In this document: positions 1 through 35,991 of the stretch, piece by piece | How the letters are laid out: each line of letters begins with the position of its first letter | Numbering within the stretch: the first letter of the stretch is position 1 | DNA from: a virus | DNA length: 35,991 nucleotides | Virus genome (UHGV): UHGV-0222783 | Reading direction: 5' to 3' (one strand) | The notes under the pieces: model-generated | The model's input: the letters and a program-made list of their open reading frames with translations, nothing else | Database searches by the model: none | Told to the model about the DNA's origin: nothing | Program-made: the position numbers and the translations under genes

Positions 1-458
1 ACCTTCCCTACCAGGTCTGAACCAGGGTGCATACAGCAATCACTCTGCGCCGCTTTGAAATCCTTATACTCATATTCTTGGGCCACCAGATTTTTTGCAG
101 CTTCTATAGCAGCATCCACCCCCTGCGCCCGCACTTCAGCCAGAAAAGCATCGGTGGCTGGGGTTTCAGTAACATCATCTTCCCATTCGCTAAACTCCTC
201 ACGACAAAAGTCATTAAATTCCTTCTCAGATTGCTTAAGTGAGGTATTTTCAGCAGCCATCTTCGCGCATTTAGCCTCAAGGTTATCAATCGTGATTCCA
301 GCAGAACTACACTCCCGCAACGCCGTTTCCAGTTTTGATTCAAGTTCACCGAACTTACGGACAAGGTATTCAGCGTTTGTTTCGTTAACCTTTAAATCAC
401 TTGGGATGCATTTACCTTTCAGAAAACCATCCATCTCAATTAGTGACATTTGTTTCAT
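1..458 (-). CDS. hypothetical protein, 3' end beyond window start (at least 152 aa; begins MKQMSLIEMDGFLKGK)
   Basis: Hand translation of the minus strand from ATG at 458 (plus 'cat' 456-458) stays open to position 3 with no stop. Not in the ORF track because it runs off the window edge. Charged, helix-rich composition. Last gene seen in the leftward PL operon. Confidence 0.4.
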   Translation of the reverse strand, partial: MKQMSLIEMDGFLKGKCIPSDLKVNETNAEYLVRKFGELESKLETALRECSSAGITIDNLEAKCAKMAAENTSLKQSEKEFNDFCREEFSEWEDDVTETPATDAFLAEVRAQGVDAAIEAAKNLVAQEYEYKDFKAAQSDCCMHPGSDLVGK

Positions 459-552
459 TTCTTCCCACTCCGCCACATCGCATTCAGATATTTGTTGTCA
501 TTAACAGAACCGAAACTCTTTCTCTTAAGCAAGTCCTCTCATGGTAAATTCC

Positions 553-849
553 TCAGTCATTACTGATAGCGCCATAGCGTGAGCGGTAATTACGCAGGCG
601 CGGGTCGATATATTCAGGGAAGCGGGTATATGTGGCTTTGCGGAATGGTCGGATTGATGTCTGGTAAATTCGCTCGCGTTCTTCTTTCTCTGCAAGCCAT
701 ATACAGTGGCGAAATTCCTTTTCCTCTTTCGTTTCCTGCGGTAGAGACATTATTCGATCGTAGTTTTTTCTGAATTTATCCAGCACCTCCGATACGGAAT
801 TGCCGGAACAGCGGCGCGGGTCATCCGCACCATACAAAGGCGCTGGCAT
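553..849 (-). CDS. hypothetical 98-aa protein downstream of erf/ssb; possibly an anti-RecBCD (Abc-like) accessory recombination protein by position only
   Basis: ORF track minus 553..849, ATG at 849. Sits in the slot that holds abc genes in P22-type PL operons; function not established from sequence. Confidence 0.45.
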   Translation of the reverse strand: MPAPLYGADDPRRCSGNSVSEVLDKFRKNYDRIMSLPQETKEEKEFRHCIWLAEKEERERIYQTSIRPFRKATYTRFPEYIDPRLRNYRSRYGAISND

Positions 850-872
850 AATTAAATCCTTATTTTTCTAAA

Positions 873-1256
873 TCAGAATGGGATGGAATCGTCGTATTCA
901 GGATTATTTTGATGATTGCTACTTTGCTGCTGTTGGCTGTTTCCTGAAGTTGCAAATCCAATCTTTGCATTCAGTAATTCAAGAGTGATTGATTGACCAT
1001 TTTGCCCCTGATAAACATCAACCCTGATGTTTTCTCCGGTAATTTCTACAATGCCTCCTTCAACCAGAACGCTACGATAGTAATCCGCTTGCGCTCCCGG
1101 CTTGGCAAATACAACGGCGCTGTAGTTTGTCCATTCTTTCTTTTTTGTCTGGCGATCGTAATACTGAACGCCAGCACGGATGTTGAATCCGATATTTTCC
1201 CCGCCCTGAAACTCTCTTGCGGGTTTGTTTAGTCTTACTGTAATCGAATGTGCCAT
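873..1256 (-). CDS. ssb: single-stranded DNA-binding protein (SSB-like, OB fold)
   Basis: Internal ATG of ORF 873..1346 at 1256 (MAHSITVRLNK...). C-terminal acidic tail ...PEYDDSIPF resembles the SSB DDDIPF tail, followed by a Gln/Ser-rich linker. Start overlaps erf stop (TAATG). Confidence 0.65.
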   Translation of the reverse strand: MAHSITVRLNKPAREFQGGENIGFNIRAGVQYYDRQTKKKEWTNYSAVVFAKPGAQADYYRSVLVEGGIVEITGENIRVDVYQGQNGQSITLELLNAKIGFATSGNSQQQQSSNHQNNPEYDDSIPF

Positions 1257-1861
1257 TAAGCAGTTGCCCCTTCTAATTCGTCTCGTCTGATGTTGTAAAC
1301 GTCCTGCGCTTTGTGCTGCTCCGGCGTCCCTTCGAGCATCTTCCACGCTTTGGCGAACGCCTGTTTAAGCTCTTCTACGGTGTTTTTCTGCATTGCTGCG
1401 TCAGTGAATGCTTTTAGAACCTGTTCAGGTGTAAGTGATGGTTTTGATTGCTTTGCTGCTGCGTTCTGCTGATGTTTATGCTCGTCTGTATCTGCATCTT
1501 TCGCATCATCAATGCCGAACAAACCATTGAGGCAATACTTGCGTGCATAAGAGCTTGTAGCTCCCGTAACTTGTGCAGAATCCATTCCTTTCTTGCTTTC
1601 TTCCTCTCGTGCAAGAGCGGTTGCCGTATGACTGTTTTCGCCATCGGTAATAGTTGCCGTGGCTTTCACGTAATACCGATCACCAATCAACACAACTTCA
1701 TCGCTGATTGATAAAAACAGACCGTTCAGTAACGGCTTAACGCCTTCAAGAATATCTTCGCAGCTTCTGTATTTATATTTGCCGAATGAGTTGTACTGAT
1801 TCTTTGGCGCGTTCAGATTCTCCTGAATAGCTGCCAGTCTTGCGTAAAATTCTTTGCTCAT
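1256..1861 (-). CDS. erf: Erf-family single-strand annealing recombinase (P22 Erf-like)
   Basis: Translation MSKEFYARLAAIQENLNAPKNQYNSFGKYKYRSCEDILEGVKPLL... matches the Erf N-terminal domain as recalled. ATG at 1861. Confidence 0.8.
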   Translation of the reverse strand: MSKEFYARLAAIQENLNAPKNQYNSFGKYKYRSCEDILEGVKPLLNGLFLSISDEVVLIGDRYYVKATATITDGENSHTATALAREEESKKGMDSAQVTGATSSYARKYCLNGLFGIDDAKDADTDEHKHQQNAAAKQSKPSLTPEQVLKAFTDAAMQKNTVEELKQAFAKAWKMLEGTPEQHKAQDVYNIRRDELEGATA

Positions 1862-1962
1862 ATGATTGCTCTCAGAATGGACACGGCCCAAGGAAATAAC
1901 GCTGATTTAATACTTCGACTCGGGACAAATTAAGGCATACCCGCATTCCTTCGCGGTCACCA

Positions 1963-2121
1963 TTATGGCGATACCAGAGAGCTTTCTGCGTGTACATGCG
2001 TCTCTGTAACTTGCTCTCCTTCACTGTGGTTGCAAGTGACATGAATATCTCCTTCGTTACCGATTAATTCTTTTATCTGACGAATGAATTCTTCGTCTGA
2101 CCAGTTATCCGTAAAACTCAT
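1963..2121 (-). CDS. small protein (52 aa) in the kil position downstream of cIII
   Basis: Internal ATG at 2121 overlaps the upstream stop (ATGA). MSFTDNWSDEEFIRQIKELIGNEG... Function inferred from position only. Confidence 0.35.
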   Translation of the reverse strand: MSFTDNWSDEEFIRQIKELIGNEGDIHVTCNHSEGEQVTETHVHAESSLVSP

Positions 2122-2288
2122 GGACGGCCTTGTTGTTTCAAAATATCCCAAAGCTTTTCGAGCAAGCTTTTCATTCTTGGTTGTTTAAAGTCTGCTCCGG
2201 TTAAAATGTTTTTTCGTGAATGCTGTACCGATAAAATCGGGTTGAAAGGGCGAACCGATGCCGCCCCTGCAATAGCGAACTGTTGCAT
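2118..2288 (-). CDS. cIII: CIII-like protein (FtsH-inhibitor family)
   Basis: MQQFAIAGAASVRPF...KSLLEKLWDILKQQGRP resembles lambda CIII (MQYAIAG... amphipathic helix ...LLERI...LIDILNQPG). ATG at 2288 preceded by AGGAG. Confidence 0.6.
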   Translation of the reverse strand: MQQFAIAGAASVRPFNPILSVQHSRKNILTGADFKQPRMKSLLEKLWDILKQQGRP

Positions 2289-2473
2289 AGGATGCTCCTT
2301 CTGTTTGATTGCATAACGAAAACGCCTCGAGTGAAGCGTTATTGGTATGCATATAAAAAAGCCCTCACATTGGAGGGCAAAGAAGATTTCCAATAATCAG
2401 AACAAGTCGGCTCCTGTTTAGTTACGAGCGACATTGCTCCGTGTATTCACTCGTTGGAATGAATACACAGTGC

Positions 2474-2662
2474 TTATTCGTCATGCATTTCAGGTAACTC
2501 TTCGTATTCGACGCTCCATACGTTTTCACACCAACTAACTCGCTCATATCTTTTACAGAAAGCAGACCACATAACTAGTGTTCCATCATGGTTTGTTATT
2601 ACTTCTGTAATATCACCAACACTAACAAAACTGGTATTAGAAGCGGTTATTTTTACTTTCAT
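2474..2662 (-). CDS. hypothetical protein (62 aa)
   Basis: ORF track. Start ATG overlaps the upstream stop (TAATG), indicating translational coupling in the PL operon. Confidence 0.4.
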   Translation of the reverse strand: MKVKITASNTSFVSVGDITEVITNHDGTLVMWSAFCKRYERVSWCENVWSVEYEELPEMHDE

Positions 2663-2958
2663 TACTTATCCCCAAGAGCTTTTCTTATTGCTGCGAGACC
2701 TTTATTAACAGCTCCATACCATTCTGGATATGTTGTCGTTGTTCTATTTTTGGTTTGCTTAAGTAATAACTGAAGTGCTTCGAGAAGGTCAGGTGCTGCC
2801 GCTATTAGATTGGCATCTTCAATGCATTGAACTTCCTCACAGATTGCAATATACGAACGCCAGCCTGCGCCATTTTCAAGTGAGTCTGCCTGGATGATTT
2901 TAATCTCATCCCCATCCATCATTATTTCCCACTTACCTTCAGTACCTTTAAATTCCAT
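2662..2958 (-). CDS. Ead/Ea22-like phage protein
   Basis: Contains the motif ANLIAAAPDLLEALQLL, which I recall as typical of Ead/Ea22-like lambdoid early proteins. ATG at 2958 with AGAGG SD. Confidence 0.5.
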   Translation of the reverse strand: MEFKGTEGKWEIMMDGDEIKIIQADSLENGAGWRSYIAICEEVQCIEDANLIAAAPDLLEALQLLLKQTKNRTTTTYPEWYGAVNKGLAAIRKALGDK

Positions 2959-3004
2959 GTTAGCCTCTGTTGTTTATGCCAAAAATAAAGGCCGACTATG
3001 CGGC

Positions 3005-3475
3005 CTAGTAGAATACCCAATTTTCTGTTTCTTGGTTGTGTCCAAAGTTATATTCAATATCTGGTGTTGATGTATCAATATTCTTCATCCCATCAACAAG
3101 AGTTGATACAACAGCCAAATCTTGTTTGATTCTCATTAAATGGTATTTCTTCCGGCGCAATAAACTTTCAATGGCAAGTTTCTTCGTTGGGAATGCAAAA
3201 GATCTTTCTGCATTTTTTGCTACTTTCTTAATTGCATATCTATTTCTCTTTTGTTTCCATTCCTGTAACCACTGATTTGGTGCTGGTTTAAAATTAACAA
3301 TCCAATGCGCAGGAACCAACCATGCATAATGCTCTGTCTGATGAAAAGCTATATATTGAAGTGCGAATATTTTGATTCCATCTTCTTCAACTGTCGCCTG
3401 GAATCTCCAGAAAACAGGCATTCCATCATGTTCAGTTTCTGATTCAGGAAAAGGTACGCTCCATGATTTTGTCAT
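3005..3475 (-). CDS. hypothetical protein (156 aa), PL-operon accessory gene
   Basis: ORF track; ATG at 3475 with GAGGTGA SD. No family recognised by eye. Confidence 0.5.
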   Translation of the reverse strand: MTKSWSVPFPESETEHDGMPVFWRFQATVEEDGIKIFALQYIAFHQTEHYAWLVPAHWIVNFKPAPNQWLQEWKQKRNRYAIKKVAKNAERSFAFPTKKLAIESLLRRKKYHLMRIKQDLAVVSTLVDGMKNIDTSTPDIEYNFGHNQETENWVFY

Positions 3476-3529
3476 ATCTCACCTCAAATAAGTGGCTTGC
3501 TGCGAAAATAAATCCGCTTAAGTTACCTG

Positions 3530-3667
3530 TTATTTATCCCACCAAGTTCCGTATCTATCTATCCAGTTACACCAATCATCGACACTCCATTTTGTTGTGT
3601 CGCATTTTGGCAACTGGCATGAATATCTACCTTCTTTGTAAAGTCGGCGTTTGACTTTCTTGAGCAT
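3530..3667 (-). CDS. small Cys-containing ORF (45 aa), possible zinc-ribbon-like peptide
   Basis: Hand translation MLKKVKRRLYKEGRYSCQLPKCDTTKWSVDDWCNWIDRYGTWWDK. ATG at 3667 with GAGGTGA SD, 8 nt after N stop. Below the ORF-track size cutoff. Confidence 0.3.
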   Translation of the reverse strand: MLKKVKRRLYKEGRYSCQLPKCDTTKWSVDDWCNWIDRYGTWWDK

Positions 3668-3675
3668 GGCTCACC

Positions 3676-4008
3676 TCAATCGTAATAAGCTGGAATTGAT
3701 TTTCCGCGTTGCTTCTGGCGGCCTGAGCAAGTCACACCCATTTCACTGCGTGGCTTGCTGTACCATGTGCGCTGATTCTTGCGCTCAATACGTTGCAGGT
3801 TGCTTTCAATCTGTTCGTGGTATTCAGCCAGCACCGTAAGGTCTATCGGATTCAGTGCGCTTTCTACTCGTGATTTCGGTTTGCGATTCAGCGAGAGAAT
3901 AGGGCGGTTAACTGGTTTTGCGCTTACCCCAACCAACAGGGGATTTGCTGCTTTCCATTGAGCCTGTTTCTCTGCGCGACGTTCGCGGCGGCGTGTTTGT
4001 GCATCCAT
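3676..4008 (-). CDS. N: antitermination protein N (lambda N-like, arginine-rich motif)
   Basis: Internal ATG at 4008 gives MDAQTRRRERRAEKQAQWKAANPLLVGVSAKPV..., the lambda N N-terminus with the Arg-rich boxB-binding motif. AGGAG SD upstream. Confidence 0.85.
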   Translation of the reverse strand: MDAQTRRRERRAEKQAQWKAANPLLVGVSAKPVNRPILSLNRKPKSRVESALNPIDLTVLAEYHEQIESNLQRIERKNQRTWYSKPRSEMGVTCSGRQKQRGKSIPAYYD

Positions 4009-4118
4009 CTGGATTCTCCTGTCAGTTAGCTTTGAGTAACGCGCCGTGATGCTTATCTCCACGGTTGCTGTCTTGCAGCTGCATTTCGCGCTACTCAAAG
4101 CCTTCTGCTTTGAATGCT

Positions 4119-4150
4119 GCCCTTCTTCAGGGCTTAATTTTTAAGAGCAT
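4119..4150 (-). promoter_or_regulatory. nutL (boxA + boxB)
   Basis: Minus-strand reading gives TGCTCTTAA (boxA-like) followed by GCCCTGAAGAAGGGC (boxB hairpin), between PL and N. Confidence 0.7.
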
Positions 4151-4193
4151 CACCTTCATGGTGGTCAGTGCGTCCTGCTGATGGCTTAAAATT

Positions 4194-4261
4194 ACAAGAA
4201 AGATTGTATGTTGTAAACAAGAAATATTGTAAAAAGGGGCGTGAAAAACAAACTCCATTGT
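4194..4261. promoter_or_regulatory. OL operator cluster / PL region (434-type operators)
   Basis: Three 14-bp sites of form ACAA-N6-TTGT: acaagaaagattgt (4194..4207), acaagaaatattgt (4217..4230), acaaactccattgt (4248..4261). Confidence 0.7.
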
Positions 4262-4310
4262 TTTTAAATGAAAAATAGTTTGTTTTTGGTTATCGAGATT
4301 GAGGTGGGGA

Positions 4311-5663
<1,353 letters not shown>

Positions 5664-5671
5664 GACATTCC

Positions 5672-5703
5672 CGCTCTTACACATCCCAGCCCTGAAAAAG
5701 GGC
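5672..5703 (+). promoter_or_regulatory. nutR (boxA + boxB)
   Basis: CGCTCTTA (5672..5679) and boxB hairpin GCCCTGAAAAAGGGC (5689..5703) immediately after cro. Confidence 0.75.
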
Positions 5704-5782
5704 ATCAAATTAAACCACACCTATGGTGTATGCATTTATTTGCATACATTCAATCAATTGTTATCTAAGGAAATACTTACAT

Positions 5783-6061
5783 ATGCAACTTACAAGTACT
5801 CGCAAGAAAGCGAATGCAATTACAAGCAACATCCTGAATCGAATTGCTGTACGTGGTCAGCGAAAGGTTGCCGACGCGTTAGGGGTTAATGAATCGCAAA
5901 TTTCGCGATGGAAAGACAGCTTCATCCCCAAAATGGGAATGCTTCTGGCTGTTCTTGAATGGGGTGTTGAAGACGAGGAGTTGGCGGAACTGGCTAAGCA
6001 AGTAGCCAGAATGCTGACAAAAGAAAAAGCCCCGAAGAACGGCGAATTCTTCGAGGCCTAA
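5783..6061 (+). CDS. cII: CII-family transcriptional activator
   Basis: ...QRKVADALGVNESQISRWKDSFIPKMGMLLAVLEWGV... aligns with lambda CII (..GVDKSQISRWKRDWIPKFSMLLAVLEWGV..). ATG at 5783. Confidence 0.8.
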   Translation: MQLTSTRKKANAITSNILNRIAVRGQRKVADALGVNESQISRWKDSFIPKMGMLLAVLEWGVEDEELAELAKQVARMLTKEKAPKNGEFFEA

Positions 6062-6095
6062 TGTAGAAAGACTGGATCAATCCACGGGAGTAATT

Positions 6096-6257
6096 ATGAC
6101 AAAACGTCGTAAGAAATACCAGGAAAAAGAAGAGATTCGACACCCTGATTCACCTGAGGGATTAGTGGTAGCCGCAGCAAATAACAGGGCGTTCGCAGAG
6201 CGCCTTGTTGGTGTTTACAGACTAGCTAAAGCAGGAGTGAAACATGGGCGTCGTTAA
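6096..6257 (+). CDS. small basic ORF (53 aa) between cII and the O-like gene
   Basis: Hand translation [53 protein letters not shown]. Overlaps the O-like start by 14 nt; no clear SD. Below track cutoff. Confidence 0.25.
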   Translation: MTKRRKKYQEKEEIRHPDSPEGLVVAAANNRAFAERLVGVYRLAKAGVKHGRR

Positions 6258-7074
6258 GTTAGCTGATTACAGGCCTCAACTGGAGGTCGTGGAGCATCGC
6301 GTGGCAGAACTCGAAGATGGCTACACTCGGACTGCAAACACACTGTTAGAAGCCGCCATGCTTTCTGGACTTACTCTACATCAGTTACTGATTGTTATGG
6401 CTGTGTGGCGCAAGACATACGGTTACAACAAAAAAATAGATTGGATCGGAAACGAACAGTTCGCTGAACTCACTGGCATGGCACCAACCAAATGCTCTAC
6501 CGCCAAAAACGAGCTTATCAGAATGGGAGTTCTCATTCAGGTGGGGCGTCAAGTTGGTATGAATACAAACATTTCCGAGTGGAAAACGAAAGTTAACGGA
6601 TTCGGTAAAACATTTACCAATTCGGTAAAACAAACCTTCACCAAATCGGTAAAAAGCAATTTACCGAATCAGTCAAACACAAAAGACAATATACAAAAGA
6701 CAATAAATACAAATACCCCCTTACCCCCTAGCGGGGGCGGCGATGGGCAGGTTAAACCTGAACGTCGCAAGGCAGAACGAATCGACTACGAATCCTTCCT
6801 GAACGCCTACAACACCGAAGTCGGTGACAGACTTCCACACGCTGTTGCGGTCAACGAGAAACGAAAACGCCGCCTGAAGAAAATCATCCCGCAACTGAAA
6901 ACGCCAAACGTGGACGGTTTCAGAGCGTATGTCAGGGCGTTTGTGCATCAGGCCAAGCCGTTTTACTTCGGAGACAACGACACTGGCTGGACGGCAGATT
7001 TTGATTACCTGCTGAGGGAAGATTCGTTAACGGGAGTACGGGAAGGGAAGTTTGCAGACAGGGGGATTGCATGA
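6244..7074 (+). CDS. replication initiator, lambda O N-terminal-domain family (P22 gene 18-like)
   Basis: ...[16 protein letters not shown]...[11 protein letters not shown]...NISEW... parallels the lambda O N-domain. Internal iterons. Followed by and overlapping a helicase gene. Confidence 0.8.
6596..6725. repeat. ori-like iteron array plus A/T-rich tract inside the O-like gene
   Basis: Repeated ttcggtaaaa (6601..6610, 6621..6630), atcggtaaaaa (6645..6655) and inverted ttaccgaatc (6661..6670), followed by the A-rich run aaaagacaatatacaaaagacaataaatacaaata. Confidence 0.6.
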
Positions 7075-8447
7075 GACAGGATATCGAAGCGAGCGTTATC
7101 GGTGGCCTGCTGATTGGTGGATTAACTCCAACTGCCAGTGACGTTCTGGCAACGCTTGAGCCGGAAGCATTTTCAATTCCGCTCTACCGGAAAGCCTTTG
7201 AGGTTATCCGCAAGCAGGCGAGAAACAGAAACCTAATCGACGCGCTGATGGTTGCCGAAGCGTGCGGAGAGGAGCATTTCACGTCAATCCTGATGACCAG
7301 CAAAAACTGCCCGAGTGCCGCAAACCTGAAGGGATATGCCGGAATGGTCGCGGATAACTATCACCGCCGTCTGGTGCTGGAAATCATGGATGAAATGCGT
7401 GAACCAATTCAGAGCGGCACCATCGACGTATCGAGTCAGGCGATGGATGAACTTGTAAAGCGTCTCTCAGCCATCAGAAAGCCCCGTGACGAGGTTAAAC
7501 CTGTACGGTTAGGGGAAATCATTACTGACTATACTGACACGCTTGACAGGCGTCTGAGGAACGGAGAAGAGTCAGATACCCTGAAGACCGGAATTGAAGA
7601 ACTTGATGCCATCACCGGAGGGATGAACGCGGAAGACCTGGTGATAATCGCTGCTCGTCCTGGTATGGGGAAAACCGAACTGGCGCTGAAGATTGCCGAA
7701 GGCGTTGCAAGCCGCGTTATTCCTGGTTCTGACGTCCGGCGCGGGGTATTGATTTTCTCAATGGAAATGAGCGCATTGCAGATTGCAGAGCGAAGCATTG
7801 CCAACGCCGGGAGGATGTCGGTTAGCGTACTGCGAAATCCTGCATCGATGGATGACGAGGGCTGGGCACGTGTTGCTAACGGCATGAGTCAGCTTGCAGA
7901 TTTGGATGTATGGGTAGTCGATGCCTCGCGATTATCGGTCGAAGAAATACGCTCAATCGCAGAACGGCACAAACAGGAAAATCCAAACCTCTCACTCATC
8001 ATGGCGGATTATCTTGGCCTGATTGAGAAGCCGAAAGCAGACCGCAACGACCTCGCAATTGCTCACATCTCCGGAAGCCTGAAGGCGATGGCGAAAGACC
8101 TGAAAACACCGGTTATTTCCCTGAGTCAGCTTTCACGCGATGTTGAGAAGCGACCAAACAAACGCCCGACAAACGCAGATTTGCGTGATTCAGGAAGCAT
8201 TGAACAGGACGCAGACTCAATCATCATGCTCTATCGGGAAGCGGTATATGACGAGAACAGTAGCGCCGCGCCATTTGCTGAAATCATCGTGACGAAAAAC
8301 CGTTTTGGCTCACTTGGTACGGTTTACCAGCGGTTCTGCAACGGACACTTTGTTGCATGTGACCAGGATGAAGCCAGACAGATTTGCACAGCATCAAATG
8401 CACCTGCTGCGCGTGGCAGACGATATGCACAAGGGGCTGACGTATGA
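7071..8447 (+). CDS. DnaB-family replicative helicase (P22 gene 12-like)
   Basis: 458 aa. Walker [16 protein letters not shown], DnaB-like C-terminal RecA fold motifs. ATG overlaps the O-like stop. Confidence 0.9.
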
Positions 8448-8519
8448 CCATCTACATCACTGAGCTTGTAACAGGCCTGCTGGTAATCGCAGGCCTTTTT
8501 ATTTGGGGGAGGGTAAATC

Positions 8520-8726
8520 GTGGTTGAGTTGATTTTTTCTGCATTGAGGATTCTCGGTGCTATGTGGATGGTAGCGACGTTCATTGTGGTTGCCAGCAGT
8601 TTTGTCCGGTTGGTAGGCGAAGGTAAAGACCTGGTTGGTGTGCTTTTCGGTAGCATTTTTCTGTGGGTGATTATCGGTGTTATGCCTGTTGTCGTAGCAA
8701 AAGTGGCGTGGCGTTTTGTGAGTTAA
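8520..8726 (+). CDS. small hydrophobic membrane protein (68 aa)
   Basis: ORF track, GTG start. Two predicted transmembrane stretches (MWMVATFIVVASSFV, IFLWVIIGVMPVVVA). Confidence 0.35.
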   Translation: MVELIFSALRILGAMWMVATFIVVASSFVRLVGEGKDLVGVLFGSIFLWVIIGVMPVVVAKVAWRFVS

Positions 8727-8738
8727 TCGGAGGTTAAT

Positions 8739-9155
8739 GTGAGCAAGTGCCAAAAGTGCAATAACACAGGAATGTGTGATAGCGGAGGTTCTACTCCTTG
8801 GGGAGAGCCGATTTTTATTGAATGTGACTGCCTTATGAAAGATGACGAAAGCAGATGCCAGTTTGAAGAGAGTTGGTTACGACGTGGGGGCGAATCTTCA
8901 GACCTTATCCGTTACCCTGAAAATCACCATGAAATTGGCAGTGGTGATATTGGTGGTCAATACGTGATGGACGATGTTCAAGGCCACTGGCAAACGTGGC
9001 AGGCATCGAGAGCAGCTATTGAAATTGAGCTGCAAAAGCCAAAGAAAGGCCCACTTCCCGGTGATTATCACATTGGCTATGACTCAGGTGCAGAATCGCA
9101 ATACGAAAGCGATGTAGAGGCTATCCGCGCCGCTGGAATCAAAGTGAAGGAGTGA
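8739..9155 (+). CDS. hypothetical Cys-rich protein (138 aa), nin-region
   Basis: GTG start after GGAGG SD. N-terminal CxxC...C...CxC cluster (CQKCNNTGMCDSGG...IECDC), acidic C-terminal half. Confidence 0.5.
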   Translation: MSKCQKCNNTGMCDSGGSTPWGEPIFIECDCLMKDDESRCQFEESWLRRGGESSDLIRYPENHHEIGSGDIGGQYVMDDVQGHWQTWQASRAAIEIELQKPKKGPLPGDYHIGYDSGAESQYESDVEAIRAAGIKVKE

Positions 9156-9157
9156 GC

Positions 9158-9343
9158 ATGAGTCGACGAAGTAGCTTTTTGGGGTTTGTAATATTCCTGT
9201 CCTGCACTGGTTACATCGTAATCTGGTCAATTTCGAACATTGACCGTGGCGGGAAATATCTCATTGTAATGTTCTTTCCTTTGTTTCTTGGGTGGTACGC
9301 CGCAAGGTTGCTGGAAGAATGGGGTTACAGGCATAAAAAATAA
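9158..9343 (+). CDS. small membrane protein (61 aa)
   Basis: ATG 9158 after GAAGGAG. Two hydrophobic segments. Confidence 0.4.
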   Translation: MSRRSSFLGFVIFLSCTGYIVIWSISNIDRGGKYLIVMFFPLFLGWYAARLLEEWGYRHKK

Positions 9344-9354
9344 AGGAGTATTCA

Positions 9355-9765
9355 GTGAAGCAAACAATCTTCCTCCGAACTAAGCAACAACAGCAAGCTG
9401 CAATAAATGCCATCCTCGCAACACCACTCGATAAAGACAAGCCAGTCACCATCCGCATTACTGACTACAAGCGCAACCTTGACCAGAACGCAAAATTTCA
9501 CGCGATGGTCGCAGATATCGCTAGGCAAGTTCAGTGGCGCGATAAATGGTTAAAACCAGAACAATGGAAGGTTTTGTTGATCAGCGGTCATGCAGTGGCA
9601 ACAAAACAGGAAGCTGATGTTTTGCCCGGGCTTGAAGGCGAATACGTCAACATTCGCGAAAGCAGCGCGCAGATGAGTGTGAAGCGTATGGCAAGTCTGA
9701 TCGAGTACACAACAGCATGGGCTATTGGTCAGGGTGTCAGATTTACCGACAGGAGGTACGAATGA
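9355..9765 (+). CDS. ninB: NinB (Orf-family recombination mediator)
   Basis: ...[27 protein letters not shown]... parallels lambda NinB. GTG start after AAGGAG. Confidence 0.8.
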
Positions 9766-9938
9766 GGCGACAGCGACGAAGTATCACCGACATCATCTGC
9801 GAAAACTGCAAATACCTTCCAACGAAACGCACCAGAAATAAACGCAAGCCAATCCCAAAAGAATCTGACGTAAAAACCTTCAACTACACGGCTCACCTGT
9901 GGGATATCCGGTTGCTAAGACATCGTGCGAGGAAATGA
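9762..9938 (+). CDS. ninE: NinE
   Basis: [49 protein letters not shown]... matches lambda NinE as recalled. ATG at 9762 after AGGAGG. Confidence 0.8.
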
Positions 9939-10360
9939 CAATGGATTATTCACAGTTAAGTGATTTTGAAATTAACAGACGAGTATGTGAGGCTTTAGAT
10001 ATGGAGGAGCATTTCTTCATACCTGATGACGAAGCAGACTTCGATTCTGAGATCCCCACTGACGAAAGAGGTCCTATTTGGCAGACGCAAAAAAGGGATA
10101 TTAATGGCTTCCGTTCTTCAAACGGAAATTGCTTCAATCCTTGCAATAATCCTGAATACGCGTGGCCAATTATCACTGAAAGCAAAATCAGCACTATGTG
10201 GATGACAGCGGAAAAAGAATGGTGCGCATGGTCAGGAGGTGATTTAGAGGAAGGTTGTTGGGAATGGGAAAATATTCCTGGCTACTACTTCTGCGGTGAA
10301 TCTCCACTCCGCGCCGCCATGATTGTATTTCTCATGATGCAGGACGCCAATAATGCTTAG
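9935..10360 (+). CDS. ninX: NinX-like protein
   Basis: Positional and compositional match to P22-type ninX; ATG 9935 overlaps ninE stop. Confidence 0.55.
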
Positions 10361-10529
10361 CCCATCCCAATCCCTTCAATACCAGAAAGAAAGCGTCGAG
10401 CGGGCATTAACGTGCGCTAACTGCGGTCAGAAGCTGCATGTGCTTGAAGTTCACGTGTGCTCCGATTGCTGCGCAGAACTGATGAGCGATCCGAATAGCT
10501 CAATGTACGAGGAAGAAGACGATGAGTGA
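10353..10529 (+). CDS. ninF: NinF
   Basis: Hand translation [58 protein letters not shown] matches lambda NinF as recalled. Below track cutoff. Confidence 0.75.
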   Translation: MLSPSQSLQYQKESVERALTCANCGQKLHVLEVHVCSDCCAELMSDPNSSMYEEEDDE

Positions 10530-10791
10530 TTTCTCTGAGCTTATTTCCTTCAAAAAAGACAGAGAAGAAATGCGGACTGAATCTGTCTATTACGTTCAAC
10601 ACCGGAATAAACGCTCGGTGCTTGATCAGGAGTTGGTTATTACCGGAGGCCTGGCATTCAGAACATATAAGGCCAGCATGGAAATGAAGGATTTCCCTAA
10701 ATGTGGTTCTGAAAGAGAAGCTGCGTTAAAGCTGGCTGAGTGGATGCAGAGAATGGCTGCTGCAATTGAGAATTACTGGAGTGAACCATAA
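10522..10791 (+). CDS. hypothetical nin-region protein (89 aa)
   Basis: ORF track; ATG 10522 overlaps ninF stop. Confidence 0.5.
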   Translation: MSDFSELISFKKDREEMRTESVYYVQHRNKRSVLDQELVITGGLAFRTYKASMEMKDFPKCGSEREAALKLAEWMQRMAAAIENYWSEP

Positions 10792-11081
10792 TGGCTAACC
10801 TACGCAAAGAAGCACGCGGCAGAGAATGCCAGGTACGTATTTACGGAATATGCAATGGTAATCCTGAAACTACAGTTCTGGCACATTACCGGATGGCTGG
10901 AATTTGCGGAACTGGAATGAAGCCTGACGACCTGATCGGCGCATGGGCTTGTAGCGCGTGTCACGATGAAATCGACCGACGCACCCATAATCTCGACAAC
11001 AAAGACGCCAGACTTTACCACCTCGAAGGCGTGATCAGGACGCAGGCGATACTGCTGAAGGAGGGGAAGATTAAACCATGA
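10791..11081 (+). CDS. YbcO-like (DUF1364) putative nuclease
   Basis: 96 aa with Cys/His cluster (C...C...H...CSACHDE). Size and position match ybcO-like genes upstream of rusA in lambdoid prophages. Confidence 0.6.
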   Translation: MANLRKEARGRECQVRIYGICNGNPETTVLAHYRMAGICGTGMKPDDLIGAWACSACHDEIDRRTHNLDNKDARLYHLEGVIRTQAILLKEGKIKP

Positions 11082-11440
11082 ACGAATATCAGTTTGTGCT
11101 TCCATACCCGCCGTCGCTGAACACCTACTGGCGAAGACGGGGAAGCCAATACTACATCAGCGATAAAGGCCAGAAATACCGAAAAGACGTTCAGCAAATC
11201 ATCCGCCAACTTAAGTTAGACATTTTCACCAAATCACGACTCCGCATCAAAGTCATCGTAGACGTTCCGGACTCCCGCCGTCGCGACCTCGACAACATCC
11301 TGAAAGGTTTACTCGACTCCCTTATCCACGCCGGATTTGCGGAAGACGACGAGCAATTCGATGACATTCGCGTAATTCGTGGCGTGAAAGTACCAGGCGG
11401 AAGGCTTGGAATAAAAATCACCGAACTGGAGAACGCATGA
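11078..11440 (+). CDS. rusA: RusA Holliday-junction resolvase
   Basis: ...VDVPDSRRRDLDNILKGLLDSLIHAGF..DDEQ...GGRLGIKITELE parallels E. coli RusA (PDRRRRDLDN...KGGRLELTITEM). Confidence 0.85.
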   Translation: MNEYQFVLPYPPSLNTYWRRRGSQYYISDKGQKYRKDVQQIIRQLKLDIFTKSRLRIKVIVDVPDSRRRDLDNILKGLLDSLIHAGFAEDDEQFDDIRVIRGVKVPGGRLGIKITELENA

Positions 11441-11625
11441 ACGCCACAATTCAAACGATACCAGAGCTTCTTATCCAGACACGAGGCAATCAGACCGAAG
11501 TGGCAAGGATGCTTTCCTGCGCAAGAGGAACAGTGCTCAAGTACAACCGAGACAGCAAAGGCGAGCGTCACGTAATAGTTAACGGCGTCCTGATGGTCAA
11601 ACAGGGCAAAAGGGGAAGGCCATGA
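11437..11625 (+). CDS. ninH: NinH
   Basis: ...GNQTEVARMLSCARGTVLKYNRD... parallels lambda NinH (GNQTEVARRLKCSRGTVRKY). Confidence 0.75.
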   Translation: MNATIQTIPELLIQTRGNQTEVARMLSCARGTVLKYNRDSKGERHVIVNGVLMVKQGKRGRP

Positions 11626-12245
11626 GACTCGAAAGCGCAGCTAAATTTCATTCGCCAAAAAGCCCGATGATGAGCGACTCACCACGGGCTACGGCTTCTG
11701 ACTCTCTTTCCGGTACTGATGTGATGGCTGCTATGGGGATGGCGCAATCACAAGCCGGATTCGGAATGGCTGCATTCTGTGGTAAGCACGAACTCAGCCA
11801 GAACGACAAACAAAAGGCTATCAACTATCTGATGCAATTTGCACACAAGGTATCGGGGAAATACCGTGGCGTTGCAAAGCTTGAAGGAAATACTAAGGCA
11901 AAGGTACTGCAAGTGCTCGCAACATTCGCTTATGCGGATTATTGCCGTAGTGCCGCGACGCCGGGCGCAAGATGCAGAGATTGCCACGGTACAGGCCGTG
12001 CGGTTGATATAGCCAAAACAGAGCAGTGGGGGAGAGTTGTTGAGAAAGAGTGCGGAAGATGCAAAGGTGTCGGCTATTCAAGAATGCCAGCAAGCGCCGC
12101 ATATCGCGCTGTAACGATGCTAATCCCAAACCTTACTCAACCCACCTGGTCACGCACTGTTAAGCCGCTGTATGACGCTCTGGTGGTGCAATGCCACAAA
12201 GAAGAGTCAATCGCAGACAACATTTTGAATGCGGTCACACGTTAA
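11622..12245 (+). CDS. Q: late antiterminator Q (lambda Q type)
   Basis: 207 aa, MRLESAAKFHSPKSPMMSDSPRATASDSLSGTDVMAAM... with zinc-finger cysteines (CRDCHGTG...CGRCKG), as recalled for lambda Q. Confidence 0.9.
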   Translation: MRLESAAKFHSPKSPMMSDSPRATASDSLSGTDVMAAMGMAQSQAGFGMAAFCGKHELSQNDKQKAINYLMQFAHKVSGKYRGVAKLEGNTKAKVLQVLATFAYADYCRSAATPGARCRDCHGTGRAVDIAKTEQWGRVVEKECGRCKGVGYSRMPASAAYRAVTMLIPNLTQPTWSRTVKPLYDALVVQCHKEESIADNILNAVTR

Positions 12246-12287
12246 CAGCATGATTGCCACGGATGGCAACATATTAACGGCATAATA

Positions 12288-12316
12288 TTGACTTTTTGAA
12301 TAAAGTTGGGTAAATT
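12288..12316 (+). promoter_or_regulatory. late promoter pR' (with downstream qut region)
   Basis: TTGACT (12288..12293), 17-bp spacer, TAAATT (12311..12316), directly after Q as in lambda. Confidence 0.6.
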
Positions 12317-12457
12317 TGACCCAACGATGGGTTAATTCGCTCGTTGTGGTAGTGAGATGAAAAGAGGCGGCGCTTACTACCGATTCCGCCTAGTTGGTCA
12401 CTTCGACGTATCGTCTGGAACTCCAACCATCGCAGGCTGAGAGGTCTGCAAAATGCA

Positions 12458-12519
12458 ATCCCGAAACAGTTCGCAGGTAATAGTTAGAGCCTGCACAACG
12501 GTTTCGGGATTTTTTATTT
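12458..12519 (+). terminator. tR'-like intrinsic terminator
   Basis: Inverted repeat atcccgaaac / gtttcgggat (12458..12467 and 12501..12510) enclosing a smaller hairpin, followed by tttttattt. Confidence 0.6.
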
Positions 12520-12594
12520 GGGTCAGTCGTATAAAGGTCATTACGGAAGGCTGTTAACCTTCTTATCGTGGTTCGAGTCCACGCTGTCCCGCCA
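12520..12594 (+). tRNA. tRNA-like gene, anticodon GUU (Asn-like); may be degenerate
   Basis: Hand-folded cloverleaf: acceptor gggtcag/ctgtccc (one T-T mismatch), D-loop with GG, perfect anticodon stem gaagg/ccttc with loop ctGTTaa, T-arm cgtgg-ttcgagt-ccacg, discriminator G, encoded CCA. Parallels E. coli tRNA-Asn loops. Confidence 0.5.
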
Positions 12595-12599
12595 AATAT

Positions 12600-12675
12600 G
12601 CTGGTTTAGCTCCAATGGTAGAGCGGTCGCCTTGTAAGCGAATGGGTAGCGGTTCAAGTCCGTTAACCAGCACCA
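12600..12675 (+). tRNA. tRNA gene, anticodon UGU (Thr)
   Basis: Perfect 7-bp acceptor gctggtt/aaccagc, U8, D-stem gctc/gagc with GG in loop, anticodon loop cTTGTaa, T-arm agcgg-ttcaagt-ccgtt, discriminator A, encoded CCA. Confidence 0.65.
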
Positions 12676-12917
12676 TAACTGAGCCGTAGCCACTGGCTAT
12701 CCTGAACTCATCAGTGATAGTTACGCTGCGGCCTTCTACACATGACCTTCGTGAAAGCGGGTGGCAAGAGGCTGCGCTAACAACCTCCTGCCGTTTTGCC
12801 CGTGCATATCGGTCACGAACAAATCTGATTACTAAACACAGTAGCCTGGATTTGTTCTATCAGTAATCGACCTTATTCCTAATTAAATAGAGCAAATCCC
12901 CTTATTGGGGGTAAGAC

Positions 12918-13241
12918 ATGAAGATGCCAGAAAAACATGACCTGTTAGCCGCCATTCTCGCGGCAAAGGAACAAGGCATCGGGGCAATCCTTGCGTTTGC
13001 AATGGCGTACCTTCGCGGCAGATATAATGGCGGTGCGTTTACAAAAACAGTAATCGACGCAACGATGTGCGCCATTATCGCCTGGTTCATTCGTGACCTT
13101 CTCGACTTCGCCGGACTAAGTAGCAATCTCGCTTATATAACGAGCGTGTTCATCGGCTACATCGGCACTGACTCGATAGGTTCGCTTATCAAACGCTTCG
13201 CTGCTAAAAAAGCCGGAGTAGAAGATGGTGGAAATCAATAA
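12918..13241 (+). CDS. S: class I holin S (lambda S107/S105 type, dual-start MKM)
   Basis: [45 protein letters not shown]... matches lambda S as recalled. Dual-start motif Met1-Lys2-Met3. Confidence 0.95.
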
Positions 13242-13701
13242 TCAACGTAAGGCGTTCCTCGATATGCTGGCGTGGTCAGAGGGAACTGATAACGGACGTC
13301 AGAAAACCAGAAATCATGGTTATGACGTCATTGTTGGCGGAGAGCTATTCACTGATTACTCCGATCACCCTCGCAAACTTGTCACGCTAAACCCCAAACT
13401 CAAATCAACAGCAGCCGGACGTTACCAGCTTCTTTCCCGTTGGTGGGATGCCTATCGTAAGCAGCTTGGCCTGAAAGACTTCTCTCCTAAAAGCCAGGAT
13501 GCTGTTGCATTGCAGCAGATTAAGGAGCGTGGCGCTTTGCCGATGATTGATCGCGGTGATATCCGTCAGGCTATCGACCGTTGCAGCAATATCTGGGCTT
13601 CACTGCCGGGCGCTGGTTATGGTCAGTTCGAGCATAAGGCTGACAGCCTGATTGCAAAATTCAAAGAGGCTGGCGGAACGGTCAGAGAGATTGAGGTATG
13701 A
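13225..13701 (+). CDS. R: endolysin R (lytic transglycosylase, lambda R type)
   Basis: 158 aa, [45 protein letters not shown]... matches lambda R as recalled. Confidence 0.95.
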
Positions 13702-14135
13702 GCAGAGTAACCGCGATTATCTCCGCTCTGGTTATTTGCTTCATCGTCTGCCTGTCATGGGCTGTTAATCATTACCGTGATAACGCCATCGCCTACAAAG
13801 AACAGCGTGATAAGGCCGCATCCACAATTGCTGACATGCAGAAGCGTCAACGTGATGTAGCAGAACTCGACGCCAGATACACAAAGGAGCTTGCTGATGC
13901 TAACGCGACTATCGAAAGTCTCCGTGCTGATGTTTCTGCTGGGCGTAAGCGCCTGCAAGTCGCCGCCACCTGTGCAAAGTCAACGACCGGAGCCAGCAGC
14001 ATGGGCGATGGAGAAAGCCCAAGACTTACAGCAGATGCTGAACTCAATTATTACCGTCTCCGAAGTGGAATCGACAGGATAACCGCGCAGGTTAACTACC
14101 TGCAGGAATACATCAGGACGCAATGCCTTCGATGA
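13698..14135 (+). CDS. Rz: spanin inner-membrane subunit Rz
   Basis: N-terminal TM segment, coiled-coil body; similar to lambda Rz ([14 protein letters not shown]...[10 protein letters not shown]). Confidence 0.85.
13897..14082 (+). CDS. Rz1: spanin outer-membrane lipoprotein Rz1 (embedded in Rz, +1 frame)
   Basis: ATG 13897 after AAGGAG. Signal peptide with lipobox ...LLGVSAC, Pro-rich mature part ([13 protein letters not shown]); fully nested in Rz. Confidence 0.8.
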
Positions 14136-14513
14136 TAGCGATAATTTTACTCATCATCCTTCACATCTGGCTCTGTAGACAGGGTGGTGATCACTTCTGG
14201 AGTGAATCCAGATTAAACATCTCATTGCTGATGCTTGATATTGAGCATCTGGCGCGCGGTAAGGGGCTGCGTTGAGATAAGAGCCAGTTCATTACAAAGC
14301 CTATCTACTGGTGGGCTTGATAATGAAACCGGAATTTATTCTGGGTAACCAGTTACGGCAGTACAGCGAAACAACCCAAGCCAGAAAGTGGGGAAATAAC
14401 ACTGTCAGCCACTGAAAGATGAACCTCCTGCCTTATGGCAAAAAAGATTCTTTGTGGTGGCGGACTGATGGAAAGACATCCTAATCAAGCAACCACTCTA
14501 CAGGGTCATAATT

Positions 14514-14885
14514 ATGAACGACAAGCAAATTGAAAAAGAAATCGCAGCCAAGGGTAAGACGGCGGCTCGCGTTACTCCTGAACACATTGCCAGCATAATC
14601 GCCAGCGAACATTACTTTACGGCCGCTGATGGTGCTCGCTTTGCTCATGTGCAGAGAAGCGAAACATACAGCGTAAAAATCCCAGACCAGCCTGACGAGC
14701 TGGAGCTGCTGACATTCTGCGTTCTGGTGCTGAAGAATGGCTTTACGGTCACCGGGGAAAGCGCCTGCGCCAGCCCAGAGAACTTCGATGAAGAAATCGG
14801 GCGCAAGATTGCTCGCCAGAATGCTGTAAACAAAATCTGGATGCTTGAAGGTTACTTGCTGAAGCAGAAGCTAAGCGAACAGTAG
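14514..14885 (+). CDS. hypothetical protein (123 aa) between lysis and packaging modules
   Basis: ORF track; ATG 14514. Flanked by similar ~35-bp hairpin-containing direct repeats. Confidence 0.5.
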   Translation: MNDKQIEKEIAAKGKTAARVTPEHIASIIASEHYFTAADGARFAHVQRSETYSVKIPDQPDELELLTFCVLVLKNGFTVTGESACASPENFDEEIGRKIARQNAVNKIWMLEGYLLKQKLSEQ

Positions 14886-14988
14886 TTATTACAAAAGCCA
14901 TTCCCTACAGAGTGGCTTTGATAATGGCTTATACCCTACACGGGATAACTTAACTGATATCCCTTTTAACGGATAAACGGAGCCAACA

Positions 14989-15231
14989 ATGGCAGAGATT
15001 ATTCCCATGACTGAAGAACAGAAATTCCAGTTAGAGATTTACAAACTGGTCATGAACCAGAACGCAGCCGCAGAAGAAGCATTTCAGTTCATTGGCACTG
15101 ACGAGTTGAAGCTTGAGCTATTCAAAATTCACTTCCAGTCAGGCGGCGCTAATTCAGATATCACTACCCGCACTATCGAAGCGGTGCGTAAATCGAAGGA
15201 AGCGTTATACCTGTTCACCACCGGAGCATAA
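14989..15231 (+). CDS. hypothetical protein (80 aa)
   Basis: ORF track; SD-like ACGGAG upstream; directly precedes the small terminase. Confidence 0.4.
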   Translation: MAEIIPMTEEQKFQLEIYKLVMNQNAAAEEAFQFIGTDELKLELFKIHFQSGGANSDITTRTIEAVRKSKEALYLFTTGA

Positions 15232-15233
15232 AC

Positions 15234-15674
15234 ATGGCGCGCCCAACAAAGTATCAAGAGGCGTATGCCGAACAGGCACGCAAACTGTGCTTGCTGGGCT
15301 ACACCGATGCAGAGCTTGCTGATTTCTTCGAAGTCAGTGAGTCAACTATTAACAAGTGGAAGCTTGATTATCCTGAGTTTTCGGAGTCCATAAAAAAGGG
15401 TAAGGCCGTCGCTGATGCAGAAGTTAGTGACCGTCTTTATCAACGCGCTATGGGCTTCGTGGCTCCAGACATCGATATTCGTGTTATTGAAAACAGAATT
15501 GTCGAAACTCCGCTTGAGAAGTATTACCCGCCTGATACAACTGCCGCCATCTTCTGGCTTAAGAACCGACAGAAGGATAAATGGCGCGACAAGGTTGATC
15601 ACGAGCTAACAGGCAAAGACGGCGGCGCAATTCAGATTGAAACATCACCGATGAGCACTCTGTTCGGAAAATGA
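15234..15674 (+). CDS. terminase small subunit (Sf6 gp1-like)
   Basis: 146 aa with N-terminal HTH-like segment; C-terminal ...GKDGGAIQIETSPMSTLFGK as recalled for Sf6-type TerS; immediately upstream of and overlapping TerL. Confidence 0.7.
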   Translation: MARPTKYQEAYAEQARKLCLLGYTDAELADFFEVSESTINKWKLDYPEFSESIKKGKAVADAEVSDRLYQRAMGFVAPDIDIRVIENRIVETPLEKYYPPDTTAAIFWLKNRQKDKWRDKVDHELTGKDGGAIQIETSPMSTLFGK

Positions 15675-17086
15675 CCTCGATTAATCCTATCTTTGAACCG
15701 TTCATTGAGGCGCATCGCTACAAAGTCGCCAAAGGCGGTCGAGGTAGCGGTAAATCATGGGCAATTGCGAGGCTGCTTGTTGAAGCGGCGCGTCGTCAGC
15801 CAGTGCGTATTCTTTGCGCTCGTGAACTGCAAAACAGTATCAGCGATTCGGTAATCCGGCTGCTTGAAGACACCATCGAGCGTGAAGGATATTCGGCTGA
15901 GTTTGAAATTCAGCGTTCAATGATTCGTCATCTCGGAACGAATGCTGAATTCATGTTCTACGGCATCAAAAACAACCCGACGAAGATTAAATCGCTCGAA
16001 GGTATTGATATCTGCTGGGTGGAAGAAGCGGAAGCGGTAACGAAGGAATCATGGGATATCCTGATACCAACCATCCGTAAGCCGTTCTCTGAAATATGGG
16101 TGAGCTTTAACCCGAAGAACATACTCGACGATACCTATCAGCGATTCGTCGTAAATCCTCCTGATGATATTTGCCTGTTGACGGTGAACTACACCGACAA
16201 CCCGCACTTTCCTGAAGTTCTCCGTCTGGAGATGGAAGAGTGTAAACGCAGAAATCCGACACTGTATCGTCACATCTGGCTTGGTGAGCCAGTGAGCGCA
16301 AGTGATATGGCAATTATCAAACGTGAATGGCTTGAAGCCGCAACCGATGCGCACAAGAAACTCGGATGGAAAGCGAAAGGCGCTGTTGTCTCTGCGCATG
16401 ACCCATCAGATACAGGGCCAGATGCTAAAGGTTATGCATCGCGTCACGGTTCGGTAGTTAAGCGCATTGCCGAAGGTCTGCTGATGGACATCAACGAGGG
16501 TGCTGACTGGGCTACTTCGCTGGCGATTGAAGACGGCGCTGACCATTACCTGTGGGATGGTGATGGTGTTGGTGCCGGGCTACGCAGACAGACAACGGAA
16601 GCGTTTTCCGGCAAGAAAATCACCGCCACGATGTTCAAGGGCAGCGAATCGCCATTCGATGAAGATGCACCGTATCAAGCCGGAGCATGGGCTGATGAAG
16701 TCGTACAGGGTGACAACGTTCGCACTATTGGCGATGTGTTCCGCAATAAGCGAGCACAATTCTATTACGCGCTGGCTGACAGGCTGTATCTGACATATCG
16801 GGCGGTTGTCTACGGTGAGTATGCAGACCCCGACGACATGCTGAGCTTCGACAAAGAAGCGATAGGCGAGAAGATGCTGGAGAAGCTGTTTGCAGAATTG
16901 ACGCAGATTCAGCGCAAATTCAATAACAACGGGAAGCTGGAGCTAATGACTAAGGTCGAAATGAAGCAGAAGCTCGGTATTCCATCTCCTAACCTGGCTG
17001 ATGCGCTGATGATGTGTATGCATTGCCCGGAGTCGGCTGCGCAACCCGACTATTCCAGTTACTCAATTCCTTGTGGTGTAGGTTGA
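15671..17086 (+). CDS. terminase large subunit (headful packaging type)
   Basis: 471 aa; Walker A KVAKGGRGSGKSWA, Walker B-like ICWVEEAEAV, C-terminal nuclease domain. Confidence 0.9.
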   Translation: MTSINPIFEPFIEAHRYKVAKGGRGSGKSWAIARLLVEAARRQPVRILCARELQNSISDSVIRLLEDTIEREGYSAEFEIQRSMIRHLGTNAEFMFYGIKNNPTKIKSLEGIDICWVEEAEAVTKESWDILIPTIRKPFSEIWVSFNPKNILDDTYQRFVVNPPDDICLLTVNYTDNPHFPEVLRLEMEECKRRNPTLYRHIWLGEPVSASDMAIIKREWLEAATDAHKKLGWKAKGAVVSAHDPSDTGPDAKGYASRHGSVVKRIAEGLLMDINEGADWATSLAIEDGADHYLWDGDGVGAGLRRQTTEAFSGKKITATMFKGSESPFDEDAPYQAGAWADEVVQGDNVRTIGDVFRNKRAQFYYALADRLYLTYRAVVYGEYADPDDMLSFDKEAIGEKMLEKLFAELTQIQRKFNNNGKLELMTKVEMKQKLGIPSPNLADALMMCMHCPESAAQPDYSSYSIPCGVG

Positions 17087-17087
17087 T

Positions 17088-19286
17088 ATGGCAGAAAAAA
17101 AGATGACTGACTGGCATCGCAAGGTGCTGTGCAACTTTGATAATGCCTGGTCAGCAACGCAGGATATGCGTGAGCAGATTATTGAGGCTCAGCGTTTCGT
17201 CCGGGTGTCCGGCGCACAGTGGGAAGGCAGCACAAACGCTGGTTACTCATTTGATGAAGGCAGGTTTGAGCATTATCCGCGTTTTGAACTGAATAAGATT
17301 TCCCGTGAATGTGATCGCATCATTGGCGAGTATCGACAGAATCGCATCAGCGTTAAATTCAGGCCGAAGGATGACAAGGCATCGGAAGCTTTAGCCGAAA
17401 AAATGAACGGCAAATTCCGCGCTGACTATCAGGAAACATCCGGTGGCGAAGCGTGTGATAACGCATTTGATGATGCCGTAACGGGTGGATTCGGTTGTTT
17501 CCGCATGTGTGCCGATTACGAAGATGAAATGGATCCGAGTAACGAGCAGCGCCGCATCAGCCTTCTTCCTGTTTACGACCCAGCGACATGCGTCTTCTTT
17601 GATCAGGACAGCAAGCAATATGACCGCTCTGATGCTATGTGGGCTATGGAAATGTTCTCCATGACGCCTAAAGCGTTCGAGGCTGAATACCCTGATTCCA
17701 TCGCGGCAAGCCTTTCTCGTGATGACACTGGCACTCAATATGACTGGTCAACGCCAGATGCCATCTATGTTGGACGTTACTACGAAGTCCGCATAGAGAA
17801 GGTGAAGCTCACGGCGTGGCGCAACCCTGTTAGCGGAGAAACGGCAATCTATGATGAAGATCAAATCAAAGATATTGTCGACGAGCTAACCGATGGCGCA
17901 TTCGAACTGATTGGTGAGCGAACGGTGAAGAAACGCCGCGTTTATTGCGGCCTTCTGTCTGGCGCTGAATGGCTGGAAGAACCGAAGCGTATTCCGGGCG
18001 AACATATTCCACTCATCCCGGTATATGGGCGTCGCTCATTTGTTGATAATCAGGAGCGAATCGAAGGCCACGCAGCAAAAGCGATGGATGCACAGCGTCT
18101 TGAGAACCTGATGGTTTCCATGATTGCAGATAACGCCACTCAGGCTGGCGGTGATGGCATTCCTATCGTGGATGTTGATTTCATTCCCGGCCCATTAATG
18201 AATCACTGGGCAGAGAGGAATAAGAAAAGACCTGCAGTTCTTCCTATGACCAGCAAGAAGGACAAAAACGGAACAGTCATTTCAGAAGCTCAGGTTGCTG
18301 GCTGGACACCTCCGACACAAATGCCGCCAGCTCTTGCCGGGCTATTGCAGTACACCGGAACGGCTATTCAGCAAATTACAGGTGCGTCGCAGCTTGAGAA
18401 CATGCCGAGCAACGTCGCTACCGATACCGTTGATAGCATCTTTAACCGGATGGACACGCAGTCCTATATCTACATGGACAACATGGCTAAATCCATGCGC
18501 CGTGCTGGCGTCGTGTGGCTTTCTATGGCTCGTGAAGTCTATGGCAGCGATACGCCAATGCGCATCGTTAATGAGGATGGCAGCGATGACGTGGCGCTGA
18601 TGACTGGTGAAGTGGTTGACCGTCAGACAGGGCAGGTTATCGCGCTTAACGACCTTTCGCAGGGTAACTATGAAGTGACTGTCGATGTCGGTCAGTCGTT
18701 CGCTACTCGCCGTGACGCAACGGTTAAGTCGTTACTTTCCATGCTGGCACTTATCCCGCCCGGAACGCCGAAACACGACCTTGTATCGTCGATGATCCTC
18801 GACAATATGGACGGCGAAGGGATGGACGACCTTAAAGAATACAACCGCAATCAGTTGCTTCTGTCTGGAGTTATCAAGCCGAGAACGCCAGAAGAACAGC
18901 AGATGGTTGAGCAGGCGAAACAACAACAGGCCAGTCAGCCAGATCCGGCTATGGTTGCTGCGCAAGGTCAGCTTCTTGCTGGTCAGGCTGAATTGCAGAA
19001 AGCGCAGAACGAGCAGGCAGCCATTCAGGTTAAAGCATTCCAGGCACAGACTGATGCTCAGGTTGCAGCGGCAAATGTTGTGAAAATCCTCGCATCTGCC
19101 GATAGCCAGCAGAAATCTGATATCCGCGAGGCTCTGAAACTGCTCGGACAGTTCCAGCAACAGCAAGGAGACAATGCCCGTGCTGATGCAGAGCTTGTCC
19201 TGAAAAGTCAGGCACAGGGCCATGCGCAGCGCATGGACATCAGCAGCATCCTGCAAAAATCAACTCAGCAACAACCACAGCAGTAA
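17088..19286 (+). CDS. portal protein (P22 gp1-like)
   Basis: 732 aa; long C-terminal helical, Gln-rich tail (..QQQGDNARADAELVLKSQAQ...QQQPQQ) as in the P22 portal barrel; follows TerL. Confidence 0.85.
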   Translation: MAEKKMTDWHRKVLCNFDNAWSATQDMREQIIEAQRFVRVSGAQWEGSTNAGYSFDEGRFEHYPRFELNKISRECDRIIGEYRQNRISVKFRPKDDKASEALAEKMNGKFRADYQETSGGEACDNAFDDAVTGGFGCFRMCADYEDEMDPSNEQRRISLLPVYDPATCVFFDQDSKQYDRSDAMWAMEMFSMTPKAFEAEYPDSIAASLSRDDTGTQYDWSTPDAIYVGRYYEVRIEKVKLTAWRNPVSGETAIYDEDQIKDIVDELTDGAFELIGERTVKKRRVYCGLLSGAEWLEEPKRIPGEHIPLIPVYGRRSFVDNQERIEGHAAKAMDAQRLENLMVSMIADNATQAGGDGIPIVDVDFIPGPLMNHWAERNKKRPAVLPMTSKKDKNGTVISEAQVAGWTPPTQMPPALAGLLQYTGTAIQQITGASQLENMPSNVATDTVDSIFNRMDTQSYIYMDNMAKSMRRAGVVWLSMAREVYGSDTPMRIVNEDGSDDVALMTGEVVDRQTGQVIALNDLSQGNYEVTVDVGQSFATRRDATVKSLLSMLALIPPGTPKHDLVSSMILDNMDGEGMDDLKEYNRNQLLLSGVIKPRTPEEQQMVEQAKQQQASQPDPAMVAAQGQLLAGQAELQKAQNEQAAIQVKAFQAQTDAQVAAANVVKILASADSQQKSDIREALKLLGQFQQQQGDNARADAELVLKSQAQGHAQRMDISSILQKSTQQQPQQ

Positions 19287-19376
19287 TTAACCCATAACGT
19301 GCAATGGCTGTCTTTATGAGGCCTGGCACCCTATTGCCTTCCGATGGGCTGAACATCGAGTAAACAGGGGTAACAA

Positions 19377-20270
19377 ATGGACCAGATGGCAGAAAACACA
19401 CCAGAAGTTGAAATCGAAACCGACGCGTCAGAGCAGATTCCTGATGATGTCGAACTGGCTGAAAAAGTCGAAACAGAAGATGGCAGTGAGTCCTCAGGCA
19501 ATGATGCAGAGGAGGCTACTGAAACTGATGACGACGAATCAGAACAGGAATTCTACTTTGGTGACGAAAAGCTGGATTCGCCAACCAGCGAAGATGGCGC
19601 TGAGCATGGACTGGTAAAACACCTGCGCAAGACGATTAAAGAGAAAGACCGCGAGCTGAAAGAGCTGATGCGTCAGTCTCAGAAACCCGTCGAGCAGCAG
19701 CCGGTAATCACTCAACCACCGCGAATGCCAAAACTGGATGATGAGGACATCGGTTTCGATGAAGAAATCTACCAGCAACGCATGGCTAAGTGGGCAGAGG
19801 ATAATGGCAAGTACCAGCAACAGGAGATGGCTCGCAAGCAGAAGGAGCAGGAGCTTCAGGCTGCCTATCAAGAGCGATTATCCAAATATCAGCAACGTGT
19901 TAAGGCTCTCAAAGTTCCTGGCTATCAGGAAGCTGAGCAGGCCGTACTCGAGGAAATCCCCATCGAGACACAAAACGCGATCCTGTTTGAGTCAGAGAAG
20001 CCGGAAATCGTTGTTCTGGCGCTTGGTCGCAACGCTGAACTGCGCAAGCAACTGGCAGAAGCTACCAACCCCGTAGCAATTGGTCGTCTGCTGGAACGTA
20101 TCGAATCGAAGGCCAGAATCATGCCAAAAGCAAAAACCACGGCAGCCACAACCCCGACGGTTAAGGGGAGCAACGGCGCAGTAATCAACAACCTCGACAA
20201 ATTGAAAGCCAAGGCGCTGGAAACTGGTGACTGGACGCCGTATTTCGCCGCTAAAAAGGCAAAAAAATAA
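19377..20270 (+). CDS. scaffolding protein (P22 gp8-like)
   Basis: 297 aa, very acidic N-terminus, helical, basic C-terminal coat-binding region (...WTPYFAAKKAKK); between portal and coat. Confidence 0.75.
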   Translation: MDQMAENTPEVEIETDASEQIPDDVELAEKVETEDGSESSGNDAEEATETDDDESEQEFYFGDEKLDSPTSEDGAEHGLVKHLRKTIKEKDRELKELMRQSQKPVEQQPVITQPPRMPKLDDEDIGFDEEIYQQRMAKWAEDNGKYQQQEMARKQKEQELQAAYQERLSKYQQRVKALKVPGYQEAEQAVLEEIPIETQNAILFESEKPEIVVLALGRNAELRKQLAEATNPVAIGRLLERIESKARIMPKAKTTAATTPTVKGSNGAVINNLDKLKAKALETGDWTPYFAAKKAKK

Positions 20271-20288
20271 CCTATCGGAGCATTAAGC

Positions 20289-21542
20289 ATGGATAACCAA
20301 TTAGCAAAAGACCTTGAAATCATGTTCGAAAACTACGTTGAAGGCTTTGAGGCCGCCTGCGTAGTTTCCCGTAACGCTAAAAAATTCCGTCCCGGTGATA
20401 CAGCAATGCAGCGAGCAGGTGATGTTCTGTATCGTCCGCAGCATTACCACATGAACATTGAGGAAGGCCTCGACCTCAGCAGCAAAACGCCAACAGCACT
20501 GGTTCAGCGCCTTGTTCCTTCAGTGTTCAAGGAGCCGAAAAACATTCTGTACACTCTGGATGCGCGTGAAATGCGTGACCCTGAGCATAAAACTGAAGCT
20601 GGTCGCGCCGCAGGTATGCGCCTTGCTGCACAGATTGACTCTGACCTGATTTCCATGGTCACGCAGCGTGCTACTAACGTGATCACAATGGCTGACTCAA
20701 CCACTGGTTCACAGGGCCGTGATTTGTGGAACTGTGCGGCAGGTATTGATGCCACCATGACGGCGATTGGTGTGCCACAGGGTATCAACCGCCGCTCTTT
20801 TTGGAACCCCTTCAACTACAAAGACCTTGCTGGCGAGCTTGGTCACCGAGCCTACGCTCAGGGCGCAACCCTGACAGCATACGAAAAAGCGCAGATCCCT
20901 CCGGTTGCTTCCTTTGATAGCTACAAGACCGATATTTCTGGTCGATTACCGAAAGGAAGCACTGAATCCTTGACAGTATCAGGCCAACCTGAACACAAGG
21001 TTGAAGCGAAAGATTCAAATGGTATGCCAGTTGATAACCGACAGGGGACTATTACGGTATCTGCATCTGGCTTGCAGGTTGGTGATGCGTTCACCATTGC
21101 CGGTGTGAATTCCGTACACCAGATCACAAAAGATACCACCGGTCAACCGCAGGTATTCCGTGTTCTGGCTGTTAGCGGAACTACCGTAACAATTTCTCCA
21201 AAGATTCTCCCTGTTGAAAATACTGATGTTGCGAGTCGTCCATATGCAAACGTCGATGCCAAACCGGCAGAATCAGCAGCAATCACCATTCTCAACAAGA
21301 ACGCAGCACCTGCTAACCTGTTCTGGGCTGATGGTTCTGTTGAACTGATGTACGGCAAACTGGCGTTCCCAACTGGTCAGGGTCCACAGGTAATGACAGC
21401 AACCACCGAGCAGGGCGCTACGCTGATCATGTCTTACTCCTTCGACCACATCAAAGGCGTAACCACTGCGCGTTTCACCACTCTGTACGGTTGCTCTGTA
21501 CTGGTTCCTGAATATACGGGCATCGTTATTGCTGGGCAGTAA
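20289..21542 (+). CDS. major coat protein (P22 gp5-like)
   Basis: 417 aa, position after scaffold. Followed by a strong intrinsic terminator. Confidence 0.85.
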   Translation: MDNQLAKDLEIMFENYVEGFEAACVVSRNAKKFRPGDTAMQRAGDVLYRPQHYHMNIEEGLDLSSKTPTALVQRLVPSVFKEPKNILYTLDAREMRDPEHKTEAGRAAGMRLAAQIDSDLISMVTQRATNVITMADSTTGSQGRDLWNCAAGIDATMTAIGVPQGINRRSFWNPFNYKDLAGELGHRAYAQGATLTAYEKAQIPPVASFDSYKTDISGRLPKGSTESLTVSGQPEHKVEAKDSNGMPVDNRQGTITVSASGLQVGDAFTIAGVNSVHQITKDTTGQPQVFRVLAVSGTTVTISPKILPVENTDVASRPYANVDAKPAESAAITILNKNAAPANLFWADGSVELMYGKLAFPTGQGPQVMTATTEQGATLIMSYSFDHIKGVTTARFTTLYGCSVLVPEYTGIVIAGQ

Positions 21543-21549
21543 TTTTGGT

Positions 21550-21570
21550 GGGGCTTCGGCCCCATTTTTA
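21550..21570 (+). terminator. intrinsic terminator after coat gene
   Basis: ggggc-ttcg-gcccc hairpin (21550..21563) followed by attttta. Confidence 0.6.
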
Positions 21571-21583
21571 TTGGGAGAAGACA

Positions 21584-21772
21584 ATGGCACGAACAATGCT
21601 CTATAAGCCAGGCAACATGATCACCTGCGGTCAGTTTGCTGTCGATTACATCATTGTTGATGACGAAGAAGTTAAATCTCACCTGAAAAAAGGTTGGGTA
21701 AAAACTCCTGAAGAAACCGCAACGAAGCAAAAAGTGGCTAAGGCGGAAGAAGATGGCGAAAACGAAGGGTGA
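21584..21772 (+). CDS. hypothetical small protein (62 aa) between coat and gp4-like
   Basis: ATG 21584 after GGGAGAAG SD (MARTMLYKPGNMITCGQFAVDYIIVDDEEVK...). The track start at 21545 is a TTG. Confidence 0.4.
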   Translation: MARTMLYKPGNMITCGQFAVDYIIVDDEEVKSHLKKGWVKTPEETATKQKVAKAEEDGENEG

Positions 21773-22214
21773 TCTCGTTCTAAAGGCTTTACGAAAAGCT
21801 GGGCTGTATTCCAATGCCACGTTGACAGATGCTGACCCTCAGGCAATTGAAGATGCCATTAATGACCTCGAAGACATGATGGCAGCATGGCAGGCGAAAG
21901 GTATCGAGCTTGGGTATCAGTTTGCTGATACAGAAAACGGCATCATGCCGTTACCTGACGATGATTCAGGCATCCCTGCATGGGCAAATGATGGCGTCGC
22001 TTTGAAACTCGCTGTGCAAGTGTGCATGGATAACGTCATTCAGCCGTCAGACGCTCTCCTTACCGCTGCTGACAGTGCATATCAAACAATCTGTATCGCT
22101 TTAACCAAAATACCACCACTTGAGCGGCGAAATGACATGCCTCGCGGTAATGGTAACAAAAGCGCGTTTACGTGGAATCGGTTTTACATCGAGAAAGATG
22201 ATCCGAGTACGTGA
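21753..22214 (+). CDS. head-to-tail adaptor / head completion protein (P22 gp4-like)
   Basis: 153 aa; gene order TerS-TerL-portal-scaffold-coat-gp4-gp10-gp26 as in P22-like podoviruses. Confidence 0.65.
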   Translation: MAKTKGDLVLKALRKAGLYSNATLTDADPQAIEDAINDLEDMMAAWQAKGIELGYQFADTENGIMPLPDDDSGIPAWANDGVALKLAVQVCMDNVIQPSDALLTAADSAYQTICIALTKIPPLERRNDMPRGNGNKSAFTWNRFYIEKDDPST

Positions 22215-22223
22215 GGTGAATAA

Positions 22224-23642
22224 ATGCCGATTCAGCAACTTCCGCTTATGAAAGGTGTCGGCAAAGACTTTAGAAACGCCGACTATATCGACTATCTGCC
22301 AGTGAATATGTTGGCTACACCCAAAGAAATCCTTAACAGCAGCGGATATCTTCGCTCATTCCCGGGCATTGCCAAACGCTCTGATGTAAACGGTGTATCG
22401 CGCGGAGTTGAGTACAACATGGCGCAGAATGCTGTTTATCGCGTGTGTGGCGGCAAGCTGTACAAAGGAGAAAGTGAAGTCGGTGATGTTGCCGGAAGTG
22501 GTCGTGTATCAATGGCGCATGGTCGAACATCTCAGGCTGTAGGCGTTAATGGTCAACTGGTTGAGTATCGCTATGATGGCACGGTTAAAACCGTCTCAAA
22601 CTGGCCTGCAGACAGCGGATTTACGCAGTATGAGTTAGGTTCAGTCCGCGACATTACACGCTTACGTGGGCGTTATGCGTGGTCAAAAGACGGCACGGAT
22701 TCATGGTTTATTACTGACCTTGAAGACGAATCGCACCCTGACCGATACAGCGCACAATATCGCGCAGAATCGCAGCCTGACGGCATTATCGGCATCGGAA
22801 CATGGCGAGACTTCATTGTCTGCTTTGGTTCATCAACGATTGAATATTTCTCCATGACTGGTGCAACCACTGTTGGTGCCGCTTTGTATGTCGCACAGCC
22901 ATCGCTGATGGTGCAGAAAGGTATTGCCGGGACTTACTGCAAAACGCCGTTTGCTGATTCGTATGCGTTCATCAGCAATCCGGCAACAGGCGCGCCTTCT
23001 GTATACATCATCGGCTCCGGTCAGGTATCACCAATAGCCAGCGCGAGCATTGAGAAAATCCTCCGCTCCTACACTGCTGATGAACTGGCTGATGGCGTGA
23101 TGGAATCGTTGCGGTTTGATGCTCATGAGTTGCTGATTATTCACCTGCCGCGCCACGTCCTCGTGTACGACGCATCTTCAAGCGCCAATGGTCCGCAATG
23201 GTGTGTACTGAAAACAGGCCTGTATGACGATGTGTACCGCGCTATCGACTTCATTTACGAAGGCAACCAAATTACGTGCGGCGATAAGCTTGAATCGATG
23301 ACAGGGAAATTGCAGTTCGATATCAGCAGCCAGTACGACAGGCAACAGGAACACCTGCTGTTTACTCCGTTGTTCAAAGCGGATAACGCCAGAGTTTTCG
23401 ACCTTGAGGTTGAGTCGTCAACTGGCGTTGCGCAGTATGCTGACCGCCTTTTTCTCTCTGCAACCACTGACGGCATCAATTACGGGCGTGAGCAGATGAT
23501 TGAGCAGAATGAACCGTTCGTTTACGACAAACGTGTTTTGTGGAAGCGAGTAGGGCGCATCAGGAAAAATGTCGGCTTCAAATTGCGCGTTATCACGAAG
23601 TCACCTGTCACTCTGTCTGGTTGCCAGATAAGGATTGAGTAA
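22224..23642 (+). CDS. tail hub protein (P22 gp10-like)
   Basis: 472 aa (same length as P22 gp10), gene order. Confidence 0.65.
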
Positions 23643-24343
23643 TGGCTGATTCGAATCTCAATGAGCCGGTAACAATTCAGGCTACACGACTCGATACATC
23701 AATCCTTCCACGCAATATATTCAGCCAGTCTTACCTGCTGTATGTCATTAATCAGGGGGCTGATGTCGGCGCAATTGCCGGGAAGGCAAATCAGGCTGGT
23801 CAGGGCGCTTACGATGCCCAGGTAAAAAACGATGAACAGGATGTCGAACTGGCTGATCACGACGCAAGAATCACCGCAAACACAAAAGCGATAAATCTAC
23901 TTGAGGTCAGGTTAACAACTGCCGAAGGGAAGATAGTCGTACTGCGTAGCGATGTTGATTACTTGCTGGATGAGGTTATCGATATTCAGGCGCATCTGGT
24001 CACTGTTGACCAAAGACTGGATGACGTAGAAAACGATGTCTCTGGCATTAAGAGTGATTACGTATCGAAAACCGTAACCGAATTGCAGTCTCTTGCGTCA
24101 CCGCTGGATGTAAAAACATCATATTCAGTTGATGGAATTCAGGTCGTTGGAGCAAGGCAGAGCGGATGGACTGCAGCCACAGGTACGCCACTTCTTGGTT
24201 CATTCAACGCTAACCAGTCATACACGGTCGGCACTACGTACACACAATCCGAAGTCGCAGCTCTCGCTACAGGTTTGGAGCAGGCGCGGCAGCGTATTCT
24301 GGCGCTTGAAACAGCACTTAGATTACATGGGCTGATTGACTGA
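23642..24343 (+). CDS. tail needle / plug protein (P22 gp26-like)
   Basis: 233 aa, extended heptad-like coiled coil (..[46 protein letters not shown]..). Confidence 0.75.
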
Positions 24344-24798
24344 TGATTACATTCAAACCAACGCGAAACATCGACCTGATAGAAGCCGTAGGAAATCACC
24401 CTGACATTATCGCCGGGAGCAACAACGGTGATGGATACGACTACAAACCTGAATGCCGTTACTTTGAGGTTAACGTGCACGGTCAGTTCGGCGGCATTGT
24501 TTACTATCAGGAGATTCAGCCGCTGACATTCGATTGCCACGCCATGTACCTGCCAGAGGTTCGTGGATTCAGCAAGGAAATCGGGCTGGCGTTCTGGCGA
24601 TACATTCTGACTAACACCACCGTTCAGTGCGTCACATCGTTCGCTGCACGCAAATTCCGCCACGGTCAGATGTACTGCGCAATGGTTGGCCTTAAGCGTG
24701 TAGGAACCATCAAGAAATACTTCAAAGGCGTGGATGACGTGACGTTTTACAGCGCCACACGCGAAGAACTAATCGACTTCCTGAATCACGGGAGATAG
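24343..24798 (+). CDS. head assembly protein (P22 gp14-like)
   Basis: 151 aa, gene order. Confidence 0.55.
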   Translation: MITFKPTRNIDLIEAVGNHPDIIAGSNNGDGYDYKPECRYFEVNVHGQFGGIVYYQEIQPLTFDCHAMYLPEVRGFSKEIGLAFWRYILTNTTVQCVTSFAARKFRHGQMYCAMVGLKRVGTIKKYFKGVDDVTFYSATREELIDFLNHGR

Positions 24799-24800
24799 CC

Positions 24801-25490
24801 ATGTTATATGCATTTAAGCTGGGCAGAAAACTGCGCGGCGAGGAACCTTATTGCCCTGAAAAAGGCGGGAAAGGTGGCTCCGATAAAAGTGCAAAGTATG
24901 CCGCAGAAGCTCAGAAGTATGCCGCAGACCTGCAAAATCAGCAGTTCAACACCATCATGAATAACCTGAAGCCGTTTACTCCTCTGGCTGAGAAGTATGT
25001 CGGCAGCCTCGAGAACTTATCGTCTCTGGAAGGGCAAGGTCAGGTACTTAACCAGTATTACAACTCTCAGCAGTACAAAGATCTTGCTGGTCAGGCTCGC
25101 TATCAGAGTCTGGCGGCAGCGGAAGCAACAGGTGGATTGGGTTCCACTGCAACCGGTAATCAGTTAGCAACAATCGCACCAACGCTTGGTCAGCAGTGGC
25201 TGTCTGGTCAGATGAACAATTACAACAACCTGGCAAATATCGGTCTTGGCGCACTGCAAGGTCAGGCAAACGCCGGGCAGACATATGCCAACAACATGAG
25301 TCAGATTTCACAGCAAAGCGCGGCTCTTGCAGCGGCAAACGCCAACCGACCGTCAGCATTGCGGCAGGGTGTTAGTGGTGCTGCATCCGGTGCGCTTTTG
25401 GGTGGTGGCATAGCCAGTGCTCTCGAGCTATCAACTCCGTGGGGGGCTGGTATTGGTGCTGGTCTTGGTCTGCTTGGTTCACTGTTTTAA
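24801..25490 (+). CDS. ejection/internal virion protein (P22 gp7-like)
   Basis: 229 aa, Gly/Ala/Gln-rich low-complexity body, Gly-rich hydrophobic C-terminus; gene order. Confidence 0.6.
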   Translation: MLYAFKLGRKLRGEEPYCPEKGGKGGSDKSAKYAAEAQKYAADLQNQQFNTIMNNLKPFTPLAEKYVGSLENLSSLEGQGQVLNQYYNSQQYKDLAGQARYQSLAAAEATGGLGSTATGNQLATIAPTLGQQWLSGQMNNYNNLANIGLGALQGQANAGQTYANNMSQISQQSAALAAANANRPSALRQGVSGAASGALLGGGIASALELSTPWGAGIGAGLGLLGSLF

Positions 25491-25500
25491 GGGTTAATCA

Positions 25501-26952
25501 ATGGCTACGTGGCAACAGGGTATTAATTCTGGTGGGTTTCTGGCTGGCATCGGTACGCAAAATGAGAATGCGCCAAAGGCAAGCGACATTAACGCAACGC
25601 TTGGTCTGATCCGCGAAAACAATGAACTGGCTCGATCAGGTGCAAATAACGTTGCTCTGACAGGTCTTCGTGGTCTGGCTGGAGTTGCTGATATTTATAA
25701 GCAGCAGCAAAAGCAGGAGCGTAAAGCGGCATTCCAGAAAGGTTATGCGGATGCTTATGCGTCCGGCGACAGGGAGCAGATGCGTAATCTTATTACAGCA
25801 TTCCCCGAAGAGTTTGAGGAAGTCCGTAAAGGCATGGGGTATGTCGATGACGCCCAGCGGGATGATTTTGGCAATCTGGCGCTTAAGGCTCAGGTCGCTT
25901 CGTCGCTTGGTCCGGGTGCATTTGGCAGGTTCATGATGGATAACGAAAAGGAGATGCGTCGTTTAGGTATCCCTCCAGAAACTATTGCGGAAATGCAGGT
26001 TAATGACCCGCAGGGCTTCCAGCACTTCGCAGGTAATCTGGCACTATTTTCTCTCGGTCATGAGAAGTATTTCGATATCAAAGATCAAATGGAAGGTCGG
26101 GATATTGAGCGTGGCAAGTTGGCAGAGACGATTCGCAGCAATAAAGCTGGGGAAGGTTTAAAGGCGCAAAGCATTGCTGTTAGCCGTGAAAACTCCCTGC
26201 GCACTGCTGGAGGTGCTGTTCCTGCATCTGTTAAAGAATATCAATATTTCAACAGCCTGTCTCCAGAGCAACAAAAGACATATCTTCGTGTTCGAGGTCG
26301 TCCTGATGCTGGCGGGGAGAATGTTGTGCAACTGGCAGATGGCAGAACGGTAACGGTTGGTAGGAAGCTTCACGGCGCTGGTGCTAATGCGTTCTACGAA
26401 GGAATAGACAACGAGGGCAATATGATTCGCGTCCCCGCCAGTTCTATTGCTGCTCCGGCTACATCGGCAGCTAATGCACAGAATTACGAAATGAAGAAAG
26501 ATCTTGATGCAATTTCTGGCGCATCAATTGACGATCTTGGCTTCATGACAGGTATTACAGGTTCTTCAGGTTCTTTTGCTCTTGGTGCAGATATTCGTAG
26601 CAGGGCATCTGGTGTTGAGGAGAGGAGGCTATACAACGCTGCACAGCGAATCATGGGCAAAATGCAAAATCAGGGGATTGCAGCAGCCCGAGATATGGGG
26701 GCATCTGGCATCAACACCGAAGCAGAGGCCAATAGGTATTTTCAGGGTATGCCAAAGCCTGATTTCTCAAGTCCTGAAGCGCTGCAACAATCAATGCGCG
26801 ACATTCAGCAATATACCGACAATTACAACCAGCAATATAACGTTAATGTTGGTAATGGCGGGAAGAAATCATCAAGGCAACAGCCAGCTACTCAGCAATC
26901 AGCAGGAGGTAGCTACACGTCAAAATCAGGCATTCAATTTACGGTGGAATGA
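25501..26952 (+). CDS. ejection protein (P22 gp20-like)
   Basis: 483 aa, gene order. Confidence 0.6.
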
Positions 26953-28964
26953 TGAAAGTAACTGCAAATGGTAAGACATTTACCTTTCCTGATGGTACGA
27001 GCACGGAAGATATTGGGTCCGCCATTGATGAGTATTTTGCTGGTCAGTCAGCGCCAACACAACAAGGTGTTCAGCAATCGCCAGCAGACAACTCACTTGC
27101 ATCAGGATATGCACAGCTTGCCACTCAGCAGAAGGAAGGACTAGATCGCTCTGCTGAGCAAGGGGCTGTTTTAGGTGCTGCAATGCGCGATGCCGTTACC
27201 GGTGAAAGCCGAATGACACCAGAAATGGAGAGACTGCAAAATGTTGGGGCTGCCCCTGAGTTGAACTCACTAAGCATGGATGCCCTGAAGGCTGGATGGT
27301 CTCAACTTTTCGGCTCCGACGCGTCTCAGGAAAAGATTCTTCAGAGTATGGGGGCGAAATTAAGGCAGGATGAGAAGGGTAACACTATCGTTTCCCTGCC
27401 ATCCGGTGATTATGCCCTGAACAAGCCAGGTTTATCACCGCAAGACCTGACTTCGTTTCTTGCTAATGCGTTAGCGTTCACACCAGCGGGCAGGGCTGGA
27501 ACGGTGCTTGGTGCCATAGGGAAATCAGCTGCTACAGATTTAGCACTACAGGGTGGCACCAGCCTTGCTGGCGGAGAAGATATTGATCCTGCACAAACGG
27601 TAATTTCTGCTGGCATTGGTGGTGTTGGCAAGGGGCTGGAAAATACAGTTAGTGCGGTTTCCAGGGCTGTTCGCGGTGAGATGTCACCGGAAGCAAAGGC
27701 TGCTGTCGATTTTGCGTCGGAAAGAAACCTGCCGTTAATGACCAGTGACACGCTGAAAGATAAAACCTTTATGCAGAGTCAGGCTCAGACATTAGGCGAA
27801 AGAGTTCCTTTTTTTGGAACCGGTAAGAATCGGCTGAATCAACAACAAGCACGAGAAAATTTAGTCAGAACATTTAGCGATGGTCTGGGTGGCATTTCTG
27901 ATAAACAGCTTTATGAATCTGCGACTAAAGGGCAACAAAAATTCATTGAGGCAGCAGGAAAGCGATATAACCGCATAATTGACGCTATGGGGGATACCCC
28001 TGTCGATCTCTCAAACACGGTAAAAGCTATCGACAATCAGATTGCCGTGTTAAGCCGCCCGGGCAAATCTCAGGATAGAGCCGCGGTAAAAGTCTTGCAG
28101 CAATTTAAAGACGATATCACCAGCGGACCCAATGACCTGCGTCTGGCGAGAGAAAACAGAACTGACCTTCGAAAGCGGTTCATGAATTCAAACGAGACTG
28201 TTGATAAAGACACGCTCCAGAAAGCCAGCGATATTGTCTACAAGGCATATACAGCGGATATGAAAAAAGCAGTATCCCAAAAACTAGGCTCAGAAGAAGC
28301 TGCCAATATGTCTAGGGTTGATCGCTCATGGGCTAGATTCAATGACATGATGGGAAGAACGCGCGTTCAAAAGGCAATAGCCAGCGGCAAGGCTACACCT
28401 GAGGATGTAACAAAACTCGTTTTTAGCCAAAACCCATCAGAACGTTCTCAGCTTTACAGGCTTCTGGATGACAATGGTAGGCAAAACGCACGAGCAGCCA
28501 TAGTTCAGAATGCTGTAGATAAGGCGACTGATCCGTCTGGAAATATTAGTGTTGAAAAGTTTATTAATGCGTTACACCGGAACAGGAAGCAATCAGCAAC
28601 TTTCTTTAAAGGCGTACATGGAAAGGAACTGGACGGCGTTATTAAATACCTCAACGATACAAGACACGCGGCAAAAGCGAACGTTCAAAACTTAAATGGT
28701 CAGCAGCTTTATGGATTGTTAGTTGGTGGTGGCATCATAAACGCAGCAGTATTAGCGGGGATGCTAAAAACGGCTGCGTTTGTTGTTCCTGCTGCTGGTG
28801 TCGTAGGAGGAGCTGCGAAGGCATACGAAAGCCCTGTTATACGAAATGCCTTGTTACGTCTGGCAAATACGCCAAAAGGTAGCACAGCATATGACAGAGC
28901 GATCAGTACGGTCACACAATCGCTCACCAGAGTCGCACAGGCATCACAAAAAGAAGCTCAATAA
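26949..28964 (+). CDS. ejection protein (P22 gp16-like)
   Basis: 671 aa, gene order; C-terminal hydrophobic Gly-rich segment ([34 protein letters not shown]). Confidence 0.6.
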
Positions 28965-28981
28965 CTGGCAGCCACGGATGG

Positions 28982-29332
28982 CTAATTTTTATTCTTTGAT
29001 CTCGTCCACAGGTAAAGAAGAGCAATGGCAAGACAGGAAACAGAGAATAGATAACCTACCTCATATGGTGCGCCAAAAAAATTAGCTATTGATACGGGCA
29101 AAAAAGCCGAAGCGATCAGAATTGAAAGGCAAAAAATAAGCCCAGTAACATAGTTTATTAAACTCTTAAATGAGAAACGTTTTGCTTGATTTACGGTCTC
29201 AGCGAGTGATCGCTTAACGATGGATAAAAGCAAATAGATGGCGACAGTAGCTAATGCCCCTTTCCACCAGTCTGGATATAGTTTTGCGACAATCAGCCCA
29301 AGGAAAACCATGATGACAGACTGAGCATTCAC
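28982..29332 (-). CDS. small polytopic inner-membrane protein (116 aa); candidate superinfection-exclusion protein by position
   Basis: GTG start at 29332 preceded by a perfect AAGGAGGT SD; about four hydrophobic helices. Sits where P22-like phages carry sieA-type exclusion genes. Confidence 0.5.
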   Translation of the reverse strand: MNAQSVIMVFLGLIVAKLYPDWWKGALATVAIYLLLSIVKRSLAETVNQAKRFSFKSLINYVTGLIFCLSILIASAFLPVSIANFFGAPYEVGYLFSVSCLAIALLYLWTRSKNKN

Positions 29333-29507
29333 ACCAACCTCCTTAGTTTTGCGCAGGATACCAGATGATGTATAGGAGTGGGAGTAAAGTTAGTCGGTGA
29401 TAGAACGGTGGTTGCATAATGATATCACGTGACGTAAACTTATTGCGCATAGCGTGTATTCAATGGATGCATAGCTATTGATAATCTCCGATAAGAAGGA
29501 GGTTTGT

Positions 29508-30074
29508 ATGAGCAATGAGACTAATGGGATTGATGAAATGTTTAGCTTGAACGCTGCCAAAGCTGGAGTCGCAATAGGTTTGCTATTACAGCAAGCTTCT
29601 GCGTTCAGTTGTGAGGTGGTTGTTACTGATAACGTTCAGCACGCTTACCATCAATCCTCATTCAGCAGTGAACGGGCTAATGATGAGCTTCATGAGGCGG
29701 TGTCTTCGATTAAAGAATTGTCTCGAATGCTGAAATACGCTTATCGTGTTCTTGCAAACGCTACCGATGAGAATGTAGACAATGTGTTGTCTATCATTGA
29801 ACCAGAAAAGTCTCGATTGATAGAGCATCAATTGAGAGGACTTGAAGGGGCAATGAAATCGGTATTCAAAGAAGCTTCTGCTGATTTTAAAGAGATCGCA
29901 AGAGATATCTATATCGTTGTTGCTGATGCCAGATCTGCCGTAACCAACCTGAATAGTCTTATTAAACAACGCTCATGTGTTCCGGTTGTTTTTGATAGTT
30001 CCGTAGATATGGCTGGTTTGCGTGCGCTTGCTGAGCACGGGACTCGTGTGTTTCACTCTGGTAACTTCCACTGA
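29508..30074 (+). CDS. hypothetical protein (188 aa), first gene of an accessory two-gene operon
   Basis: ATG 29508 after strong SD AAGGAGG. Predicted helical; no family recognised by eye. Confidence 0.5.
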   Translation: MSNETNGIDEMFSLNAAKAGVAIGLLLQQASAFSCEVVVTDNVQHAYHQSSFSSERANDELHEAVSSIKELSRMLKYAYRVLANATDENVDNVLSIIEPEKSRLIEHQLRGLEGAMKSVFKEASADFKEIARDIYIVVADARSAVTNLNSLIKQRSCVPVVFDSSVDMAGLRALAEHGTRVFHSGNFH

Positions 30075-30082
30075 GGTAAAAC

Positions 30083-30532
30083 ATGCAAGTAACCGTGGAA
30101 TATAATCAGGATAGTTTTGACTATTTTTTCTCCCCGGTTTTTGTTGAGTTTCCTGATTTAAAACAAACACTTGTAGATGATTTTATCATCTACAAGTCTA
30201 CGGGAACGTTGCCCAGCTATTTTGGCAGAGACACCTCTTATCATCGACCTCCTGATATTGAAGATGCAGGCCTTATGCACCTTCATTTAGCAATTGGTGA
30301 AAATAAATTTGAGCCAATAAAAAATGGCACAGATATCAGCACACCGCAAAAGTTGCAGTGGCATAAAACATCCAATACCGCTCTCGTTTATGCACAAAAT
30401 CTTTTTGATGAGAACAGGTATTCATTGATTGCTCTTTTTCATCCTGTAGCTCACATGTCTGCTAACAATCATAATAGAATGAGAGTGTTAGCAGGGTATG
30501 CGAGAGACTTTAGAAACACTATGTTTGACTAA
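30083..30532 (+). CDS. hypothetical protein (149 aa), second gene of the accessory operon
   Basis: ATG 30083, 8 nt after the upstream stop. His-rich motifs (HLHLA, FHPVAH). Followed by an intrinsic terminator. Confidence 0.5.
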   Translation: MQVTVEYNQDSFDYFFSPVFVEFPDLKQTLVDDFIIYKSTGTLPSYFGRDTSYHRPPDIEDAGLMHLHLAIGENKFEPIKNGTDISTPQKLQWHKTSNTALVYAQNLFDENRYSLIALFHPVAHMSANNHNRMRVLAGYARDFRNTMFD

Positions 30533-30533
30533 A

Positions 30534-30556
30534 CCCACCGTCAGGTGGGTTTTTTA
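30534..30556 (+). terminator. intrinsic terminator between convergent operons
   Basis: cccacc-gtca-ggtggg hairpin then tttttt, placed between the plus operon end (30532) and the minus ClpP-like gene end (30581). Confidence 0.6.
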
Positions 30557-30580
30557 TAAGGAGTAATCATGATTTACCCA

Positions 30581-31117
30581 TCAAACAACCCACCAGTTTG
30601 CCTGATTGGATGCCAGCCTTGCAGTTTTTATGGAATTAATTATGCCATGCTCAAGAGCCTTGTTAGCATCCAAAATGGTCGAGTCTGCTATCAGGGATGC
30701 CCACCTAATATGGGTTCCGATGTCGATATTGAACGTCTCAACGAAGCGATCAAGATCGTTATCGAGGCATTTCCCGTACTCTCTCAATCTGGCATGGTCG
30801 GCGGCTGGGGAGGCAAAGCACCATAATAGAGGATGTAACAGGAATCTTGATAATGGGTTTGCGAAACGTTCTGAGCCAGCCAGGAAAACGATATTAGCTA
30901 TGGATTCAACATTGCTTATGTTGTGAGTTCTAACGGTAACAGGGAGTGACTTAAGAAAGTTATACGCAGTAAAGCCAGCAGCAGTTTCCCCTCCCTGACT
31001 TGATATATGGATATTTAATTCAGTTGCGCCTTGAGATAATGCGGTGAGACAGTGGTTCTGAAGTTGCCCAACAGTGGCAGTGTTAACAGGGCATAAGAAA
31101 TGAATTGTGTGCAGCAT
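30581..31117 (-). CDS. ClpP-family serine peptidase homolog (178 aa)
   Basis: By-eye alignment to E. coli ClpP: [23 protein letters not shown] vs [51 protein letters not shown] vs [32 protein letters not shown]. The catalytic Ser and His positions appear conserved. ATG overlaps the Mnt-like stop (TAATG). Confidence 0.6.
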   Translation of the reverse strand: [178 protein letters not shown]

Positions 31118-31365
31118 TATTTTTCATCCTTAGCATACATGGTCTTTAGCGTCTCAAGTAGCGCCTCTTTGAATTTATCAGCTTCTTGCTGAGCAAATGA
31201 CTCAACTGACTTTGGCGACCTATCTTCATCAATCGCGGCTTGCAAAATCATGACGATCTCGGAGTTAACAGAGCGACCATTTTTTGATGCTCTGACAGCA
31301 AGAGCCTCGCGTAAAGATTCAGGGATTCTTACCGTAGTTGGAGAAATTGACACACCCTTTGCCAT
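31117..31365 (-). CDS. Mnt/Arc-type ribbon-helix-helix repressor
   Basis: MAKGVSISPTTVRIPESLREALAVRASKNGRSVNSEIVMIL... is an RHH motif (compare P22 Mnt ..REKLKFRAEANGRSMNSELLQIV). ATG at 31365. Confidence 0.7.
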   Translation of the reverse strand: MAKGVSISPTTVRIPESLREALAVRASKNGRSVNSEIVMILQAAIDEDRSPKSVESFAQQEADKFKEALLETLKTMYAKDEK

Positions 31366-31388
31366 ATAACACCTTTGGTATTCAATTT

Positions 31389-31441
31389 GATAGCAAAGTG
31401 TATGCAAAAAAATTTTGACTAGATATACTCACTTTGCTATC
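31389..31441. promoter_or_regulatory. divergent promoter/operator region with 12-bp perfect inverted repeat
   Basis: gatagcaaagtg (31389..31400) and its reverse complement cactttgctatc (31430..31441) bracket a TTGACT -35-like hexamer, between divergent RHH repressor genes. Confidence 0.5.
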
Positions 31442-31479
31442 TTTTGTATTCGAAAAGAGTTGTTTGCGTGGAGGGTAAC

Positions 31480-31632
31480 ATGGAGAAAGAAATAAGTAAG
31501 ATTTTGGTAAGGATGCCGCAGTCGTTAAAGGATGCTATCGGTAGCAGGGCAAAGGAAGAGTGCAGGTCGTTTAACTCAGAGGTTATCAAGCGCCTGATAG
31601 ACAGCCTGAAGAGAGAGGGGGTAACGGTGTGA
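31480..31632 (+). CDS. Arc-like ribbon-helix-helix repressor (50 aa)
   Basis: MEKEISKILVRMPQSLKDAIGSRAKEECRSFNSEVIKRLIDSLKREGVTV; RHH pattern (compare P22 Arc ..RWPREVLDLVRKVAEENGRSVNSEIYQRV). GGAGGG SD. Confidence 0.65.
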   Translation: MEKEISKILVRMPQSLKDAIGSRAKEECRSFNSEVIKRLIDSLKREGVTV

Positions 31633-31864
31633 TTCGCTTGGATGCAGTAGTCAAAGAGATTGCGATTACCATTTTAAGACCAAATTTTGTTCATGGCGAA
31701 TCATTTGGCACGAACGAAAAATTGAGAAGAGAAAGAGTATTCAGTGGCAAGCGCACGTTTTCAGAAGTGATGCTTGATGCGGCAAAGAAATCAAAACAGT
31801 GAAGCCCCAACTGCTGGAACAGTCAGGGCTTCGGTTGTCGGTAAATCCGTGGAGAAAAACCAAC

Positions 31865-32767
31865 ATGAATAGTATAGCAATTTTAGAAGCAGTGAACACC
31901 TCTTACGTGCCATTCAACGGTCAGCAAATTATCACCGCCATGGCTGCCGGAGTTGCATATGTTGCGATGAAGCCAATCGTTGAAAACCTCGGAATGAGCT
32001 GGTCAACGCAGCAAACAAAACTCATGAAGCAGATTAGCAAATTCAACTGTGTTCATATGAACATGGTTGCCGCTGATGGTAAGCTTCGTAAGCTACTCTG
32101 CCTTCCTTTGAAGAAGTTAAATGGATGGCTGTTCAGCATCAACCCTGAGAAAGTTCGTGCTGACATCCGCGATAAACTGATTCAGTACCAGGAAGAATGC
32201 TTTACTGTGCTGCATGACTACTGGACAAAGGGAGAGGCAGCAAATGCACGGAAGAAAACATCTGTTGATGACAGGACTCCGCTTCGTGATGCTGTAAATA
32301 TGCTAGTCAGCAAAAAGCATCTAATGTACCCAGAAGCTTATGCAATGATTCATCAGCGTTTCAATGTGGAAAGTATTGAAGAGCTTGATGCATCTCAGAT
32401 ACCACAAGCAGTAGAGTACATCCACAGGGTAGTGCTTGAAGGTGAGTTCATCGGCAAACAAGAGAAGAAAACCAACGAGCTTTCTGCAAAAGAAGCAAAC
32501 AGCCTTGTATGGCTATGGGATTATGCCAACCGCTCACAGGCATTATTCCGCGAACTGTATCCGGCGCTAAAACAAATTCAATCGAACTATTCCGGCAGAT
32601 GTCATGACTGCGGTTATGAGTTCTCCCGTATTATCGATATGGCGAGAGACGTTTTAATCAATCACACACGAGATGTTGATATCAATGAGCCAGACGGACC
32701 AACGAATCTTTCCGCATGGATGAGACTTAAGAATAAAGAATTACCTCCTTCAGTACATAATTACTGA
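31865..32767 (+). CDS. ant: antirepressor Ant (P22 Ant-like)
   Basis: [43 protein letters not shown]... resembles the P22 Ant N-terminal domain as recalled; downstream of Arc-like as in P22 immI. Confidence 0.7.
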
Positions 32768-32784
32768 CAGATAACCAACGCAAC

Positions 32785-32810
32785 GACCCAGCTTCGGCTG
32801 GGTTTTTTTA
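32785..32810 (+). terminator. intrinsic terminator after ant
   Basis: cccagc-ttcg-gctggg hairpin followed by ttttttt. Confidence 0.6.
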
Positions 32811-32867
32811 TGCCCAAAATTCACCGTGGCCATGCTGCGGCGATTCTTTGCATCTGGAGCAAATTAA

Positions 32868-35813
32868 ATGACAGACATTACAGCCAATGTGATTGTATCG
32901 ATGCCTTCGCAACTCTTCACTATGGCGCGTTCTTTTAAAGCCGTAGCCAATGGCAAAATTTATATCGGTAAAATTGACACTGATCCTGTAAATACAGAAA
33001 ACCAGATTCAGGTCTATGTGGAGAATGAAGACGGTTCTCACGTTCCTGTTTCGCAACCAATAATCATTAACGCTGCTGGATATCCGGTATATAACGGACA
33101 GATTGCCAAATTCGTTACCGTGCAAGGCCATTCTATGGCTGTTTATGATGCGTATGGTGCGCAGCAGTTCTATTTTCCTAATGTGCTGAAGTATGATCCT
33201 GATCAGTTACGGCAGCAATTAGAAGACACAGATGGAGCGAATAAATACCCAAAACTTCAGATAGCAAGATGGAGAGACAGTTATGATGTAAGAGGTTGGG
33301 GGGCTATTGGTGATGGTGTTCATGATGATACATCAGCTCTATCAGAATTACTTTCTGTTGCAACAGGTGGTGAAAAGATAGATGGGCGAGGGCTTACTTT
33401 TAAAGTATCAACTCTTCCAGATGTCAGTCGATTTAAAAATGCTCGTTTTTTATTTGAGAGAATACCGGGTCAGCCTCTTTTTTATGCTTCTGAAGATTTT
33501 ATCCAGGGAGAGTTATTTAAAATTACAGATACACCGTGGTACAACGCCTGGACGCAGGATAAAACGTTTGTATATGACAATGTCATCTATGCGCCTTTTA
33601 TGGCTGGAGACCGCCATGGTGTAAATAACCTCCATGTTGCATGGGTTCGCTCAGGAGATGACGGGAAGACCTGGACAACGCCGGAATGGCTTACAGATTT
33701 ACATGAAAACTATCCCACAGTTAACTATCACTGCATGAGTATGGGGGTTGTCAGAAATCGCCTTTTTGCTGTAATTGAGACGCGGACCGTGAGCGGAAAT
33801 AAACTGCAGGTTGCAGAGTTGTGGGATCGCCCAATGAGTCGCAGCCTTCGCGTTTATGGTGGTATAACGAAAGCAGCAAATCAGCAAGTCGCTTATATTC
33901 GCATTACTGATCACGGATTATTTGCTGGTGATTTTGTCAACTTCTCAAACTCTGGTGTTACAGGTGTTACCGGGAATATGACGGTGACTACTGTTATTGA
34001 TAAAAATACTTTTACAGTTACGACGCAAAATACCCAGGATGTGGATCAGAATAACGAGGGTAGATACTGGAGTTTTGGTACATCATTTCACTCGTCACCA
34101 TGGAGAAAAACCAGTCTTGGAACTATTCCTTCTTTTGTTGACGGAAGCACTCCTGTTACTGAGATTCACAGTTTTGCGACGATTAGCGATAACAGTTTTG
34201 CTGTTGGCTACCATAATGGTGATATTGGTCCACGCGAGCTTGGGATACTCTATTTCTCTGATGCTTTCGGTTCTCCTGGTAGCTTTGTTCGCAGACGCAT
34301 ACCTGCAGAATATGAGGCGAATGCATCTGAGCCATGTGTAAAATATTATGATGGCATTCTGTATCTGACGACCAGGGGGACATTAAGTACTCAACCCGGT
34401 AGTTCATTGCACAGAAGCTCTGATTTAGGTACATCATGGAATTCTCTTCGCTTCCCAAATAATGTTCATCACTCAAACCTTCCTTTTGCCAAAGTTGGCG
34501 ATGAGCTGATTATTTTTGGCAGTGAGCGCGCATTTGGTGAGTGGGAAGGAGGAGAACCTGATAACCGTTATGCAGGAAATTATCCAAGAACATTTATGAC
34601 CAGAGTTAACGTCAATGAGTGGAGTCTGGATAATGTAGAGTGGGTTAATGTTACTGATCAGATTTATCAGGGCGGAATAGTTAACTCTGCGGTTGGTGTT
34701 GGTTCAGTTTGTATCAAAGACAACTGGCTGTACTACATTTTCGGTGGGGAAGACTTTCTAAACCCATGGAGCATAGGGGATAACAACAGAAAATATCCTT
34801 ATGTTCACGATGGTCACCCGGCTGATTTGTATTGTTTCAGGGTGAAAATTAAACAGGAAGAATTTGTTTCAAGGGATTTTGTCTACGGAGCCACTCCTAA
34901 CAGAACGCTTCCTACTTTTATGTCGACGTCAGGCGTGAGGACGGTTCCTGTACCCGTTGATTTCACAGATGATGTTGCCGTCCAGTCACTGACTGTCCAT
35001 GCAGGTACATCAGGACAAGTTCGCGCGGAAGTCAAACTTGAGGGTAATTACGCCATTATTGCGAAGAAAGTACCGTCTGATGATGTTACCGCTCAGAGAT
35101 TAATCGTTAGCGGAGGTGAAACAACGTCTTCAGCAGATGGTGCAATGATAACGTTGCATGGTTCCGGAAGCAGTACTCCACGTCGCGCGGTATATAACGC
35201 ACTCGAACATCTTTTTGAGAACGGAGATGTTAAACCTTATCTTGATAATGTAAATGCTCTTGGTGGTCCGGGAAACAGGTTCTCGACAGTTTATCTTGGC
35301 TCCAATCCTGTGGTTACCAGTGACGGAACATTAAAGACAGAGCCGGTCTCTCCTGACGAAGCATTGCTGGATGCCTGGGGTGACGTCAGGTATATCGCTT
35401 ATAAATGGCTGAACGCTGTCGCTATAAAGGGGGAAGAAGGGGCGAGGATACATCATGGTGTAATCGCGCAGCAACTTCGTGATGTTCTTATTTCTCACGG
35501 ACTCATGGAAGAAGAAAGCACAACATGCCGCTATGCCTTTCTTTGCTATGACGATTATCCCGCAGTATATGATGACGTCATTACTGGCCAAAGGGAAATG
35601 CCGCTGACTGATAATGACGGGAGCATCATTGTTGATGAGGATGATAATCCAGTGATGGTAATGGAAGACATCATTGAGCGCGTTGAAATAACGCCAGCAG
35701 GATCTAGATGGGGGGTCAGACCTGATCTCTTATTCTATATCGAGGCAGCATGGCAGCGCAGAGAAATAGAAAGAATAAAAGCTAGGTTAGACTTAATAGA
35801 AGGGAAGCACTAA
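32868..35813 (+). CDS. tailspike: P22-type N-terminal head-binding domain fused to an endosialidase with C-terminal intramolecular chaperone domain
   Basis: 981 aa. N-terminus [42 protein letters not shown] is the P22-like particle-binding domain. Sialidase Asp-box motifs SGDDGKTW and SSDLGTSW. C-terminal region resembles the self-cleaving chaperone domain of K1-phage endosialidases. Confidence 0.8.
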
Positions 35814-35972
35814 ATGTTTCGTTGGCGTCAAAAATATGAACTGATCACATAAAGAAGTAAGTACATTGGCAAAAAACATTGACGTCAACGAAATTAAATA
35901 TAAAAATTTAAATGCTTTTTAATGACAAGAAAAGTAACTAGTGGTAAAATAACGTAGGATACTAATATGTTA

Positions 35973-35991
35973 AGACTCAAGACTCAAGACT
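35973..35991. repeat. short tandem repeat (agactca unit) at window end
   Basis: gactcaagactcaagact; truncated by the window edge, in an A/T-rich intergenic tail after the tailspike. Confidence 0.3.

Follow-up and report, generated by a model that had tools for sequence, protein, structure and literature searches.

The genome of the virus UHGV-0222783 (35,991 nucleotides; this whole stretch is referred to below as the window) carries four small ORFs between N and cIII, and the question is what their products do for the phage. A sequence-only reading of the locus had proposed anti-defence or exclusion cargo. We found that the block is, on balance, probably accessory cargo of the leftward early (pL) operon, encoding host- or defence-directed binders that would be made very early in lytic growth. 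The choice of this interval as an accessory position was sound: in lambda, SfI, P22 and ST104 it holds ral, orf28, sieB, ea10, gene 17 and a pentapeptide-repeat protein, and a nucleotide-modification protein (Nmad5) is a further occupant. The features considered are the following.

4118..4134, minus strand: nutL boxB (GCCCTGAAGAAGGGC), N-utilisation site of the leftward early RNA, which folds as a hairpin
3676..4008, minus strand: N, lambda-type antitermination protein, 110 aa (Pfam N36, E 1.6e-26; phrog_271), upstream edge of the block
3530..3667, minus strand: orf45, 45 aa, slot 1, directly after N
3473..3503, minus strand: 31-bp conserved linker with SD (TTGAGGTGAG) before slot 2, a mosaic junction
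3005..3475, minus strand: orf156, 156 aa, slot 2, the position of orf28-ral in other phages
2979..3006, minus strand: terminator-like hairpin AGGCCG-CATAGT-CGGCCT followed by TTATTTTT, directly after orf156 (found by scan; MFE -9.6 kcal/mol)
2662..2958, minus strand: orf98, 98 aa, slot 3, first gene
2474..2662, minus strand: orf62, 62 aa, slot 3, interchangeable partner of orf98
2440..2469, minus strand: hairpin with a 13-bp stem and no U-tract, following orf62 closely and conserved in lambda, HK97 and 933W
2353..2378, minus strand: intrinsic terminator GCCCTC-CAATGT-GAGGGC followed by TTTTTT, tL1-like (found by scan)
2118..2288, minus strand: cIII (phrog_550, E 1e-22), downstream edge of the cargo interval

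Gene layout and protein families

The four ORFs proposed between N and cIII are present at these positions, all on the minus strand and all with ATG starts, and N is the upstream boundary, near-identical copies of it carrying the PGAP label antitermination protein N. Good SDs had been claimed as well, and each ORF has an SD-like motif (GAGGTGA before orf45 and orf156, AGAGG before orf98, GGGG before orf62), but the stop/start overlaps ascribed to several of the genes were found solely between orf98 and orf62 (TAATG). N is separated by 8 nt from orf45, whose SD GAGGTGA lies over the N stop codon; the gap between orf45 and orf156 is 54 nt and that between orf156 and orf98, with the terminator-like hairpin inside it, 46 nt. 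The cargo genes have 36-41% GC, whereas the window averages 47% and N has 51%.

All but one of the ORFs had been regarded as unrecognised. Instead, each of the four gave a full-length match to a conserved phage protein family, and all four families are already catalogued, though without known function. orf45 is a basic, Trp-rich peptide of DUF5484 (PF17583), the family of Sf6 gp36, SfI_0044 and T-even gp55.4; its residues 5-42 align to positions 3-41 of the 43 in the profile (46.7 bits against a gathering threshold of 27, E 2.6e-12), and it also matches phrog_1871 (E 1.4e-22). SfI_0044 is 98% identical to orf45 and likewise lies directly after a lambda-type N, whereas the T-even members have only the core DTTKWSV-DW-ID-G-W in common with it. 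The peptide does contain Cys, as had been pointed out, but its three Cys residues are unconserved, being N, G and I in the T-even homologue SP18 gp55.4. In T-even phages DUF5484 sits in the 55.x cluster of small early ORFs. A tblastn search with a combined orf45 and orf156 query retrieved 947 phage records in total, 856 of them in the <60% identity band, and the matches listed in that band were short orf45 matches in T4-like phages, whose orf45 homologues have about 50% protein identity.

orf156 is a basic protein (pI 9.05) of the HK97 gp45 / 933W L0079 family and matches phrog_1636 over residues 1-156 (E 5.4e-112). Alignments of 507 nt with HK97, 933W and H-19B gave 97.6-98.2% nucleotide identity. 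Its homologues form 33 protein clusters across Enterobacterales, the family alignment A1 contains 40 invariant columns, and a profile search of 1.84 billion representatives with the family returned 87 of them. The family reaches distant proteins of 130-155 aa (phrog_13631, phrog_25384), none with known function, and no Pfam domain was found in the 48 scanned members of this extended family. The neighbourhoods of the distant homologues, which lie in the early region of a Vibrio phage and, in Pectobacterium, elsewhere in the early-left operon beside xis-int, were uninformative on role. Closer relatives are common: Stx and HK97-like phages carry orf156 widely, and of 5,426 complete E. coli genomes 598 (~11%) have it. 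In HK97 and 933W the homologue occupies the same place, directly after N and before the terminator preceding cIII, but these phages have no orf98-orf62 cassette, whereas in the window orf156 is preceded by orf45 and followed by orf98-orf62. An AlphaFold model of modest confidence (pLDDT 62.8) shows a long helix.

orf98 had been described as Ead/Ea22-like, an assignment that did not survive Pfam, BLASTP or profile-profile comparison, while lambda Ea22 and P22 EaD passed as controls. PF13935 did not match orf98 at E <= 0.1 and matched 0 of 26 members of its family at E <= 1, against E 1.1e-28 for lambda Ea22 and 4.6e-20 for P22 EaD; BLASTP of orf98 with Ea22/EaD gave E 0.94 or no match, and hhalign a probability of 0.2%. 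The likeness is one of context only: lambdoid phages have both among their small, mosaic early-left accessory proteins. orf98 is an acidic protein of the P22 orf78 / ST104 orf18 family (phrog_1273, E 5.2e-32; BLASTP E 1.4e-22 with ST104 orf18 and 1.8e-4 with P22 orf78, the latter over the helical hairpin), and its close relatives carry a precomputed PF27050 label. An N-terminal beta region is followed by the conserved helical hairpin (EDANLIAAAPDLLEALQ ... AAIxKALGxx), including the LIAAAPDLLEAL helix and AAIxKALG C-terminus of the family; the model is of modest confidence overall (pLDDT 70), with the helices at 85-92. The P22 and ST104 relatives occupy the same slot, between ral and gene 17, and in P22 a small downstream ORF is likewise stop/start-coupled to orf78. 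The N-terminal half and central loop of orf98, however, are different mosaic variants, and the partner in P22 is a DUF551 protein (orf87) rather than orf62.

The partner in the window, orf62, is also acidic and matches phrog_10407 (E 8.9e-43) and, at positions 89-142 of 144, phrog_16117 (E 1.2e-17). Its homologue in RB49/Phi1-type phages (Krischvirus) is the C-terminal domain of ORF076, a 144-aa protein, with 54% identity over 54 residues to the Phi1 version (BLASTP E 1.4e-19); ORF076 differs by an extra N-terminal part of 88 residues, which has no counterpart in the window and is unrelated to orf98. Salmonella holds 62-aa homologues at 65-71% identity. An assignment of orf62 to DUF551 (PF04448) was rejected, as neither orf62 nor its 61-aa variant gave a Pfam match; the sole resemblance to P22 orf87 is a C-terminal LPE(PP)SE-like tail. 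Neither orf98 nor orf62 is related to H-19B and P22 gp17.

A partner ORF lies beside the stop codon in 79 of 80 orf98-family genes; the overlap is 1 nt long in 42 loci and 4 nt long in 32. These partners belong to at least six unrelated families, and some of their domains (orf62, Bas70-type, DUF551) recur at the C-termini of larger phage proteins. A single orf98 allele is followed by orf62 in JCKP02 and by a 52-aa protein in H6 and mEp043. Judged by this arrangement of codons, orf62 is translationally coupled to orf98, which would be the conserved first gene of a cassette with a swappable small domain protein.

Three of the four genes have homologues in unrelated virulent myoviruses, namely orf45, orf62 and the N-terminal half of orf98, whose relatives occur in T4-like, RB49-like and ~145-kb Klebsiella/Cronobacter phages. 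With few substitutions behind each value, pN/pS was below 1 wherever it could be computed: 0.05-0.36 for orf156 (0.05-0.08 against HK97, 933W and Bas106; 0.36 against E. coli H6), 0.07-0.20 for orf98 and 0.35 for orf62. The single comparison for orf45 had zero synonymous changes and hence gave no ratio. Because of the family matches, the homologue sets and alignments, and pN/pS below 1 where computable, all four ORFs are, on sequence evidence, real and conserved genes and not chance frames. It would be extraordinary if orf45 and orf62 were untranslated: both are short and AT-rich, and PGAP omits the orf45 homologue in E. coli H6, but this is set against the DUF5484 score and T4-like homologues of orf45, the RB49-type and Salmonella homologues of orf62, and the good SDs before both genes.

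Slot architecture of the interval

A survey of 160 related IMG/VR loci, which are not independent of one another, showed that the interval from N to cIII is a mosaic of optional slots in collinear order, with short conserved linkers between them. The order is N, orf45 or mEp51, orf28-ral or orf156, an orf98-family gene with its partner, ea10 or gp17, an Sf6 gp33-like gene, cIII and kil. Sharp mosaic junctions lie at 3503-3473, 2999-2966 and 2481-2355. The first coincides with the linker before slot 2, an alignment end-point common to HK97, 933W, H-19B, SfI, JCKP02 and mEp043. The second is the conserved linker that carries the orf98 SD and also the 3' arm and T-run of the hairpin after orf156; this hairpin is whole in the window, mEp043 and Bas106, and its 3' half only is found after ral in lambda, SfI and JCKP02. 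The third is common to all compared phages and includes the hairpin just after orf62 (MFE -21.7 kcal/mol for the folded 2425-2472 segment, in which there is a small second hairpin). Lambda shows an empty site for the orf98 cassette, in HK97 and 933W the orf156 stop is joined to the last codons of orf62, and orf156 is unchanged behind three different N types. The block can be read as three independently exchangeable cassettes separated by such linkers: the first is orf45, the second orf156 and the hairpin after it, the third orf98 and the partner coupled to it. All four ORFs are genuine genes of recurrent enterobacterial phage families and would be non-essential accessory ones.

The second slot bears most directly on function. 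Ral is the restriction-alleviation protein of the lambda pL operon; with orf28 it occupies the same slot as orf156, after N (and orf45 where present), between the same flanking linkers in the ral loci of lambda, SfI and JCKP02, and both genes lie between N and the tL1-like terminator. We found ral in 1 of 80 loci with orf156 and in 18 of 70 orf98 loci without it (Fisher p 5.6e-6, calculated on non-independent loci). The slots are not absolute, since ral and orf156 occur together once (L052) and orf98 precedes orf156 once (L072). orf156 thus appears physically to replace orf28-ral. The two products differ in size (66 aa for Ral, 156 aa for orf156) and have no sequence similarity, and positional replacement can reflect common linkers instead of common function.

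Transcription signals and timing

The phage would be a lambdoid with 434 immunity, and the interval is probably the part of its pL operon that carries cargo. Upstream of N, the annotated nutL of lambda lies in a segment (35,496-35,583) to which window 4183-4096 has 98.9% identity. The terminator at 2353..2378 is, by alignment, the homologue of an annotated putative terminator of HK97 and is 97% identical to lambda, where its counterpart at ~33,933-33,950 is presumably the mapped site of tL1. An Rfam scan of 1800-5500 gave no matches. No minus-strand promoter-like site was found between 4100 and 2300, and plus-strand promoter-like sites in the block were no commoner than in shuffled sequence.

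Transcripts from pL would cover the four genes together with N as soon as lytic growth begins. This early timing had been anticipated; the N-dependence proposed along with it is doubtful, because the tL1-like terminator comes after the whole block, and orf45 and orf156 precede every terminator-like site. Expression would therefore be largely N-independent.

Searches for known functions

Homology and structure searches had been suggested as a check on the block, and they assigned families to all four proteins but led to no characterised function or fold. In BLASTP against lambda Ral none of the proteins matched at E <= 10, and NCBIfam was also without a match; the PHROG categories likewise pointed to no anti-defence family. 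Scans of the four proteins with Pfam, NCBIfam and PADLOC returned DUF5484 for orf45 and one weak PADLOC match (Cas1_II, E 0.0097 over 46 residues of orf156), which we treat as chance. Neither orf156 nor orf98, queried against the PDB by sequence and by profile, singly and through alignments A1, A2 and A3, had a match below E 0.1, and Foldseek against BFVD gave nothing at E <= 0.001 and no informative fold matches. Copies of the block genes in plasmids were confined, in tblastn, to prophage-like records, with none in leading regions; a peptide search of the supplements of two published accessory-gene screens matched none of the block proteins; and nothing relevant was found in the literature on DUF5484, PF27050, HK97 gp45, L0079 or P22 orf78.

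Alternative explanations

The block might serve the lysogen as superinfection exclusion or defence cargo expressed from the prophage, in the manner of SieB, Rex or gp17, since sieB and gene 17 occupy the same interval in lambda and P22 and the low GC content is moron-like. We consider this very improbable and disfavour the exclusion half of the original proposal, because all four genes point the same way as the repressed pL operon, there is no promoter-like site ahead of them, no opposite-strand ORF matches a phage family, and three of the genes have homologues in obligately virulent phages. Specifically, the four plus-strand ORFs at 2588-3654 (58-79 aa) match no PHROG, tblastn with lambda and P22 SieB found SieB solely in loci other than the window, and the sole PADLOC match is the weak Cas1_II one. 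The position before the tL1-like terminator, the pL co-orientation and the absence of a promoter-like site of their own favour a very early lytic role over prophage exclusion. Elsewhere in the window, a signal-peptide ORF coupled to cI (4311-4715) is a better exclusion candidate.

Within an early lytic role, the products would most likely be small host- or defence-directed binders of the class of their slot neighbours Ral, cIII and Kil, and this leaves several narrower readings. One holds that they modulate host physiology or the lysis-lysogeny decision by binding housekeeping host proteins, unrelated to defence. cIII is an inhibitor of FtsH and Kil of FtsZ, so that immediate neighbours belong to this class; T4 55.1 and 55.2, which target host proteins, share the T-even 55.x cluster with DUF5484; the proteins are small and without enzymatic motifs; and the modelled long helix of the basic orf156 may be compatible with binding of nucleic acid or protein. 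We regard this reading as possible but doubtful, given that no homology points to any particular target and that genes distributed so patchily and optionally, in cassettes that exchange rapidly, look more like products of an arms race than like core regulators. A second reading is a specific counter-defence function, with orf156 as an analogue of orf28-Ral against restriction-modification or DNA-sensing defence and with orf45 and orf98-orf62 neutralising other defences. orf156 lies in the ral slot between the same linkers and seldom together with ral, is the first or second gene after N and ahead of any terminator, is carried widely by Stx and HK97-like phages, and shares the interval with Ral, the pentapeptide-repeat protein and the Nmad5 protein. 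On the other side, there is no similarity to Ral or to known anti-defence proteins, the genes are missing from plasmid leading regions and from the two screen supplements, the ral-orf156 Fisher test uses non-independent loci, and L052 has both genes; in this specific form the proposal is unlikely. A third possibility concerns orf98 and orf62 as an obligate two-protein unit, either a complex of adaptor and specificity domain or a toxin-antidote-like pair. It is suggested by the near-constant presence of an overlapping partner despite at least six unrelated partner families, and by the use of partner domains as C-terminal domains of larger phage proteins. It is distinctly improbable, as the partner type does not follow the orf98 variant (JCKP02 versus H6 and mEp043), no orf98-partner fusion was found, the Phi1 ORF076 N-terminus being unrelated to orf98, and the conserved 3' end of orf98 could be a mere recombination linker. 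The most ambitious combination, in which orf156 would be a new immediate-early counter-defence protein replacing orf28-Ral and orf98 with its swappable specificity partner a two-part module targeting host or defence proteins, is quite unlikely.

Implications

Because it is located in a well-known slot for cargo that is swapped in and out, the block is an ordinary mosaic accessory region of already catalogued ORFs, ordinary in kind, and for the same reason an anti-defence role is plausible by position. If any of its proteins does act in counter-defence, the anti-restriction or anti-defence repertoire of lambdoid phages would grow by a new family. The greatest weight would then fall on orf156, which HK97-like phages, many Shiga-toxin phages and one in nine complete E. 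coli genomes carry; through such a function it could influence how Stx phages spread and which hosts they infect. The slot map of the interval offers a compact, testable list of candidate early effectors.

Gene content of the N-to-cIII interval

The window is an E. coli lambdoid phage or prophage with a mosaic genome. It carries a lambda-type N (Pfam N36, E 1.6e-26) and a nutL 98.9% identical to that of lambda, and its cI matches, over the N-terminal domain, the corresponding solved domain of the 434 repressor (E 9e-38). The immunity region (4712-5663) is of the 434 type, a 434 Cro chain also being among the PDB matches for the cI query (E 4.4e-13), and is combined in the window with lambda-type N and nutL. 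Downstream in the leftward early operon lie cIII, kil-like genes, erf, ssb and abc2. The 98-aa ORF at 553-849 (minus) is the full-length anti-RecBCD protein Abc2 (phrog_656, E 3.9e-56) and, because erf and an ssb-like gene precede it, the module for recombination and RecBCD inhibition is of the P22/HK97 type, not lambda Red/Gam. The features of the interval, with ORFs named by length in amino acids, are as follows.

3676-4008, minus: N, upstream limit of the interval
3530-3667, minus: orf45
3503-3473, minus: linker 1, 31 bp, SD-bearing, precedes orf156
3005-3475, minus: orf156
2999-2966, minus: linker 2, T-run and orf98 SD
2662-2958, minus: orf98
2474-2662, minus: orf62
2481-2355, minus: conserved block 3, 125 bp, 13-bp hairpin and intrinsic terminator
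2118-2288, minus: cIII, downstream limit of the interval

The four ORFs lie where the sequence-only reading had placed them, each has an ATG and a plausible Shine-Dalgarno sequence, and all four are genes. Of the several overlapping stop/start codons claimed there, only that of orf98/orf62 (TAATG) was found; the other pairs are separated by gaps of 8 nt (N to orf45, the SD covering the N stop codon), 54 nt (orf45 to orf156) and 46 nt (orf156 to orf98, with a terminator-like hairpin inside). GC content is 36-41% in the block versus 47% in the window and 51% in N. Most of these ORFs had been called unrecognised by eye; all four match catalogued families of unknown function, so none is truly unrecognised.

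On Pfam DUF5484 the orf45 product reaches 46.7 bits, above the cut-off of 27. It shares 98% identity with SfI_0044, whose annotation notes a similarity to Sf6 gene 36. By tblastn, many phage records matched below 60% identity; among the matches listed, all of these are short and pair orf45 with T4-like phages, in which the homologue is named 55.4. A zinc-binding peptide is unlikely because the Cys residues noted in the sequence-only reading correspond to N, G and I in SP18 gp55.4, a T-even homologue. In E. coli H6 (about 2934-3071 of the locus), an orf45 homologue lies between N and the orf156 homologue, inside a contiguous 98.5% alignment, without RefSeq/PGAP annotation; the DUF5484 gene is therefore probably under-counted in annotations.

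The orf156 protein matches phrog_1636 end to end (E 5e-112), corresponds to HK97 gp45 and 933W L0079 (about 98% nucleotide identity) and is present in 598 of 5,426 complete E. coli genomes. Pectobacterium, Cronobacter, Brenneria, Serratia and Rosenbergiella carry homologues over the full length, with identities as low as 55%, and the alignment retains 40 invariant columns; pN/pS is 0.36 in the comparison with E. coli H6 and 0.05-0.08 in those with HK97, 933W and Bas106. Its structural model (pLDDT 62.8) combines a sheet of three strands with short helices and a long helix (residues 98-131); a basic segment is modelled with low confidence. A profile search of 1.84 billion representatives reached distant 130-155-aa phage proteins (phrog_13631, phrog_25384), which are no better characterised and lack Pfam domains.

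The orf98 protein matches phrog_1273, and its relatives include ST104 orf18 (E 1.4e-22) and, over the helical C-terminal half, P22 orf78 (E 1.8e-4); in the model (pLDDT 70) the helical hairpin is confident and the N-terminal beta region poorly defined. Its proposed Ead/Ea22 likeness was not borne out: PF13935, which recovers lambda Ea22 (E 1e-28) and P22 EaD (E 5e-20), gave no match to orf98 or to 26 members of its family, BLASTP was non-significant and the hhalign probability was 0.2%. The orf62 protein matches phrog_10407 and shares 54% identity with the C-terminal domain of ORF076, a 144-aa protein of RB49/Phi1-type phages.

Mosaic structure and slot order

Pairwise alignments of the window to ten annotated phages and prophages placed sharp mosaic junctions at the short conserved linkers. 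Lambda and HK97 were compared with window positions 2966-3006 and 2470-2481. In lambda (about 5030-5100 of the locus), linker 2 is followed directly by block 3 with the post-orf62 hairpin, an empty site for the cassette of orf98 and its partner, and in HK97 (2985-3060 of the locus) and 933W the orf156 stop codon is joined to ACGAATAA, identical to the last orf62 codons. This suggests that the orf98 cassette is lost or gained at short AATAA-containing junctions. Between orf62 and the tL1-like terminator, a strong hairpin with a 13-bp stem and no U-tract (2440-2469, minus; MFE of the folded 2425-2472 segment -21.7 kcal/mol) is about 97% conserved in lambda, HK97, 933W and SfI; it has no Rfam match and may serve in RNA processing or stability.

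The architecture of the interval is the most informative result of the analysis. We surveyed 80 IMG/VR loci with orf156 and 80 with an orf98-family gene, typing neighbours by a 27-protein panel. The order was N (lambda-, HK97- or P22 gp24-type), orf45 or the mEp043 51-aa protein, orf28 with the restriction-alleviation gene ral or, instead, orf156, an orf98-family gene with its small partner, ea10 or gp17, a Sf6 gp33-like gene, and finally cIII and kil. Any slot may be empty, and the order had two exceptions in 160 loci: one (L052) carries both orf28-ral and, after it, orf156, and the other (L072) has the reversed order N, orf98, orf156. ral was found in 1 of 80 orf156 loci versus 18 of 70 orf98 loci without orf156 (Fisher p 5.6e-6, only indicative because the loci are not independent). 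The exact combination orf45-orf156-orf98-orf62 occurred in none of the 160 loci, and searches for near-identical sequences in 50,697 phage records and 5,426 E. coli genomes gave, among the matches listed, no record with all four genes; the nearest, with three, were E. coli H6, E. coli 90-9281 and phage Bas106. Other occupants of the interval include a 214-aa pentapeptide-repeat protein in ST104 (orf19; 1817-2461 of the locus) and, in two E. coli hits (H54/H55), a protein annotated 'Nmad5 family putative nucleotide modification protein'. Genes of both kinds would be at home among counter-defence cargo.

In 79 of 80 loci a small ORF starts beside the orf98-family stop codon, with an overlap of 1 nt in 42 and 4 nt in 32. 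These partners belong to at least six mutually unrelated families: a 52-aa protein (phrog_6949), orf62 (phrog_10407), a 66-70-aa protein (phrog_2201 C-terminal domain), DUF551 proteins such as P22 orf87, and rarer 35-, 41- and 89-aa proteins. One orf98 allele pairs with different partners, and several partner domains are elsewhere C-terminal domains of larger phage proteins. Either orf98 and its partner work together as a module of two parts, the second of which can be exchanged, or the orf98 3' end is conserved simply as a recombination linker; that orf98 and orf62 form an obligate complex or toxin-antidote pair is improbable.

Expression and possible functions

All four genes share the orientation of pL, and no minus-strand promoter-like site was found between N and cIII. 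The first terminator-like hairpin (3006-2989, -9.6 kcal/mol) directly follows orf156; a stronger, widely conserved terminator at 2378-2361 is the counterpart of an annotated putative terminator of HK97 and corresponds to lambda about 33,933-33,950, which we take to be tL1. Together these features place the block, by inference, in the immediate-early transcript from pL. The products of orf45 and orf156 are expected together with N itself, those of orf98 and orf62 either with N or after read-through of the modest hairpin.

We consider it somewhat probable that the four are non-essential accessory proteins that would bind components of the host or of its defences as infection begins, the class of their slot neighbours Ral, cIII and Kil. 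Within this reading, modulation of host physiology unrelated to defence has a fairly low probability, and a genuine counter-defence role, most concretely orf156 as a replacement for Ral, a slightly lower one; the argument for it is positional, and none of the four proteins resembles Ral, gp17 or any NCBIfam family, the sole PADLOC match being a weak Cas1_II treated as chance. Less likely than these two are an obligate orf98-orf62 pair, prophage exclusion and non-translation. The exclusion function proposed earlier is quite unlikely: immediate-early timing and the occurrence of homologues in obligately virulent phages speak for action early in the lytic cycle and against exclusion expressed from the prophage, and plus-strand ORFs in the block have no phage-family match, hence no sieB-like gene. 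That the small ORFs are not translated is very improbable. For exclusion or lysogenic conversion, a 134-aa ORF at 4311-4715 (minus) is a better candidate than the block. Its ATG overlaps the cI stop codon (ATGA), it begins like a signal peptide and its sole match is phrog_2651 (unknown function); placed as rexAB is in lambda, it is probably expressed from the prophage together with cI.

What is new is the combination of the four, whose ORF families were already catalogued, without function; the region is a well-known site of mosaicism in lambdoid phages, and the block would not surprise a specialist. The slot map, the alternation of ral and orf156 and the exchangeable, always-coupled small partner of orf98-family genes provide useful leads for anti-defence screening.

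What the first reader, a model, noticed from the sequence alone, without database searches (positions are those of the whole stretch)
6596..6725. Origin-like iterons embedded in the O-like initiator gene
At least four copies (direct and inverted) of a ~10-bp unit (t)tcggtaaaa / ttaccgaatc, followed by an A-rich tract, lie inside the linker-coding part of the initiator gene, the same arrangement as ori-lambda inside O. This probably marks the replication origin and explains the odd Thr/Lys/Asn-rich linker peptide.
Basis: partly seen in the sequence, partly recalled or inferred. Interest (0 to 1): 0.35.

Follow-up and report, generated by a model that had tools for sequence, protein, structure and literature searches.

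The report
P22-type origin inside initiator gene
The repeats are real and are almost certainly the phage's replication origin, but this is the long-known origin of phage P22 (gene 18), built like the origin of phage lambda, so the finding is correct and ordinary.

Summary
Window 6593-6676 holds four 17-bp imperfect palindromes (consensus TTTACCGA-N-TCGGTAAA) spaced 20/24/23 bp. They are followed by a 22%-GC A-rich tract (6677-6713) and a TACCCCCT doublet (6714-6729). All of this lies inside a 276-aa O-like initiator gene (6244-7074, Pfam Phage_rep_O), upstream of a DnaB-like helicase gene.

The stretch is 139/145 identical to the rep_origin annotated inside P22 gene 18, and the iteron spacing is exactly that of the four annotated ori-lambda iterons.

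In 119 related loci the iteron type always travels with the N-terminal domain type, with one unresolved N-domain, while the C-terminal domain assorts independently. The four repeats start in all three reading frames. Natural variants spare the outer iteron arms and change the encoded amino acids. The encoded peptide (aa 119-177) is modelled with low confidence, which fits a linker. So the constraint acts on the DNA.

Inferred mechanism: initiator dimers bind the iterons, the adjacent A-rich tract melts, and the C-domain brings in the phage helicase.

The window's gene is a P22/HK97 mosaic with a joint at the shared A-rich block. Verdict: already known (P22 ori; stated in PMC8022706). Interest is low.

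The parts
6244..7074 (+). O-like / P22 gp18-like replication initiator gene (276 aa). It is a mosaic: the first ~10 codons are HK97-like, codons ~11-145 are P22-like, codons 146-162 are shared by both, and codons 163-276 are HK97-like.
   Evidence: ORF list; Pfam Phage_rep_O at aa 19-113, E 4.2e-36; four-way DNA alignment; segment identities.
6298..6582 (+). Coding region of the N-terminal Phage_rep_O domain (aa 19-113). It is the inferred iteron-recognition domain and has a winged-helix-like fold.
   Evidence: Pfam. AlphaFold pLDDT is 74-92 for aa 30-110, with a helix-turn-helix plus beta-hairpin. The top Foldseek hits are all winged-helix regulators, but none is significant (E >= 0.09). The N-domain is 94% identical to P22 gp18 over the ~100 residues compared.
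6593..6609 (.). Iteron 1, TTAACGGATTCGGTAAA
   Evidence: identical in P22 ori
6613..6629 (.). Iteron 2, TTTACCAATTCGGTAAA (best palindrome, 7/8 arm matches)
   Evidence: differs from P22 at two central bases
6637..6653 (.). Iteron 3, TTCACCAAATCGGTAAA
   Evidence: identical in P22 ori
6660..6676 (.). Iteron 4, TTTACCGAATCAGTCAA
   Evidence: identical in P22 ori
6677..6713 (.). A-rich, strand-asymmetric, low-stability tract (22% GC). It includes the tandem ACAAAAGACAATA(T/A) x2 at 6679-6706 and is the inferred DNA-unwinding element.
   Evidence: Composition. The least stable 30-mer of the replication genes starts at 6686, rank 16 of 35,962. The tract is 100% identical in P22 and HK97. Its start, ACACAAAAGACA.TAT, is shared with ori-lambda.
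6714..6729 (.). TACCCCCT x2, a G+C-rich clamp at the right edge of the shared block. It encodes TPLPP, and the C-domain types diverge immediately after it.
6775..7071 (+). Coding region of the C-terminal helical domain (aa 178-276). It is HK97-type, and its inferred role is recruiting the helicase.
   Evidence: AlphaFold helices at 182-267. It is 97% identical to HK97 and about 52% to P22 at the DNA level just after the joint. It assorts independently of the iteron type.
7071..8447 (+). DnaB-like replicative helicase gene (P22 gp12 type, 458 aa), overlapping the initiator stop codon (ATGA)
   Evidence: Pfam DnaB_C E 1e-77 and DnaB N-domain; 90% identical to P22 gp12.
5392..5420 (+). pR-like promoter (TTGACA-17-GAAAAT). 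Its transcript would run through cro, cII, ORF53, the initiator gene and the origin.
   Evidence: Consensus scan only; gene order.

Best explanation
Window 6593-6729 is the vegetative replication origin of this P22-like E. coli phage. It is the P22 (gene 18) allele of the lambdoid 'origin inside the initiator gene'.

Shown here:
- Four dyad-symmetric 17-bp iterons lie in lambda's exact 20/24/23 geometry.
- They sit next to an unusually unstable A-rich tract.
- They are embedded in the low-confidence (likely linker) part of a Phage_rep_O initiator.
- They are nearly identical to the annotated P22 ori.
- They are inherited as one unit with the N-terminal domain.

Inferred from lambda and P22 biology:
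- After pR transcription produces the initiator, dimers of it bind the four iterons through the N-terminal winged-helix domain, one monomer per 8-bp half-site.
- They assemble into an 'O-some' that bends and wraps the DNA.
- The torsional stress, helped by transcription through the region, melts the adjacent A-rich tract.
- The C-terminal domain then brings in the phage's own DnaB-like helicase, encoded immediately downstream. This differs from lambda, where O recruits P bound to host DnaB.
- Host primase and Pol III then start bidirectional theta replication.

The Thr/Lys/Asn-rich linker peptide is largely a by-product of having to encode the origin.
For: Homology to a known origin:
- Window 6593-6737 is 139/145 identical to rep_origin 32840-32984 of NC_002371, inside P22 gene 18.
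- PMC8022706 states that P22 gene 18 contains four ~20-bp repeats different from lambda's, and that such initiators bind iterons within their own coding regions.
- The lambda/P22 hybrid that carries only P22 orf48-18-12 replicates with P22 specificity, which places the cis-acting origin within that segment (PMC3349717).

Geometry:
- Lambda's annotated iterons, P22, HK97 and the window all show 4 copies spaced 20/24/23.

Statistics:
- The consensus gives 8 matches (4 sites, both strands) against 0.08 expected.

Co-inheritance, from 119 loci anchored on the shared A-rich block:
- P22-type iterons go with a P22-type N-domain in 36 of 37 loci. The last one has a poorly aligned ORF.
- HK97-type iterons go with an HK97-type N-domain in 73 of 73 loci.
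- C-domains assort freely: P22N+HK97C 24, P22N+P22C 9.

DNA-level selection, among 17 P22-type haplotypes:
- Third codon positions vary at 13 of 16 sites in the N-domain codons just upstream, but at only 5 of 28 inside the array (Fisher p = 7e-5).
- Nine of the 14 variable array sites are at codon positions 1-2.
- By my count from the table, variable sites are 3/48 in the outer arms, 6/20 in the iteron centres and 5/16 in the spacers.
- Iteron starts are at gene offsets 349, 369, 393 and 416, which is frames 1, 0, 0 and 2, so the repeat is not a peptide repeat.

Linker and unwinding element:
- pLDDT is below 50 for aa 119-177.
- The DUE candidate is 22% GC and contains the least stable 30-mer of the replication genes.

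Generality:
- Eight other Phage_rep_O genes each have their own mid-gene repeats.
Against: - No experiment bears directly on this window.
- The P22 rep_origin feature is itself annotated 'similar to phage lambda', that is, by similarity. As far as I could read, the experimental mapping only confines the origin to orf48-18-12.
- The survey was anchored on a 26-nt exact match inside the A-rich tract, so the invariance of 6679-6704 is forced by ascertainment. It is not evidence.
- T146 and K147, encoded in the A-rich tract, are invariant in a protein-ascertained alignment. Part of that block's conservation may therefore be protein-level.
- The A-rich tract is the 16th least stable 30-mer in the window, not the first. 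With 40-60-bp windows, a stretch at 5734-5744 is locally less stable.
- The winged-helix assignment rests on non-significant Foldseek hits.
- Helicase recruitment by the C-domain is inferred. P22-type and HK97-type C-domains (57% identical) both sit next to ~90%-identical helicases, so no tight covariation was seen.
Confidence: 0.9

Rival explanations
1. The repeats are only a protein-level tandem repeat (FT.SVK-type low-complexity linker) with no cis-acting DNA role.
For: Iterons 2 and 3 are 24 bp apart and encode FTNSVK and FTKSVK. One homologue, P0027, has FTESVKQ repeated five times in frame.
Against: - Iterons 1 and 4 are in other reading frames and encode unrelated peptides, VNGFGK and NLPNQSN.
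- Each unit is a palindrome, which a peptide repeat does not need.
- Variation in the array is mostly non-synonymous while the outer arms, third positions included, stay fixed.
- The spacing equals lambda's although the peptides differ.
- The segment is modelled with low confidence.
Confidence: 0.02
2. The palindromes are binding sites of the initiator or another regulator, but they serve autoregulation, copy-number control or incompatibility rather than origin firing. The true origin lies elsewhere.
For: Iterons in plasmid systems do double duty in control (general knowledge). Ectopic ori-lambda copies inhibit lambda replication (PMC3349717; PMC4488673, listed). Nothing here measures where replication starts.
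Against: - In lambda the homologous four sites are the origin (PMC7466680).
- An unwinding-prone A-rich tract sits directly beside them, as in lambda.
- The P22 replication segment orf48-18-12 is sufficient in a lambda hybrid.
- No second cluster of the consensus exists anywhere in the 36-kb window.
Confidence: 0.05
3. The region is mainly a recombination joint. The conserved block is kept because it lets modules be exchanged, and the repeats next to it are incidental.
For: 6677-6729 is 100% identical in P22, HK97 and the window, while the flanks drop to 52-56%. The window's gene changes parentage exactly there. N and C domains reassort across it.
Against: This explains the shared block but not the palindromes, their lambda-like spacing or their covariation with the N-domain. 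It is compatible with the origin function rather than an alternative to it. Part of the block's invariance in my survey is forced by how the loci were collected.
Confidence: 0.03

Closest known systems
Replication origin of Salmonella phage P22, inside gene 18 (rep_origin 32840-32984 of NC_002371; Backhaus & Petri 1984, cited from the reference list seen)
   Same: The four iterons, the spacing, the A-rich tract and the TACCCCCT doublet are the same: 139/145 nt identical. The N-terminal domain is 94% identical over the ~100 residues compared. A gp12-type helicase lies downstream, 90% identical.
   Different: There are six substitutions: two at the centre of iteron 2, two in spacers, and two just past the doublet. 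The first ~10 codons and the whole C-terminal domain are HK97-type, not P22-type; identity is about 52% just after the joint. The same P22-type N-domain/iteron plus HK97-type C-domain arrangement is seen in phage BTP1.
ori-lambda inside gene O
   Same: Both have a Phage_rep_O N-domain and four dyad-symmetric iterons spaced 20/24/23 at the same place in the gene. Both are followed by an A-rich tract that begins ACACAAAAGACA.TAT, and both are transcribed from pR.
   Different: The iteron sequence is unrelated (ATCCCTCAAAACGAGGGA against TTTACCGAATCGGTAAA). The N-domain is only about 41% identical. The C-domain is not homologous, and the partner is a phage DnaB-like helicase rather than lambda P plus host DnaB.
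HK97 / SPN9CC / Nil2 / Stx-phage O genes with a DnaB-like 'P'
   Same: The 5' end, the A-rich block, the C-domain (97%) and the helicase are identical or nearly so. They also have four palindromic iterons with 20/24/23 spacing.
   Different: They use a different specificity cassette. The N-domain is about 41% identical and the iterons are TTAGCCAAGTCGGCTAA, 56% identical over the array.
Iteron origins of theta plasmids (pSC101, R6K, F, RK2; Rep_3-type initiators)
   Same: They follow the same logic: repeated initiator-binding sites beside an A/T-rich unwinding element, with a winged-helix initiator.
   Different: The initiator here is Phage_rep_O, not Rep_3. The sites here are palindromes that suit dimers, whereas plasmid iterons are direct repeats bound by monomers (general knowledge). 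The origin here lies inside the initiator's own coding sequence.

Membership tests
Lambdoid origin embedded in the initiator gene (ori-lambda / ori-P22 type) | Initiator with an N-terminal Phage_rep_O (lambda O) DNA-binding domain | tested here: met
   PF04492 at aa 19-113, E 4.2e-36, 123.8 bits against a cut-off of 28.7
Lambdoid origin embedded in the initiator gene (ori-lambda / ori-P22 type) | Array of about four ~17-19-bp iterons with internal dyad symmetry, inside the initiator gene just after the N-domain codons | tested here: met
   Four 17-mers at 6593-6676 with 6-7 of 8 arm symmetry; 8 strand-matches against 0.08 expected
Lambdoid origin embedded in the initiator gene (ori-lambda / ori-P22 type) | Iteron spacing as in ori-lambda (20, 24, 23 bp start to start) | tested here: met
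   The window, P22, HK97 and the annotated lambda iterons all give 20/24/23
Lambdoid origin embedded in the initiator gene (ori-lambda / ori-P22 type) | A/T-rich, strand-asymmetric, easily melted tract immediately to the right of the last iteron | tested here: met
   6677-6713 is 22% GC with AT skew about +0.5. The least stable 30-mer of the replication genes lies there, in the top 0.04% of the window
Lambdoid origin embedded in the initiator gene (ori-lambda / ori-P22 type) | Iteron sequence is matched to the initiator's N-terminal domain (specificity cassette) | tested here: met
   119 loci: iteron type and N-domain type correspond one to one, with one unresolved ORF, while the C-domain assorts freely
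Lambdoid origin embedded in the initiator gene (ori-lambda / ori-P22 type) | Helicase or helicase-loader gene immediately downstream, translationally coupled | tested here: met
   DnaB-like helicase at 7071-8447 with an ATGA overlap. This is the P22 gp12 type, not the lambda P type
Lambdoid origin embedded in the initiator gene (ori-lambda / ori-P22 type) | Initiator binds the iterons, and replication starts here in vivo | not testable with these tools
   Needs footprinting, a mini-replicon assay or replication-bubble mapping. Indirect support: the lambda(18,12)P22 hybrid replicates with the P22 segment (PMC3349717)
P22 ori allele specifically | Nucleotide identity to the annotated P22 rep_origin | tested here: met
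   139/145 identical, ungapped
Plasmid Rep_3 / iteron origins | Rep_3-family initiator and directly repeated (non-palindromic) iterons outside the rep gene | tested here: not met
   The only Pfam hit is Phage_rep_O. The sites are palindromes inside the gene

The most novel reading that the evidence does not exclude
The 53-bp A-rich/TACCCCCT block (6677-6729) may have two roles. It is identical in P22-, HK97- and window-type genes whose flanks are only 52-56% identical. Besides being the unwinding element, it may be a selected 'universal joint' for homologous recombination. That joint would let lambdoid phages re-pair any origin-specificity cassette (N-domain plus iterons) with any helicase-recruiting C-domain. 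The window's three-part mosaic gene would be one product of this. The idea of conserved linker sequences at module boundaries is old. What would be new is evidence that selection for exchangeability acts on the unwinding element itself.
Probability: 0.25. Interest if true: 0.3.

Novelty: already known. Interest (0 to 1): 0.1.

Why it matters
For annotation, the result fixes the replication origin of this P22-like E. coli prophage at window 6593-6729. It also classes its replication specificity as P22-type, with an HK97-type helicase-recruiting domain.

For biology, it is a clean textbook example rather than a discovery. A cis-acting DNA element overrides protein-coding constraint inside a gene. 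The origin-recognition module (N-domain plus iterons) moves as one unit between phages.

The cassette is uncommon in E. coli. At 80% query coverage or more, it is found in 34 of 5,426 complete genomes.

Tried and rejected
- A PDB sequence search with the initiator found nothing meaningful; the best hit was E 0.29 to a GPCR.
- A Foldseek search of the AlphaFold model against the PDB gave no significant hit. The best was E 0.09, and the hits were only generic winged-helix regulators. I therefore use the fold only as 'consistent with winged helix'.
- An Rfam scan of the whole window found no RNA family at the locus.
- The 'terminator-like' hit on the minus strand at 6653-6613 is simply iterons 2 and 3 pairing with each other, because they are palindromes. 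I reject it as a terminator. The single-strand DNA fold (z = -3.5) has the same trivial cause.
- I tested whether the C-domain type covaries with the helicase type. It does so only coarsely. P22-type and HK97-type C-domains both accompany ~90%-identical helicases, and only the distant type-C genes have a different helicase. This neither supports nor refutes C-domain/helicase contact.
- A-tract phasing (centres 20, 24.5, 29.5 and 14 bp apart) is suggestive of bending, but I did not run a curvature model and make no claim.
- The P22 genome paper PMC94795 is not held, and Backhaus & Petri 1984 was seen only as a citation. How the P22 ori was first defined is therefore from memory or annotation only.

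Full report
CONTEXT

Window 4712-8447 is a standard lambdoid immunity and replication module. It contains:
- a cI-like repressor gene (4712-5344, minus strand);
- divergent pRM/pR-like promoters, with pR at 5392-5420;
- cro, and cII (Pfam Phage_CII);
- a 53-codon ORF;
- a 276-aa initiator gene at 6244-7074 (Pfam Phage_rep_O at aa 19-113, E 4e-36);
- a 458-aa DnaB-like helicase gene at 7071-8447 that overlaps it.

The rest of the window is a P22-like E. coli podophage. It is 98% identical over 79% of 24 kb to phage phiv205-1 and also matches CUS-3. It carries a sar antisense RNA.

THE OBSERVATION

The repeats are real and far beyond chance.
- TCGGTAAA occurs four times within 75 bp, against 0.86 expected in the whole 36 kb.
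- The unit is not ~10 bp. It is a 17-bp imperfect palindrome with two 8-bp arms around a central base.
- The four copies lie at 6593-6609, 6613-6629, 6637-6653 and 6660-6676. Arm-to-arm matches are 6-7 of 8.
- The consensus TTTACCGAATCGGTAAA at up to 3 mismatches hits only these four sites, on both strands: 8 matches against 0.08 expected.
- Start-to-start spacing is 20, 24 and 23 bp.
- Directly to the right lies a 37-bp tract of 22% GC with A on the top strand (6677-6713). It contains a 14-bp tandem duplication.
- A TACCCCCT doublet follows at 6714-6729.
- The least stable 30-bp duplex of the two replication genes starts at 6686 and ranks 16th of 35,962 positions in the window.

WHAT IT IS

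The RefSeq record of phage P22 annotates a rep_origin at 32840-32984 inside gene 18. The window stretch 6593-6737 aligns to it without gaps at 139/145 identity. The six differences are two bases at the centre of iteron 2, two spacer bases, and two bases beyond the doublet.

Lambda's four annotated iterons (39034, 39054, 39078, 39101) have the same 20/24/23 spacing. So do the arrays in P22 and HK97. The A-rich tract even begins with the same ACACAAAAGACA.TAT as in lambda.

The literature already says this. [quoted passage not shown] It also states that these initiators each bind different iterons within their own coding regions. The lambda/P22 hybrid that carries only P22 orf48-18-12 replicates with P22 specificity, which confines the P22 origin experimentally to that segment (PMC3349717). 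The lambda mechanism (O binding to four iterons, the O-some, the AT-rich tract, transcriptional activation) is summarised in PMC7466680.

INDEPENDENT EVIDENCE THAT THE DNA IS THE SELECTED OBJECT

(a) Reading frame. The four iterons start at gene offsets 349, 369, 393 and 416, which are reading frames 1, 0, 0 and 2. Only iterons 2 and 3 give a repeated peptide (FTNSVK/FTKSVK). Iterons 1 and 4 encode VNGFGK and NLPNQSN.

(b) Variation among natural alleles. I collected 120 IMG/VR loci that share the A-rich word. Among 17 distinct P22-type haplotypes:
- The 49 nt of N-domain codons just upstream vary at 13 of 16 third positions, almost all synonymous.
- Inside the array only 5 of 28 third positions vary (Fisher p = 7e-5).
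- Nine of the 14 variable array sites are at codon positions 1-2.
- By my count from the table, variable sites are 3/48 in the outer six bases of the arms, 6/20 in the iteron centres and 5/16 in the spacers.

(c) Structure prediction. AlphaFold with a 35-sequence alignment models aa 30-110 confidently as a helix-turn-helix plus hairpin. It models the C-domain as helices, and gives aa 119-177 pLDDT below 50. That segment is exactly the part encoded by the origin.

(d) Covariation across 119 usable loci:
- P22-type iterons occur with a P22-type N-domain in 36 of 37 loci. One ORF aligned poorly.
- HK97-type iterons occur with an HK97-type N-domain in 73 of 73 loci.
- Three rarer iteron types occur with other N-domains.
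- C-domains assort independently: P22N+HK97C 24, P22N+P22C 9.

Lambda, P22, HK97, JEP4, an Stx2a phage, phi80 (annotated gp15 sites), Gifsy-2, an Erwinia phage and a Pseudomonas phage all have their own repeats at this place.

MOSAIC STRUCTURE

Compared with P22, HK97-type genes (SPN9CC, Nil2) and BTP1, the window's initiator gene has four parts:
- HK97-like for its first ~30 nt;
- P22-like through the N-domain (93%) and iterons (95%);
- identical to both across 6677-6729;
- HK97-like (97%) and unlike P22 (about 52%) thereafter.

Phage BTP1 has the same P22-type N-domain/iteron plus HK97-type C-domain arrangement. The shared A-rich block therefore also behaves as the recombination joint between the specificity module and the C-terminal module.

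Caution: my survey was anchored on 26 nt of that block, so its invariance there is partly forced. In a protein-ascertained alignment the encoded T146 and K147 are invariant too.

MECHANISM

Shown here: the anatomy, the homology, the DNA-level constraint and the covariation.

Inferred from lambda and P22 knowledge:
- Initiator dimers bind the palindromes, one monomer per 8-bp half-site.
- Four dimers form an O-some that distorts the DNA.
- The neighbouring A-rich tract melts, helped by transcription from pR.
- The C-domain recruits the phage's own DnaB-like helicase.

The last step differs from lambda, where O recruits P bound to host DnaB. I could not support it by covariation, because the helicases next to P22-type and HK97-type C-domains are about 90% identical.

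RIVALS

- A pure peptide repeat is excluded by frames, palindromy and the substitution pattern.
- A purely regulatory binding-site cluster with the origin elsewhere cannot be excluded computationally. It is unlikely, given the adjacent unwinding tract, the lambda precedent, and the absence of any other cluster in the window.
- A 'recombination joint only' reading explains the shared block but not the iterons.

DEAD ENDS

- The PDB sequence search and Foldseek gave nothing significant.
- Rfam found nothing at the locus.
- The terminator-like hit at 6653-6613 is iterons 2 and 3 pairing with each other.

VERDICT

The element is the already described P22-type origin in a common mosaic arrangement. 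It is found at 80% query coverage or more in 34 of 5,426 complete E. coli genomes, and the exact 100-nt iteron allele occurs in nine other viral contigs. Novelty: already known. Interest is low.

Noticed in passing
window 6027-6059 (minus strand): A strong intrinsic-terminator-like hairpin (14 pairs, then TTTCTTTT) lies on the minus strand at the 3' end of cII. It sits where P22 and lambda have the oop antisense RNA terminator. No Rfam family matched.
   Followed up: partly
window 31798-31864 (minus strand): sar antisense RNA of the P22 immI region (Rfam RF00262, 83.9 bits). It marks the window as a P22-like phage with an ant/immI module.
   Followed up: no
window 12520-12594 and 12600-12675 (+): Two adjacent phage-borne tRNA genes: tRNA-Asn(GTT) and tRNA-Thr(TGT).
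   Followed up: no
window 6096-6257 (+): A 53-codon ORF with no Pfam hit, overlapping the initiator start codon. It corresponds in position to P22 orf48 and HK97 gp53. It and the first ~10 initiator codons are HK97-type, unlike the P22-type N-domain that follows.
   Followed up: partly
L047 and L125 (IMG/VR loci); protein P0041: Some O-like initiators carry a T5orf172 domain (PF10544, E 2e-8) inserted between the Phage_rep_O domain and the iteron-coding segment. They have their own iteron type upstream of the same A-rich block.
   Followed up: partly
protein P0027 (Trabulsiella guamensis), alignment A2 columns ~135-175: The peptide FTESVKQ is repeated five times. This implies a P22-type iteron array expanded in 24-bp in-frame steps, a natural variant in iteron number.
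   Followed up: no
L008 (phage JEP4) 718-872 and L009 (Stx2a phage Stx2_13518) 676-818: These initiators share the window's C-domain (84-93% aa). They have a very divergent Phage_rep_O N-domain (E 7e-15) and 12-bp direct repeats, CCGCACATGA(A/T), in two clusters instead of four palindromes. This looks like a different origin architecture on the same chassis.
   Followed up: partly
proteins P0038 and P0055 (alignment A2): A lambda-type N-domain and lambda-type iteron-encoded peptide are joined to the HK97-type C-domain. So the lambda specificity cassette also occurs with the DnaB-like-helicase type of C-domain.
   Followed up: no
plasmid collection hits H95-H102: About 27 records of 35-42 kb, deposited as Salmonella or E. 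coli 'plasmids', carry this N-domain plus ori cassette. They are probably circular P22-like phage genomes assembled as plasmids.
   Followed up: no
window 5734-5800: With 40-60-bp windows the locally least stable duplex is at about 5734-5744, at the start of the cII ORF, rather than in the origin. Its significance is unknown.
   Followed up: no

Follow-up and report, generated by a model that had tools for sequence, protein, structure and literature searches.

We analysed a stretch of 35,991 nucleotides from the UHGV virus genome UHGV-0222783 (hereafter, the window), concentrating on the interval at positions 8444-9343. Upstream, this interval is bounded by a gene for a DnaB-type replicative helicase of the P22 gene 12 type (7071..8447, plus strand, from the ORF list), which RefSeq annotates in identical prophages as 'replicative DNA helicase' (WP_001248388.1), and downstream, by ninB (9355..9765, plus strand; pN/pS 0.09). 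Between these boundaries lie, all on the plus strand, ninA, an ORF of 27 codons (8444..8527); a tR2-type intrinsic terminator inside this ORF (8473..8504); and three genes denoted here orf68 (8520..8726), orf138 (8739..9155) and orf61 (9158..9343). The helicase stop codon and the ninA ATG overlap in an ATGA (8444-8447), the ninA stop codon (8525-8527) overlaps the start region of orf68 (GTG at 8520), and the gaps between orf68 and orf138, orf138 and orf61, and orf61 and ninB are 12, 2 and 11 nt, respectively. Strong Shine-Dalgarno sequences precede each of the three genes, 5-6 nt 5' of the start: GGGGGAGGG at 8505..8513 (plus strand, as read from the sequence), which serves the first gene after tR2; GGAGG at 8729-8733 for orf138; and AAGGAG at 9147-9152, 5 nt upstream of orf61. 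The four ORFs that the sequence-only reading had listed were all recovered at the positions, on the strand and with the sizes and tight packing that it gave, and composition and hydropathy bear out its description of them as membrane or Cys-rich proteins; the terminator inside the first of them, detected with a terminator scan, had been missed. An antisense ORF of 110 aa (8324-8656, minus strand) was treated as spurious because the selection signal lies in the plus strand frames.

The 27-codon ORF had been described as a possible hydrophobic peptide unlike any nin gene, with the proviso that a match to a known ninA-type protein would count against that description. Such matches exist: the same ORF is annotated as NinA in P22, HK620, HK630, Lahn2 and CUS-3, and it matches phrog_5907 with an E-value of 1e-18, so that, judged by sequence comparison, it is ninA, part of the already known tR2 block of lambda and P22. 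The element that it carries is annotated as a terminator in HK75, P22, HK620, Sf6 and Lahn2, and the P22 annotation likewise places the terminator inside ninA. In lambda, tR2 is the terminator that is removed by nin deletions. According to the terminator scan, the hairpin in the window (8473-8496) consists of an 8-bp stem with 6 G-C pairs and an 8-nt loop, followed by TTTTTATTT, the T-run; it is the single terminator-like site between positions 8000 and 10000. The predicted minimum free energy of the RNA fold is -16 kcal/mol, with a z-score relative to shuffled sequences of only -1.6.

The block that begins with the ATGA and ends with the Shine-Dalgarno sequence aligns with ren-tR2-ninB of lambda (40567-40634, 95.6% identity), with 12-ninA-ninB of P22 and with the corresponding region of HK75, and is carried by 416 phage records. 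In an alignment of the window with lambda, P22, HK75 and HK022, there is no variation in the hairpin, the T-run, GGGGGAG or the complete Shine-Dalgarno sequence GGGGGAGGG, which serves orf68 in the window and ninB in lambda and P22. The block occupies the same place as in P22, HK620 and lambda, in the region between the replication genes and the first nin gene, and has an identical hairpin, T-run and Shine-Dalgarno sequence, the same upstream ATGA coupling and the common peptide MTIYITEL(V/I)TGLLVIAGLFIWG. The differences are confined to the last four ninA codons and the downstream partner: the window ORF has 27 rather than 26 codons and runs into the GTG of orf68, whereas the lambda/P22 type runs into an ATGA at ninB.

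The comparison of variants indicates which part of this element is under selection. HK022 retains the hairpin but not the N-terminus of ninA, whereas HK97, HK446 and CUS-3 retain the N-terminus of ninA and have a different hairpin and T-run in the same place; therefore, the terminator is the constant feature. The hydrophobic second half of ninA, GLLVIAGLFIW, is dictated by the DNA of the hairpin and T-run read in frame, and what is selected is, for the most part, the hairpin with its T-run and the Shine-Dalgarno sequence downstream. It is quite improbable that NinA is instead a functional membrane micro-protein of 27 residues, with the terminator being secondary. To be sure, 32 of the 34 ninA alleles are intact; distinct single-base variants show an excess of synonymous changes in frame 0 only (p=0.0075); the ORF is present with both hairpin types, always overlapping the stop and the start of its neighbors; and a divergent ninA start, MTAYLTECIVGL, that differs at five third positions, all synonymously, is found at the end of L150, one of the more distant loci discussed below. 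The synonymous excess, however, could partly reflect constraint on the hairpin, since the transitions that keep wobble pairs intact fall on third positions of codons. Moreover, residues 11-27 are wholly replaced when the hairpin is exchanged (GLLVIAGLFIWGRVNRG vs GAIYTVALFYWIKNEGDSDGHR), HK022 has no N-terminal half of ninA yet keeps the hairpin, and the invariant alignment columns correspond to the hairpin, T-run and Shine-Dalgarno sequence rather than to codons.

The published experiments on lambda bear on both the terminator and the ORF. In vivo, transcription terminates at lambda tR2 when N is absent (PMC4824070; PMC7084815). This terminator is located 30 bp after the NinA AUG, and this start site is active in a plasmid system, in favor of a translated micro-protein; translation of NinA decreases termination at tR2 by only about 10%. 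On transcripts that end at tR2, the ORF lacks a stop codon, which speaks against such a protein (all PMC4824070). The weak coding constraint, together with the start and stop overlaps that are kept in every variant, suggests that a second role, as a translational bridge over the terminator, helps to preserve the ninA ORF. There is a smaller possibility that ribosomes leaving the helicase gene translate this bridge so as to tune read-through at tR2 and re-initiate on the next gene.

The first gene after the terminator, orf68, starts with GTG and encodes a 68-aa protein with two predicted transmembrane helices (two hydrophobic spans, GRAVY 1.60) that are joined by the loop RLVGEGKD, which is invariant in the alignment. 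Residues 1-68 match positions 1-68 of the 68-position phrog_1165 profile (E 6.7e-36). Homologs form 193 protein clusters and, among those listed, nearly all are 68 aa long and 85-97% identical. All 42 alleles are intact, pN/pS is 0.21, compared to 0.57 and 0.88 in the two other frames, and the excess of synonymous changes is found in the called frame only (p=0.0013). The gene is present in 448 of the 5426 complete E. coli genomes, where it is annotated as 'hypothetical protein'. The equivalent gene is HK75_43: in HK75, HK022, mEp235 and Stx phages, the phrog_1165 gene occupies the same place, directly after tR2, and the same range of identity separates these proteins from orf68, that is, the differences amount to allelic variation.

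The next gene, orf138, also starts with GTG and encodes a soluble, acidic mosaic protein (GRAVY -0.82, 25 D+E vs 14 K+R, six cysteines). Residues 1-35 comprise a module with four conserved cysteines (C4, C7, C29 and C31; 8748..8831, plus strand), delineated by alignment of its recurrent copies and hereafter called the Cys4 module, and residues 36-138 form a helical domain of the phrog_343/PF26207 type, whose middle part varies and whose end, ...AGIKVKE, is conserved. The match to phrog_343 (E 3.2e-31) covers residues 27-138, all 120 listed homologs carry a precomputed PF26207 tag, and pN/pS in the core is 0.22; a literature search found no mention of PF26207. The AF2 model of orf138 is poor, albeit helical (pLDDT 55), and too weak for fold comparison. 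RefSeq starts this gene at the ATG at 8835; the true start is the GTG at 8739 because the upstream 35 codons encode the widely conserved Cys4 module.

The Cys4 module has the pattern C-x2-C-x2-TG-x2-DSGG-x2-PWGEPI-x3-C-x-C (CxxC-21-CxC) and recurs at varied positions in proteins that form more than 100 clusters at 50% identity; C4, C7, D14, G16, W21, G22, C29 and C31 are invariant in 28 diverse aligned copies. Its partner proteins contain Ead_Ea22, DUF551 or MazG-like domains. Judging from these alignments, the module is widespread and mobile, and orf138 is a modular mosaic protein. AF2 predicts a beta-hairpin for the module (pLDDT 81), a presumed zinc knuckle that probably binds zinc. A Foldseek search of the PDB yielded no meaningful fold match (best E 1.7), nor did searches of sequence profiles against the PDB, apart from a non-significant match to DnaJ. 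In its first half (C-Q-K-C-N-N-T-G), the module is similar to one unit of the DnaJ CxxCxGxG zinc finger, and the four conserved cysteines and the predicted beta-hairpin are alike as well, whereas the second cysteine pair is CxC where the DnaJ finger has CxxC. Identity with the DnaJ finger was rejected: the hit to PDB 2ctt has an E-value of only 4.3, there is no match to Pfam DnaJ_CXXCXGXG and no fold match.

In its mosaic make-up, orf138 corresponds to the class of early-region proteins that includes Sf6 gene 48, phrog_343 and PF26207 as well as the Ead/Ea22-DUF551 proteins; a relative in phiv205-1 is annotated as 'Sf6 gene 48'-like, and the homologous gene of phage Gally as 'similar to P22 EaD'. 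With the phrog_343 class, orf138 shares the conserved core SRxQFE...WQxWQASRAAIE, the variable middle and the conserved AGxKVK end. With the Ead_Ea22, DUF551 and MazG-like proteins, it has the Cys4 module in common but not those domains themselves: orf138 showed no match at E<=1 to the Pfam models of Ead_Ea22 (PF13935) or DUF551 (PF04448). Most members of the orf138 family at this locus are shorter proteins (87-106 aa) that lack the Cys4 module, in contrast to orf138; the module is present at the locus in only 13 of the retrieved loci.

The last gene of the interval, orf61, encodes a 61-aa protein with two predicted transmembrane helices (two hydrophobic spans), an N-terminus MSRRSS, a loop SNIDRGG and a C-terminus EEWGYRHKK. 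By the positive-inside rule, applied to the RR and RHKK ends, both termini would be cytoplasmic. The gene is present in 195 of the 5426 complete E. coli genomes and is unannotated in all 8 RefSeq entries listed. Alleles are intact in 15 of 16 cases. Comparison with a 61-aa homolog of 72% identity, which directly adjoins a DnaB gene on its downstream side, gives pN/pS of 0.32, against 0.79 and 1.67 off-frame, and the excess of synonymous changes is found in the called frame only (p=0.00011). Taken alone, the close alleles look neutral (pN/pS 1.4 on 38 changes), and the selection signal leans on the single divergent homolog. Relatives of orf61 are few: 4 clusters in the protein database, 4 phage records (tblastn), 1 locus in species-representative genomes and 27 loci in metagenomes, nearly all at least 95% identical. 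The informative distant relatives are L150 and L151 (72% identity) and L184, in which the 5' end is replaced. The comparison of alleles and homologs leads us to the conclusion that orf61 is a genuine gene, missing from the RefSeq annotation. Relatedness of orf68 and orf61 was rejected (hhalign probability 0.4%), and a likeness of orf61 to GhoT was dropped because no Pfam match supports it.

For functional assignment, we compared the proteins with several family collections. The statement of the sequence-only reading that no recognized nin gene is present in the interval fails for the 27-codon ORF but holds for orf68, orf138 and orf61, which matched neither Pfam nor the NCBIfam nin models (NinB, NinD, NinE, NinF, NinG, NinH, NinX, NinY and NinZ); as a control, the ninB gene matched its own Pfam model with an E-value of 5e-53. 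None of the four proteins could be placed in a family with NCBIfam, PADLOC or the Pfam copy searched, which returned no PF26207 model, and at E<=1, none matched a PADLOC defense family. There were no matches to holin, pinholin, type I toxin or GhoT-like toxin families in Pfam, PHROG or NCBIfam. The suggestion of the sequence-only reading that such small membrane proteins may be toxins or host-modulating factors thus finds no support in the searches of Pfam, PHROGs, NCBIfam and PADLOC. PHROGs yielded families of 'unknown function' only, and none for orf61, which has no family in any of the four collections. The label phiTE_015, which RefSeq attaches to a frameshifted copy, was not reproduced by the NCBIfam search and was discarded.

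In other genomes, the space between the helicase gene and ninB is filled in many ways. We found 35 layouts among 107 loci, including orf68 alone, an orf138-type gene with orf61 but without orf68, and orf68 with an orf138-type gene but without orf61; orf61 may adjoin the helicase gene with neither of the other two, and other small membrane proteins are found in the same slot. The in-frame conservation across relatives that had been proposed as a check was found, with the synonymous excess confined to the called frames, so the ORFs are not spurious, whereas the description of the genes as a cluster was overstated: they assort independently in relatives and are therefore separate cassettes, not a system. 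Thus orf68, orf138 and orf61 are three real, independently shuffled accessory genes, and the stretch after the helicase gene is an ordinary mosaic beginning of a lambdoid nin region.

A simple consensus scan, which weak or non-sigma-70 promoters could escape, detected no sigma-70-like promoter on either strand between positions 8000 and 10000, and no Rfam family was found in the interval. The window encodes homologs of N (of the lambda type), cI, CII and Q. Because there is no promoter-like site in this region and a lambda-type N is encoded, we infer that expression is lytic only: by analogy with lambda and P22, the expression of orf68, orf138 and orf61 should depend on antitermination by N at tR2. 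All things considered, the interval is likely to be the variable accessory-gene slot that, in a P22-like (Lederbergvirus) prophage of E. coli, separates the helicase gene from ninB within the early-right (pR) operon, with lytic-phase genes that adjust the host. The layout, the coding status of the ORFs, the mosaicism and the identity of the terminator are shown by the comparisons above; the timing of expression and the function are inferred. Lysogens that carry this prophage include, for example, E. coli ATCC 11775/DSM 30083 and APEC O1.

Other readings of the three genes fare worse. The notion that at least one of the small ORFs is a fortuitous frame in non-coding spacer DNA finds some support in orf61, which is unannotated in the RefSeq entries listed, has no family and shows no purifying selection among its close alleles, but this notion is extremely improbable given the strong, correctly spaced Shine-Dalgarno sequence of each ORF, the lengths of 68 and 61 aa that are kept across divergence, the frame-specific synonymous excess and the conservation of the Cys4 module across hundreds of unrelated proteins. 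It also appears very unlikely that the three genes form one system, with a membrane sensor or anchor and a zinc-finger effector, in defense, counter-defense or superinfection exclusion. In favor of this reading, the three genes lie side by side in one orientation with little space between them, here and in 57 complete E. coli genomes, and temperate phages often keep modules of this kind in their accessory slots; however, every partial combination occurs among the 107 loci, orf61 follows the helicase gene without the others, PADLOC gave no match, and genes located behind tR2 without a promoter-like site would not be expressed in the lysogen, the state in which exclusion and defense genes normally act.

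Somewhat less far-fetched, albeit still unlikely, is the possibility that the small membrane proteins are membrane-damaging toxins, similar to type I toxins or to holins and antiholins, that kill or permeabilize the host or time lysis. With roughly 60-70 aa, a pair of hydrophobic helices and charged termini, both orf68 and orf61 have a general shape that is shared by pinholins and by toxins such as GhoT, and several unrelated small membrane proteins recur in the slot. Against this reading, no holin or toxin family was matched in Pfam, PHROG or NCBIfam; there is neither a promoter-like site on either strand for an antisense antitoxin RNA nor an Rfam match; ORFs of the lysis-cassette type, judged by size and order alone, lie after Q (12918-14135); a lethal product of a delayed-early operon would cut replication short; and the genes are stably carried with intact frames in hundreds of genomes.

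Under the preferred reading, that of an accessory-gene slot, the slot opens with ninA and tR2, and the three genes behind the terminator move separately and have a ribosome-binding site each. RNA polymerase modified by N would read through tR2, and the three proteins would be made in lytic growth but not in the lysogen. The two unrelated two-helix proteins, orf68 and orf61, presumably reside in the inner membrane and would bind host inner-membrane proteins there, whereas the presumed zinc knuckle of orf138 would mediate binding to a host or phage protein. Most likely, all three are dispensable and serve to adjust the host while the phage grows lytically. Functional analogs, in this general sense, are T4 Imm, HK97 gp15 and the phage 21 pinholin, two-helix hairpins of similar size, to which no sequence or profile similarity of orf68 or orf61 was found. 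HK97 gp15 acts from the prophage, unlike orf68 and orf61, which lie behind tR2, and the pinholin belongs to the late lysis cassette.

A broader proposal, which we regard as speculative and on the whole doubtful, is that the slot behind tR2 is a hotspot for unrelated, lytic-only small inner-membrane proteins that target the membrane machinery of the host, with orf61 representing a new effector family. These proteins would include, besides orf68 and orf61, a 60-aa family and a 108-aa family, and their targets would be, for example, membrane-based abortive-infection effectors or the DNA entry of competing phages. Beyond annotation, the present findings carry little weight: the 27-aa peptide becomes ninA with tR2, the start of orf138 is shifted, and orf61 is added to the gene complement. 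Should the small membrane proteins turn out to act on the host in the lytic phase, this slot would be a handy place to seek more such effectors.

The window is a P22-like lambdoid prophage (Lederbergvirus), with a lambda-type N antiterminator at 3676-4098 on the minus strand (Pfam N36, E 3e-26) and, from the annotation search of the window, a cI-type repressor (4712-5344, minus strand) and CII (5723-6061). The DnaB-type replicative helicase gene occupies 7071-8447, the downstream boundary gene, NinB, 9355-9765, and a Q-type antiterminator 11622-12245. These positions place the interval between the helicase gene and ninB (hereafter, the slot) in the early-right operon, from the replication genes to ninB. 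Phage phiv205-1 and prophages of APEC O1, ExPEC XM, ATCC 11775, and others share the interval at 99.8-99.9% identity, and the whole arrangement is present in 57 complete E. coli genomes. Elsewhere in the window, we detected the sar antisense RNA of the P22 immI region (31798-31864, minus strand; 84 bits) and two tRNA genes (12520-12672, plus strand) between the Q-type antiterminator and the next late-region ORFs.

The sequence-only reading described four small ORFs at 8444-9343 as a tightly packed cluster of membrane and Cys-rich proteins, none matching a recognized nin gene. The coordinates and the plus strand of all four were confirmed by the ORF list and by reading the sequence, and start/stop overlaps and short gaps indeed form a chain from 8444 to 9355. 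The helicase stop and the ATG of the first, 27-codon ORF (ninA, 8444-8527) share ATGA at 8444-8447; the ninA stop (8525-8527) falls within the start region of orf68 (GTG 8520, end 8726); orf138 starts with GTG 8739 behind GGAGG and ends at 9155; orf61 extends from ATG 9158, behind AAGGAG, to 9343; and ninB starts with GTG 9355, also behind AAGGAG (all plus strand). The protein character was read correctly as well: orf68 and orf61 each contain two hydrophobic spans, and orf138 encodes an acidic, soluble protein containing six Cys.

The first ORF, however, does match a nin gene, namely, the known ninA with the lambda-type intrinsic terminator tR2 inside it. A terminator scan of 8000-10000 yielded one site, in which TTTTTATTT follows an 8-bp stem at 8473-8496; the RNA fold is -16 kcal/mol. 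From the ATGA through the Shine-Dalgarno, the sequence aligns with lambda ren-tR2-ninB (40567-40634), P22 12-ninA-ninB, and HK75, and the hairpin, the T-run, and GGGGGAG are invariant across this alignment. The 81-nt ninA of P22 is annotated with an internal terminator 'similar to phage lambda'; the element is labeled NinA or tR2 in HK620, HK630, Lahn2, and CUS-3; and in HK75 and Sf6, a terminator is marked at the equivalent site. The same site was used by Li et al. (PMC4824070), who noted the NinA initiation site and placed tR2 30 bp past the AUG.

In-frame translation of the hairpin GGCCTGCTGGTAATCGCAGGCC and the T-run gives the peptide GLLVIAGLFIW, so that the hydrophobicity of NinA is a by-product, and the membrane peptide interpretation was not adopted. 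HK022 retains the hairpin but has the ninA N-terminus replaced by unrelated sequence, whereas HK97, HK446, and CUS-3 retain the 11 N-terminal residues but carry another hairpin (GGGGCTA...TAGCCCC plus T-run) and a different C-terminal half. These two natural variants mark the terminator as the constant feature. Nevertheless, the ORF is not obviously meaningless: it is intact in 32 of the 34 alleles; synonymous changes account for 16 of 34 among the distinct variants, against 26% expected (p=0.0075), with the enrichment in frame 0 only; and in every variant, the ninA start overlaps the upstream stop and the ninA stop overlaps the next start. Published evidence indicates that the NinA start is 'not weak', but its translation cuts termination by only about 10% (PMC4824070), and a 'chain of interlinked genes' is typical of nin regions (PMC8022706). 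We read ninA as a terminator plus a short translated bridge in such a chain and consider a functional NinA peptide less likely. The HK97-type ninA of HK446, CUS-3, and Salmonella phage 29485 (loci L155-L157, 401-499) has 32 codons and still overlaps both neighboring genes. In a phage with a divergent orf61 (L150, 2551-2587), a ninA-like start, MTAYLTECIVGL, is found 3' of orf61, not immediately behind the helicase gene; over 12 codons, it shows five synonymous third-position differences from the window ninA, and the contig ends before the hairpin.

The product of orf68, a genuine membrane protein with two helices, shows a full-length match to phrog_1165 (E 7e-36) and corresponds to HK75 gene 43; nearly all homologs in the best 120 of 193 clusters are 68 aa long, with 85-97% identity. 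Of 5426 complete E. coli genomes, 448 carry the gene, under the label 'hypothetical protein'; it is intact in 42/42 distinct alleles, with pN/pS of 0.21 compared to 0.57 and 0.88 in the other frames. The alignment shows no variation in the loop RLVGEGKD or the end AWRFVS and conservative variation in the helices.

Homologs of orf138 are mosaic, with a conserved core (SRxQFEESWLRRGG...WQTWQASRAAIEIEL; pN/pS 0.22, indicative of purifying selection), a variable middle, and a conserved end, AIRAAG-KVKE. Because the DNA encoding this end, AAAGTGAAGGAGTGA (9141-9155), also holds the Shine-Dalgarno of the next gene, conservation of the KVKE tail may be, in part, a DNA-level junction signal. The N-terminal 35 residues comprise a separate module, which an exhaustive profile search found at varied positions in >100 clusters at 50% identity, with the pattern C-x2-C-x2-TG-x2-DSGG-x2-PWGEPI-x3-C-x-C. 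Its four Cys are invariant in 28 diverse copies, and the window copy has an additional Cys13 that is not conserved; the module's partner domains include Ead_Ea22, DUF551, and MazG-like pyrophosphohydrolase. This Cys4 module (8748-8831; proteins P0265-P0391) is a mobile unit of ~30 aa, with two copies in P0348, and has no model in the local Pfam. AF2 predicts a beta-hairpin flanked by two Cys pairs (pLDDT 81), which would fit a zinc knuckle; structure and profile searches gave no significant match (DnaJ, E 4.3; Foldseek, E 1.7 or worse), and the model of the whole protein is poor (pLDDT 55, mostly helical). A second Cys-rich element of the operon, unrelated in sequence to this module, lies in the Q-type antiterminator, where residues 113-152 weakly match the DnaJ CxxCxGxG type (E 1e-4, short of the Pfam cut-off).

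The conservation of the module and the GGAGG 5 nt upstream support GTG 8739 as the orf138 start. RefSeq starts the protein at ATG 8835 (106 aa), cutting off the 35-residue module (8739-8843) found conserved across hundreds of other prophage proteins. The strain E10 copy carries a frameshift flag and the name 'phiTE_015 family protein', which was not reproduced with NCBIfam release 20. Residues 65-94 of orf138 (the WQxWQASRAA helix) are matched in 9 separate stretches of P0294 (1929 aa) and in 7 of P0357 (1194 aa), which suggests that this motif occurs in repeated form.

For orf61, no family was found in Pfam, PHROG, NCBIfam, or PADLOC, and the protein is unrelated to orf68. There are only four protein clusters; 195 of the 5426 complete E. 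coli genomes and four phage records carry the gene, and RefSeq/PGAP left it unannotated in 8/8 of the carrier genomes among the matches listed. Close alleles alone are uninformative (6 synonymous versus 32 non-synonymous differences), but comparison with a 72%-identical homolog of exactly 61 aa, located directly after a DnaB gene behind GGAGGAG, gave pN/pS of 0.32 versus 0.79 and 1.67 off-frame, and the pooled variant test was significant in frame 0 only (p=0.00011). The gene has a strong Shine-Dalgarno, and both protein ends are probably cytoplasmic under the positive-inside rule (N-terminal RR, C-terminal RHKK). In a human gut metagenome contig (L184, 1160-1386), the 5' end of orf61 is replaced by unrelated sequence and the original ATG is out of frame; MTTRLLGFVIFL... 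is restored through an internal ATG, so that the first helix is still preceded by a basic residue.

The interval, then, consists of a tR2-type terminator within ninA followed by three translatable cassettes, each under purifying selection, and chance ORFs are a less likely explanation. The term 'cluster' proved too strong: the slot genes assort independently, with 35 different lengths and contents among the 107 fetched loci containing both tR2 and ninB. Some slots hold orf68 alone, as in HK75 (13 loci), others pair orf68 with an orf138-type gene but lack orf61, pair an orf138-type gene with orf61 but lack orf68, or hold all three; lambda and P22 have an empty slot. Slots without orf68 (for example, L119 and L102) are often filled by other small membrane proteins, such as a 60-aa protein (MVNAFICSLFLVAIFHGFLLMM...; 18 loci) and one of 108 aa bearing an N-terminal helix (5 loci). 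These phages have been described as having a lambdoid nin region that is typically mosaic (PMC2629481). The three genes are not a unit but independently mobile cassettes, and a three-gene system is less likely; the original observation was correct and its interpretation right in part.

Without N, polymerase that passes tR1 halts at tR2 (PMC7084815), so that, by analogy with lambda and P22, the slot genes would be silent in the lysogen and expressed during lytic growth, in its delayed-early phase. A crude scan found no promoter-like site in 8000-10000, and lytic-only timing is not contradicted. With low confidence, we propose that orf68, orf138, and orf61 encode dispensable factors that modulate the host: the targets of the two membrane proteins would be host inner-membrane proteins, and orf138 would bind a host or phage protein as a zinc-knuckle adaptor. 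A role as membrane toxins or lysis timers seems less likely than such host modulation.

Every part of this interval is already in public records, as NinA/tR2, phrog_1165, phrog_343/PF26207, and hypothetical proteins in phiv205-1 and vB_EcoP-611R6. What is of use here is the annotation, namely, the orf138 start site, the fact that RefSeq omits orf61, and the unmodeled mobile Cys4 module.

Follow-up and report, generated by a model that had tools for sequence, protein, structure and literature searches.

Two tRNA genes lie in tandem on the plus strand between the late terminator tR' and the holin gene S of UHGV virus genome UHGV-0222783, the whole 35,991 bp of which were analysed and are referred to below as the window. 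ARAGORN calls these two and no other tRNA genes in the window: upstream, tRNA-Asn(GUU) at 12520-12594 (75 nt, discriminator G73), and tRNA-Thr(UGU) downstream, at 12600-12675 (76 nt, discriminator A73). Both encode their CCA ends, and they are separated by a 5-nt spacer, AATAT (12595-12599, plus strand). Both also score far above the gathering score (29) of the curated Rfam covariance model RF00005, with 55.3 bits (E=1.9e-9) for tRNA-Asn and 61.2 bits (E=4.6e-11) for tRNA-Thr. The two calls bear out a preliminary description of this DNA, made from the letters alone, which had proposed two tandem tRNA-like genes at this place, 5 nt apart and with encoded CCA ends. It had read the stems correctly as well. 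Pairing is perfect in the acceptor stem of tRNA-Thr, and tRNA-Asn has one mismatch in the acceptor stem (U4.U69) and one in the D-stem (U13.U22). The anticodon stem of tRNA-Thr (GUCGC/GCGAA) carries a G27.A43 mismatch. Both anticodon loops are of 7 nt, CUGUUAA in tRNA-Asn and CUUGUAA in tRNA-Thr, with U33 and a purine at position 37, and the T-arms, GGTTCGAGTCC and GGTTCAAGTCC, both conform to the GGTTCRAnTCC pattern. Asparaginyl-tRNA synthetase recognises the G34-U35-U36 anticodon and G73, and threonyl-tRNA synthetase recognises G1-C72, C2-G71, G35 and U36; these identity elements are present in the respective window tRNAs. RefSeq/PGAP labels the two genes tRNA-Asn and tRNA-Thr, not pseudogenes, in the E. 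coli genomes listed, and tRNAscan-SE, applied in a published study to phage SfI with a block 100% identical to the window's, calls both (PMC3636060). Both tRNA genes are genuine.

The window phage is temperate and P22-like and belongs to the genus Lederbergvirus. It is most similar to Escherichia phage phiv205-1, matching it at 98-99.9% outside a swapped block (2122-8443) and a few smaller patches. The window contains a P22-type sar RNA, erf, and abc2, encoding an anti-RecBCD protein (553-849; Pfam E=3.3e-62). Upstream from the tRNA genes lies the gene for a late-gene antiterminator, Q, of the lambda type (11622..12245, plus strand; 207 aa; Pfam Antiterm PF03589, E=1.3e-57); in phiv205-1, HK446 and Kapi1 the gene bears the annotation "late gene regulator Q". 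Next comes the late promoter pR' (12288..12316, plus strand; TTGACT, 17 nt, TAAATT), which falls on the feature marked "similar to lambda PR'" in HK446, followed by the intrinsic terminator tR' (12458..12519, plus strand), made of a hairpin at 12458-12510 and a U-run at 12511-12519 and marking the end of a 6S-type leader RNA. A simple scan listed no tR' on the plus strand; the terminator was confirmed by folding, the 53-nt hairpin giving an RNA fold of -28.3 kcal/mol (z=-4.0). Up to window position 12517 (lambda 44781) the segment is colinear with lambda and nearly identical to it, and it is because of this near-identity that the long hairpin and U-run are identified as tR'. The tRNA-Asn gene starts directly 3' of the U-run.

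Beyond the tRNA genes, a lambda-like untranslated late leader (12677..12917, plus strand), near-identical in lambda, Sf6 and the window, extends to S, the holin gene (12918-13241, plus strand; Pfam Phage_holin_3_1, E=2.4e-30). S is followed by R (13225-13701) and Rz (13698-14135), plus-strand open reading frames with annotated homologues in Sf6, lambda and phiv205-1. S-R-Rz (12918..14135) head the protein-coding part of the late operon and lie downstream of the tRNAs; no protein gene was found between the tRNAs and the start of S at 12918. Two open reading frames of 50 aa each that overlap the block, at 12541-12693 (minus strand) and 12714-12866 (plus strand), were not regarded as genes. A scan of positions 11500-13500 for sigma-70-like sites returned pR' alone, with no promoter-like site between pR' and the tRNA genes, and the idea that the tRNA genes have a promoter of their own was discarded on this ground. 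As pR' is the sole promoter-like site upstream, Q-dependent readthrough of tR' is the natural reading of how the tRNAs are expressed; the preliminary description had expected as much, and its proposal appears likely. The tRNAs and S-R-Rz would then be co-transcribed. In the description of phage L, the choice between excision of the tRNAs from the late mRNA and transcription from their own promoter was left undecided (PMC8022706).

Alignment to lambda, combined with an ungapped walk from the boundaries, delimits a mosaic block of 159 bp (12518..12676, plus strand) that takes the place of 163 bp in lambda (44782-44944). The sequence on both sides of the tRNA block is about 97% identical to lambda, so that the remainder of the Q-S region is indeed lambda-like, as had been proposed, and the tRNA segment itself is not ordinary lambda sequence. 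The two sequences part within the tR' U-run, at its last bases. No tRNA-like match was returned by cmscan (E<=10) in lambda 44782-44944, and ARAGORN calls no tRNA gene in lambda; on these results we rejected the idea that lambda's 163 bp are a decayed tRNA pair. As the lambda segment is unrelated, the tRNA block is a replacement, and not the clean insertion into the late leader that the preliminary description had supposed. In phage 21, Sf6 and phage L, which have a different antiterminator module, homology to the window is confined to the region from the tR' U-run onward, which places the block at a mosaic junction.

The cassette is already known. A block of 166 bp is shared at 98-100% identity by phage 21, Sf6, SfI, Kapi1, mEp506, HK446, BTP1, Oslo, SPN9CC and many further phages; for phage 21, Sf6, SfI, BTP1 and Kapi1 the figure is 98.8-100%. 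Both tRNAs are annotated in the majority of the phages that share it, and the annotated pair is known from dozens of phages of the lambdoid and P22-like kinds. Among 5426 complete E. coli genomes, 369 have the block, its genes labelled tRNA-Asn and tRNA-Thr. The tRNA-Asn gene is identical over 75/75 positions to its counterparts in phage 21 (sequence taken from GenBank OL657228), Sf6, L and JLK-2012, and its sequence is the same whether the phage is one of E. coli, Shigella or Salmonella. The tRNA-Thr gene matches phage 21 and Sf6 at 75/76 positions, the sole difference being G26 in the window for A26, and the spacer reads AACAT in phage 21, Sf6 and L. The same slot holds other tRNA sets in JLK-2012 (Asn-Thr-Gly) and in Klebsiella phage Mulock (Asn-Phe-Thr-Arg). 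The tRNAs were noted as "similar to phage 21" in the Sf6 GenBank record of 2004, and the 2013 description of SfI reported a tandem tRNA pair downstream of Q, with the same arrangement in Sf6, ST64T, PS3 and p21 (PMC3636060). The phage L paper of 2020 pointed out that P22 is devoid of tRNAs and that some P22-like phages have them in this slot (PMC8022706). A preprint of 2026 on codon usage and the number of tRNAs in phages does not specifically treat the cassette (PMC13015707). What is known includes a published function for a near-identical tRNA-Thr.

This function concerns P2-OLD, the effector of the classic P2-lambda interference (Govande et al. 2025, PMC12445682). P2-OLD is activated by RecBCD inhibition and kills lambda-infected cells. 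Its target is host tRNA-Thr(UGU), which it cleaves in the anticodon stem, at the paired CNG motifs of positions 28-30 and 40-42, and phage tRNA-Thr(UGU) genes rescue cells from it (PMC12445682). The rescue is partial and was obtained by expression from plasmids; for another phage tRNA-Thr in the same study, it required decoding of ACA by a UGU anticodon (PMC12445682). Of the tRNA-Thr of phage 21, the authors write that it "also protected against P2-OLD"; in vitro it withstands cleavage, a property ascribed to a shorter anticodon stem and to changes near both cut sites, including C28U/G42A (PMC12445682).

The window tRNA-Thr has the same traits. Host thrU has the anticodon stem ACUGA/UCAGU, with CUG/CAG at positions 28-30/40-42, where the window tRNA has UCG/CGA; U28 is paired with A42, G27.A43 is unpaired, and there is no CNG at 28-30 or at 40-42. 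Thus it combines the two features of the P2-OLD-resistant tRNA-Thr class (Thr21/Thr6), namely a UGU anticodon and altered CNG motifs together with a shortened stem. Its one difference from the phage 21 molecule, at position 26, lies outside the anticodon stem. Judging from these positions, the window tRNA-Thr is consistent with a resistance to P2-OLD like that of the phage 21 tRNA-Thr, the molecule assayed having A26 and that of the window G26. Paired CNG motifs are kept in the tRNA-Thr of P1, Cyrano and KpF5. As the absence of CNG, or of U39, is expected by chance in most unrelated tRNAs, the stem differences are consistent with evasion of cleavage, not diagnostic of it. The Abc2 protein of the window phage, being an anti-RecBCD function, matches the known trigger of P2-OLD. 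The order of events is a problem for a role in defence: the trigger, RecBCD inhibition, comes early and the tRNAs would appear only after Q, a gene that itself contains four ACA codons.

A second nuclease may be relevant to the pair. [quoted passage not shown] 2025, PMC12409363). Phage T5 carries variants of the Lys, Thr and Asn tRNAs that jointly neutralise PARIS; its resistant tRNA-Lys is altered at positions 39 and 41 and is needed to bypass the PARIS system studied (PMC12409363). Positions 36-41 read UAAUCC in host tRNA-Asn and UAACCU in the window, and UAAUCA in host tRNA-Thr and UAAGCG in the window, so that both window tRNAs have substitutions by the 40|41 cut site that break the U36-A-A-U39 motif, a feature that is weakly diagnostic. 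The paired CNG of host asnT (CGG/CCG) is likewise replaced in the window tRNA-Asn by AAG/CUU, without CNG. The prime AriB target, tRNA-Lys(UUU), has no ARAGORN call in the whole window, which holds Thr and Asn alone of the full AriB target set (Lys, Thr, Asn). A cassette without tRNA-Lys(UUU) could not alone defeat the PARIS system studied. In other phages, the tRNA-Asn of Mulock retains paired CNG motifs and that of P1 retains UAAUCA. From these comparisons, the window tRNAs may evade AriB, tRNA-Asn acting as a putative resistant replacement. A third nuclease, HepS of Gifsy-1, cuts Thr tRNAs in the anticodon loop; evasion of HepS was also considered, and since the loop of the phage tRNA-Thr (CUUGUAA) is identical to that of the host, none is apparent.

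Pairs of the same specificity recur in unrelated phages. Asn(GUU) and Thr(UGU) genes lie 2 nt apart in P1 and in the T5-like phage Cyrano; the N4-like phage Jura has Asn-Ser-Thr, and Klebsiella lambdoid phages have Asn-Phe-Thr, to which Arg is added in Mulock. The Thr genes of P1, Cyrano and Jura are 79-86% identical to that of the window. Their Asn genes are 58-63% identical to the lambdoid Asn, which is no closer to them than to the host gene. Separate Asn lineages within the same specificity pair imply that the Asn and Thr combination was assembled more than once, and such repeated assembly would fit a selective pressure from one family of nucleases that attacks this set of tRNAs. A tentative proposal, to which we give somewhat less than an even chance, is that the Asn-Thr tandem serves temperate enterobacterial phages as a dedicated counter-defence cassette of two pieces, directed against the Toprim tRNases (P2-OLD, PARIS AriB) of P2-like prophages and P4-like satellites, in which tRNA-Asn would stand in, resistant to the nuclease, for a secondary target. 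Lambdoid phages, the P1/T5-like/N4-like group and T5, each pairing a Thr(UGU) with an unrelated Asn gene, would have arrived at the combination independently. If this is true, the repeated assembly of Asn with Thr points to one nuclease family as the selector, and not to codon usage.

The reading we favour, with a probability of roughly 0.6, is broader: the window genes would be functional, late-expressed phage tRNAs whose chief value is to survive the tRNA-cutting defences of P2-like prophages and P4-like satellites, the supply of an ACA decoder coming second. RNA polymerase starting from pR' would halt at tR' unless modified by Q; the Q-modified polymerase would pass tR' and transcribe both tRNAs before S-R-Rz and the virion genes. 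Host RNase P and host 3'-end processing enzymes would release the tRNAs from the transcript, and the host AsnRS and ThrRS would charge them. The phage tRNAs would then decode AAC/AAU and ACA in late protein synthesis and replace host tRNAs cut by P2-OLD or AriB, their anticodon stems being different at the positions recognised. As a second, compatible benefit, they would provide more of a scarce ACA decoder to a phage whose use of ACA is about three times that of its host. Q-dependent expression, processing and charging are what we infer for the window tRNAs from their position and sequence. The defence role is published for the phage 21 tRNA-Thr against P2-OLD; for tRNA-Asn and PARIS it is put forward here as a probable extension of that role.

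The main competitor is codon supplementation, the role that the preliminary description suggested and that the SfI (PMC3636060) and phage L (PMC8022706) papers also took up. In its pure form, the tRNAs only supply decoders for codons favoured by the phage, making late proteins faster to synthesise, with no part in defence. The codon counts lend it some weight. ACA occurs 17.3 times per 1000 codons in the window late genes (30% of Thr codons) and 5.2 times per 1000 (10% of Thr) in a host sample of 39 E. coli K-12 genes, making it 3.3x commoner in the phage than in that sample; in lambda late genes the figures are 8.1 per 1000 and 11.5% of Thr. Host tRNA-ThrU is the sole decoder of ACA in E. coli (PMC12445682), and the SfI authors reported the same ACA bias (17.3% vs 7.1%; PMC3636060). 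Asn codons make up 47.9 per 1000 in the window late genes and 47.6 per 1000 in all window genes, as compared with 35.3 in the host sample (a factor of 1.35) and 35.9 in lambda late genes. The coat-like gene is rich in AAC (15 AAC, 3 AAU), and an argument from AAC has been made in the phage L paper (PMC8022706).

Against this stands P22: its late genes, homologous to those of the window, use ACA at 13.1 per 1000 (22% of Thr) and Asn at 53.4 per 1000, yet P22 has no tRNA genes. With usage so similar in a phage without tRNAs, codon usage is insufficient by itself, and we rejected it as the sole explanation. Furthermore, ACA is just as frequent in the window genes as far as Q (17.4 per 1000, 34% of Thr; Asn 45.9 per 1000), and these early genes are translated at a time when the tRNAs cannot yet have been made. 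Asn codons are not rare, and the SfI authors found no Asn codon bias and called the role of tRNA-Asn unclear (PMC3636060). Codon supply also leaves unexplained the anticodon-stem differences at positions recognised by the nucleases, including the conserved G27.A43, as well as the recurrence of Asn with Thr in unrelated phages. Of the late-gene codon supplementation suggested in the preliminary description, the ACA bias bears out a part; for Asn the enrichment is modest. Codon supply is a plausible benefit, yet it explains neither which phages carry the cassette nor the presence of Asn; as the whole account, it seems to us unlikely, though worth keeping in view.

Far less probable is that the genes are neutral passengers or decaying relics, the block hitchhiking with the lysis module by mosaic recombination and the mismatched tRNA-Asn being a pseudogene. 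Many near relatives do without the block (lambda, HK630, IME10, P22), degenerate forms exist (ARAGORN does not call the second tRNA of phage L and ST64T or the tRNA-Thr of JLK-2012), and the U4.U69 and U13.U22 mismatches of tRNA-Asn could be taken for decay. The comparison with diverged relatives speaks against it. Double changes that keep the pairing affect 5 of 20 pairs in tRNA-Thr (eight relatives) and 10 of 19 in tRNA-Asn (six relatives). In Mulock, for instance, compensated pairs are found at 6-67, 7-66 and 28-42 of tRNA-Asn and at 3-70 and 6-67 of tRNA-Thr, and the same phage keeps both Asn mismatches and the Thr G27.A43; the latter is retained in phage 21, Mulock and Flyfo despite compensated changes elsewhere. 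This pattern of substitution indicates that both tRNA genes are under structural constraint, the two Asn mismatches being themselves conserved. The high RF00005 scores, the identity of tRNA-Asn across phages of three host genera, the hundreds of E. coli genomes that carry the block and the activity of the phage 21 tRNA-Thr in rescue assays (PMC12445682) are equally at odds with the passenger account.

Just as improbable is an RNA-processing or recombination element, that is, RNase P sites at which the 6S-type leader is cut off and the 5' end and stability of the late mRNA are fixed, or a conserved sequence for exchange between Q/qut and lysis modules: the block does lie precisely at the changeover in homology between Q/qut modules of the lambda type and of the 21 type, in a slot that accommodates other tRNA sets, but the lambda and P22 late operons are expressed with no tRNA in the slot, anticodons, identity elements and encoded CCA are kept although a mere cleavage site would not need them, and processing is in any case a side effect of making tRNAs.

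The cassette is a worked example of a small feature long read as codon supplementation that now has a better-supported role in conflict between phages, specifically in P2-lambda interference. The window phage, in which the cassette lies in a natural background of lambda Q and lambda S, is suited to testing the contribution of the tRNAs against P2-OLD and PARIS.

Among known systems, the PARIS-evading set of T5 resembles the window pair in having two of three anticodons in common and substitutions at positions 39 and 41, by the AriB cut. It differs in that the tRNAs are 61-63% identical to those of the window and include tRNA-Lys, and in that T5 is virulent, with more than 20 tRNA genes, whereas the window phage is temperate and has two. 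The pairs of P1, Cyrano and Jura lie outside any Q-dependent leader, unlike the window pair, and the Thr genes of P1 and Cyrano have a full 5-bp anticodon stem with CNG motifs, unlike the window tRNA-Thr. Stx phages of the 933W type carry ileZ-argN-argO upstream of stx, in the late leader downstream of Q, pR' and tR'. In that slot, Ile and Arg tRNAs, under a different Q type, are followed by a toxin operon; the window has Asn and Thr tRNAs, and no stxAB precedes S. The contrast with Stx phages drawn in the preliminary description holds in so far as S follows directly with no toxin; it does not point to an oddity, this being the standard arrangement of phage 21, Sf6, SfI and BTP1. Since the cassette is widespread in non-Stx phages, the state without a toxin is the ordinary one and the Stx arrangement the special case. 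The cassettes of Sf6, SfI, Kapi1, BTP1, HK446, mEp506 and phiv205-1 likewise lie between Q and the holin gene and show no difference of substance, the tRNA genes of HK446 and phiv205-1 being present and simply unannotated. In phage 21 (OL657228 39591-39746) the two genes stand in the same order directly after tR', with the same U28-A42 pair and G27.A43 mismatch, and differ by one base in the Thr gene (A26 vs G26) and one in the spacer; the surroundings are different, the phage 21 cassette being associated with Q21 and a pinholin/SAR-endolysin cassette and that of the window with the lambda-type Q, qut, tR' and S-R-Rz.

[quoted passage not shown] The Thr(UGU) genes of these unrelated phage groups are related (79-86% identical to that of the phage under study), whereas the Asn(GUU) genes constitute separate lineages, those of P1, Cyrano and Jura being only 58-63% identical to the lambdoid Asn gene. 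This pattern in the sequences suggests that the Asn-Thr pairing was assembled repeatedly.

The phage under study specifies a full-length sar antisense RNA on the minus strand (31798-31864; Rfam RF00262, 83.9 bits, E=2e-16), which identifies a P22-type immI (ant/arc) region. The phage is therefore P22-like, with lambda-type Q and lysis genes. It is 98-99.9% identical to Escherichia phage phiv205-1, its closest relative, outside two unmatched blocks, one comprising the immunity and replication genes (2122-8443), the other following the lysis genes (13814-14909). These blocks are typical of lambdoid mosaicism.

Two recombination-related genes are also encoded on the minus strand: abc2, for P22 anti-RecBCD protein 2 (553-849; Pfam E=3.3e-62), and a gene for a recombinase of the Erf type (1256-1861; E=3.5e-44). 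RecBCD inhibitors are a known class of triggers for the activation of P2-OLD, the nuclease that cuts host tRNA-Thr(UGU) (PMC12445682). Judging from sequence, the abc2 product, a RecBCD inhibitor, would fall within this class, and the phage tRNA-Thr would resist P2-OLD. P22 lacks the tRNA cassette and carries gene 17 (28414-28725 in the P22 sequence, L016), annotated in the record as permitting growth on a Fels-2 lysogen. Thus, P22 may counter P2-type exclusion by means of a protein in place of tRNAs. Fels-2 is a P2-like prophage.

The cassette exists in variant forms. The version found in Salmonella phage L is 89% identical, and the same arrangement is seen in ST64T. The second tRNA of these phages (L010, the phage L sequence, 786-857) combines Thr-type acceptor and D arms with an anticodon arm of another type. 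Its annotation is tRNA-Leu(TAA); it scores 42 bits against Rfam and elicits no ARAGORN call. Either its anticodon arm may have been exchanged or the gene may be in decay. In Escherichia phage JLK-2012 (L011), the tRNA-Thr gene (1586-1661) is a chimera, identical to the phage type in its 5′ part and resembling the host gene thrU from position 26 onward, except that two mismatches leave an anticodon stem of only 3 bp. It is followed by an additional tRNA-Gly(UCC) gene (1665-1739) and then by tciA and tciB. The late region of JLK-2012, a prophage-like phage, also contains a strong match (107 bits) to the enterobacterial sRNA family STnc100 (2566-2738), downstream from tciB. As in JLK-2012, tciA is found downstream from the Asn-Thr pair in P1.

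Follow-up and report, generated by a model that had tools for sequence, protein, structure and literature searches.

The window, which comprised the whole analysed stretch of 35,991 nucleotides, came from a P22/Sf6-like phage and carried two copies of one folded element, hairpins A and B, on either side of a gene that belonged to the Acb4 family of putative anti-CBASS sponges. We lean towards the interpretation that A and B were cassette-punctuation hairpins of lambdoid (P22-like and lambda-like) phages, serving both as a recombination patch and as a processing or stability element of the late mRNA. The role of the hairpin as a cassette boundary was well supported. Its role at the RNA level (processing, stability or insulation) is one that we infer solely from covariation, from the genomic position of the copies and from the difference between the two strands.

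The counter-defence genes of phages are small, diverse and mobile, which makes them hard to find. The hairpin provided a conserved 40-nt signature marking the ends of accessory genes, often anti-immunity genes, and a search for it delimited cassettes with genes of the Acb4, Tad2 and Acb2/Tad1 families as well as a dozen families of unknown function. Additionally, it offered a concrete substrate for lambdoid mosaicism, namely about 40 bp of sequence conserved at gene boundaries; this size, about 40 bp, is generally held to be usable by the single-strand-annealing recombinases of phages. Its covariation made the hairpin a promising candidate for a novel family of structured RNAs, with a possible role in the processing of late transcripts.

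Gene layout between Rz and the terminase genes

The Rz gene ended at position 14135, and the next substantial ORF (14514..14885) followed after a gap of 378 bp, in agreement with the roughly 380 bp given by a sequence-only reading of this DNA. That reading had described the spacer as ORF-poor, which was only partly correct since a conserved 50-codon gene (14123-14275, + strand, 50 aa) overlapped the end of Rz and was the last gene before hairpin A. Its product matched PHROG 11822 (E = 4e-38) and was named gp65 in Sf6 and gp67 in epsilon34. The spacer also contained a conserved non-coding module of 133 nt (14348-14480, + strand) located between hairpin A and the bracketed gene. This leader was found in 106 loci (72 distinct sequences), its variable sites showed no third-position bias (6/8/9 and 3/6/0), and its junctions with relatives were at 14338/14348-14355 and at 14480. 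In phages without the bracketed gene, it directly adjoined B', a variant of hairpin B. Two small ORFs in this area (14323-14415, after hairpin A, and 14435-14533) were rejected as genes because they had no codon periodicity.

The bracketed gene (14514..14885, + strand) encoded a 123-aa homologue of the Sf6 gene 66 product that matched PF13876 (Phage_gp49_66) over the full profile with E = 7e-37. PF13876 corresponds to the Acb4 family (bioRxiv 10.1101/2024.12.30.630793), and the sequence match to the Acb4 structure in PDB entry 9e4w was weak (E = 0.003). Thus, the gene was a member of the Acb4 family, for which the anti-CBASS sponge function is predicted here from sequence. It had been suggested that the repeats marked the ORF as an inserted moron. 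The variable presence of the gene in otherwise collinear phages agreed with this idea, but a moron in the strict sense has its own promoter and its own terminator, and neither was found: a crude consensus scan, which may miss a weak promoter, gave no sigma-70 consensus promoter in 14136-14513, and a terminator scan gave no terminator 3' of the gene.

The first gene 3' of hairpin B was a DUF2560 gene (14989..15231, + strand; Pfam PF10834, E = 2e-42), identified also from annotations in relatives as the homologue of hkbM, Sf6 gp67 and P22 orf80, and the small terminase gene came next. Within the conserved 3' flank of B, the MFE fold and the centroid fold of 14876-14995 agreed on a further small hairpin, GGGAUA...UAUCCC with UUUUAA after it (14942..14972, + strand). 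This flank was kept in relatives, and a simple terminator scan did not call the small hairpin.

Structure of hairpins A and B

Hairpin A (14288-14327, + strand), the left repeat of the cassette, folded as UUCAUUA-CA-AAGCCUAUC-uacu-GGUGGGCUU-GA-UAAUGAA. Hairpin B (14884-14929, + strand), the right repeat, folded as AGUUAUUA-CA-AAAGCCAUUC-ccuaca-GAGUGGCUUU-GA-UAAUGGCU, and the foot of its stem included the stop codon UAG of the bracketed gene (14883-14885). The helices contained 16 bp in A and 18 bp in B, each with an additional 2x2 internal loop, resulting in 18-20 stacked positions. The repeat previously placed at 14292..14325 matched element A exactly, while the one placed at about 14882..14919 was 7 nt too far to the left and was actually at 14889..14926. 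As had also been noted, both elements ended with GATAATG.

The earlier proposal that both elements held an aagcc/ggctt-type hairpin was right as far as it went, but it missed the lower stem (CATTA/TAATG) across the CA/GA loop. Folding of the + strand gave -19.7 kcal/mol for A (z = -6.1) and -20.2 kcal/mol for B (z = -5.6), and 0 of 200 shuffles were equally good for either, although this significance was overstated because the hairpin copies were related by descent. The folds of the - strand were weaker (z = -2.8 for A and -2.7 for B). A covariance model built from relatives recovered A at 14286-14329 (60.8 bits) and B at 14883-14930 (58.3 bits) with E of about 1e-12. In the 36-kb window, neither the pattern nor the covariance model revealed a third copy, and the next best score was 14 bits.

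The segment 14490-14516 resembled the 3' half of B and may be its vestige, though it was undetected by the covariance model. The reported recurrence of ctacag(g/a)gt turned out to be weak. Exact copies were located at 14498, at 14905 (in the loop of B) and also at 27546; near 14156 there was only a minus-strand match with one mismatch (14170-14178), and near 14935 there was no match.

Covariation within the hairpin family

A and B were real copies of one family with a common architecture. The lower stem (CAUUA/UAAUG) measured 5-8 bp and was separated by a conserved 2x2 internal loop (CA/GA) from an upper stem of 9-10 bp, which was closed by a loop of 3-6 nt. The upper stem was G+C-rich with a GCC/GGC core. 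When 24 variants were aligned with MAFFT, 8 of the 17 pairs had two-sided changes and 90.9% of cells could pair, as compared to 32-50% when the partners were slid by 1-3 columns. With 79 distinct sequences, two-sided changes were observed in 12 of the 17 pairs, and 92.4% of cells paired versus 30-50% in the slid control. Thus, compensatory changes showed that the architecture was preserved in evolution. The sample was gathered in part with a pattern that fixed CAAAGC...GCTTGATAATG, so that the apparent conservation at these positions was inflated.

A clear example was the comparison of B (AAAGCC/GGCUUU) with B' (GAGACC/GGUCUC) from CUS-3, HK620, epsilon34 and P22, where pairing was kept and the U run was lost. 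In the core, 125 G.U/U.G pairs were counted versus 6 A.C/C.A mismatches, indicating that only the sense strand folds. The simplest reading of a sense-strand fold was that the folding molecule is the late-transcript RNA.

The sequence of the lower stem and of the CA/GA loop was highly conserved, more than a mere exonuclease barrier would need. This hinted at a specific binding partner or at recombinational homogenisation. As a separate consideration, hairpin-templated repair could in principle yield compensatory changes without selection.

Distribution and genomic position of the hairpin

Among 5426 complete E. coli genomes, 1315 (about a quarter) carried the hairpin, with 1-4 copies per genome. 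It was also present in 145 phage records, and its spread covered Stx-converting, P22/Sf6/HK620-like and HK97/lambda-like phages as well as at least 14 genera of Enterobacterales. Copies were limited to one interval of lambdoid prophages, between the lysis and the terminase (packaging) genes of the late operon. At multi-copy loci, all the copies were on one strand, and in Enterobacter they formed gene-hairpin-gene-hairpin arrays 3' of Rz.

Among 101 distinct contexts, 69 had an open frame of 50 or more codons that closed between -1 and +12 nt from the first paired base; the same test on the antisense strand gave 9 of 101. The upstream neighbours came from at least 18 unrelated gene families, including Rha, Tad2-like and Acb2/Tad1-like genes, and the downstream neighbours included small terminases, HNH endonucleases, DUF2560 and gp66. 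A pac or cos site was rejected as an explanation because the terminases downstream were of unrelated types (Sf6-type, Terminase_2, and HNH endonucleases beside terminase genes).

The element was widespread and carried no annotation, and it was apparently undescribed. The hairpin positions bore no annotation in any of the phage records inspected, and a literature search on the hairpin sequence, on hkbM/DUF2560/PF13876 and on 'boundary sequence' plus stem-loop found no paper describing it. Rfam gave no match at the gathering score in the region and none at E <= 10 in 14100-15000, and together with the lack of a promoter this spoke against a small RNA, which had been among the functions first suggested. 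The prophage Pas sRNAs, which adjoin the holin/lysozyme operon and the Q-antiterminator region, were rejected as a match since they were unrelated and located elsewhere (10.64898/2026.05.13.724894).

Gain and loss of cassettes at the hairpin feet

The sequence-only reading had also asked whether the gene between the repeats was variably present and had suggested that the repeats might be recombination scars, and both ideas were supported. The bracketed gene was absent from CUS-3, HK620, epsilon34 and P22. Moreover, in 17 loci a single A-type hairpin (97% identical to 14290-14325) was joined directly to the 3' flank of B (14927-14977). These loci corresponded to the window minus the leader, the gene and one repeat, as would be expected if A and B had recombined, and their single hairpins were A/B hybrids. 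The unit that was present or absent therefore comprised the leader, the Acb4-family gene and one repeat (14326..14926, + strand, or 14290-14888 in the equivalent register). The ends of BLAST segments shared with relatives piled up at the hairpin feet, namely at 14290-14298 and at 14884/14885. Relatives either lacked this promoter-less cassette of leader and Acb4-family gene or had other genes in its place.

The exchanges at the hairpins fit short-homology recombination. In the model that we propose, about 40 bp of conserved sequence would serve as a portable homology patch at which phage or host recombination could insert, delete and swap cassettes. A crossover between the two repeats would remove the gene, and a single hybrid hairpin would be left behind, as in the loci described above.

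An element acting in recombination at the DNA level only, whether as short homology, as an attC-like folded single-stranded site or as a carrier of Chi-like sequences, could explain the clustering of junctions at the hairpin feet and the existence of hybrid hairpins without any function in RNA. We considered this alternative to be rather improbable. G.T wobble would be tolerated as well if the same strand folded as single-stranded DNA, but short-homology recombination alone would not maintain compensatory pairing, and a DNA site would need neither the constant late-gene polarity nor the abutment to stop codons. We identified no recombinase dedicated to such a site. The half-site CATTACAAA, which was fused to unrelated sequence in about 28 loci, could be taken as a sign of a DNA-level site, yet its joint to a true terminator was found only after gp65. 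It was accordingly rejected as a general signal and resembled the result of one historical event. The exact Chi octamer was present in 21 of 98 distinct variants, in the sense strand only, and A had 7 of 8 Chi bases (14307-14314); however, the exact octamer was missing from most copies, including both copies in the window. The Chi reading concerned the GCTGGTGG variant. The Chi octamers, found in a fifth of variants, were oriented as RecBCD reads when entering from the packaging end.

It was also conceivable, albeit unlikely, that the hairpin is recognised by a mechanism dedicated to cassette exchange, as a functional counterpart of attC, or that it is a portable recombination hotspot, and that it shuffles anti-defence genes in this way. 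Similar to attC arrays, the cassettes were promoter-less and all pointed the same way downstream of one promoter, and behind each of them was an imperfect palindrome whose ends were conserved, whose centre varied and whose folding was strand-specific. Unlike attC, the hairpins had no R''/R' cores (RYYYAAC / GTTRRRY) and no extrahelical bases but a symmetric internal loop instead, and there was no integrase gene in the lysis-to-terminase interval of any inspected locus. If such an exchange site did exist, it could be a sequence beacon for new anti-defence genes and would drive rapid shuffling of Acb4, Tad2, Acb2/Tad1 and many unknown genes between the lysis and terminase genes.

A possible role of the hairpin in the late mRNA

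In the punctuation model that we favour, the hairpin structure would be kept because of its work in the late mRNA, and this work would not be termination. A stable 3' hairpin could shield the upstream message after endonucleolytic cleavage of the RNase III or RNase E type, thus contributing to intercistronic processing and stability, and it might insulate adjacent cassettes from each other. The intercistronic RNase III hairpins of phage T7 are irregular, with an upper stem, an internal loop and a lower stem, and are located between the cistrons of a long transcript. The hairpins described here shared this layout and, if cleaved, would be left at the 3' end as a protection. On the other hand, they had no sequence similarity to the T7 hairpins, their 2x2 loop was symmetric, their helix was shorter, and cleavage in our case is hypothetical. 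RNase III is described as accommodating about 22 bp (PMC6212723), and the hairpins were compared with this size. The 18-20 stacked positions of A and B were a little under it, a point against the favoured model.

Weak or factor-dependent intrinsic terminators were another option, and the terminator-like elements suggested initially belong here. Such terminators would close each moron, with the Q-modified polymerase reading through and the unmodified one stopping in the lysogen. Genuine terminators did occupy the same positions in relatives: CUS-3, epsilon34 and IMG/VR relatives such as L045 had a true intrinsic terminator hairpin at the position of A after gp65, and more distant gp66 homologues had true terminators at their ends. 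We counted this functional equivalence in favour of punctuation, and it could be claimed for termination too, as could UUUGAUAAU directly 3' of B and the small hairpin with a UUUU run 15 nt further. The moron-closing intrinsic terminators of lambdoid phages likewise stand after accessory genes. In contrast to them, the hairpins lacked a U-tract, their 3' tail (GAUAAUG) was paired so that the would-be U-tract region was a part of the covarying lower stem, and a terminator-like scan, like a sigma-70 promoter-like scan, gave no hit at either of them. Moreover, the B' and P22 copies read GGUCUC/GGCCUC followed by GAYAAUGG, replacing UUU by CUC with compensating changes in the 5' arm, and no promoter was found for a cassette that would have to be closed. 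Termination was therefore quite unlikely in our judgement.

A translation device appeared very unlikely. The hairpin could juxtapose the upstream stop codon with the AUG of its 3' arm for re-initiation or could mask a start codon, and the idea of duplicated translation-initiation cassettes had been raised from the sequence. Indeed, a stop codon at the 5' foot and an AUG at the 3' foot of one stem were in suitable positions, AAUG was nearly invariant, and in a few loci the AUG was the start of a long frame (for a 174-aa small terminase and an 89-aa DUF2560-like protein). However, most of the frames opened by this AUG were short (2-30 codons) and depended on the context, and the 30-codon frame after A varied without codon periodicity. 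HK106 had AAUA and the gp66-anchored loci L049 and L055 had AAUU, replacing the AUG by AUA and AUU, respectively. A Shine-Dalgarno sequence was not consistently present, and pairing with CAUU accounted for the conservation of AAUG.

Least probable of all was an element that moves by itself and inserts after genes, either a MITE/REP-like miniature element or one related to IS200/IS605 ends: the same ~40 nt did occur amid many unrelated flanks in at least 14 genera and had conserved feet with a TTAC motif at the 5' foot, but there were just 1-4 copies per E. coli genome, all restricted to one lambdoid prophage interval with a fixed orientation relative to transcription, no transposase or RAYT gene was associated with them, and neither a target-site duplication nor an empty site was seen.

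Comparison with other repeated elements

The REP/BIME sequences of E. coli operons are repeated intergenic hairpins that follow stop codons, have no U-tract and can stabilise the upstream mRNA. REPs number in the hundreds on the chromosome, in association with RAYT genes. The phage hairpin differed from REP/BIME in sequence, in being confined to prophages and in its low copy number.

The promoter-early stem-loops (PeSLs) of T4-like phages were another similar case, since they are short conserved stem-loop repeats (PMC2839356; PMC4122927). As with PeSLs, a conserved stem-loop repeat flanked variable ORFs here and was a site of indels and replacements. However, PeSLs are composite terminator/promoter motifs, whereas our hairpin had no promoter consensus and no U-tract; the TTGATA in its 3' arm had no -10 partner at 16-18 nt. 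Additionally, unlike PeSLs, the hairpin belonged to temperate lambdoid phages, where it stood within a single long late operon, and it had a covarying stem and a conserved internal loop.

Finally, the lambdoid 'boundary sequences' (bsq) that the records of Sf6 and CUS-3 annotate resembled the hairpin in being short conserved sequences at P22-like mosaic joints. The bsq features carried no structure annotation in these records, and the two annotated near the hairpin region were located elsewhere, bsq7 within the Rz gene and bsq3 on the upstream side of the holin gene.

Two copies of a folded element in the late operon

The region at 13700-15700 was piecewise 95-98% identical to phiKp_30, CUS-3, Sf6, HK620, epsilon34, and mEpX1. 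The tRNA-Asn and tRNA-Thr genes (12520-12675) preceded the holin gene, an arrangement shared with Sf6 and phage 21. Next came a lysis cassette of the lambda type, then a DUF2560 gene, then both terminase genes (small and large), and then the portal gene. The Sf6 record had a matching layout, which lay 3' of the late promoter, the qut site, and tR'. Therefore, the hairpins described here were placed within a Q-dependent late operon, on its sense strand. Elsewhere in the window, the minus strand encoded sar, the antisense RNA of the immI region (31798-31864).

The sequence-only reading had proposed an ORF-poor spacer after Rz and a gene (14514-14885, the bracketed gene) between two similar repeats, each holding a short hairpin. 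The spacer was in fact occupied by a conserved 50-codon gene (14123-14275; PHROG 11822, Sf6 gp65), which overlapped the end of Rz and had a hydrophobic N-terminus, and by a conserved non-coding module that we call the leader (14348-14480). These 133 nt were 96-98% conserved in 106 loci, more than the bracketed gene 3' of them, and had no coding signature. The first repeat was located exactly as reported (14292-14325), while the second was present but lay 7 nt further to the right (14889-14926), and both hairpins were far longer than described. Hairpin A (14288-14327, plus strand) had the form UUCAUUA-CA-AAGCCUAUC-uacu-GGUGGGCUU-GA-UAAUGAA, and hairpin B (14884-14929, plus strand) had an equivalent structure. 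As plus-strand RNA, A folded at -19.7 kcal/mol (z = -6.1) and B at -20.2 kcal/mol (z = -5.6); the complementary strands folded more weakly (z = -2.8 and -2.7). Both remained the dominant structures in 120-nt and 250-nt contexts, and a covariance model built from relatives had two matches in the 36 kb, A and B only. The repeats are real and did not arise by chance; an additional proposed motif, ctacagRgt, was unconvincing. Within the conserved flank 3' of B, a second small hairpin (14942-14972; GGGAUA...UAUCCC, then UUUUAA) may be a weak terminator.

Conservation of the structure

Hairpins were typed in loci collected through homologues of the bracketed gene, so these loci were not picked for the hairpin itself. 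The upper stem was AAGCCYAUC/GGUGGGCUU in type A, AAAGCCAUUC/GAGUGGCUUU in type B, GAGACCAUUC/GAGUGGUCUC in type B' (CUS-3, HK620, epsilon34, and P22, with the lower stem UUAUUG/CAAUGG), and AAGCGUCC/GGGCGCUU in type C, and the CA/GA internal loop was common to all of them. When 24 variants were aligned with MAFFT, 8 of the 17 pairs had changes on both sides and 90.9% of cells could pair, compared with 32-50% when the 3' partners were slid by 1-3 columns. A second alignment, of 79 distinct sequences taken from another 100 loci, was fitted to the model, and its sample was drawn by a pattern that fixed part of the sequence; it gave covariation in 12/17 pairs and 92.4% pairing versus 30-50%; as in the first alignment, these statistics come from copies that share ancestry. 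The core of the hairpin contained 125 wobble pairs against 6 A.C mismatches, and one U.G pair was almost invariant across the variants; therefore, the fold belonged to the sense strand only. The hairpin was shown to be a sense-strand structure under selection.

Position at the ends of accessory genes

In all inspected loci, the hairpin was located between the lysis and packaging genes. Open frames of 50 or more codons closed -1 to +12 nt from the first paired base in 69 of 101 distinct contexts (9/101 in the antisense-strand control), and the last base of the stop codon was often the first paired base. The upstream genes belonged to at least 18 unrelated families, including hkbL-like, Rha (PF09669), gp65-like, Tad2-like (PF11195), Acb2/Tad1 (PF24729), and many PHROGs of unknown function. 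For example, the hairpin followed hkbL in HK620 and Stx2 phage 1717, a GIY-YIG nuclease gene in HK106, Rha in phiKp_30, and gp62 in mEpX1. Downstream genes included Sf6-type and Terminase_2 small terminases, HNH endonucleases, DUF2560, and gp66 homologues. A prophage array from a different genus (Enterobacter sp. kpr-6, locus L220, 4600-7600, minus strand) had the order endolysin, Rz, 207-aa ORF, hairpin, 173-aa membrane-protein gene, hairpin, and 83-aa gene.

The bracketed gene matched PF13876 across the entire profile. This family was founded by the SPO1 anti-CBASS sponge Acb4 (10.1101/2024.12.30.630793); compared directly, the protein matched the solved Acb4 chain 9e4w weakly (E = 0.003). 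The Huey phage record calls a homologue of the gene 'anti-CRISPR protein'. In relatives (L045, L098, L111), Tad2-like and Acb2/Tad1-like genes ended at the same hairpin family. Because of these genes and the PF13876 gene, the lysis-to-packaging interval is marked as a hotspot for accessory, often anti-defence, genes, and several neighbouring families of unknown function can be considered as candidate anti-defence genes.

Cassette boundaries and gene-less relatives

BLAST of 13001-16500 against 88 relatives gave sharply clustered segment ends. In the 5' arm of A, about 27 segments ended at 14298 and about 30 began at 14288-14290. Segments also ended at 14884 and began at 14885, which corresponded to the stop codon of the bracketed gene and the 5' foot of B, and further clusters were found at 14338/14348-14355, 14480/14500-14511, and 15229-15238. 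Accessory cistrons had the hairpin at their 3' end, and genome-to-genome similarity broke at it.

The bracketed gene was present in some relatives and absent from others. In CUS-3, HK620, epsilon34, and P22, which lacked it, the leader (to 14480) was fused directly to a B' hairpin, and its other neighbour was a Rha-like gene (CUS-3, P22), a GIY-YIG nuclease gene (epsilon34), or hairpin A (HK620). A further 17 IMG/VR loci without the gene had a single A-type hairpin body, 97% identical to 14290-14325, directly followed by the 3' flank of B (GGCUUAUACCC...). Judged by its sequence, such an A/B hybrid is the product expected from recombination between A and B. Some relatives had additional cassettes at the joints described above: in L045, a Tad2-like gene (720-1275) separated gp65 from hairpin A, and in L085, a small gene carrying its own terminator separated the leader from the start of gp66. 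At the hairpin-A site of CUS-3 (locus L002, 1590-1640), epsilon34 (locus L007, 1390-1434), L045, and other IMG/VR relatives, only 9 nt from the beginning of the hairpin (CATTACAAA) were present, fused to a genuine terminator, AGCCUCGC-auuc-GCGGGGCUUUUUU. Such a fusion was found after gp65 only and was therefore probably a single old event.

Possible functions of the hairpin

Among the functions suggested earlier, recombination around an inserted gene was largely right, given the clustered junctions, the A/B hybrids, and the gene-less relatives. At the DNA level, about 40 bp of conserved sequence would provide enough homology to insert, delete, or swap cassettes, which fits the hybrids and the clustered junctions. 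At the RNA level, the favoured hypothesis is that the hairpin acts between cistrons of the late mRNA, in processing, stability, or insulation, since its structure and not only its sequence was conserved, it followed the polarity of the transcript, and genuine terminators substituted for it. Conservation of the internal loop and the lower stem also points to a specific partner, either a nuclease or a binding protein. RNase III accommodates ~22 bp (PMC6212723), and the 18-20 stacked positions of the hairpin were near but under this length.

The proposed start-codon cassette was not supported. Frames opened by the hairpin AUG were context-dependent and mostly had 2-30 codons; the 30-codon frame after A and a 32-codon frame overlapping the gene start varied without codon periodicity, and the AUG was replaced by AUA in HK106 and by AUU in two loci. 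The single P22 copy (40307-40351, type B') contains the start of an annotated 25-codon 'orf25' (40329-40406), which is probably not a gene because it begins at the AUG within the hairpin loop. A terminator was also disfavoured: consensus scans found no terminator at A, at B, or in between, the GAUAAUG directly 3' of the upper stem was itself base-paired, and the U run of B was CUC in B' with matching changes on the 5' side, so pairing and not U-richness was kept. The small-RNA proposal was likewise not supported, as the same scans found no sigma-70 promoter at these places and Rfam had no match in the region even at E <= 10.

The closest behavioural analogues were the PeSLs of T4-like phages, whose stem-loop repeats lie on either side of variable ORFs and mediate shuffling (PMC2839356; PMC4122927). 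However, PeSLs are terminator/promoter composites, and the present hairpin was neither. The lambdoid 'boundary sequences' annotated in Sf6 and CUS-3 were located elsewhere, and T7 RNase III sites, REP stabilisers, and integron attC sites were similar in architecture only; the R''/R' cores and extrahelical bases of attC were absent from the hairpin. The hairpin had no Rfam family and no feature annotation among the inspected records, and its sequence was not found in the literature searched. It seems to represent a covarying hairpin family not described before, whose members mark cassettes of accessory genes in the late operons of lambdoid phages.

Distribution and Chi sites

Of 5426 complete E. 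coli genomes, 1315 carried A-type copies (median one copy), and none among the matches listed overlapped an annotated feature; A-type copies were also found in 145 phage records (P22-like, HK97/lambda-like, and Stx-converting). Prophage copies were present in Enterobacter, Leclercia, Kluyvera, Citrobacter, Pseudocitrobacter, Pantoea, Budvicia, and other genera. Exact pattern matches also occurred on short contigs binned as Nanosynbacter, Bacillota, Collinsella, Phycisphaera, and others (L216, L224, L225, L235, L243, L248, L249, L253); these were probably mis-binned enterobacterial phage DNA or chance matches.

The window had no exact Chi, and copy A read ACTGGTGG at the Chi position (14307-14314). 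The exact Chi octamer GCTGGTGG spanned the loop and 3' arm in 21 of 98 distinct hairpin variants (loci L008, L211, L092, and 28 others), the copies not being independent. It lay on the sense strand in every case, in the orientation that RecBCD reads when arriving from the terminase side.

What the first reader, a model, noticed from the sequence alone, without database searches (positions are those of the whole stretch)
28982..29332. Small polytopic membrane protein with a perfect Shine-Dalgarno at the sieA-equivalent position
A 116-aa protein with about four hydrophobic helices, encoded on the strand opposite the virion genes, starts at a GTG preceded by AAGGAGGT. P22-like phages place inner-membrane superinfection-exclusion proteins here that block DNA entry of incoming phage.
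Basis: inference. Interest (0 to 1): 0.45.

Follow-up and report, generated by a model that had tools for sequence, protein, structure and literature searches.

The report
Unrelated membrane gene in sieA slot
A K1-specific P22-like prophage of E. coli carries a small four-helix membrane protein of unknown family in exactly the place, and behind exactly the same 34-base start signal, where phage P22 keeps its superinfection-exclusion gene sieA, so it is a good but untested candidate for a new phage-blocking protein.

Summary
Window 28982-29332 (-) is a real 116-aa gene: a GTG start 4 nt after AAGGAGGT, four predicted helices, a positive-inside pattern giving N-in/C-in, and dN/dS of 0.13-0.52.

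The 34 nt ending in the GTG (TGGTATCCTGCGCAAAACTAAGGAGGTTGGTGTG) match the leader of P22 sieA at all but one base. In 177 phage and metagenome loci the last 22 nt, matched exactly, precede 12 unrelated genes. Eleven of these encode proteins with a membrane or signal segment, and SieA is one of them. All sit just after the gp16 ejection-protein gene.

The protein is not a SieA homologue:
- hhalign probability is 1.9% against type A and 0.09% against type B.
- The FxRYPxEAxxFNK motif is absent.
- There is no PHROG, Pfam or PADLOC hit.

The family is tiny: 7 representatives among 1.84 billion proteins, all enterobacterial. Every relative whose locus I examined lies next to gp16, including inside PICI-like satellites that carry P22-type ejection genes.

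An exclusion function is plausible (about 0.4) but untested. Another cassette in this slot, phage L orf62, is not linked to exclusion. I rate it moderately interesting, as a non-homologous variant in a known locus.

The parts
28982..29332 (-). Coding sequence of the 116-aa four-helix membrane protein (GTG start at 29330-29332, TAG stop at 28982-28984).
   Evidence: ORF list and translation. dN/dS 0.13-0.52. Relatives conserve the MN.Q N-terminus. The exact protein is on at least 1000 contigs and is always named 'hypothetical'.
29330..29363 (-). Conserved 34-nt leader TGGTATCCTGCGCAAAACTAAGGAGGTTGGTGTG, ending in the start codon. It is the junction at which unrelated cassettes are joined.
   Evidence: It differs at one base from the leader of P22 sieA and is identical to that of a 68-aa signal-peptide gene in phage S.Kent 1-2-1. 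Across 56 combinations of 13 upstream types and 12 cassette families it is at least 90% conserved at every position except position 12. The last 22 nt were fixed by the search pattern; the 12 nt before them were not required.
29337..29344 (-). Shine-Dalgarno sequence AAGGAGGT, 4 nt upstream of the GTG.
   Evidence: 3 copies in the window, 0.73 expected; sequence.
29355..29363 (-). TGGTATCCT, a candidate extended -10 promoter element (TGnTATAAT-like). This is inference only.
   Evidence: It is at least 90% conserved in the leader without being part of the search pattern. The two-hexamer scan found no sigma-70 site on the minus strand. P22 sieA is functional with 85 bp of upstream DNA that includes this element (PMC10883804). 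The HS1 type-B sieA leader lacks it (CGGTGTTCT).
28970..28993 (+). Terminator-like hairpin AGCCACGGATGGCT plus T-tract at the end of the late-operon gp16 gene. It overlaps the stop codon and the last codons (KNKN) of the ORF.
   Evidence: The element TAG|CCATCCGTGGCT is kept at the 3' junction in distant relatives and behind other cassettes.
26949..28964 (+). gp16-type DNA ejection (DNA transfer) protein, the convergent neighbour. In P22 its homologue is one of the genetic targets of SieA.
   Evidence: PHROG 770, 29117 and 29864. RefSeq names it 'P22-gp16 family phage DNA ejection protein'. About 30% identical to P22 gp16 and 70% to phage N7.
29279..29326 (-). Helix 1 (aa 3-18), ending in the family's most conserved motif VAKLYPD.
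29216..29266 (-). Helix 2 (aa 23-39), followed by the K/R-rich cytoplasmic loop aa 40-56.
29078..29164 (-). Helix 3 (aa 57-85), the most hydrophobic segment.
29003..29065 (-). Helix 4 (aa 90-110), followed by the basic tail RSKNKN.
29364..29507 (.). Variable divergent intergenic region (upstream type 8 of 13) between the leader and the 188-aa/YafO-like operon. No promoter was identified.

Best explanation
This is a prophage accessory gene for a small inner-membrane protein: four helices, N- and C-termini in the cytoplasm, and two short conserved loops facing the periplasm.

Shown:
- It occupies the sieA cassette slot of a CUS-3-like, K1-specific, P22-like prophage.
- It is joined at its start codon to the same 34-nt leader (ribosome-binding site plus GTG) that P22 uses for sieA.
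- It is unrelated in sequence to SieA.

Inferred:
- It is made in the lysogen from that leader.
- Like SieA, it sits in the inner membrane and stops incoming P22-like phages after adsorption. It would do so by interfering with the trans-envelope DNA conduit built by the ejection proteins gp20 and gp16, so that superinfecting DNA does not enter.
- Its conserved periplasm-facing loops (YPDWW, and GAPYEV at the start of helix 4) are the likely contact surface.

The same gene has been carried, as a block with gp16, into PICI-like satellites, where it would serve the same purpose.
For: Position and leader:
- The gene is in the same place as P22 sieA, directly after gene 16 on the opposite strand.
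- It has the same 34-nt leader, Shine-Dalgarno sequence and GTG as P22 sieA. The type-B sieA of E. coli HS shares the leader up to AAGGAG.
- Both sieA types are experimentally proven injection blockers when expressed from 85-106 bp of their own upstream DNA (PMC10883804).

Cassette survey:
- Eleven of the 12 cassette families behind this leader carry a TM or signal segment, so the slot is used for envelope proteins.
- The downstream ORF was shown to be gp16-type in 89 of 114 loci by BLASTP, and by PHROG for representatives of the other two types.

The family and gp16:
- Every relative whose locus was examined, down to 37% identity in Serratia, lies 17-18 nt after a gp16 homologue.
- This includes an E. 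coli satellite that carries only genes 14-7-20-16 plus this gene.
- A satellite of the same backbone, EcCIMP1, gives unexplained superinfection immunity against its P22-like helper (PMC11773190).

The protein:
- Topology prediction is positive-inside.
- Conservation is concentrated in helix 1 and loop 1 (KLYP is invariant), while the cytoplasmic loop varies.
- Selection is purifying.
Against: - No homology to any SieA type and no SieA motif. The protein is 116 aa against 164-212 aa.
- No hit in PADLOC or PHROGs.
- Low-confidence model with no structural neighbour.
- The slot does not dictate function. Twelve unrelated genes use it, and one is soluble. The 62-aa cassette is the size of phage L orf62, and phage L is reported to lack known sie genes.
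- The EcCIMP1 island that gave the immunity phenotype carries a different gp16 allele followed by a lipoprotein, not this gene.
- No promoter was detected by the consensus scan.
- There is no expression or phenotype data for this protein.
- Adjacency to gp16 may be simple physical linkage.
Confidence: 0.4

Rival explanations
1. It is a prophage 'moron' membrane protein with an envelope function unrelated to phage exclusion. Examples would be modulating a host transporter or sensor, stress tolerance, or fitness of ExPEC/K1 strains. On this view it only borrows a convenient, promiscuous expression dock.
For: The dock serves 12 unrelated proteins of very different architecture, which argues against a single shared function. 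[quoted passage not shown] Phage L carries a cassette here yet is described as lacking sie functions. The exact protein is widespread in ExPEC/APEC genomes.
Against: There is no similarity to any host-interaction family. The family is restricted to the gp16-adjacent slot in every locus examined, including satellites that otherwise carry only ejection genes. The only characterised occupants of the slot are exclusion proteins.
Confidence: 0.3
2. It is an abortive-infection or membrane-depolarising effector of the RexB, SieB or holin type. It would kill or arrest the cell when a phage infects, rather than block DNA entry.
For: It is a small polytopic membrane protein. It has weak sub-threshold similarity to a holin family (Phage_holin_3_6, E 0.065, 13.7 bits against a cutoff of 28.4), and the top but non-significant BFVD neighbours include holins. 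It lies beside a YafO-family toxin gene and a ClpP-like protease gene.
Against: All the similarities are below threshold and typical of any TM protein. The prophage has its own lysis cassette elsewhere, at about 12918-14135 (the homologous HS1 genes are annotated holin, GH24 lysozyme and lysis protein). The YafO and ClpP-like neighbours are not conserved with the gene in other loci. No sensor partner is evident.
Confidence: 0.12
3. It serves the phage's own ejection proteins. It might act as a membrane immunity or chaperone factor against membrane-active gp16 and gp20 during late growth, or tune lysis or assembly, and be inherited with gp16 for that reason.
For: It is tightly adjacent to gp16 in every locus, and moved with genes 14-7-20-16 into satellites. 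In the first 122 phage and prophage loci surveyed it is found with only one gp16 C-terminal type, 7 of 7.
Against: It is on the opposite strand from the late operon and behind the lysogen-expressed sieA leader. Many P22-like phages have other cassettes, or none, next to gp16 and are viable. The 7 linked loci are near-identical prophages, so the linkage is not independent evidence. More divergent relatives sit beside gp16 alleles that are 63% identical (Serratia) or of different length (701 aa in E. coli).
Confidence: 0.08
4. It is not a functional gene but a chance hydrophobic frame.
For: Comparable hydrophobic frames occur by chance elsewhere in the window. There are no database family hits.
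Against: dN/dS is 0.13-0.21 at 71% identity. Full-length relatives exist at 37-38% identity with a conserved N-terminus. It has a perfect Shine-Dalgarno sequence shared with a proven gene. It is intact on at least 1000 contigs.
Confidence: 0.02

Closest known systems
P22 SieA (type A) and E. coli HS1 SieA (type B) superinfection-exclusion proteins
   Same: Same genomic slot, immediately after gene 16 on the opposite strand in a P22-like prophage. Same 5' leader, Shine-Dalgarno sequence and GTG start (type A), or the left part of the leader (type B). Polytopic inner-membrane architecture by prediction.
   Different: No detectable sequence or profile similarity. 116 aa against 164-212 aa. Lacks the cytoplasmic FxRYPxEAxxFNK motif and the large soluble loop. 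Exclusion activity is untested.
'ant moron' of P22-like phages (Villafane et al. 2008, PMC2629481), including phage L/ST64T orf62
   Same: The gene is one of the 'unique, unknown-function' genes of this known hypervariable region. The APEC-1 and UTI-1 prophage types mentioned there correspond to this window. A 62-aa cassette the size of orf62 uses the same leader.
   Different: As far as the papers I could read show, the earlier description did not report these points: many of the variable genes are joined at one invariant 34-nt leader exactly at the start codon; 11 of 12 alternatives are envelope proteins; the 116-aa family exists.
Other small inner-membrane injection blockers (T4 Imm, HK97 gp15)
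   Same: Small phage-encoded inner-membrane proteins that block DNA entry after adsorption. This is what the present protein would work like (from my own knowledge of these systems and the reference list).
   Different: No sequence relationship (no Pfam or PHROG hit). Different helix number and different phage groups.
EcCIMP1-type PICI satellites of E. coli (PMC11773190)
   Same: A variant 88% identical to the window protein lies in an island with the same backbone: int, AlpA, antirepressor, Icd-like, TOPRIM/DUF927 primase, genes 14-7-20-16, AlpA, PerC. EcCIMP1 confers unexplained superinfection immunity against its P22-like helper Kapi1.
   Different: The published EcCIMP1 has another gp16 allele followed by a 232-aa lipoprotein and lacks this gene. 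The phenotype therefore cannot be assigned to it.

Membership tests
SieA (P22-type superinfection exclusion protein, types A, B, C) | Detectable sequence or profile homology to SieA (PHROG 7745; Pfam PF26849). | tested here: not met
   BLASTP E 0.29. hhalign probability 1.9% against a type-A alignment and 0.09% against HS1 type B. No PHROG hit, while P22 SieA hits phrog_7745 at 9e-109. The local Pfam copy lacks PF26849 (the control failed), so Pfam is not a valid test. Type C was not tested.
SieA (P22-type superinfection exclusion protein, types A, B, C) | Conserved cytoplasmic motif FxRYPxEAxxFNK near the C-terminus. | tested here: not met
   A regex finds FGRYPGEANGFNK in P22 SieA and FNRYPGEARKFNK in HS1 SieA, and nothing in the 116-aa protein, even with a relaxed pattern. 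The motif definition is from PMC10883804.
SieA (P22-type superinfection exclusion protein, types A, B, C) | Size about 160-210 aa with 3-4 predicted TM helices. | tested here: inconclusive
   Four predicted helices match the helix number of types B and C, but the length is only 116 aa and the loop pattern differs.
SieA (P22-type superinfection exclusion protein, types A, B, C) | Located in a P22-like prophage between the homologues of genes 16 and 9. | tested here: met
   The gp16 homologue ends at 28964 and the tailspike (endosialidase with a P22 head-binding domain) is at 32868-35813. The layout is the same as P22.
SieA (P22-type superinfection exclusion protein, types A, B, C) | Uses the sieA 5' leader and translation start. 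| tested here: met
   The 34-nt leader matches P22 sieA at all but one base.
SieA (P22-type superinfection exclusion protein, types A, B, C) | Inner-membrane localisation, and a block of DNA injection by P22-like phages with escape mutations in gp16 and gp20. | not testable with these tools
   Needs fractionation, plating, K+ efflux assays and escape-mutant mapping as in PMC10883804.
Holins (e.g. Pfam Phage_holin_3_6) | Score above the family's gathering threshold. | tested here: not met
   13.7 bits against a cutoff of 28.4, E 0.065. BFVD fold matches to holins have E of at least 0.59.
Known anti-phage defence proteins (PADLOC-DB v2) | Match to any defence-system protein model. | tested here: not met
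   No family at E up to 0.01. P22 SieA is not covered by PADLOC either, so the library is blind to this class.
Cassette set behind the 22-nt leader CAAAACTAAGGAGGTTGGTGTG (defined here) | ORF starts at the GTG of the leader and lies convergent to a gp16-type gene. | tested here: met
   The window and 10 other of the 177 surveyed loci carry the 116-aa family behind the exact leader. The downstream ORFs are gp16-type in 89 of 114 loci by BLASTP, and by PHROG for representatives of the other two types.

The most novel reading that the evidence does not exclude
The 34-nt leader is a plug-in expression dock at the end of the P22-like ejection-gene cluster, and the 12 or more unrelated envelope proteins that use it are alternative superinfection-exclusion determinants. 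On this reading the 116-aa protein founds a new, non-homologous family of inner-membrane DNA-injection blockers matched to a distinct gp16 type. PICI satellites have captured the gp16-plus-blocker module to protect lysogens of their helper.
Probability: 0.25. Interest if true: 0.7.

Novelty: new variant of a known kind. Interest (0 to 1): 0.5.

Why it matters
SieA is one of the few injection-blocking proteins with a proposed target, the gp16/gp20 conduit, yet only a third of P22-like phages carry it.

If the unrelated proteins plugged into the same start signal are also exclusion factors, the slot offers a ready-made, easily cloned panel of about a dozen small envelope proteins. These could be used to study how podovirus DNA crosses the envelope. 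They would also help explain phage resistance patterns in ExPEC/K1 strains, where K1 phages are considered for therapy.

Independently of function, three results have practical value:
- The start-codon-precise junction is a clean example of how phage mosaic boundaries allow cassette exchange.
- The junction corrects the RefSeq start of this gene.
- The link to PICI satellites that carry ejection-protein genes gives a concrete candidate class for the unexplained EcCIMP1 immunity.

Tried and rejected
Family and homology searches that found nothing:
- Pfam, PHROGs, NCBIfam and PADLOC scans of the protein gave nothing above threshold.
- tblastn against 50,697 phage genomes gave no match, so the gene is known only from prophages and metagenomes.
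- An exhaustive profile search of 1.84 billion representatives gave only 7 hits, all the same small family.
- A PDB sequence search gave nothing.

Structure:
- Two AlphaFold runs gave pLDDT 57 and 62.
- A BFVD fold search on the better model gave no match with E up to 0.001. I ran no further search on a low-confidence model.

Controls and scans:
- Pfam as a SieA test was rejected because the local copy lacks PF26849; P22 SieA itself gave no hit.
- The promoter scan found no minus-strand sigma-70 site. The extended -10 proposal is my own reading.
- A scan of species-representative genomes for a 20-nt leader found nothing, presumably because the representatives lack such prophages.

Literature:
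- Hofer et al. 1995 and Casjens & Grose 2016 are not held, so I could not check the published PsieA position or any earlier mention of the leader.

Leads considered and rejected:
- A functional link to the neighbouring YafO-like toxin or ClpP-like protease, because these neighbours are not conserved with the gene.
- EcCIMP1 immunity as direct evidence, because that island lacks the gene.
- gp16-type linkage as evidence of co-adaptation, because the linked loci are near-identical.

Full report
WHAT IS THERE

The window is a P22-like (Lederbergvirus-type) prophage of extraintestinal pathogenic E. coli. The 601 bp around the finding are 100% identical in S88, APEC O1, ATCC 11775 and many ST95-type genomes. 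The tailspike at 32868-35813 is an endosialidase with a P22 head-binding domain, so this is a CUS-3-like, K1-specific phage.

It lies at 28982..29332 on the minus strand, encodes 116 aa and starts at GTG. AAGGAGGT sits 4 nt upstream, at 29337-29344. The ORF's stop lies 17 nt from the stop of the convergent gp16-type ejection protein gene, 26949-28964. RefSeq annotates a shorter 109-aa 'hypothetical protein' that starts at an internal ATG.

IS IT A REAL GENE AND A MEMBRANE PROTEIN?

- **Helices.** Kyte-Doolittle analysis gives four hydrophobic segments. Two AlphaFold runs give four helices, 3-18, 22/23-47/48, 55-85 and 90-114/115, but confidence is low: pLDDT 57 and 62.
- **Topology.** Basic residues are concentrated in loop 40-56 (5 K/R) and the C-terminal tail (3 K/R). 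The two short loops have none. This predicts both termini in the cytoplasm.
- **Caveat.** Hydrophobicity alone is not decisive, because two spurious frames in the window are as hydrophobic.
- **Selection.** dN/dS is 0.13-0.21 against a Yersinia relative and 0.34-0.52 among close E. coli variants.
- **Start codon.** Relatives only 37-38% identical (Serratia fonticola, Pluralibacter gergoviae and others) are full length and begin MN.Q. The two whose DNA I read (L125, L127) start at ATG.
- **Family size.** An exhaustive profile search of 1.84 billion representative proteins found 7 proteins. A word-indexed search of 5.8 billion found 19 clusters, all enterobacterial and all unnamed. No sequenced phage among 50,697 records carries it.

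THE KEY RESULT: THE SAME LEADER AS sieA

In P22, sieA occupies the same place, immediately after gene 16 on the opposite strand. Reading the P22 sequence shows that the 34 nt ending in the sieA GTG match the window sequence at all but one base: TGGTATCCTGC(A/G)CAAAACTAAGGAGGTTGGTGTG. Similarity stops at the start codon on one side and at TGGTATCC on the other. A Salmonella phage, S.Kent 1-2-1, has the same leader in front of a third, unrelated 68-aa signal-peptide gene. The type-B sieA of E. coli HS shares the leader up to AAGGAG.

I then searched public collections for the last 22 nt of the leader:
- The 177 complete ORFs that start at its GTG fall into just 12 unrelated families. The metagenome set added no new family.
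- SieA type A is one family (15 loci) and the window's family is another (11 loci).
- The others include a 62-aa two-helix protein (the size of the unnamed orf62 of phage L), several N-terminally anchored coiled-coil proteins, and several signal-peptide proteins.
- Eleven of the 12 have a TM or signal segment; one is soluble. None except SieA has an annotated function.
- Thirteen different upstream sequences combine with the 12 cassettes in 56 observed combinations. The 12 nt upstream of the searched pattern (TGGTATCCTGCn) are nevertheless conserved.
- Downstream, the cassettes abut a gp16-type gene. This was shown by BLASTP in 89 of 114 loci and by PHROG for representatives of the other two gp16 types. 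Often the hairpin TAG|CCATCCGTGGCT is retained.

The finding is therefore one allele of a cassette-exchange site whose 5' joint lies precisely at the start codon.

WHAT IT IS NOT

It is not a SieA homologue:
- BLASTP gives E 0.29.
- hhalign gives 1.9% against a type-A alignment and 0.09% against type B.
- The family motif FxRYPxEAxxFNK is present in both controls and absent here.
- There is no PHROG hit, while P22 SieA hits 'SieA-like' phrog_7745.
- Pfam could not serve as a test, because the local copy lacks the SieA model.

It also matches no holin family (sub-threshold only), no defence protein, no NCBIfam family, no solved structure and no viral predicted structure.

CONTEXT ELSEWHERE

Every relative whose locus I examined sits 17-18 nt after a gp16 homologue. 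Upstream neighbours vary: a ClpP-like gene, other small genes, or AlpA.

Unexpectedly, the common E. coli variant (88% identical) lies not in a prophage but in a PICI-like island. The island's gene order is integrase, AlpA, antirepressor, Icd-like, TOPRIM/DUF927 primase, then homologues of P22 genes 14, 7, 20 and 16, this gene, a second AlpA and PerC. About 130 of 5,426 complete E. coli genomes carry this junction.

The backbone is that of EcCIMP1, a satellite mobilised by the P22-like phage Kapi1. EcCIMP1 adds to superinfection immunity by an unknown mechanism (PMC11773190). However, EcCIMP1 itself has another gp16 allele followed by a 232-aa lipoprotein instead of this gene. That phenotype is therefore a lead, not evidence.

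HOW IT MOST LIKELY WORKS

Shown:
- It is a conserved, selected gene for a predicted four-helix inner-membrane protein.
- It sits in the sieA slot and is fused to the sieA translation start.

Inferred:
- It is expressed in the lysogen. P22 sieA works with 85 bp of upstream DNA that contains this leader. TGGTATCCT looks like an extended -10 element, but the consensus scan finds no promoter.
- It blocks incoming P22-like phages at the inner membrane, as SieA does by interfering with the gp20/gp16 conduit.
- The most conserved parts are helix 1 with the KLYP(D) turn, and the region around loop 3. Both are predicted to face the periplasm, while the cytoplasmic loop is variable. This fits a periplasm-side interaction.

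I put this mechanism at about 0.4. The main rival, at about 0.3, is an envelope function unrelated to phage exclusion. The dock is promiscuous, and phage L, which carries orf62 in this region (a 62-aa cassette uses the dock), is described as lacking sie functions. Abortive-infection or holin-like action (0.12), a role for the phage's own ejection proteins (0.08) and a spurious ORF (0.02) are less likely.

NOVELTY

The hypervariability of the gene 16 to gene 9 region (the 'ant moron') and the existence of unknown genes there, including in the APEC O1 and UTI89 prophages, were described in 2008. SieA's mechanism and its three homologous types were described in 2024.

What I did not find in the papers I could read:
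- the invariant start-codon-precise leader shared by sieA and 11 unrelated cassettes
- the near-exclusive use of the dock by envelope proteins
- this 116-aa family
- its presence in ejection-gene-bearing satellites

I could not read Hofer 1995 or Casjens & Grose 2016, so prior mention cannot be excluded. I rate it a new variant of a known kind, of moderate interest (0.5).

Noticed in passing
window 29508-30074 (+) and 30083-30532 (+): A two-gene operon divergent from the finding. It consists of a 188-aa protein of unknown function (phrog_8416) followed by a YafO-family toxin homologue (Pfam E 3e-22). It has its own perfect AAGGAGGT at 29496-29503. This could be a toxin-antitoxin or defence pair with a non-canonical upstream partner. 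The pair is absent from other loci that carry the 116-aa gene.
   Followed up: partly
window 30581-31117 (-) and 31117-31407 (-): A stand-alone ClpP-like serine protease gene (Pfam CLP_protease, 2e-11) whose start overlaps the stop of an Arc/Mnt-like ribbon-helix-helix gene, inside the immI-like region. In another prophage (L129) the same protease gene directly precedes the 116-aa gene, together with Peptidase_S9 and DUF805 genes.
   Followed up: partly
L134 (E. coli CDF6, NZ_CP158429.1 3813784-3842784), also L132 and L133: A PICI-like satellite (int, AlpA, antA/B, ash, Icd-like, TOPRIM/DUF927 primase) carries intact homologues of P22 genes 14, 7, 20 and 16 plus the 116-aa gene. Its backbone proteins match those of EcCIMP1 (L136). 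About 130 of 5,426 complete E. coli genomes carry the junction. A satellite that brings its own ejection proteins seems worth study in its own right.
   Followed up: partly
L136 12632-13330 (-) (E. coli MP1, EcCIMP1): In the published EcCIMP1, the position after a 908-aa transglycosylase-type gp16 allele is taken by a 232-aa lipoprotein (lipobox LLAGC) on the same strand. It is a candidate for the island's unexplained superinfection immunity.
   Followed up: no
window 29311-29332 (-); RefSeq WP_011703616.1: RefSeq starts the gene at an internal ATG (109 aa). Other gene callers extend homologues upstream to 129-151 aa. The shared leader and the conserved MN.Q N-terminus indicate that the 116-aa GTG start is correct.
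   Followed up: yes
L075 2351-2372 and 4116-4137 (+): One viral contig has two copies of the 22-nt leader about 1.8 kb apart, each in front of a different cassette (the 129-aa and 149-aa families). The dock can therefore be duplicated to give two cassettes in tandem.
   Followed up: no
L004 2536-2901 (+); P22 L003 about 3337-3390: In one common upstream type the leader abuts the start (CAT on the opposite strand) of a divergent 121-aa gene with an HExxH motif. In P22 the corresponding frame appears to be cut short after about 17 codons.
   Followed up: no
window 28970-28993 (+): The late-operon terminator hairpin and T-tract after gp16 overlap the stop codon and the last four codons (KNKN) of the minus-strand gene. 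The basic tail of the protein is therefore encoded by the terminator's T-run.
   Followed up: partly
Genome-contig scan: The 20-nt leader has no exact match in one-genome-per-species representatives of 185,579 species, although it is common in viral and metagenome contigs. This is probably a sampling effect of representative genomes, but I did not check.
   Followed up: no

Follow-up and report, generated by a model that had tools for sequence, protein, structure and literature searches.

The window, by which we mean the whole 35,991-nucleotide stretch of DNA that was analysed, carries two adjacent genes that are best read, from their sequences, as a mobile toxin-antitoxin-type cassette with a putative antitoxin. 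The downstream gene, ORF2, is by homology a YafO-family toxin homologue, a name already present in public annotation (RefSeq WP_001198454.1, YafO family toxin). The new part is the upstream gene, ORF1, which marks out a defined partner family for phage-borne YafO, one for which Pfam and NCBIfam offer no model and public records no informative name. Each of the 54 related loci with a readable neighbour has an ORF1 homologue immediately before its YafO-type gene. The pair thus travels as a unit between unrelated phages, which an earlier, sequence-only reading of this DNA had proposed as a point to check. The same reading had guessed that the bicistronic unit is a module of toxin-antitoxin or abortive-infection type, and with ORF2 a YafO-family toxin homologue the guess holds. 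The pair shares with type II systems two small neighbouring genes in one orientation, the partner gene leading, which are tightly coupled and co-inherited across unrelated replicons. We consider it likely that 29412..30555 is a mobile and self-contained cassette of toxin-antitoxin type, of a non-canonical type II, carried as prophage cargo (a "moron").

Organization of the locus

The cassette sits in a variable slot of a CUS-3-like P22-family prophage of E. coli K1, with ejection gene 16 on one side and immI (mnt/arc/ant) on the other. All the features that the sequence-only reading had named (ORF1, ORF2, the 8-nt gap between them, the AAGGAGG, the terminator hairpin and a divergent membrane-protein gene) were found where it had placed them (Table 1).

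Table 1. Coordinates of the cassette and its surroundings, numbered from the first letter of the window
Feature	Coordinates	Strand	Remarks
Divergent gene	28982..29332	-	116-aa protein, four hydrophobic segments
Conserved divergent regulatory region	29333..29507		between the (-) cargo gene and ORF1
Candidate sigma-70 promoter of the pair	29412..29440	+	TTGCAT 29412..29417, 17-nt spacer, TAAACT 29435..29440
Shine-Dalgarno AAGGAGG of ORF1	29496..29502	+	ATG 5 nt downstream
ORF1, putative antitoxin/partner protein, unnamed family	29508..30074	+	188 aa; phrog_8416 / phrog_22162
GAGG ribosome site for ORF2	30073..30076	+	overlaps ORF1 stop codon: TGA-GGT-N5-ATG
Intergenic gap ORF1-ORF2	30075..30082		8 nt
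ORF2, YafO-family toxin homologue (RelE/ParE superfamily mRNA interferase)	30083..30532	+	149 aa
Intrinsic terminator	30531..30555	+	9-bp stem (core CCCACC/GGTGGG), 4-nt loop, T6 run

Judged by its sequence, the ORF1/ORF2 junction is one for translational coupling. Of the distinct junctions inspected, which range from Enterobacteriaceae to phages of Pseudomonas, most show the same gap length and the TGAGGT sequence, and the toxin start is TTG in several loci. GGAGG-type sites precede the equivalent ORF1 start in most loci of the family; an ORF1 start at Met11 was rejected because in most clades it is Met1 that has the strong ribosome site ahead of it. On folding, the terminator stem pairs 30531..30539 with 30544..30552 (-14.9 kcal/mol, z = -2.85 against shuffles); a simple terminator scan did not list this hairpin. 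In most other contexts too a GC hairpin and T run follow the toxin stop, with a different sequence in other clades. Known RNA elements (type I/III antitoxin RNAs, riboswitches) were discarded as candidates, Rfam giving only sub-threshold matches, to the terminator hairpin.

The intergenic region upstream of ORF1, aligned across six P22-like loci, has 75% mean column identity and long invariant blocks, an unusual degree of conservation beside genes whose synonymous sites are nearly saturated. It ends on both sides in mirrored ribosome-binding sites, ACCAACCTCCTT at 29333..29344 and AAGGAGGTTTGT at 29496..29507 (inverted repeat I1), and its first 37-63 nt occur also in many E. coli prophages that do not have the pair. 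The TTGCA and TA-ACT of the candidate promoter are invariant in 6/6 aligned loci; the promoter was read by eye from the sequence and was not reported by a consensus promoter scan, and for this reason we count it as inferred.

The sequence-only reading had drawn attention to an 8-bp palindrome and other short repeats in this region, and these did not stand up as meaningful features. The palindrome, TCACGTGA, is present at 29425..29432, within the spacer of the candidate promoter, yet by simple arithmetic about 0.66 palindromes of 8 bp are expected by chance in 175 bp, and the same spot reads CCATGTAT, TCATGTCA or TCACGTCA in orthologous intergenic regions; chance-level frequency and absent conservation rule it out as an operator. 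A repeat search listed the mirrored ribosome-binding sites as the sole inverted repeat, together with three short direct repeats of two copies each, a class that often arises by chance. No LexA box (CTGT-N8-ACAG with at most one mismatch) was found in 29333..29507; LexA/SOS control as in K-12 was rejected on this ground, the cassette moreover standing alone.

The divergent membrane protein, which had been pointed to as lying beside the unit, is not a part of it. Different loci have unrelated genes in this position, and the protein lacks the SieA motif (PMC10883804); it was dropped both as a third component and as SieA. A ClpP-like neighbour, considered as a protease for the antitoxin, was likewise dropped, not being beside the pair in the other P22-like loci (L002-L007) or in strain PSJ-36.

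ORF2 and the YafO family

A plain Pfam scan matches ORF2 to PF13957 at 78.9 bits (cut-off 25; E = 3.4e-22), the match spanning profile positions 3-101 of 101, so the sequence-only reading, for which neither protein was recognisable and the function unknown, was wrong for ORF2. NCBIfam PRK09885 matches with E = 4e-22; because the 79 bits fall below the equivalog cut-off of 153, we take ORF2 as a member of the family and not as the orthologue of K-12 YafO. The two proteins are 38% identical (E = 7e-20), and in an alignment of 19 sequences including K-12 YafO, ORF2 keeps all 17 invariant columns (D33, F34, Y37, P44, F47, G48, R49, D50, Y53, H66, L101, Y103, E110, A117, P121, H124 and M133); FGRD, H66, Y103, E110 and H124 are thus common to both. 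ORF2 differs from K-12 YafO in length (149 against 132 aa) and in an N-terminal region before the core that is about 9 residues longer, residue 29 corresponding to K-12 residue 20. The AF2 model of ORF2 (mean pLDDT 42.9) is too poor for a fold search or for confirmation of a RelE-like fold, and the PDB, searched by sequence, gave no YafO-family protein. In PADLOC-DB v2.0.0, ORF2 has no match and ORF1 only a chance-level match to ZorA (E = 0.0039); that neither protein matches a PADLOC defence model speaks against our preferred explanation.

K-12 YafO binds ribosomes, cleaves mRNA just downstream of start codons and arrests translation (PMC7781912); such ribosome-associated cleavage with growth arrest is known for the K-12 protein only (PMC7781912).

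ORF1 and its N-terminus

ORF1 is all-helical (AF2 model, pLDDT 73), with the conserved motifs LRGLE, A-ARS---LN-L--Q and F-S-ID--GL--LA-HGT and the C-terminal end FH. Its most conserved segment (about 162-179) is also that of lowest model confidence (pLDDT 45-61). The family is a small one of 23 representative clusters among 1.84 billion proteins, and the exact ORF1 protein is found on at least 1000 contigs. In the public records inspected, homologues are named "hypothetical", with the exception of one GenBank record ("YafM antitoxin").

No Pfam, NCBIfam or PADLOC family was found for ORF1, and 29 members of its family gave no credible match to Pfam, the single one being at chance level (E = 0.0073). 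Fold searches with the model returned no informative match, and a profile search of the PDB with the family returned only chance-level ones (parvalbumin, the paramyxovirus F fusion-peptide region; E = 0.01 or worse). Profile comparison with YafN (hhalign, probability 0.25%) indicates no relation to this Phd/YefM protein. Type II antitoxins normally autoregulate their operon through a DNA-binding domain; Pfam/family scans and fold searches found no HTH, RHH, AbrB or Phd domain in ORF1. This absence of an autoregulatory-type domain, and a length exceeding that of the toxin, tell against the preferred explanation.

An N-terminal hydrophobic stretch is present in 25/29 family members (Kyte-Doolittle, 11-residue-window maximum 1.5-2.4), preceded by net positive charge in 22 of the 29 and followed in many by AxA-like motifs, as in PhiR40_1 (MNPFNAITFAALCGPLACPAAMA followed by QEF). 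In this crude hydropathy and charge analysis the N-terminus is signal-like in most distant members, and in the window's own clade the segment ahead of the stretch is acidic (net -1 to -4). A conserved Cys35 might suggest a lipoprotein; the -1 position is too variable for a lipobox (S, C, P, H, Y, N, G), and we rejected this.

A Sec-signal-like N-terminus would be hard to square with a cytoplasmic antitoxin. ORF1 might instead be exported or membrane-associated, an envelope-facing partner that controls or reports to a cytoplasmic YafO nuclease or is exported away from it. Besides the charge pattern and the AxA-like motifs, the variable, low-confidence linker that follows the stretch in the AF2 model and the failure to find a DNA-binding domain are in keeping with this. 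We nevertheless hold it unlikely: an acidic n-region, as in the window's clade, is atypical of Sec signals; the core GLL(L/M)QQ keeps its sequence in relatives that share 29-40% identity with ORF1, and it is unusual for a segment that is no more than a signal peptide to be conserved in this way; a transmembrane helix would need a longer and less polar stretch; and tight translational coupling to a cytoplasmic-type toxin favours a cytoplasmic partnership. That ORF1 is exported or membrane-engaged through this N-terminus, with control of the cytoplasmic YafO nuclease tied either to the Sec pathway or to envelope state, seems quite unlikely to us. The neutraliser would in that case, for instance, be steadily drained by export, or would sense inner-membrane disturbance during phage DNA injection; for a RelE-superfamily toxin, such control would be an undescribed logic of toxin-antitoxin or abortive-infection action.

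Distribution of the pair and its slot

The association of the two genes was found from either side. Starting from the toxin, an ORF1-family gene lies directly upstream on the same strand in 48/48 loci with upstream sequence; starting from ORF1 homologues, the most distant included, a PF13957 gene lies immediately downstream in 6/6 look-ups. The only YafO gene seen without an ORF1-type neighbour is that of K-12 yafNO, which was fetched separately as a reference and stands outside the 54-locus count. Phage carriers are P22-like prophages of E. coli and Salmonella, the lambdoid HK639 (pair between tape-measure and tail genes), PhiR40_1 (pair at the genome end) and Pseudomonas phages (pair adjoining integrase or cI). 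Among bacterial genomes the pair was found in Buttiauxella, Serratia, Pluralibacter, Enterobacter, Pseudomonas putida and Orbaceae.

The slot itself had been proposed to be a cargo hotspot, and other P22-like E. coli prophages agree with this in carrying a Panacea-domain or PIN-domain gene there; prophages with a near-identical left junction hold other cargo in place of the pair.

These contexts also bear on whether the cassette could belong to the phage lytic programme, as a nuclease, with its modulator, for the regulated shut-off of host mRNA, and be neither a lysogen defence nor an addiction module. The HK639 pair does lie within the late tail-gene cluster and points the same way, that of the window is co-oriented with the late operon ending at gene 16, and YafO-type mRNA cleavage (PMC7781912) would suit host shut-off. 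Against this, the pair comes in nearly every context with a conserved promoter-like region and a terminator of its own, occupies typical moron sites (by integrase, by cI, at genome ends, in the sieA slot), is replaced by other cargo behind near-identical left junctions, and has a truncated toxin in some near-identical prophages. For these reasons the cassette is dispensable for lytic growth, and we regard a lytic role as very unlikely.

Selection and decay

In comparisons with their orthologues from other P22-like prophages, the two genes are nearly saturated at synonymous sites (pS 0.71-0.82) and show few non-synonymous differences (pN 0.21-0.29 for ORF1 and 0.07-0.10 for ORF2); dN/dS, where measurable, is at most 0.2 for both ORFs (0.06-0.2 for ORF1). 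Both genes are under strong purifying selection, and neither reading frame is a product of chance. Pairwise protein distances of ORF1 and ORF2 correlate (r = 0.91), as adjacent-gene linkage alone can bring about, with ORF1 diverging faster (mean distance 0.61 vs 0.47). In at least 5 samples a one-base deletion, A6 to A5, cuts YafO to 114 aa while ORF1 is intact and the flanking 815 nt are identical; loss of the toxin only is the usual pattern of decay of toxin-antitoxin loci. Frameshifted ORF2 alleles and a D33H allele are in circulation.

Such alleles, the score below the equivalog cut-off and a fold left unconfirmed by the poor AF2 model could be taken to mean that ORF2 is a degenerate YafO homologue, no longer toxic, and that the pair has an unrelated role in lysogenic conversion. 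We give this only a slim chance, since ORF2 keeps all the family-invariant residues and is under very strong purifying selection (the low pN quoted above, at saturated synonymous sites), and since an active toxin would enforce the strict retention of the partner gene that is seen. That the two proteins are virion or assembly components, suggested by their location beside ejection and tailspike genes only, is effectively refuted: homology of this kind in both proteins, named by the sequence-only reading as what would speak against its own proposal, was looked for in Pfam, PHROGs and NCBIfam with none found for either, the pair lies far from structural genes in other phages, and unrelated cargo fills the slot in sister prophages.

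Comparison with known systems

The nearest characterized relative is yafN-yafO of the K-12 dinB-yafN-yafO-yafP operon, which has in common with the cassette the toxin family, including every invariant residue, and the order of tightly spaced genes with the partner first. The partner is different: ORF1 is not YafN or Phd/YefM-like, being twice the length of YafN and all-helical, with no recognisable DNA-binding domain. The cassette is also phage-borne and stand-alone, with its own terminator, outside an SOS operon and without a LexA-box-like site upstream.

Phage YafO genes have been treated in the literature as toxins without a recognised partner (PMC10449497), and YafO partners in E. coli are mostly unknown (PMC10790755). 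The phage "orphan" toxins (HK639 gp18; Pseudomonas prophages vB_PaeS-D14C and D14L; YMC11/02/R656) belong to the same YafO clade as ORF2 (32-60% identity). In D14L, YMC11/02/R656 and HK639 the gene upstream is of the partner family seen in the window, and the 8-nt junction is shared as well. Where the records of these toxins list a "hypothetical" neighbour, we find this neighbour to be the ORF1 family, beside the toxin in every locus checked. The one GenBank record that names an ORF1-type neighbour "YafM antitoxin" is the sole exception to such naming. A literature search on phage and prophage YafO found no paper characterising the ORF1/ORF2 pair.

The combination of a known toxin domain with an unrelated candidate neutraliser resembles toxin-antitoxin partner swapping (e.g., with Panacea-domain antitoxins), and the cargo hotspot, with Panacea-domain and PIN-domain genes in sister prophages, resembles those of prophage toxin-antitoxin and abortive-infection cassettes. 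ORF1 matches neither Panacea (DUF4065) nor any other catalogued antitoxin domain, and has no PADLOC model. As for P22 sieA, which is expressed from the prophage (PMC10883804), it occupies the same slot between gene 16 and gene 9, as in P22-like prophages; SieA, however, blocks DNA injection as one inner-membrane protein and is not a nuclease pair, and its motif FxRYPxEAxxFNK is absent from ORF1, ORF2 and the divergent 116-aa protein.

Proposed mechanism

If the toxin-antitoxin reading is right, ORF1 would be made first and in excess, with translation of the toxin depending on coupling and, in several relatives, on a weak TTG start. ORF1 would, we infer, bind and neutralise YafO; the neutralising part is probably the C-terminal segment (about 139-188), the most conserved and least confidently folded. 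Once the supply of ORF1 stops or ORF1 is destroyed, free YafO may act as K-12 YafO does (PMC7781912). Possible triggers are a superinfecting phage that shuts off host transcription, or loss of the prophage, and the benefit would be abortive infection or exclusion of competing phages, prophage retention, or both. The cassette probably serves abortive infection or prophage retention.

Implications

Phage YafO, reported until now as solitary, gains one defined partner family. ORF1 becomes a candidate antitoxin for a prophage toxin clade that is common in ST95/K1 extra-intestinal pathogenic E. coli, Salmonella, Enterobacter and Pseudomonas. The gene 16-immI slot of P22-like prophages is documented as a place where cargo of toxin-antitoxin type is exchanged, with conserved linkers of ribosome site and leader at its borders. 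If the signal-like N-terminus of ORF1 is functional, the control logic would be unusual; and should the pair turn out to act in defence, it would bring in a module of abortive infection based on YafO.

YafO-family toxin gene

We found that the second gene of the pair, ORF2, scores 78.9 bits with Pfam YafO_toxin (PF13957), whose cut-off is 25, and matches the NCBIfam YafO model with E 4e-22, its score of 79 lying below the equivalog cut-off of 153. The protein is 38% identical to YafO of E. coli K-12 over 120 residues (E 7e-20), and it keeps all 17 invariant columns of a 19-sequence alignment that includes K-12 YafO, among them the FGRD motif, H66, Y103, E110 and H124. By sequence, ORF2 is a YafO-family toxin homologue. 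A sequence-only reading of this DNA had recognised neither protein of the pair; that holds for the first gene, ORF1, for which Pfam, NCBIfam and PADLOC give no family, but not for ORF2, given these matches and its existing RefSeq name, "type II toxin-antitoxin system YafO family toxin". The AF2 model of ORF2 has pLDDT 43, and a sequence search of the PDB returned no YafO family member. P0029, a 90%-identity cluster representative, carries D33H at an otherwise invariant residue. In K-12, YafO associates with the 50S subunit of 70S ribosomes and causes mRNA to be cleaved 11-13 nt past start codons (PMC7781912). YafO proteins are assigned to the RelE/ParE superfamily, with gene order antitoxin then toxin (PMC11980606).

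Pairing and decay

Whether the pair travels together between unrelated prophages had been raised by the sequence-only reading, and it does, in 54 of 54 loci from unrelated carriers. An ORF1-family gene lies directly upstream on the same strand in 48/48 toxin-side loci with upstream sequence (nine bacterial genomes, 28 IMG/VR viral contigs, and annotated phages), and a PF13957 gene is immediately downstream in all six look-ups from ORF1 homologues, the most distant included. One further locus was left out of the count because it begins within the toxin gene, leaving the upstream gene unreadable. The sole YafO gene seen without an ORF1-type neighbor was K-12 yafNO, fetched separately as a reference. 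Carriers are P22-like prophages of E. coli, Salmonella houtenae and diarizonae (same slot as the window), lambdoid siphovirus HK639 (between tape-measure and minor tail genes), E. coli phage PhiR40_1 (genome end), Pseudomonas phages (adjoining integrase or cI), a prophage in E. coli 30EVA2 (adjoining a tRNA-dihydrouridine synthase remnant), and genomes of Buttiauxella, Serratia, Pluralibacter, Enterobacter, Pseudomonas putida and an Orbaceae bacterium. The pair is one unit, an obligate partnership. Across 33 distinct pairs, ORF1 and ORF2 pairwise distances correlate (r = 0.91), ORF1 diverging faster (0.61 vs 0.47); the correlation fits co-evolution, though linkage alone could contribute.

Disruption in near-identical phages with no phenotype had been put forward as a possible refutation. 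Disrupted near-identical copies do exist, but the toxin alone is hit and ORF1 is intact, which we take as no refutation. A one-base deletion (A6-to-A5) truncates the toxin to 114 aa with loss of Y103, E110 and H124; this allele occurs in at least five independent samples (L057-L061), each with ORF1 intact and 0/815 mismatches upstream. A separate frameshift, the insertion of one T in a T run close to codon 15, is found in one IMG/VR contig (L031:4040-4050). Toxin-only loss is the expected decay pattern of toxin-antitoxin modules, so these alleles are weakly supportive of that reading, with a small chance of sequencing error.

Cassette anatomy

Both ORFs, the 8-nt gap between them, the AAGGAGG site and the divergent 116-aa gene lie where they had been placed from the sequence alone, and folding bears out the strong terminator claimed there. 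The hairpin at 30531..30552 was not reported by a simple terminator scanner, nor was the candidate promoter called by a promoter scanner. A GC-rich hairpin and T run follow the toxin stop in most contexts, differing in sequence between clades.

Features of the pair and its surroundings in the window
Feature	Position	Strand	Details
Divergent gene, hydrophobic protein	28982..29332	-	116 aa
Conserved linker at slot boundary	29333..29369		
Candidate promoter	29412..29440	+	TTGCAT-17 nt-TAAACT; conserved
Palindrome TCACGTGA	29425..29432		8 bp
Ribosome site	29496..29502	+	AAGGAGG
ORF1	29508..30074	+	188 aa
ORF2	30083..30532	+	149 aa
Inverted repeat within ORF2	30169..30197		13 bp, perfect; 3-nt loop
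A6 run	about 30318..30323		
Terminator	30531..30539 paired with 30544..30552	+	9-bp stem, then T6; -14.9 kcal/mol, z = -2.85
Conserved linker at slot boundary	30556..30571		
ClpP-like gene, stand-alone	30581..31117	-	178 aa; Pfam CLP_protease, 44 bits
Arc/Mnt-like gene	31120..31407		

Compared with orthologues from Salmonella and from other P22-like prophages, both ORFs have a pS of 0.71-0.82, near saturation, while pN is 0.21-0.29 for ORF1 and 0.07-0.10 for ORF2; with synonymous sites so diverged and non-synonymous change low, both are real genes under selection. The junction, ORF1 TGA then GGT-N5-ATG, is conserved, and the toxin's GAGG site therefore overlaps the upstream stop codon. TTG is the toxin start in several relatives.

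The upstream intergenic region is conserved far above the synonymous sites of its flanking genes. Its palindrome, noted earlier, is present, but about 0.66 8-bp palindromes are expected per 175 bp by our own arithmetic, and it is not conserved in orthologous regions. The other short repeats claimed there did not stand up: direct repeats listed by a repeat search are short two-copy families, and the sole inverted repeat listed is the mirrored ribosome-binding sites of the two divergent genes. The inverted repeat within ORF2 encodes VDDFIIY in self-complementary codons and is followed on the minus strand by a T-rich tail. Its 8-bp arms are kept in Salmonella relatives and not in other clades, and the repeat probably arises as a side effect of the peptide encoded.

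Prophage and slot

Chromosomal prophages of 50-odd complete E. coli genomes, ATCC 11775, S88 and APEC O1 among them, contain the 1.2-kb region at 100% identity; among the matches listed, named serotypes are all K1 and hosts mainly human and avian. No DNA-level match to it was found in the phage or plasmid collections. Gene order around the pair (gp10, ejection proteins, a gp16-like protein, Arc/Mnt-like repressors, Ant and a 981-aa tailspike) identifies the window as a P22-family prophage, which we take to resemble CUS-3. In the type strain, ATCC 11775 (L001:9758-12060), the prophage is otherwise identical, with ISEc12 (IS21-family) inserted between ant and the tailspike gene; the window is without this element.

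The slot had been described as a cargo hotspot, and other P22-like prophages agree. Without the pair, it holds a Panacea-domain gene in E. coli K_EC180 (L051:3869-4318), or a PIN-domain gene with an upstream partner in E. coli ST131 4433 (L052:3628-4886). Between gene 16 and immI there is therefore a genuine exchange site for cargo of the toxin-antitoxin or defence type. In P22, sieA sits at this position (PMC10883804). The gene opposite ORF1 across the intergenic region is unrelated in every locus compared, yet leader and ribosome site are common to all, and the leader (first 37-63 nt) recurs in many prophages of E. coli without the pair. CCAACCTCCTTAGTTTT, the minus-strand gene's leader and ribosome site, is common to many prophages with cargo differing on both sides. 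After the terminator, ATAAGGAGTAATCATG is an orphan ribosome site and ATG that starts a 61-aa gene in other loci; in the window it continues into an ORF of 85 aa on the strand opposite the ClpP-like gene, an arrangement that resembles a recombination scar.

Neither the divergent membrane protein nor the ClpP-like gene belongs with the pair; both are independent cargo. The former has four hydrophobic segments, no family match and no SieA motif. RefSeq starts it at an ATG at 29311 (109 aa); a GTG at 29332, 5 nt after a conserved AAGGAGG, suggests the longer form. The ClpP-like protein shares 27% identity with K-12 ClpP; its catalytic Ser and His align, the Asp being ambiguous. Its gene lies in the prophage's immunity region and abuts the co-oriented Arc/Mnt-like gene. 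We regard this gene as separate cargo because it is absent from other P22-like loci with the pair and from E. coli PSJ-36.

ORF1, the partner

The exact ORF1 protein is on at least 1000 contigs. Its family is small: word-indexed search finds six clusters, and a profile search across 1.84 billion proteins finds 23 representative clusters. Public names in these clusters, among those listed, are all "hypothetical" or "uncharacterized", and the only PHROG matches, phrog_8416 and phrog_22162, are both of unknown function. Kinship with YafN, the K-12 antitoxin, is ruled out (hhalign probability 0.25%). One homologue (L009:222-761), in the PhiR40_1 record PV340560, is labeled "YafM antitoxin"; no paper behind the name was found in the literature. 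The label may mislead, since we take K-12 yafM to be a different kind of gene.

The AF2 model of ORF1 is all-helical (pLDDT 73). A first helix (16-38) is joined by a linker of low confidence (36-53) to a confidently modeled bundle (54-156), and confidence is lower again in the C-terminal helix (168-183). Fold searches with the model returned generic helical bundles only. Conservation peaks in the C-terminal third (A-ARS---LN-L--Q, then F-S-ID--GL--LA-HGT and a final FH). Part of this best-conserved sequence falls where the model is least confident, as would be expected if it adopted its fold against a partner.

Some features of ORF1 do not fit the toxin-antitoxin reading: it is longer than its toxin, has no recognisable DNA-binding domain, and has a signal-like N-terminus. 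A short N-terminal hydrophobic stretch is found in 25/29 family members, preceded by positive charge in 22 of the 29 and often followed by AxA-like motifs, resembling a Sec signal peptide. In the window's clade, an acidic segment precedes the stretch and the sequence of the hydrophobic core, GLLLQQ, is conserved; this favors a helix with a structural or interaction role over a signal peptide.

Proposed mechanism and significance

ORF1 would neutralise YafO by direct binding via its conserved C-terminal region, and translational coupling would keep the toxin under-produced. Were the supply of ORF1 interrupted, the nuclease would be freed and translation arrested; this could pay off through abortive infection or exclusion, through retention of the prophage, or in both ways. 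We consider it probable that the pair is a toxin-antitoxin module; that it serves anti-phage defence specifically is a tentative suggestion, toward which we lean less.

Partner swapping is well known among toxin-antitoxin modules. Reports of phage YafO genes describe the toxin alone (PMC10449497), and of the YafO partner clusters in E. coli only 8% were counted as known (PMC10790755). ORF2 is a new member of a known, already annotated toxin family; no earlier description appears to exist of the partner family, or of its pairing with this toxin clade, which held at every locus checked.

Follow-up and report, generated by a model that had tools for sequence, protein, structure and literature searches.

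The locus at positions 30,581 to 31,365 of the window (the whole analysed stretch of 35,991 nucleotides, UHGV virus genome UHGV-0222783) raises the question of what a ClpP-like gene does directly behind a repressor gene of the Mnt type in a P22-like phage, and whether it belongs to the repressor switch or is carried beside it. The whole stretch around the gene was found to be a P22-like Escherichia coli prophage of the CUS-3/APEC-1 type. The region was 100% identical to the P22-like prophage of E. coli ATCC 11775, adjoining dsdC, and the upstream part of that prophage contained portal, scaffold-sized, P22-type coat and ejection-protein genes. In the window, the region was located between a gene-16 homologue and the tailspike gene, which is the position of immI in P22.

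The minus strand was found to contain an mnt homologue (31117..31365, ATG at 31365; 82 aa) as the first cistron of a leftward operon, followed by the ClpP-like gene (30581..31117; 178 aa). After mnt, the opposite strand contained in order an Arc-like RHH gene (31444..31632; Pfam Arc, E=9.6e-12; 'Arc family DNA-binding protein' in RefSeq), a 57-aa ORF, the antirepressor gene ant (31799..32767; P22_AR_N 5e-45, P22_AR_C 2.7e-28; phrog_245) and the tailspike gene. The RefSeq start of the equivalent Arc-like gene was the ATG corresponding to 31480, and that of Ant corresponded to about 31865. Because homologues of Mnt, Arc and Ant stood in divergent order between gene 16 and the tailspike, the locus was assigned to immI, in agreement with the first-pass annotation, which had placed the gene pair in an immI-type island.

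In the divergent control region between mnt and arc-ant (31366..31443), positions 31389-31400 and 31430-31441 formed a perfect inverted repeat of 12 nt, and 31415-31443 resembled a rightward sigma-70 promoter. By its likeness to Pmnt/Pant of P22, this region would serve as operator and promoter. A strong leftward promoter was not detected in a consensus scan. At the far end of the operon, a terminator scan found none; direct folding nonetheless gave a G+C-rich hairpin of 9 bp (30531..30552; folding energies of -17.6 and -18.8 kcal/mol) where the yafO-like and ClpP-like genes converge. It was located 28 nt past the stop codon of the ClpP-like gene and was common to the convergent yafO-like unit. 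On the plus strand the hairpin was a U-tailed terminator, and it is probably a weaker stop for the leftward mnt/ClpP-like transcript; the same 42 bp were annotated as 'terminator' in phage Emek. A YafO-like toxin cassette was found beside the ClpP-like gene in this cargo island, and in other strains a Panacea-domain gene was found beside it.

The 82-aa protein was found to contain an RHH N-terminal domain with a helical C-terminal tail. It matched the Arc RHH domain of Pfam (E=9.5e-11) and was 36.5% identical to P22 Mnt across residues 11-79, so that its earlier reading as a Mnt-like repressor was borne out. The coupling signal (31115..31131, minus strand) consisted of an AAGGA Shine-Dalgarno sequence (31131-31127) and a TAATG stop/start overlap (31119-31115), in which the mnt stop TAA (31119-31117) and the ClpP-like ATG (31117-31115) had base 31117 in common; both the coordinates and the overlap given by the first-pass annotation were correct. 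The Shine-Dalgarno sequence was located 9 nt 5' of the ClpP-like ATG, where the last Lys-Asp of the Mnt tail is encoded.

The same arrangement was found in related loci. A 1-nt overlap was counted automatically in 44 viral loci, the 45th (L140) was read by hand and contained a 4-nt ATGA overlap, and the overlap was seen as well in L001-L005 and L007-L008. Pectobacterium P22-like prophages contained the same coupled pair, with an upstream gene matching PF11423 Repressor_Mnt. The Mnt tail ...KTMY(A/G)KD(E/N)K was common to the four Mnt proteins examined ahead of a ClpP-like gene (4/4) and differed in the one examined Mnt without such a gene (L006). DNA matches broke off within the 3' end of mnt, 40 or 81 bp in. 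From the Mnt tails and the ends of these matches, the cassette junction was placed inside mnt, with the Shine-Dalgarno sequence included in the cassette.

The 178-aa protein was found to match Pfam CLP_protease (PF00574) with E=2.2e-11 and 44.4 bits, above the cut-off of 20.2, which upheld the proposed ClpP homology. The best solved relative was PDB 9UXT, matched at full length over residues 3-175 (phmmer E=1.6e-35). The best PHROG was PHROG 94, ClpP-type head maturation proteases (7.3e-21), with matches to several other head-protease families, whereas the NCBIfam scores were far under the cut-offs both for true ClpP and for ClpP-related head proteases; for NF045542 (Clp_rel_HeadMat) 49.3 bits were obtained against a cut-off of 120. 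An AlphaFold2 model made from 49 homologues (pLDDT 93.9, pTM 0.90) was predicted to have the ClpP alpha/beta fold with the handle helix present. In Foldseek, the model superposed on 9uxt_A with TM 0.93 and rmsd 1.7, and on many ClpP structures with TM 0.81-0.84 (E. coli ClpP about 0.83), so that the fold anticipated earlier was also recovered. These sequence matches and the predicted structure identify the protein as a homologue of serine peptidases with the ClpP fold.

In an exhaustive profile search, 250 clusters, defined at 50% identity, were found at E<=1e-30, nearly all of them 180-200 aa long. Against an 80%-identical Pectobacterium orthologue, at which dS was near saturation, dN/dS was 0.075, which indicates that the ClpP-like gene is under purifying selection.

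The catalytic residues were mapped in a diverse sample of 39 family sequences, down to 26% identity, aligned with E. coli ClpP (reference sequence identical to 1TYF). Ser97, His122 and oxyanion Gly68 of E. coli ClpP corresponded to Ser72, His95 and Gly43 of the window protein, and these three residues were invariant in 39/39 sequences. Asp171 corresponded to Ser146, and the family sample at that position contained G17/A7/S6/P2/D2. The Ser and His neighbourhoods noticed in the first-pass annotation were therefore real, but the Ser-His-Asp triad that it expected was not found, the window protein having no acidic third residue. A canonical triad through the neighbouring Asp145 was also considered and was rejected because that position was not conserved in the family (K/S/T/R/E). 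As read from the alignment, the family has a catalytic dyad of Ser and His, and its third position is taken by Gly, Ala, Ser or Pro.

The alignment also covered the surfaces by which ClpP is gated and docked. About 27 N-terminal residues of mature E. coli ClpP, comprising the axial loop and helix A, had no counterpart in the window protein. In what we take to be the hydrophobic pocket of ClpP that receives the IGF/LGF loops of ClpX and ClpA, the replacements Y60N, Y62H, F82S, I90H, L114N and L189K were found relative to E. coli ClpP. Judged from these residues, most of the AAA+ docking pocket is polar and the gate is missing; the features that make ClpP ATP-dependent are thus absent from the window protein. 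Given this largely polar IGF/LGF pocket, 'ATP-dependent Clp protease proteolytic subunit', as RefSeq names the protein, overstates what is known.

The closest characterised relative is the protein of 9UXT, which is 'ClpP1' of Pseudomonas plecoglossicida (PpClpP1; PLoS Pathog 2026, PMC12900304). PpClpP1 was described as the shortest characterised ClpP, with no N-terminal helix and no axial loop, a Ser73-His96-Pro triad and a homotetradecamer with a 42.7 Å pore, seen by cryo-EM and AUC (PMC12900304). Its peptidase activity was about 13-fold under that of the housekeeping paralogue, activity was gone in S73A or H96A, and about 60% was left after Pro-to-Ala or Pro-to-Asp replacement (PMC12900304). 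No ClpX was pulled down, a more active heterotetradecamer was formed with the housekeeping ClpP2, and the protein was overexpressed in and purified from E. coli, being non-toxic and weakly active (PMC12900304). Among the genome loci retrieved, which were nearly all from Pseudomonas, the sole recurrent neighbour was a divergent gene for a KGG-repeat stress protein (50 genome loci). No Mnt-like RHH gene was found upstream in the Pseudomonas branch, and phage genes were absent from the few loci whose ORFs were read.

In the complete E. coli genomes, copies of at least 95% identity were found in 128 of 5426, and further relatives, 60-80% identical in DNA, in 48 more; the gene is present in about 2-3% of these genomes, including K1/APEC strains and the type strain. 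Among the matches listed, almost all close E. coli copies were annotated as adjoining an 'Arc family' gene. Upstream RHH genes were looked for by a Mnt-profile search, which detects Arc too. Coupling to Mnt was found in 45/45 viral loci at >=80% protein identity, in 0/35 viral loci at <=75% identity and in 0/80 genome loci drawn from a species-representative collection, so that the survey for the gene next to mnt gave coupling in every close viral locus and in 0/115 more distant ones. No antirepressor was found beside distant family members at the loci inspected.

The lambdoid siphophage PhiR12_1 also contained the whole mnt-clpP/arc/ant cassette, located between its tail genes L and K. The more distant relatives were found singly and antisense to their neighbours, at places typical of cargo genes. 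In lambdoid prophages of Klebsiella and E. coli the site was between Rz/LysC and terminase, in Proteus it adjoined the N gene, and in others it was the tail-fibre end. Such stand-alone relatives occurred in lambdoid and myovirus-like prophages. Among sequenced phage genomes the family was found in only six, and no experiment on a phage-borne member was found in the literature searched. In some sister immI loci, a ClpX-type zinc-finger ORF was located between arc and ant; the 57-aa ORF of the window in that place was unrelated, and a link to the zinc-finger ORF was dropped for this locus.

The gene is best explained, and we think probably, as prophage cargo (a 'moron') that encodes a short, N-terminally truncated ClpP-fold Ser peptidase of the PpClpP1 family, expressed in the lysogen and standing outside the Mnt/Arc/Ant switch. 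One gene lineage would have been captured by the mnt operon of a P22-like prophage, as its second cistron. By analogy with P22, this place would cause the lysogen to make the peptidase along with the maintenance repressor that keeps ant silent, and from P22 biology expression from Pmnt would be expected there. PpClpP1, together with the sequence features shared with it, suggests that the product may form a ClpP-type barrel with an open axial pore, may have weak Ser-His peptidase activity and would not dock ClpX or ClpA on its own. It may also co-assemble with the housekeeping ClpP of the host and so alter what that machine degrades; this oligomeric state and co-assembly are extrapolated from a homologue that is only 38-40% identical and in a different, chromosomal context. 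The coupling to Mnt is regarded as a route to lysogen-phase expression and not as membership of the switch, because neither Mnt nor Arc nor Ant adjoins most of the relatives and the gene is dispensable for a working immI. For the role of such cargo, the biochemistry of PpClpP1 and the stress-gene pairing in Pseudomonas would favour modulation of host Clp proteolysis or stress fitness.

An anti-phage role is less probable, though it is the strongest of the other explanations. According to it, the product would be a superinfection-exclusion effector whose ungated barrel, alone or with host ClpP, degrades incoming phage proteins or kills the infected cell, with ejected or unfolded proteins and scaffold and capsid precursors as candidate substrates. 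The neighbours of the gene in cargo islands, which are a YafO-like cassette in the window and a Panacea-domain gene in another strain, make exclusion of other phages possible, as do its probable expression in the lysogen, the classic cargo sites antisense to lytic operons and the place in the hypervariable 'ant moron', the site of sieA in P22 (PMC2629481). The YafO-like and Panacea surroundings would fit defence as well as a housekeeping-modulation role. Because the best PHROG was that of head maturation proteases, a protease recognising the head proteins of other phages is also conceivable. Against exclusion, no sensor or partner gene was found to be kept beside the ClpP-like gene, the Pseudomonas branch with its stress-gene pairing points to general proteostasis, and PpClpP1 was non-toxic and weakly active (PMC12900304). 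The protein matched no defence-protein family of PADLOC v2 at E<=0.1 and Clp was not mentioned in the DefensePredictor paper, and a known defence system was rejected on these two grounds.

A wider form of the idea is tentative. Enterobacterial temperate phages may spread a gate-less, partner-less ClpP-like barrel that, in the lysogen, either mixes with host ClpP, re-programming ClpXP/ClpAP, or acts as an open-pore peptidase on incoming phage proteins, and that would be tied to the maintenance repressor in P22-like phages. If true, this would be phage-encoded hijacking or weaponising of the host Clp machinery, present exactly while the prophage is silent.

A dedicated immI regulator, which would tune maintenance or induction by turnover of Ant, Arc, Mnt or a C2-type repressor, is unlikely. 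The gene is predicted to be co-transcribed and translationally coupled with mnt in all 45 loci of the sub-lineage, the whole mnt-clpP/arc/ant set moves together into the lambdoid tail region, and the zinc-finger ORF of ClpX type hints at Clp-linked control in some sister immI loci. The last point is offset by the finding that the zinc-finger ORF and the ClpP-like gene occurred together in only 1/45 viral-contig immI loci. Limitation of the coupling to one sub-lineage argues against a dedicated role in regulating Ant or Mnt: the distant relatives were all without an upstream Mnt-like RHH gene, and no Ant was found near those with inspected flanks. The product also has no substrate-recognition domain and no AAA+ docking pocket. 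The suggestion in the first-pass annotation that the protease might degrade Ant or a repressor was weakened by these results. Its other statement, that the gene is not a standard component of immI, held: immI works without a ClpP-like gene in P22 itself, as is textbook knowledge, and the gene was absent from the immI locus L006, so that it is not a defining member.

A toxin-antitoxin-like pair, in which the RHH protein neutralises or represses a toxic ungated protease, is very unlikely. In layout, with a small RHH gene that overlaps the enzyme gene after it, the pair resembles type II toxin-antitoxin operons, and the RHH protein also scored on the FitA-like antitoxin RHH profile (2.1e-08); this protein was, however, homologous to Mnt from end to end and had a divergent arc-ant partner of its own, and PpClpP1 could be overexpressed in and purified from E. 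coli (PMC12900304). The pair was rejected on distribution, since the peptidase was alone in most contexts and the 115 more distant loci contained no Mnt/Arc-like RHH gene upstream.

A structural head-maturation protease, as the gene is labelled in phage phiv205-1 ('head maturation protease', GenBank MN340231) and as the matches to PHROG 94 and the other head-protease families might suggest, is hardly tenable and was excluded by position, strand and the sub-threshold NCBIfam score (49 bits against 120): the gene runs antisense to the late operon and has the ejection-protein genes on one side and the tailspike on the other, phage head proteases were only 25-32% identical to the window protein, the portal-scaffold-coat block had no protease among its annotated genes, and P22-type heads are known to mature without proteolysis. 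The possibility of a misplaced prohead protease, left open in the first reading, is thereby disposed of.

The type of protein is already known, its structure and enzymology having been published in 2026 (PMC12900304) and the gene being already named a Clp subunit in RefSeq. The literature searched contained nothing on a family spread mainly by prophages in enterobacteria, on its hard-wiring to mnt or on its misleading automatic names; the names 'ATP-dependent' and 'head maturation' are both misleading. Prophage cargo genes expressed in the lysogen are often fitness, virulence or immunity factors. Phages spread the PpClpP1 family widely, a point not taken up in the structural paper (PMC12900304), and the link to PpClpP1 leads to testable predictions for the window protein, namely that it is a tetradecamer with an open pore, is active through Ser and His and mixes with host ClpP. 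Should it indeed remodel the ClpP of the host, it would represent a new route by which prophages manipulate the proteolysis of their hosts.

Among the known systems, PpClpP1 was found to be the most similar, with full-length homology, 38-40% identity, TM 0.93 and a similar length (178 aa in the window, 183 aa in PpClpP1). Both proteins have the same N-terminal truncation, which takes away the axial loop and helix A, in both the Ser and the His are the invariant ones and the third residue is not acidic (Ser in the window, Pro in PpClpP1), and in both the docking pocket is not conserved. They differ in that the gene in the window is carried by a prophage as cargo and is coupled to mnt, whereas PpClpP1 belongs to a chromosomal Pseudomonas branch, and the tetradecamer, the weak activity and the co-assembly with ClpP2 were demonstrated for PpClpP1 only. 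Canonical ClpP (S14; E. coli ClpP, PDB 1TYF/1YG6) was similar in fold (TM about 0.83), in the Ser-His nucleophile pair, in the oxyanion Gly and in the presence of the handle helix, but was only 20% identical; the window protein is without the catalytic Asp and without about 27 N-terminal residues, and hence without a gate, and its IGF/LGF pocket is largely polar.

The phage head maturation proteases (PHROG 94, NF045542) are likewise phage-borne ClpP-fold proteins without axial gating loops. The window protein differs from them by its score under the NCBIfam cut-off and by the place of its gene, which is antisense cargo outside the head module with no scaffold or capsid fusion or adjacency, in a phage type that needs no head protease. 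The immI region of P22 resembles the window in its Mnt, Arc and Ant homologues with divergent promoters, and Villafane et al. (2008, PMC2629481) have described the 'ant moron'/immI position in P22-like phages, among them an APEC-1/CUS-3-type version with six genes, which is the type of moron found here. Unlike the window, P22 has no gene translationally coupled to mnt; relative to P22 immI, the ClpP-like gene is an optional add-on, with its cassette boundary inside the 3' end of mnt.

The complete cassette of the mnt-ClpP-like, arc-like and ant genes was found at positions 5048-7060 of L002 (Escherichia phage PhiR12_1, PV340549.1), a lambda-like siphophage, where it was inserted between the tail-tip genes L and K. 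The immI module, together with its cargo, is therefore transferred as one unit among unrelated virion types. The divergent mnt / arc-ant promoter region of the window was found to be flanked by the arms of a perfect 12-nt inverted repeat, GATAGCAAAGTG (31389-31400) and CACTTTGCTATC (31430-31441), separated by 29 nt, and the two arms are candidate operators. Another inverted repeat, which is imperfect, was found to overlap the mnt start.

The site between arc and ant was occupied in sister immI loci by a 60-aa ORF of the ClpX C4-type zinc-finger family (PF06689, 7.6e-11), as in L006 of E. coli 14EC017 (5492-5674) and likewise in L125. The window was found to contain an unrelated ORF of 57 aa at this site (31629..31802), with no Cys residue. 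A free peptide resembling the ClpX ZBD, produced from the ant operon, could disturb the binding of substrates or adaptors by ClpX.

Some lambdoid prophages were found to carry, immediately upstream of the ClpP-like gene and on the same strand, a 182-aa ORF with no known function (L097, 4462-5010; L170, 3374-3922), which may be a partner gene of the ClpP-like gene in this sub-lineage. Among the loci L024-L095, mostly from Pseudomonas genomes, the ClpP1-like gene was preceded in 50 loci by a divergent gene for a KGG-repeat 'general stress' protein, located approximately 270-640 nt upstream. This was the sole conserved neighbour, which suggests stress-linked regulation of the genes of the PpClpP1 type (ClpP1 of Pseudomonas plecoglossicida, PDB 9UXT); such regulation is not discussed in the structural paper (PMC12900304).

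The window contained a gene for a 981-aa tailspike (32868..35813, plus strand). In another strain, RefSeq labels pieces of related tailspikes as endosialidase beta-propeller, and this annotation, together with the position adjoining dsdC, suggests a CUS-3-like, K1-capsule-specific prophage of the P22-like type. An ISEc12 element was present between ant and the tailspike gene in E. coli ATCC 11775 and was absent from that position in the window.

Directly after the gene-16 homologue, a leftward gene (28982..29332, minus strand) was found to encode a predicted membrane protein of 116 aa with no family match; in P22, the corresponding site is occupied by the exclusion gene sieA. The cargo island of the ClpP-like gene also contained a two-gene cassette on the plus strand, in which a gene for a 198-aa protein of unknown function (29478..30074, phrog_8416) was followed, after a 9-nt gap, by a gene for a YafO-family toxin-like protein (30083..30532; PF13957, 3.4e-22). 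The 198-aa protein had no Pfam match, and since it was not recognisable as a YafN antitoxin, the two genes may form a non-canonical toxin-antitoxin (TA) or abortive-infection pair. The same position in the ant moron of E. coli Res13-Lact-PER04-33 (L005, 4081-4948) was occupied by a Panacea-domain gene and its partner, which shows that TA or defence-type cargo is swapped in the slot beside the ClpP-like gene; this arrangement resembles that of the PanTA toxin-antitoxin systems.
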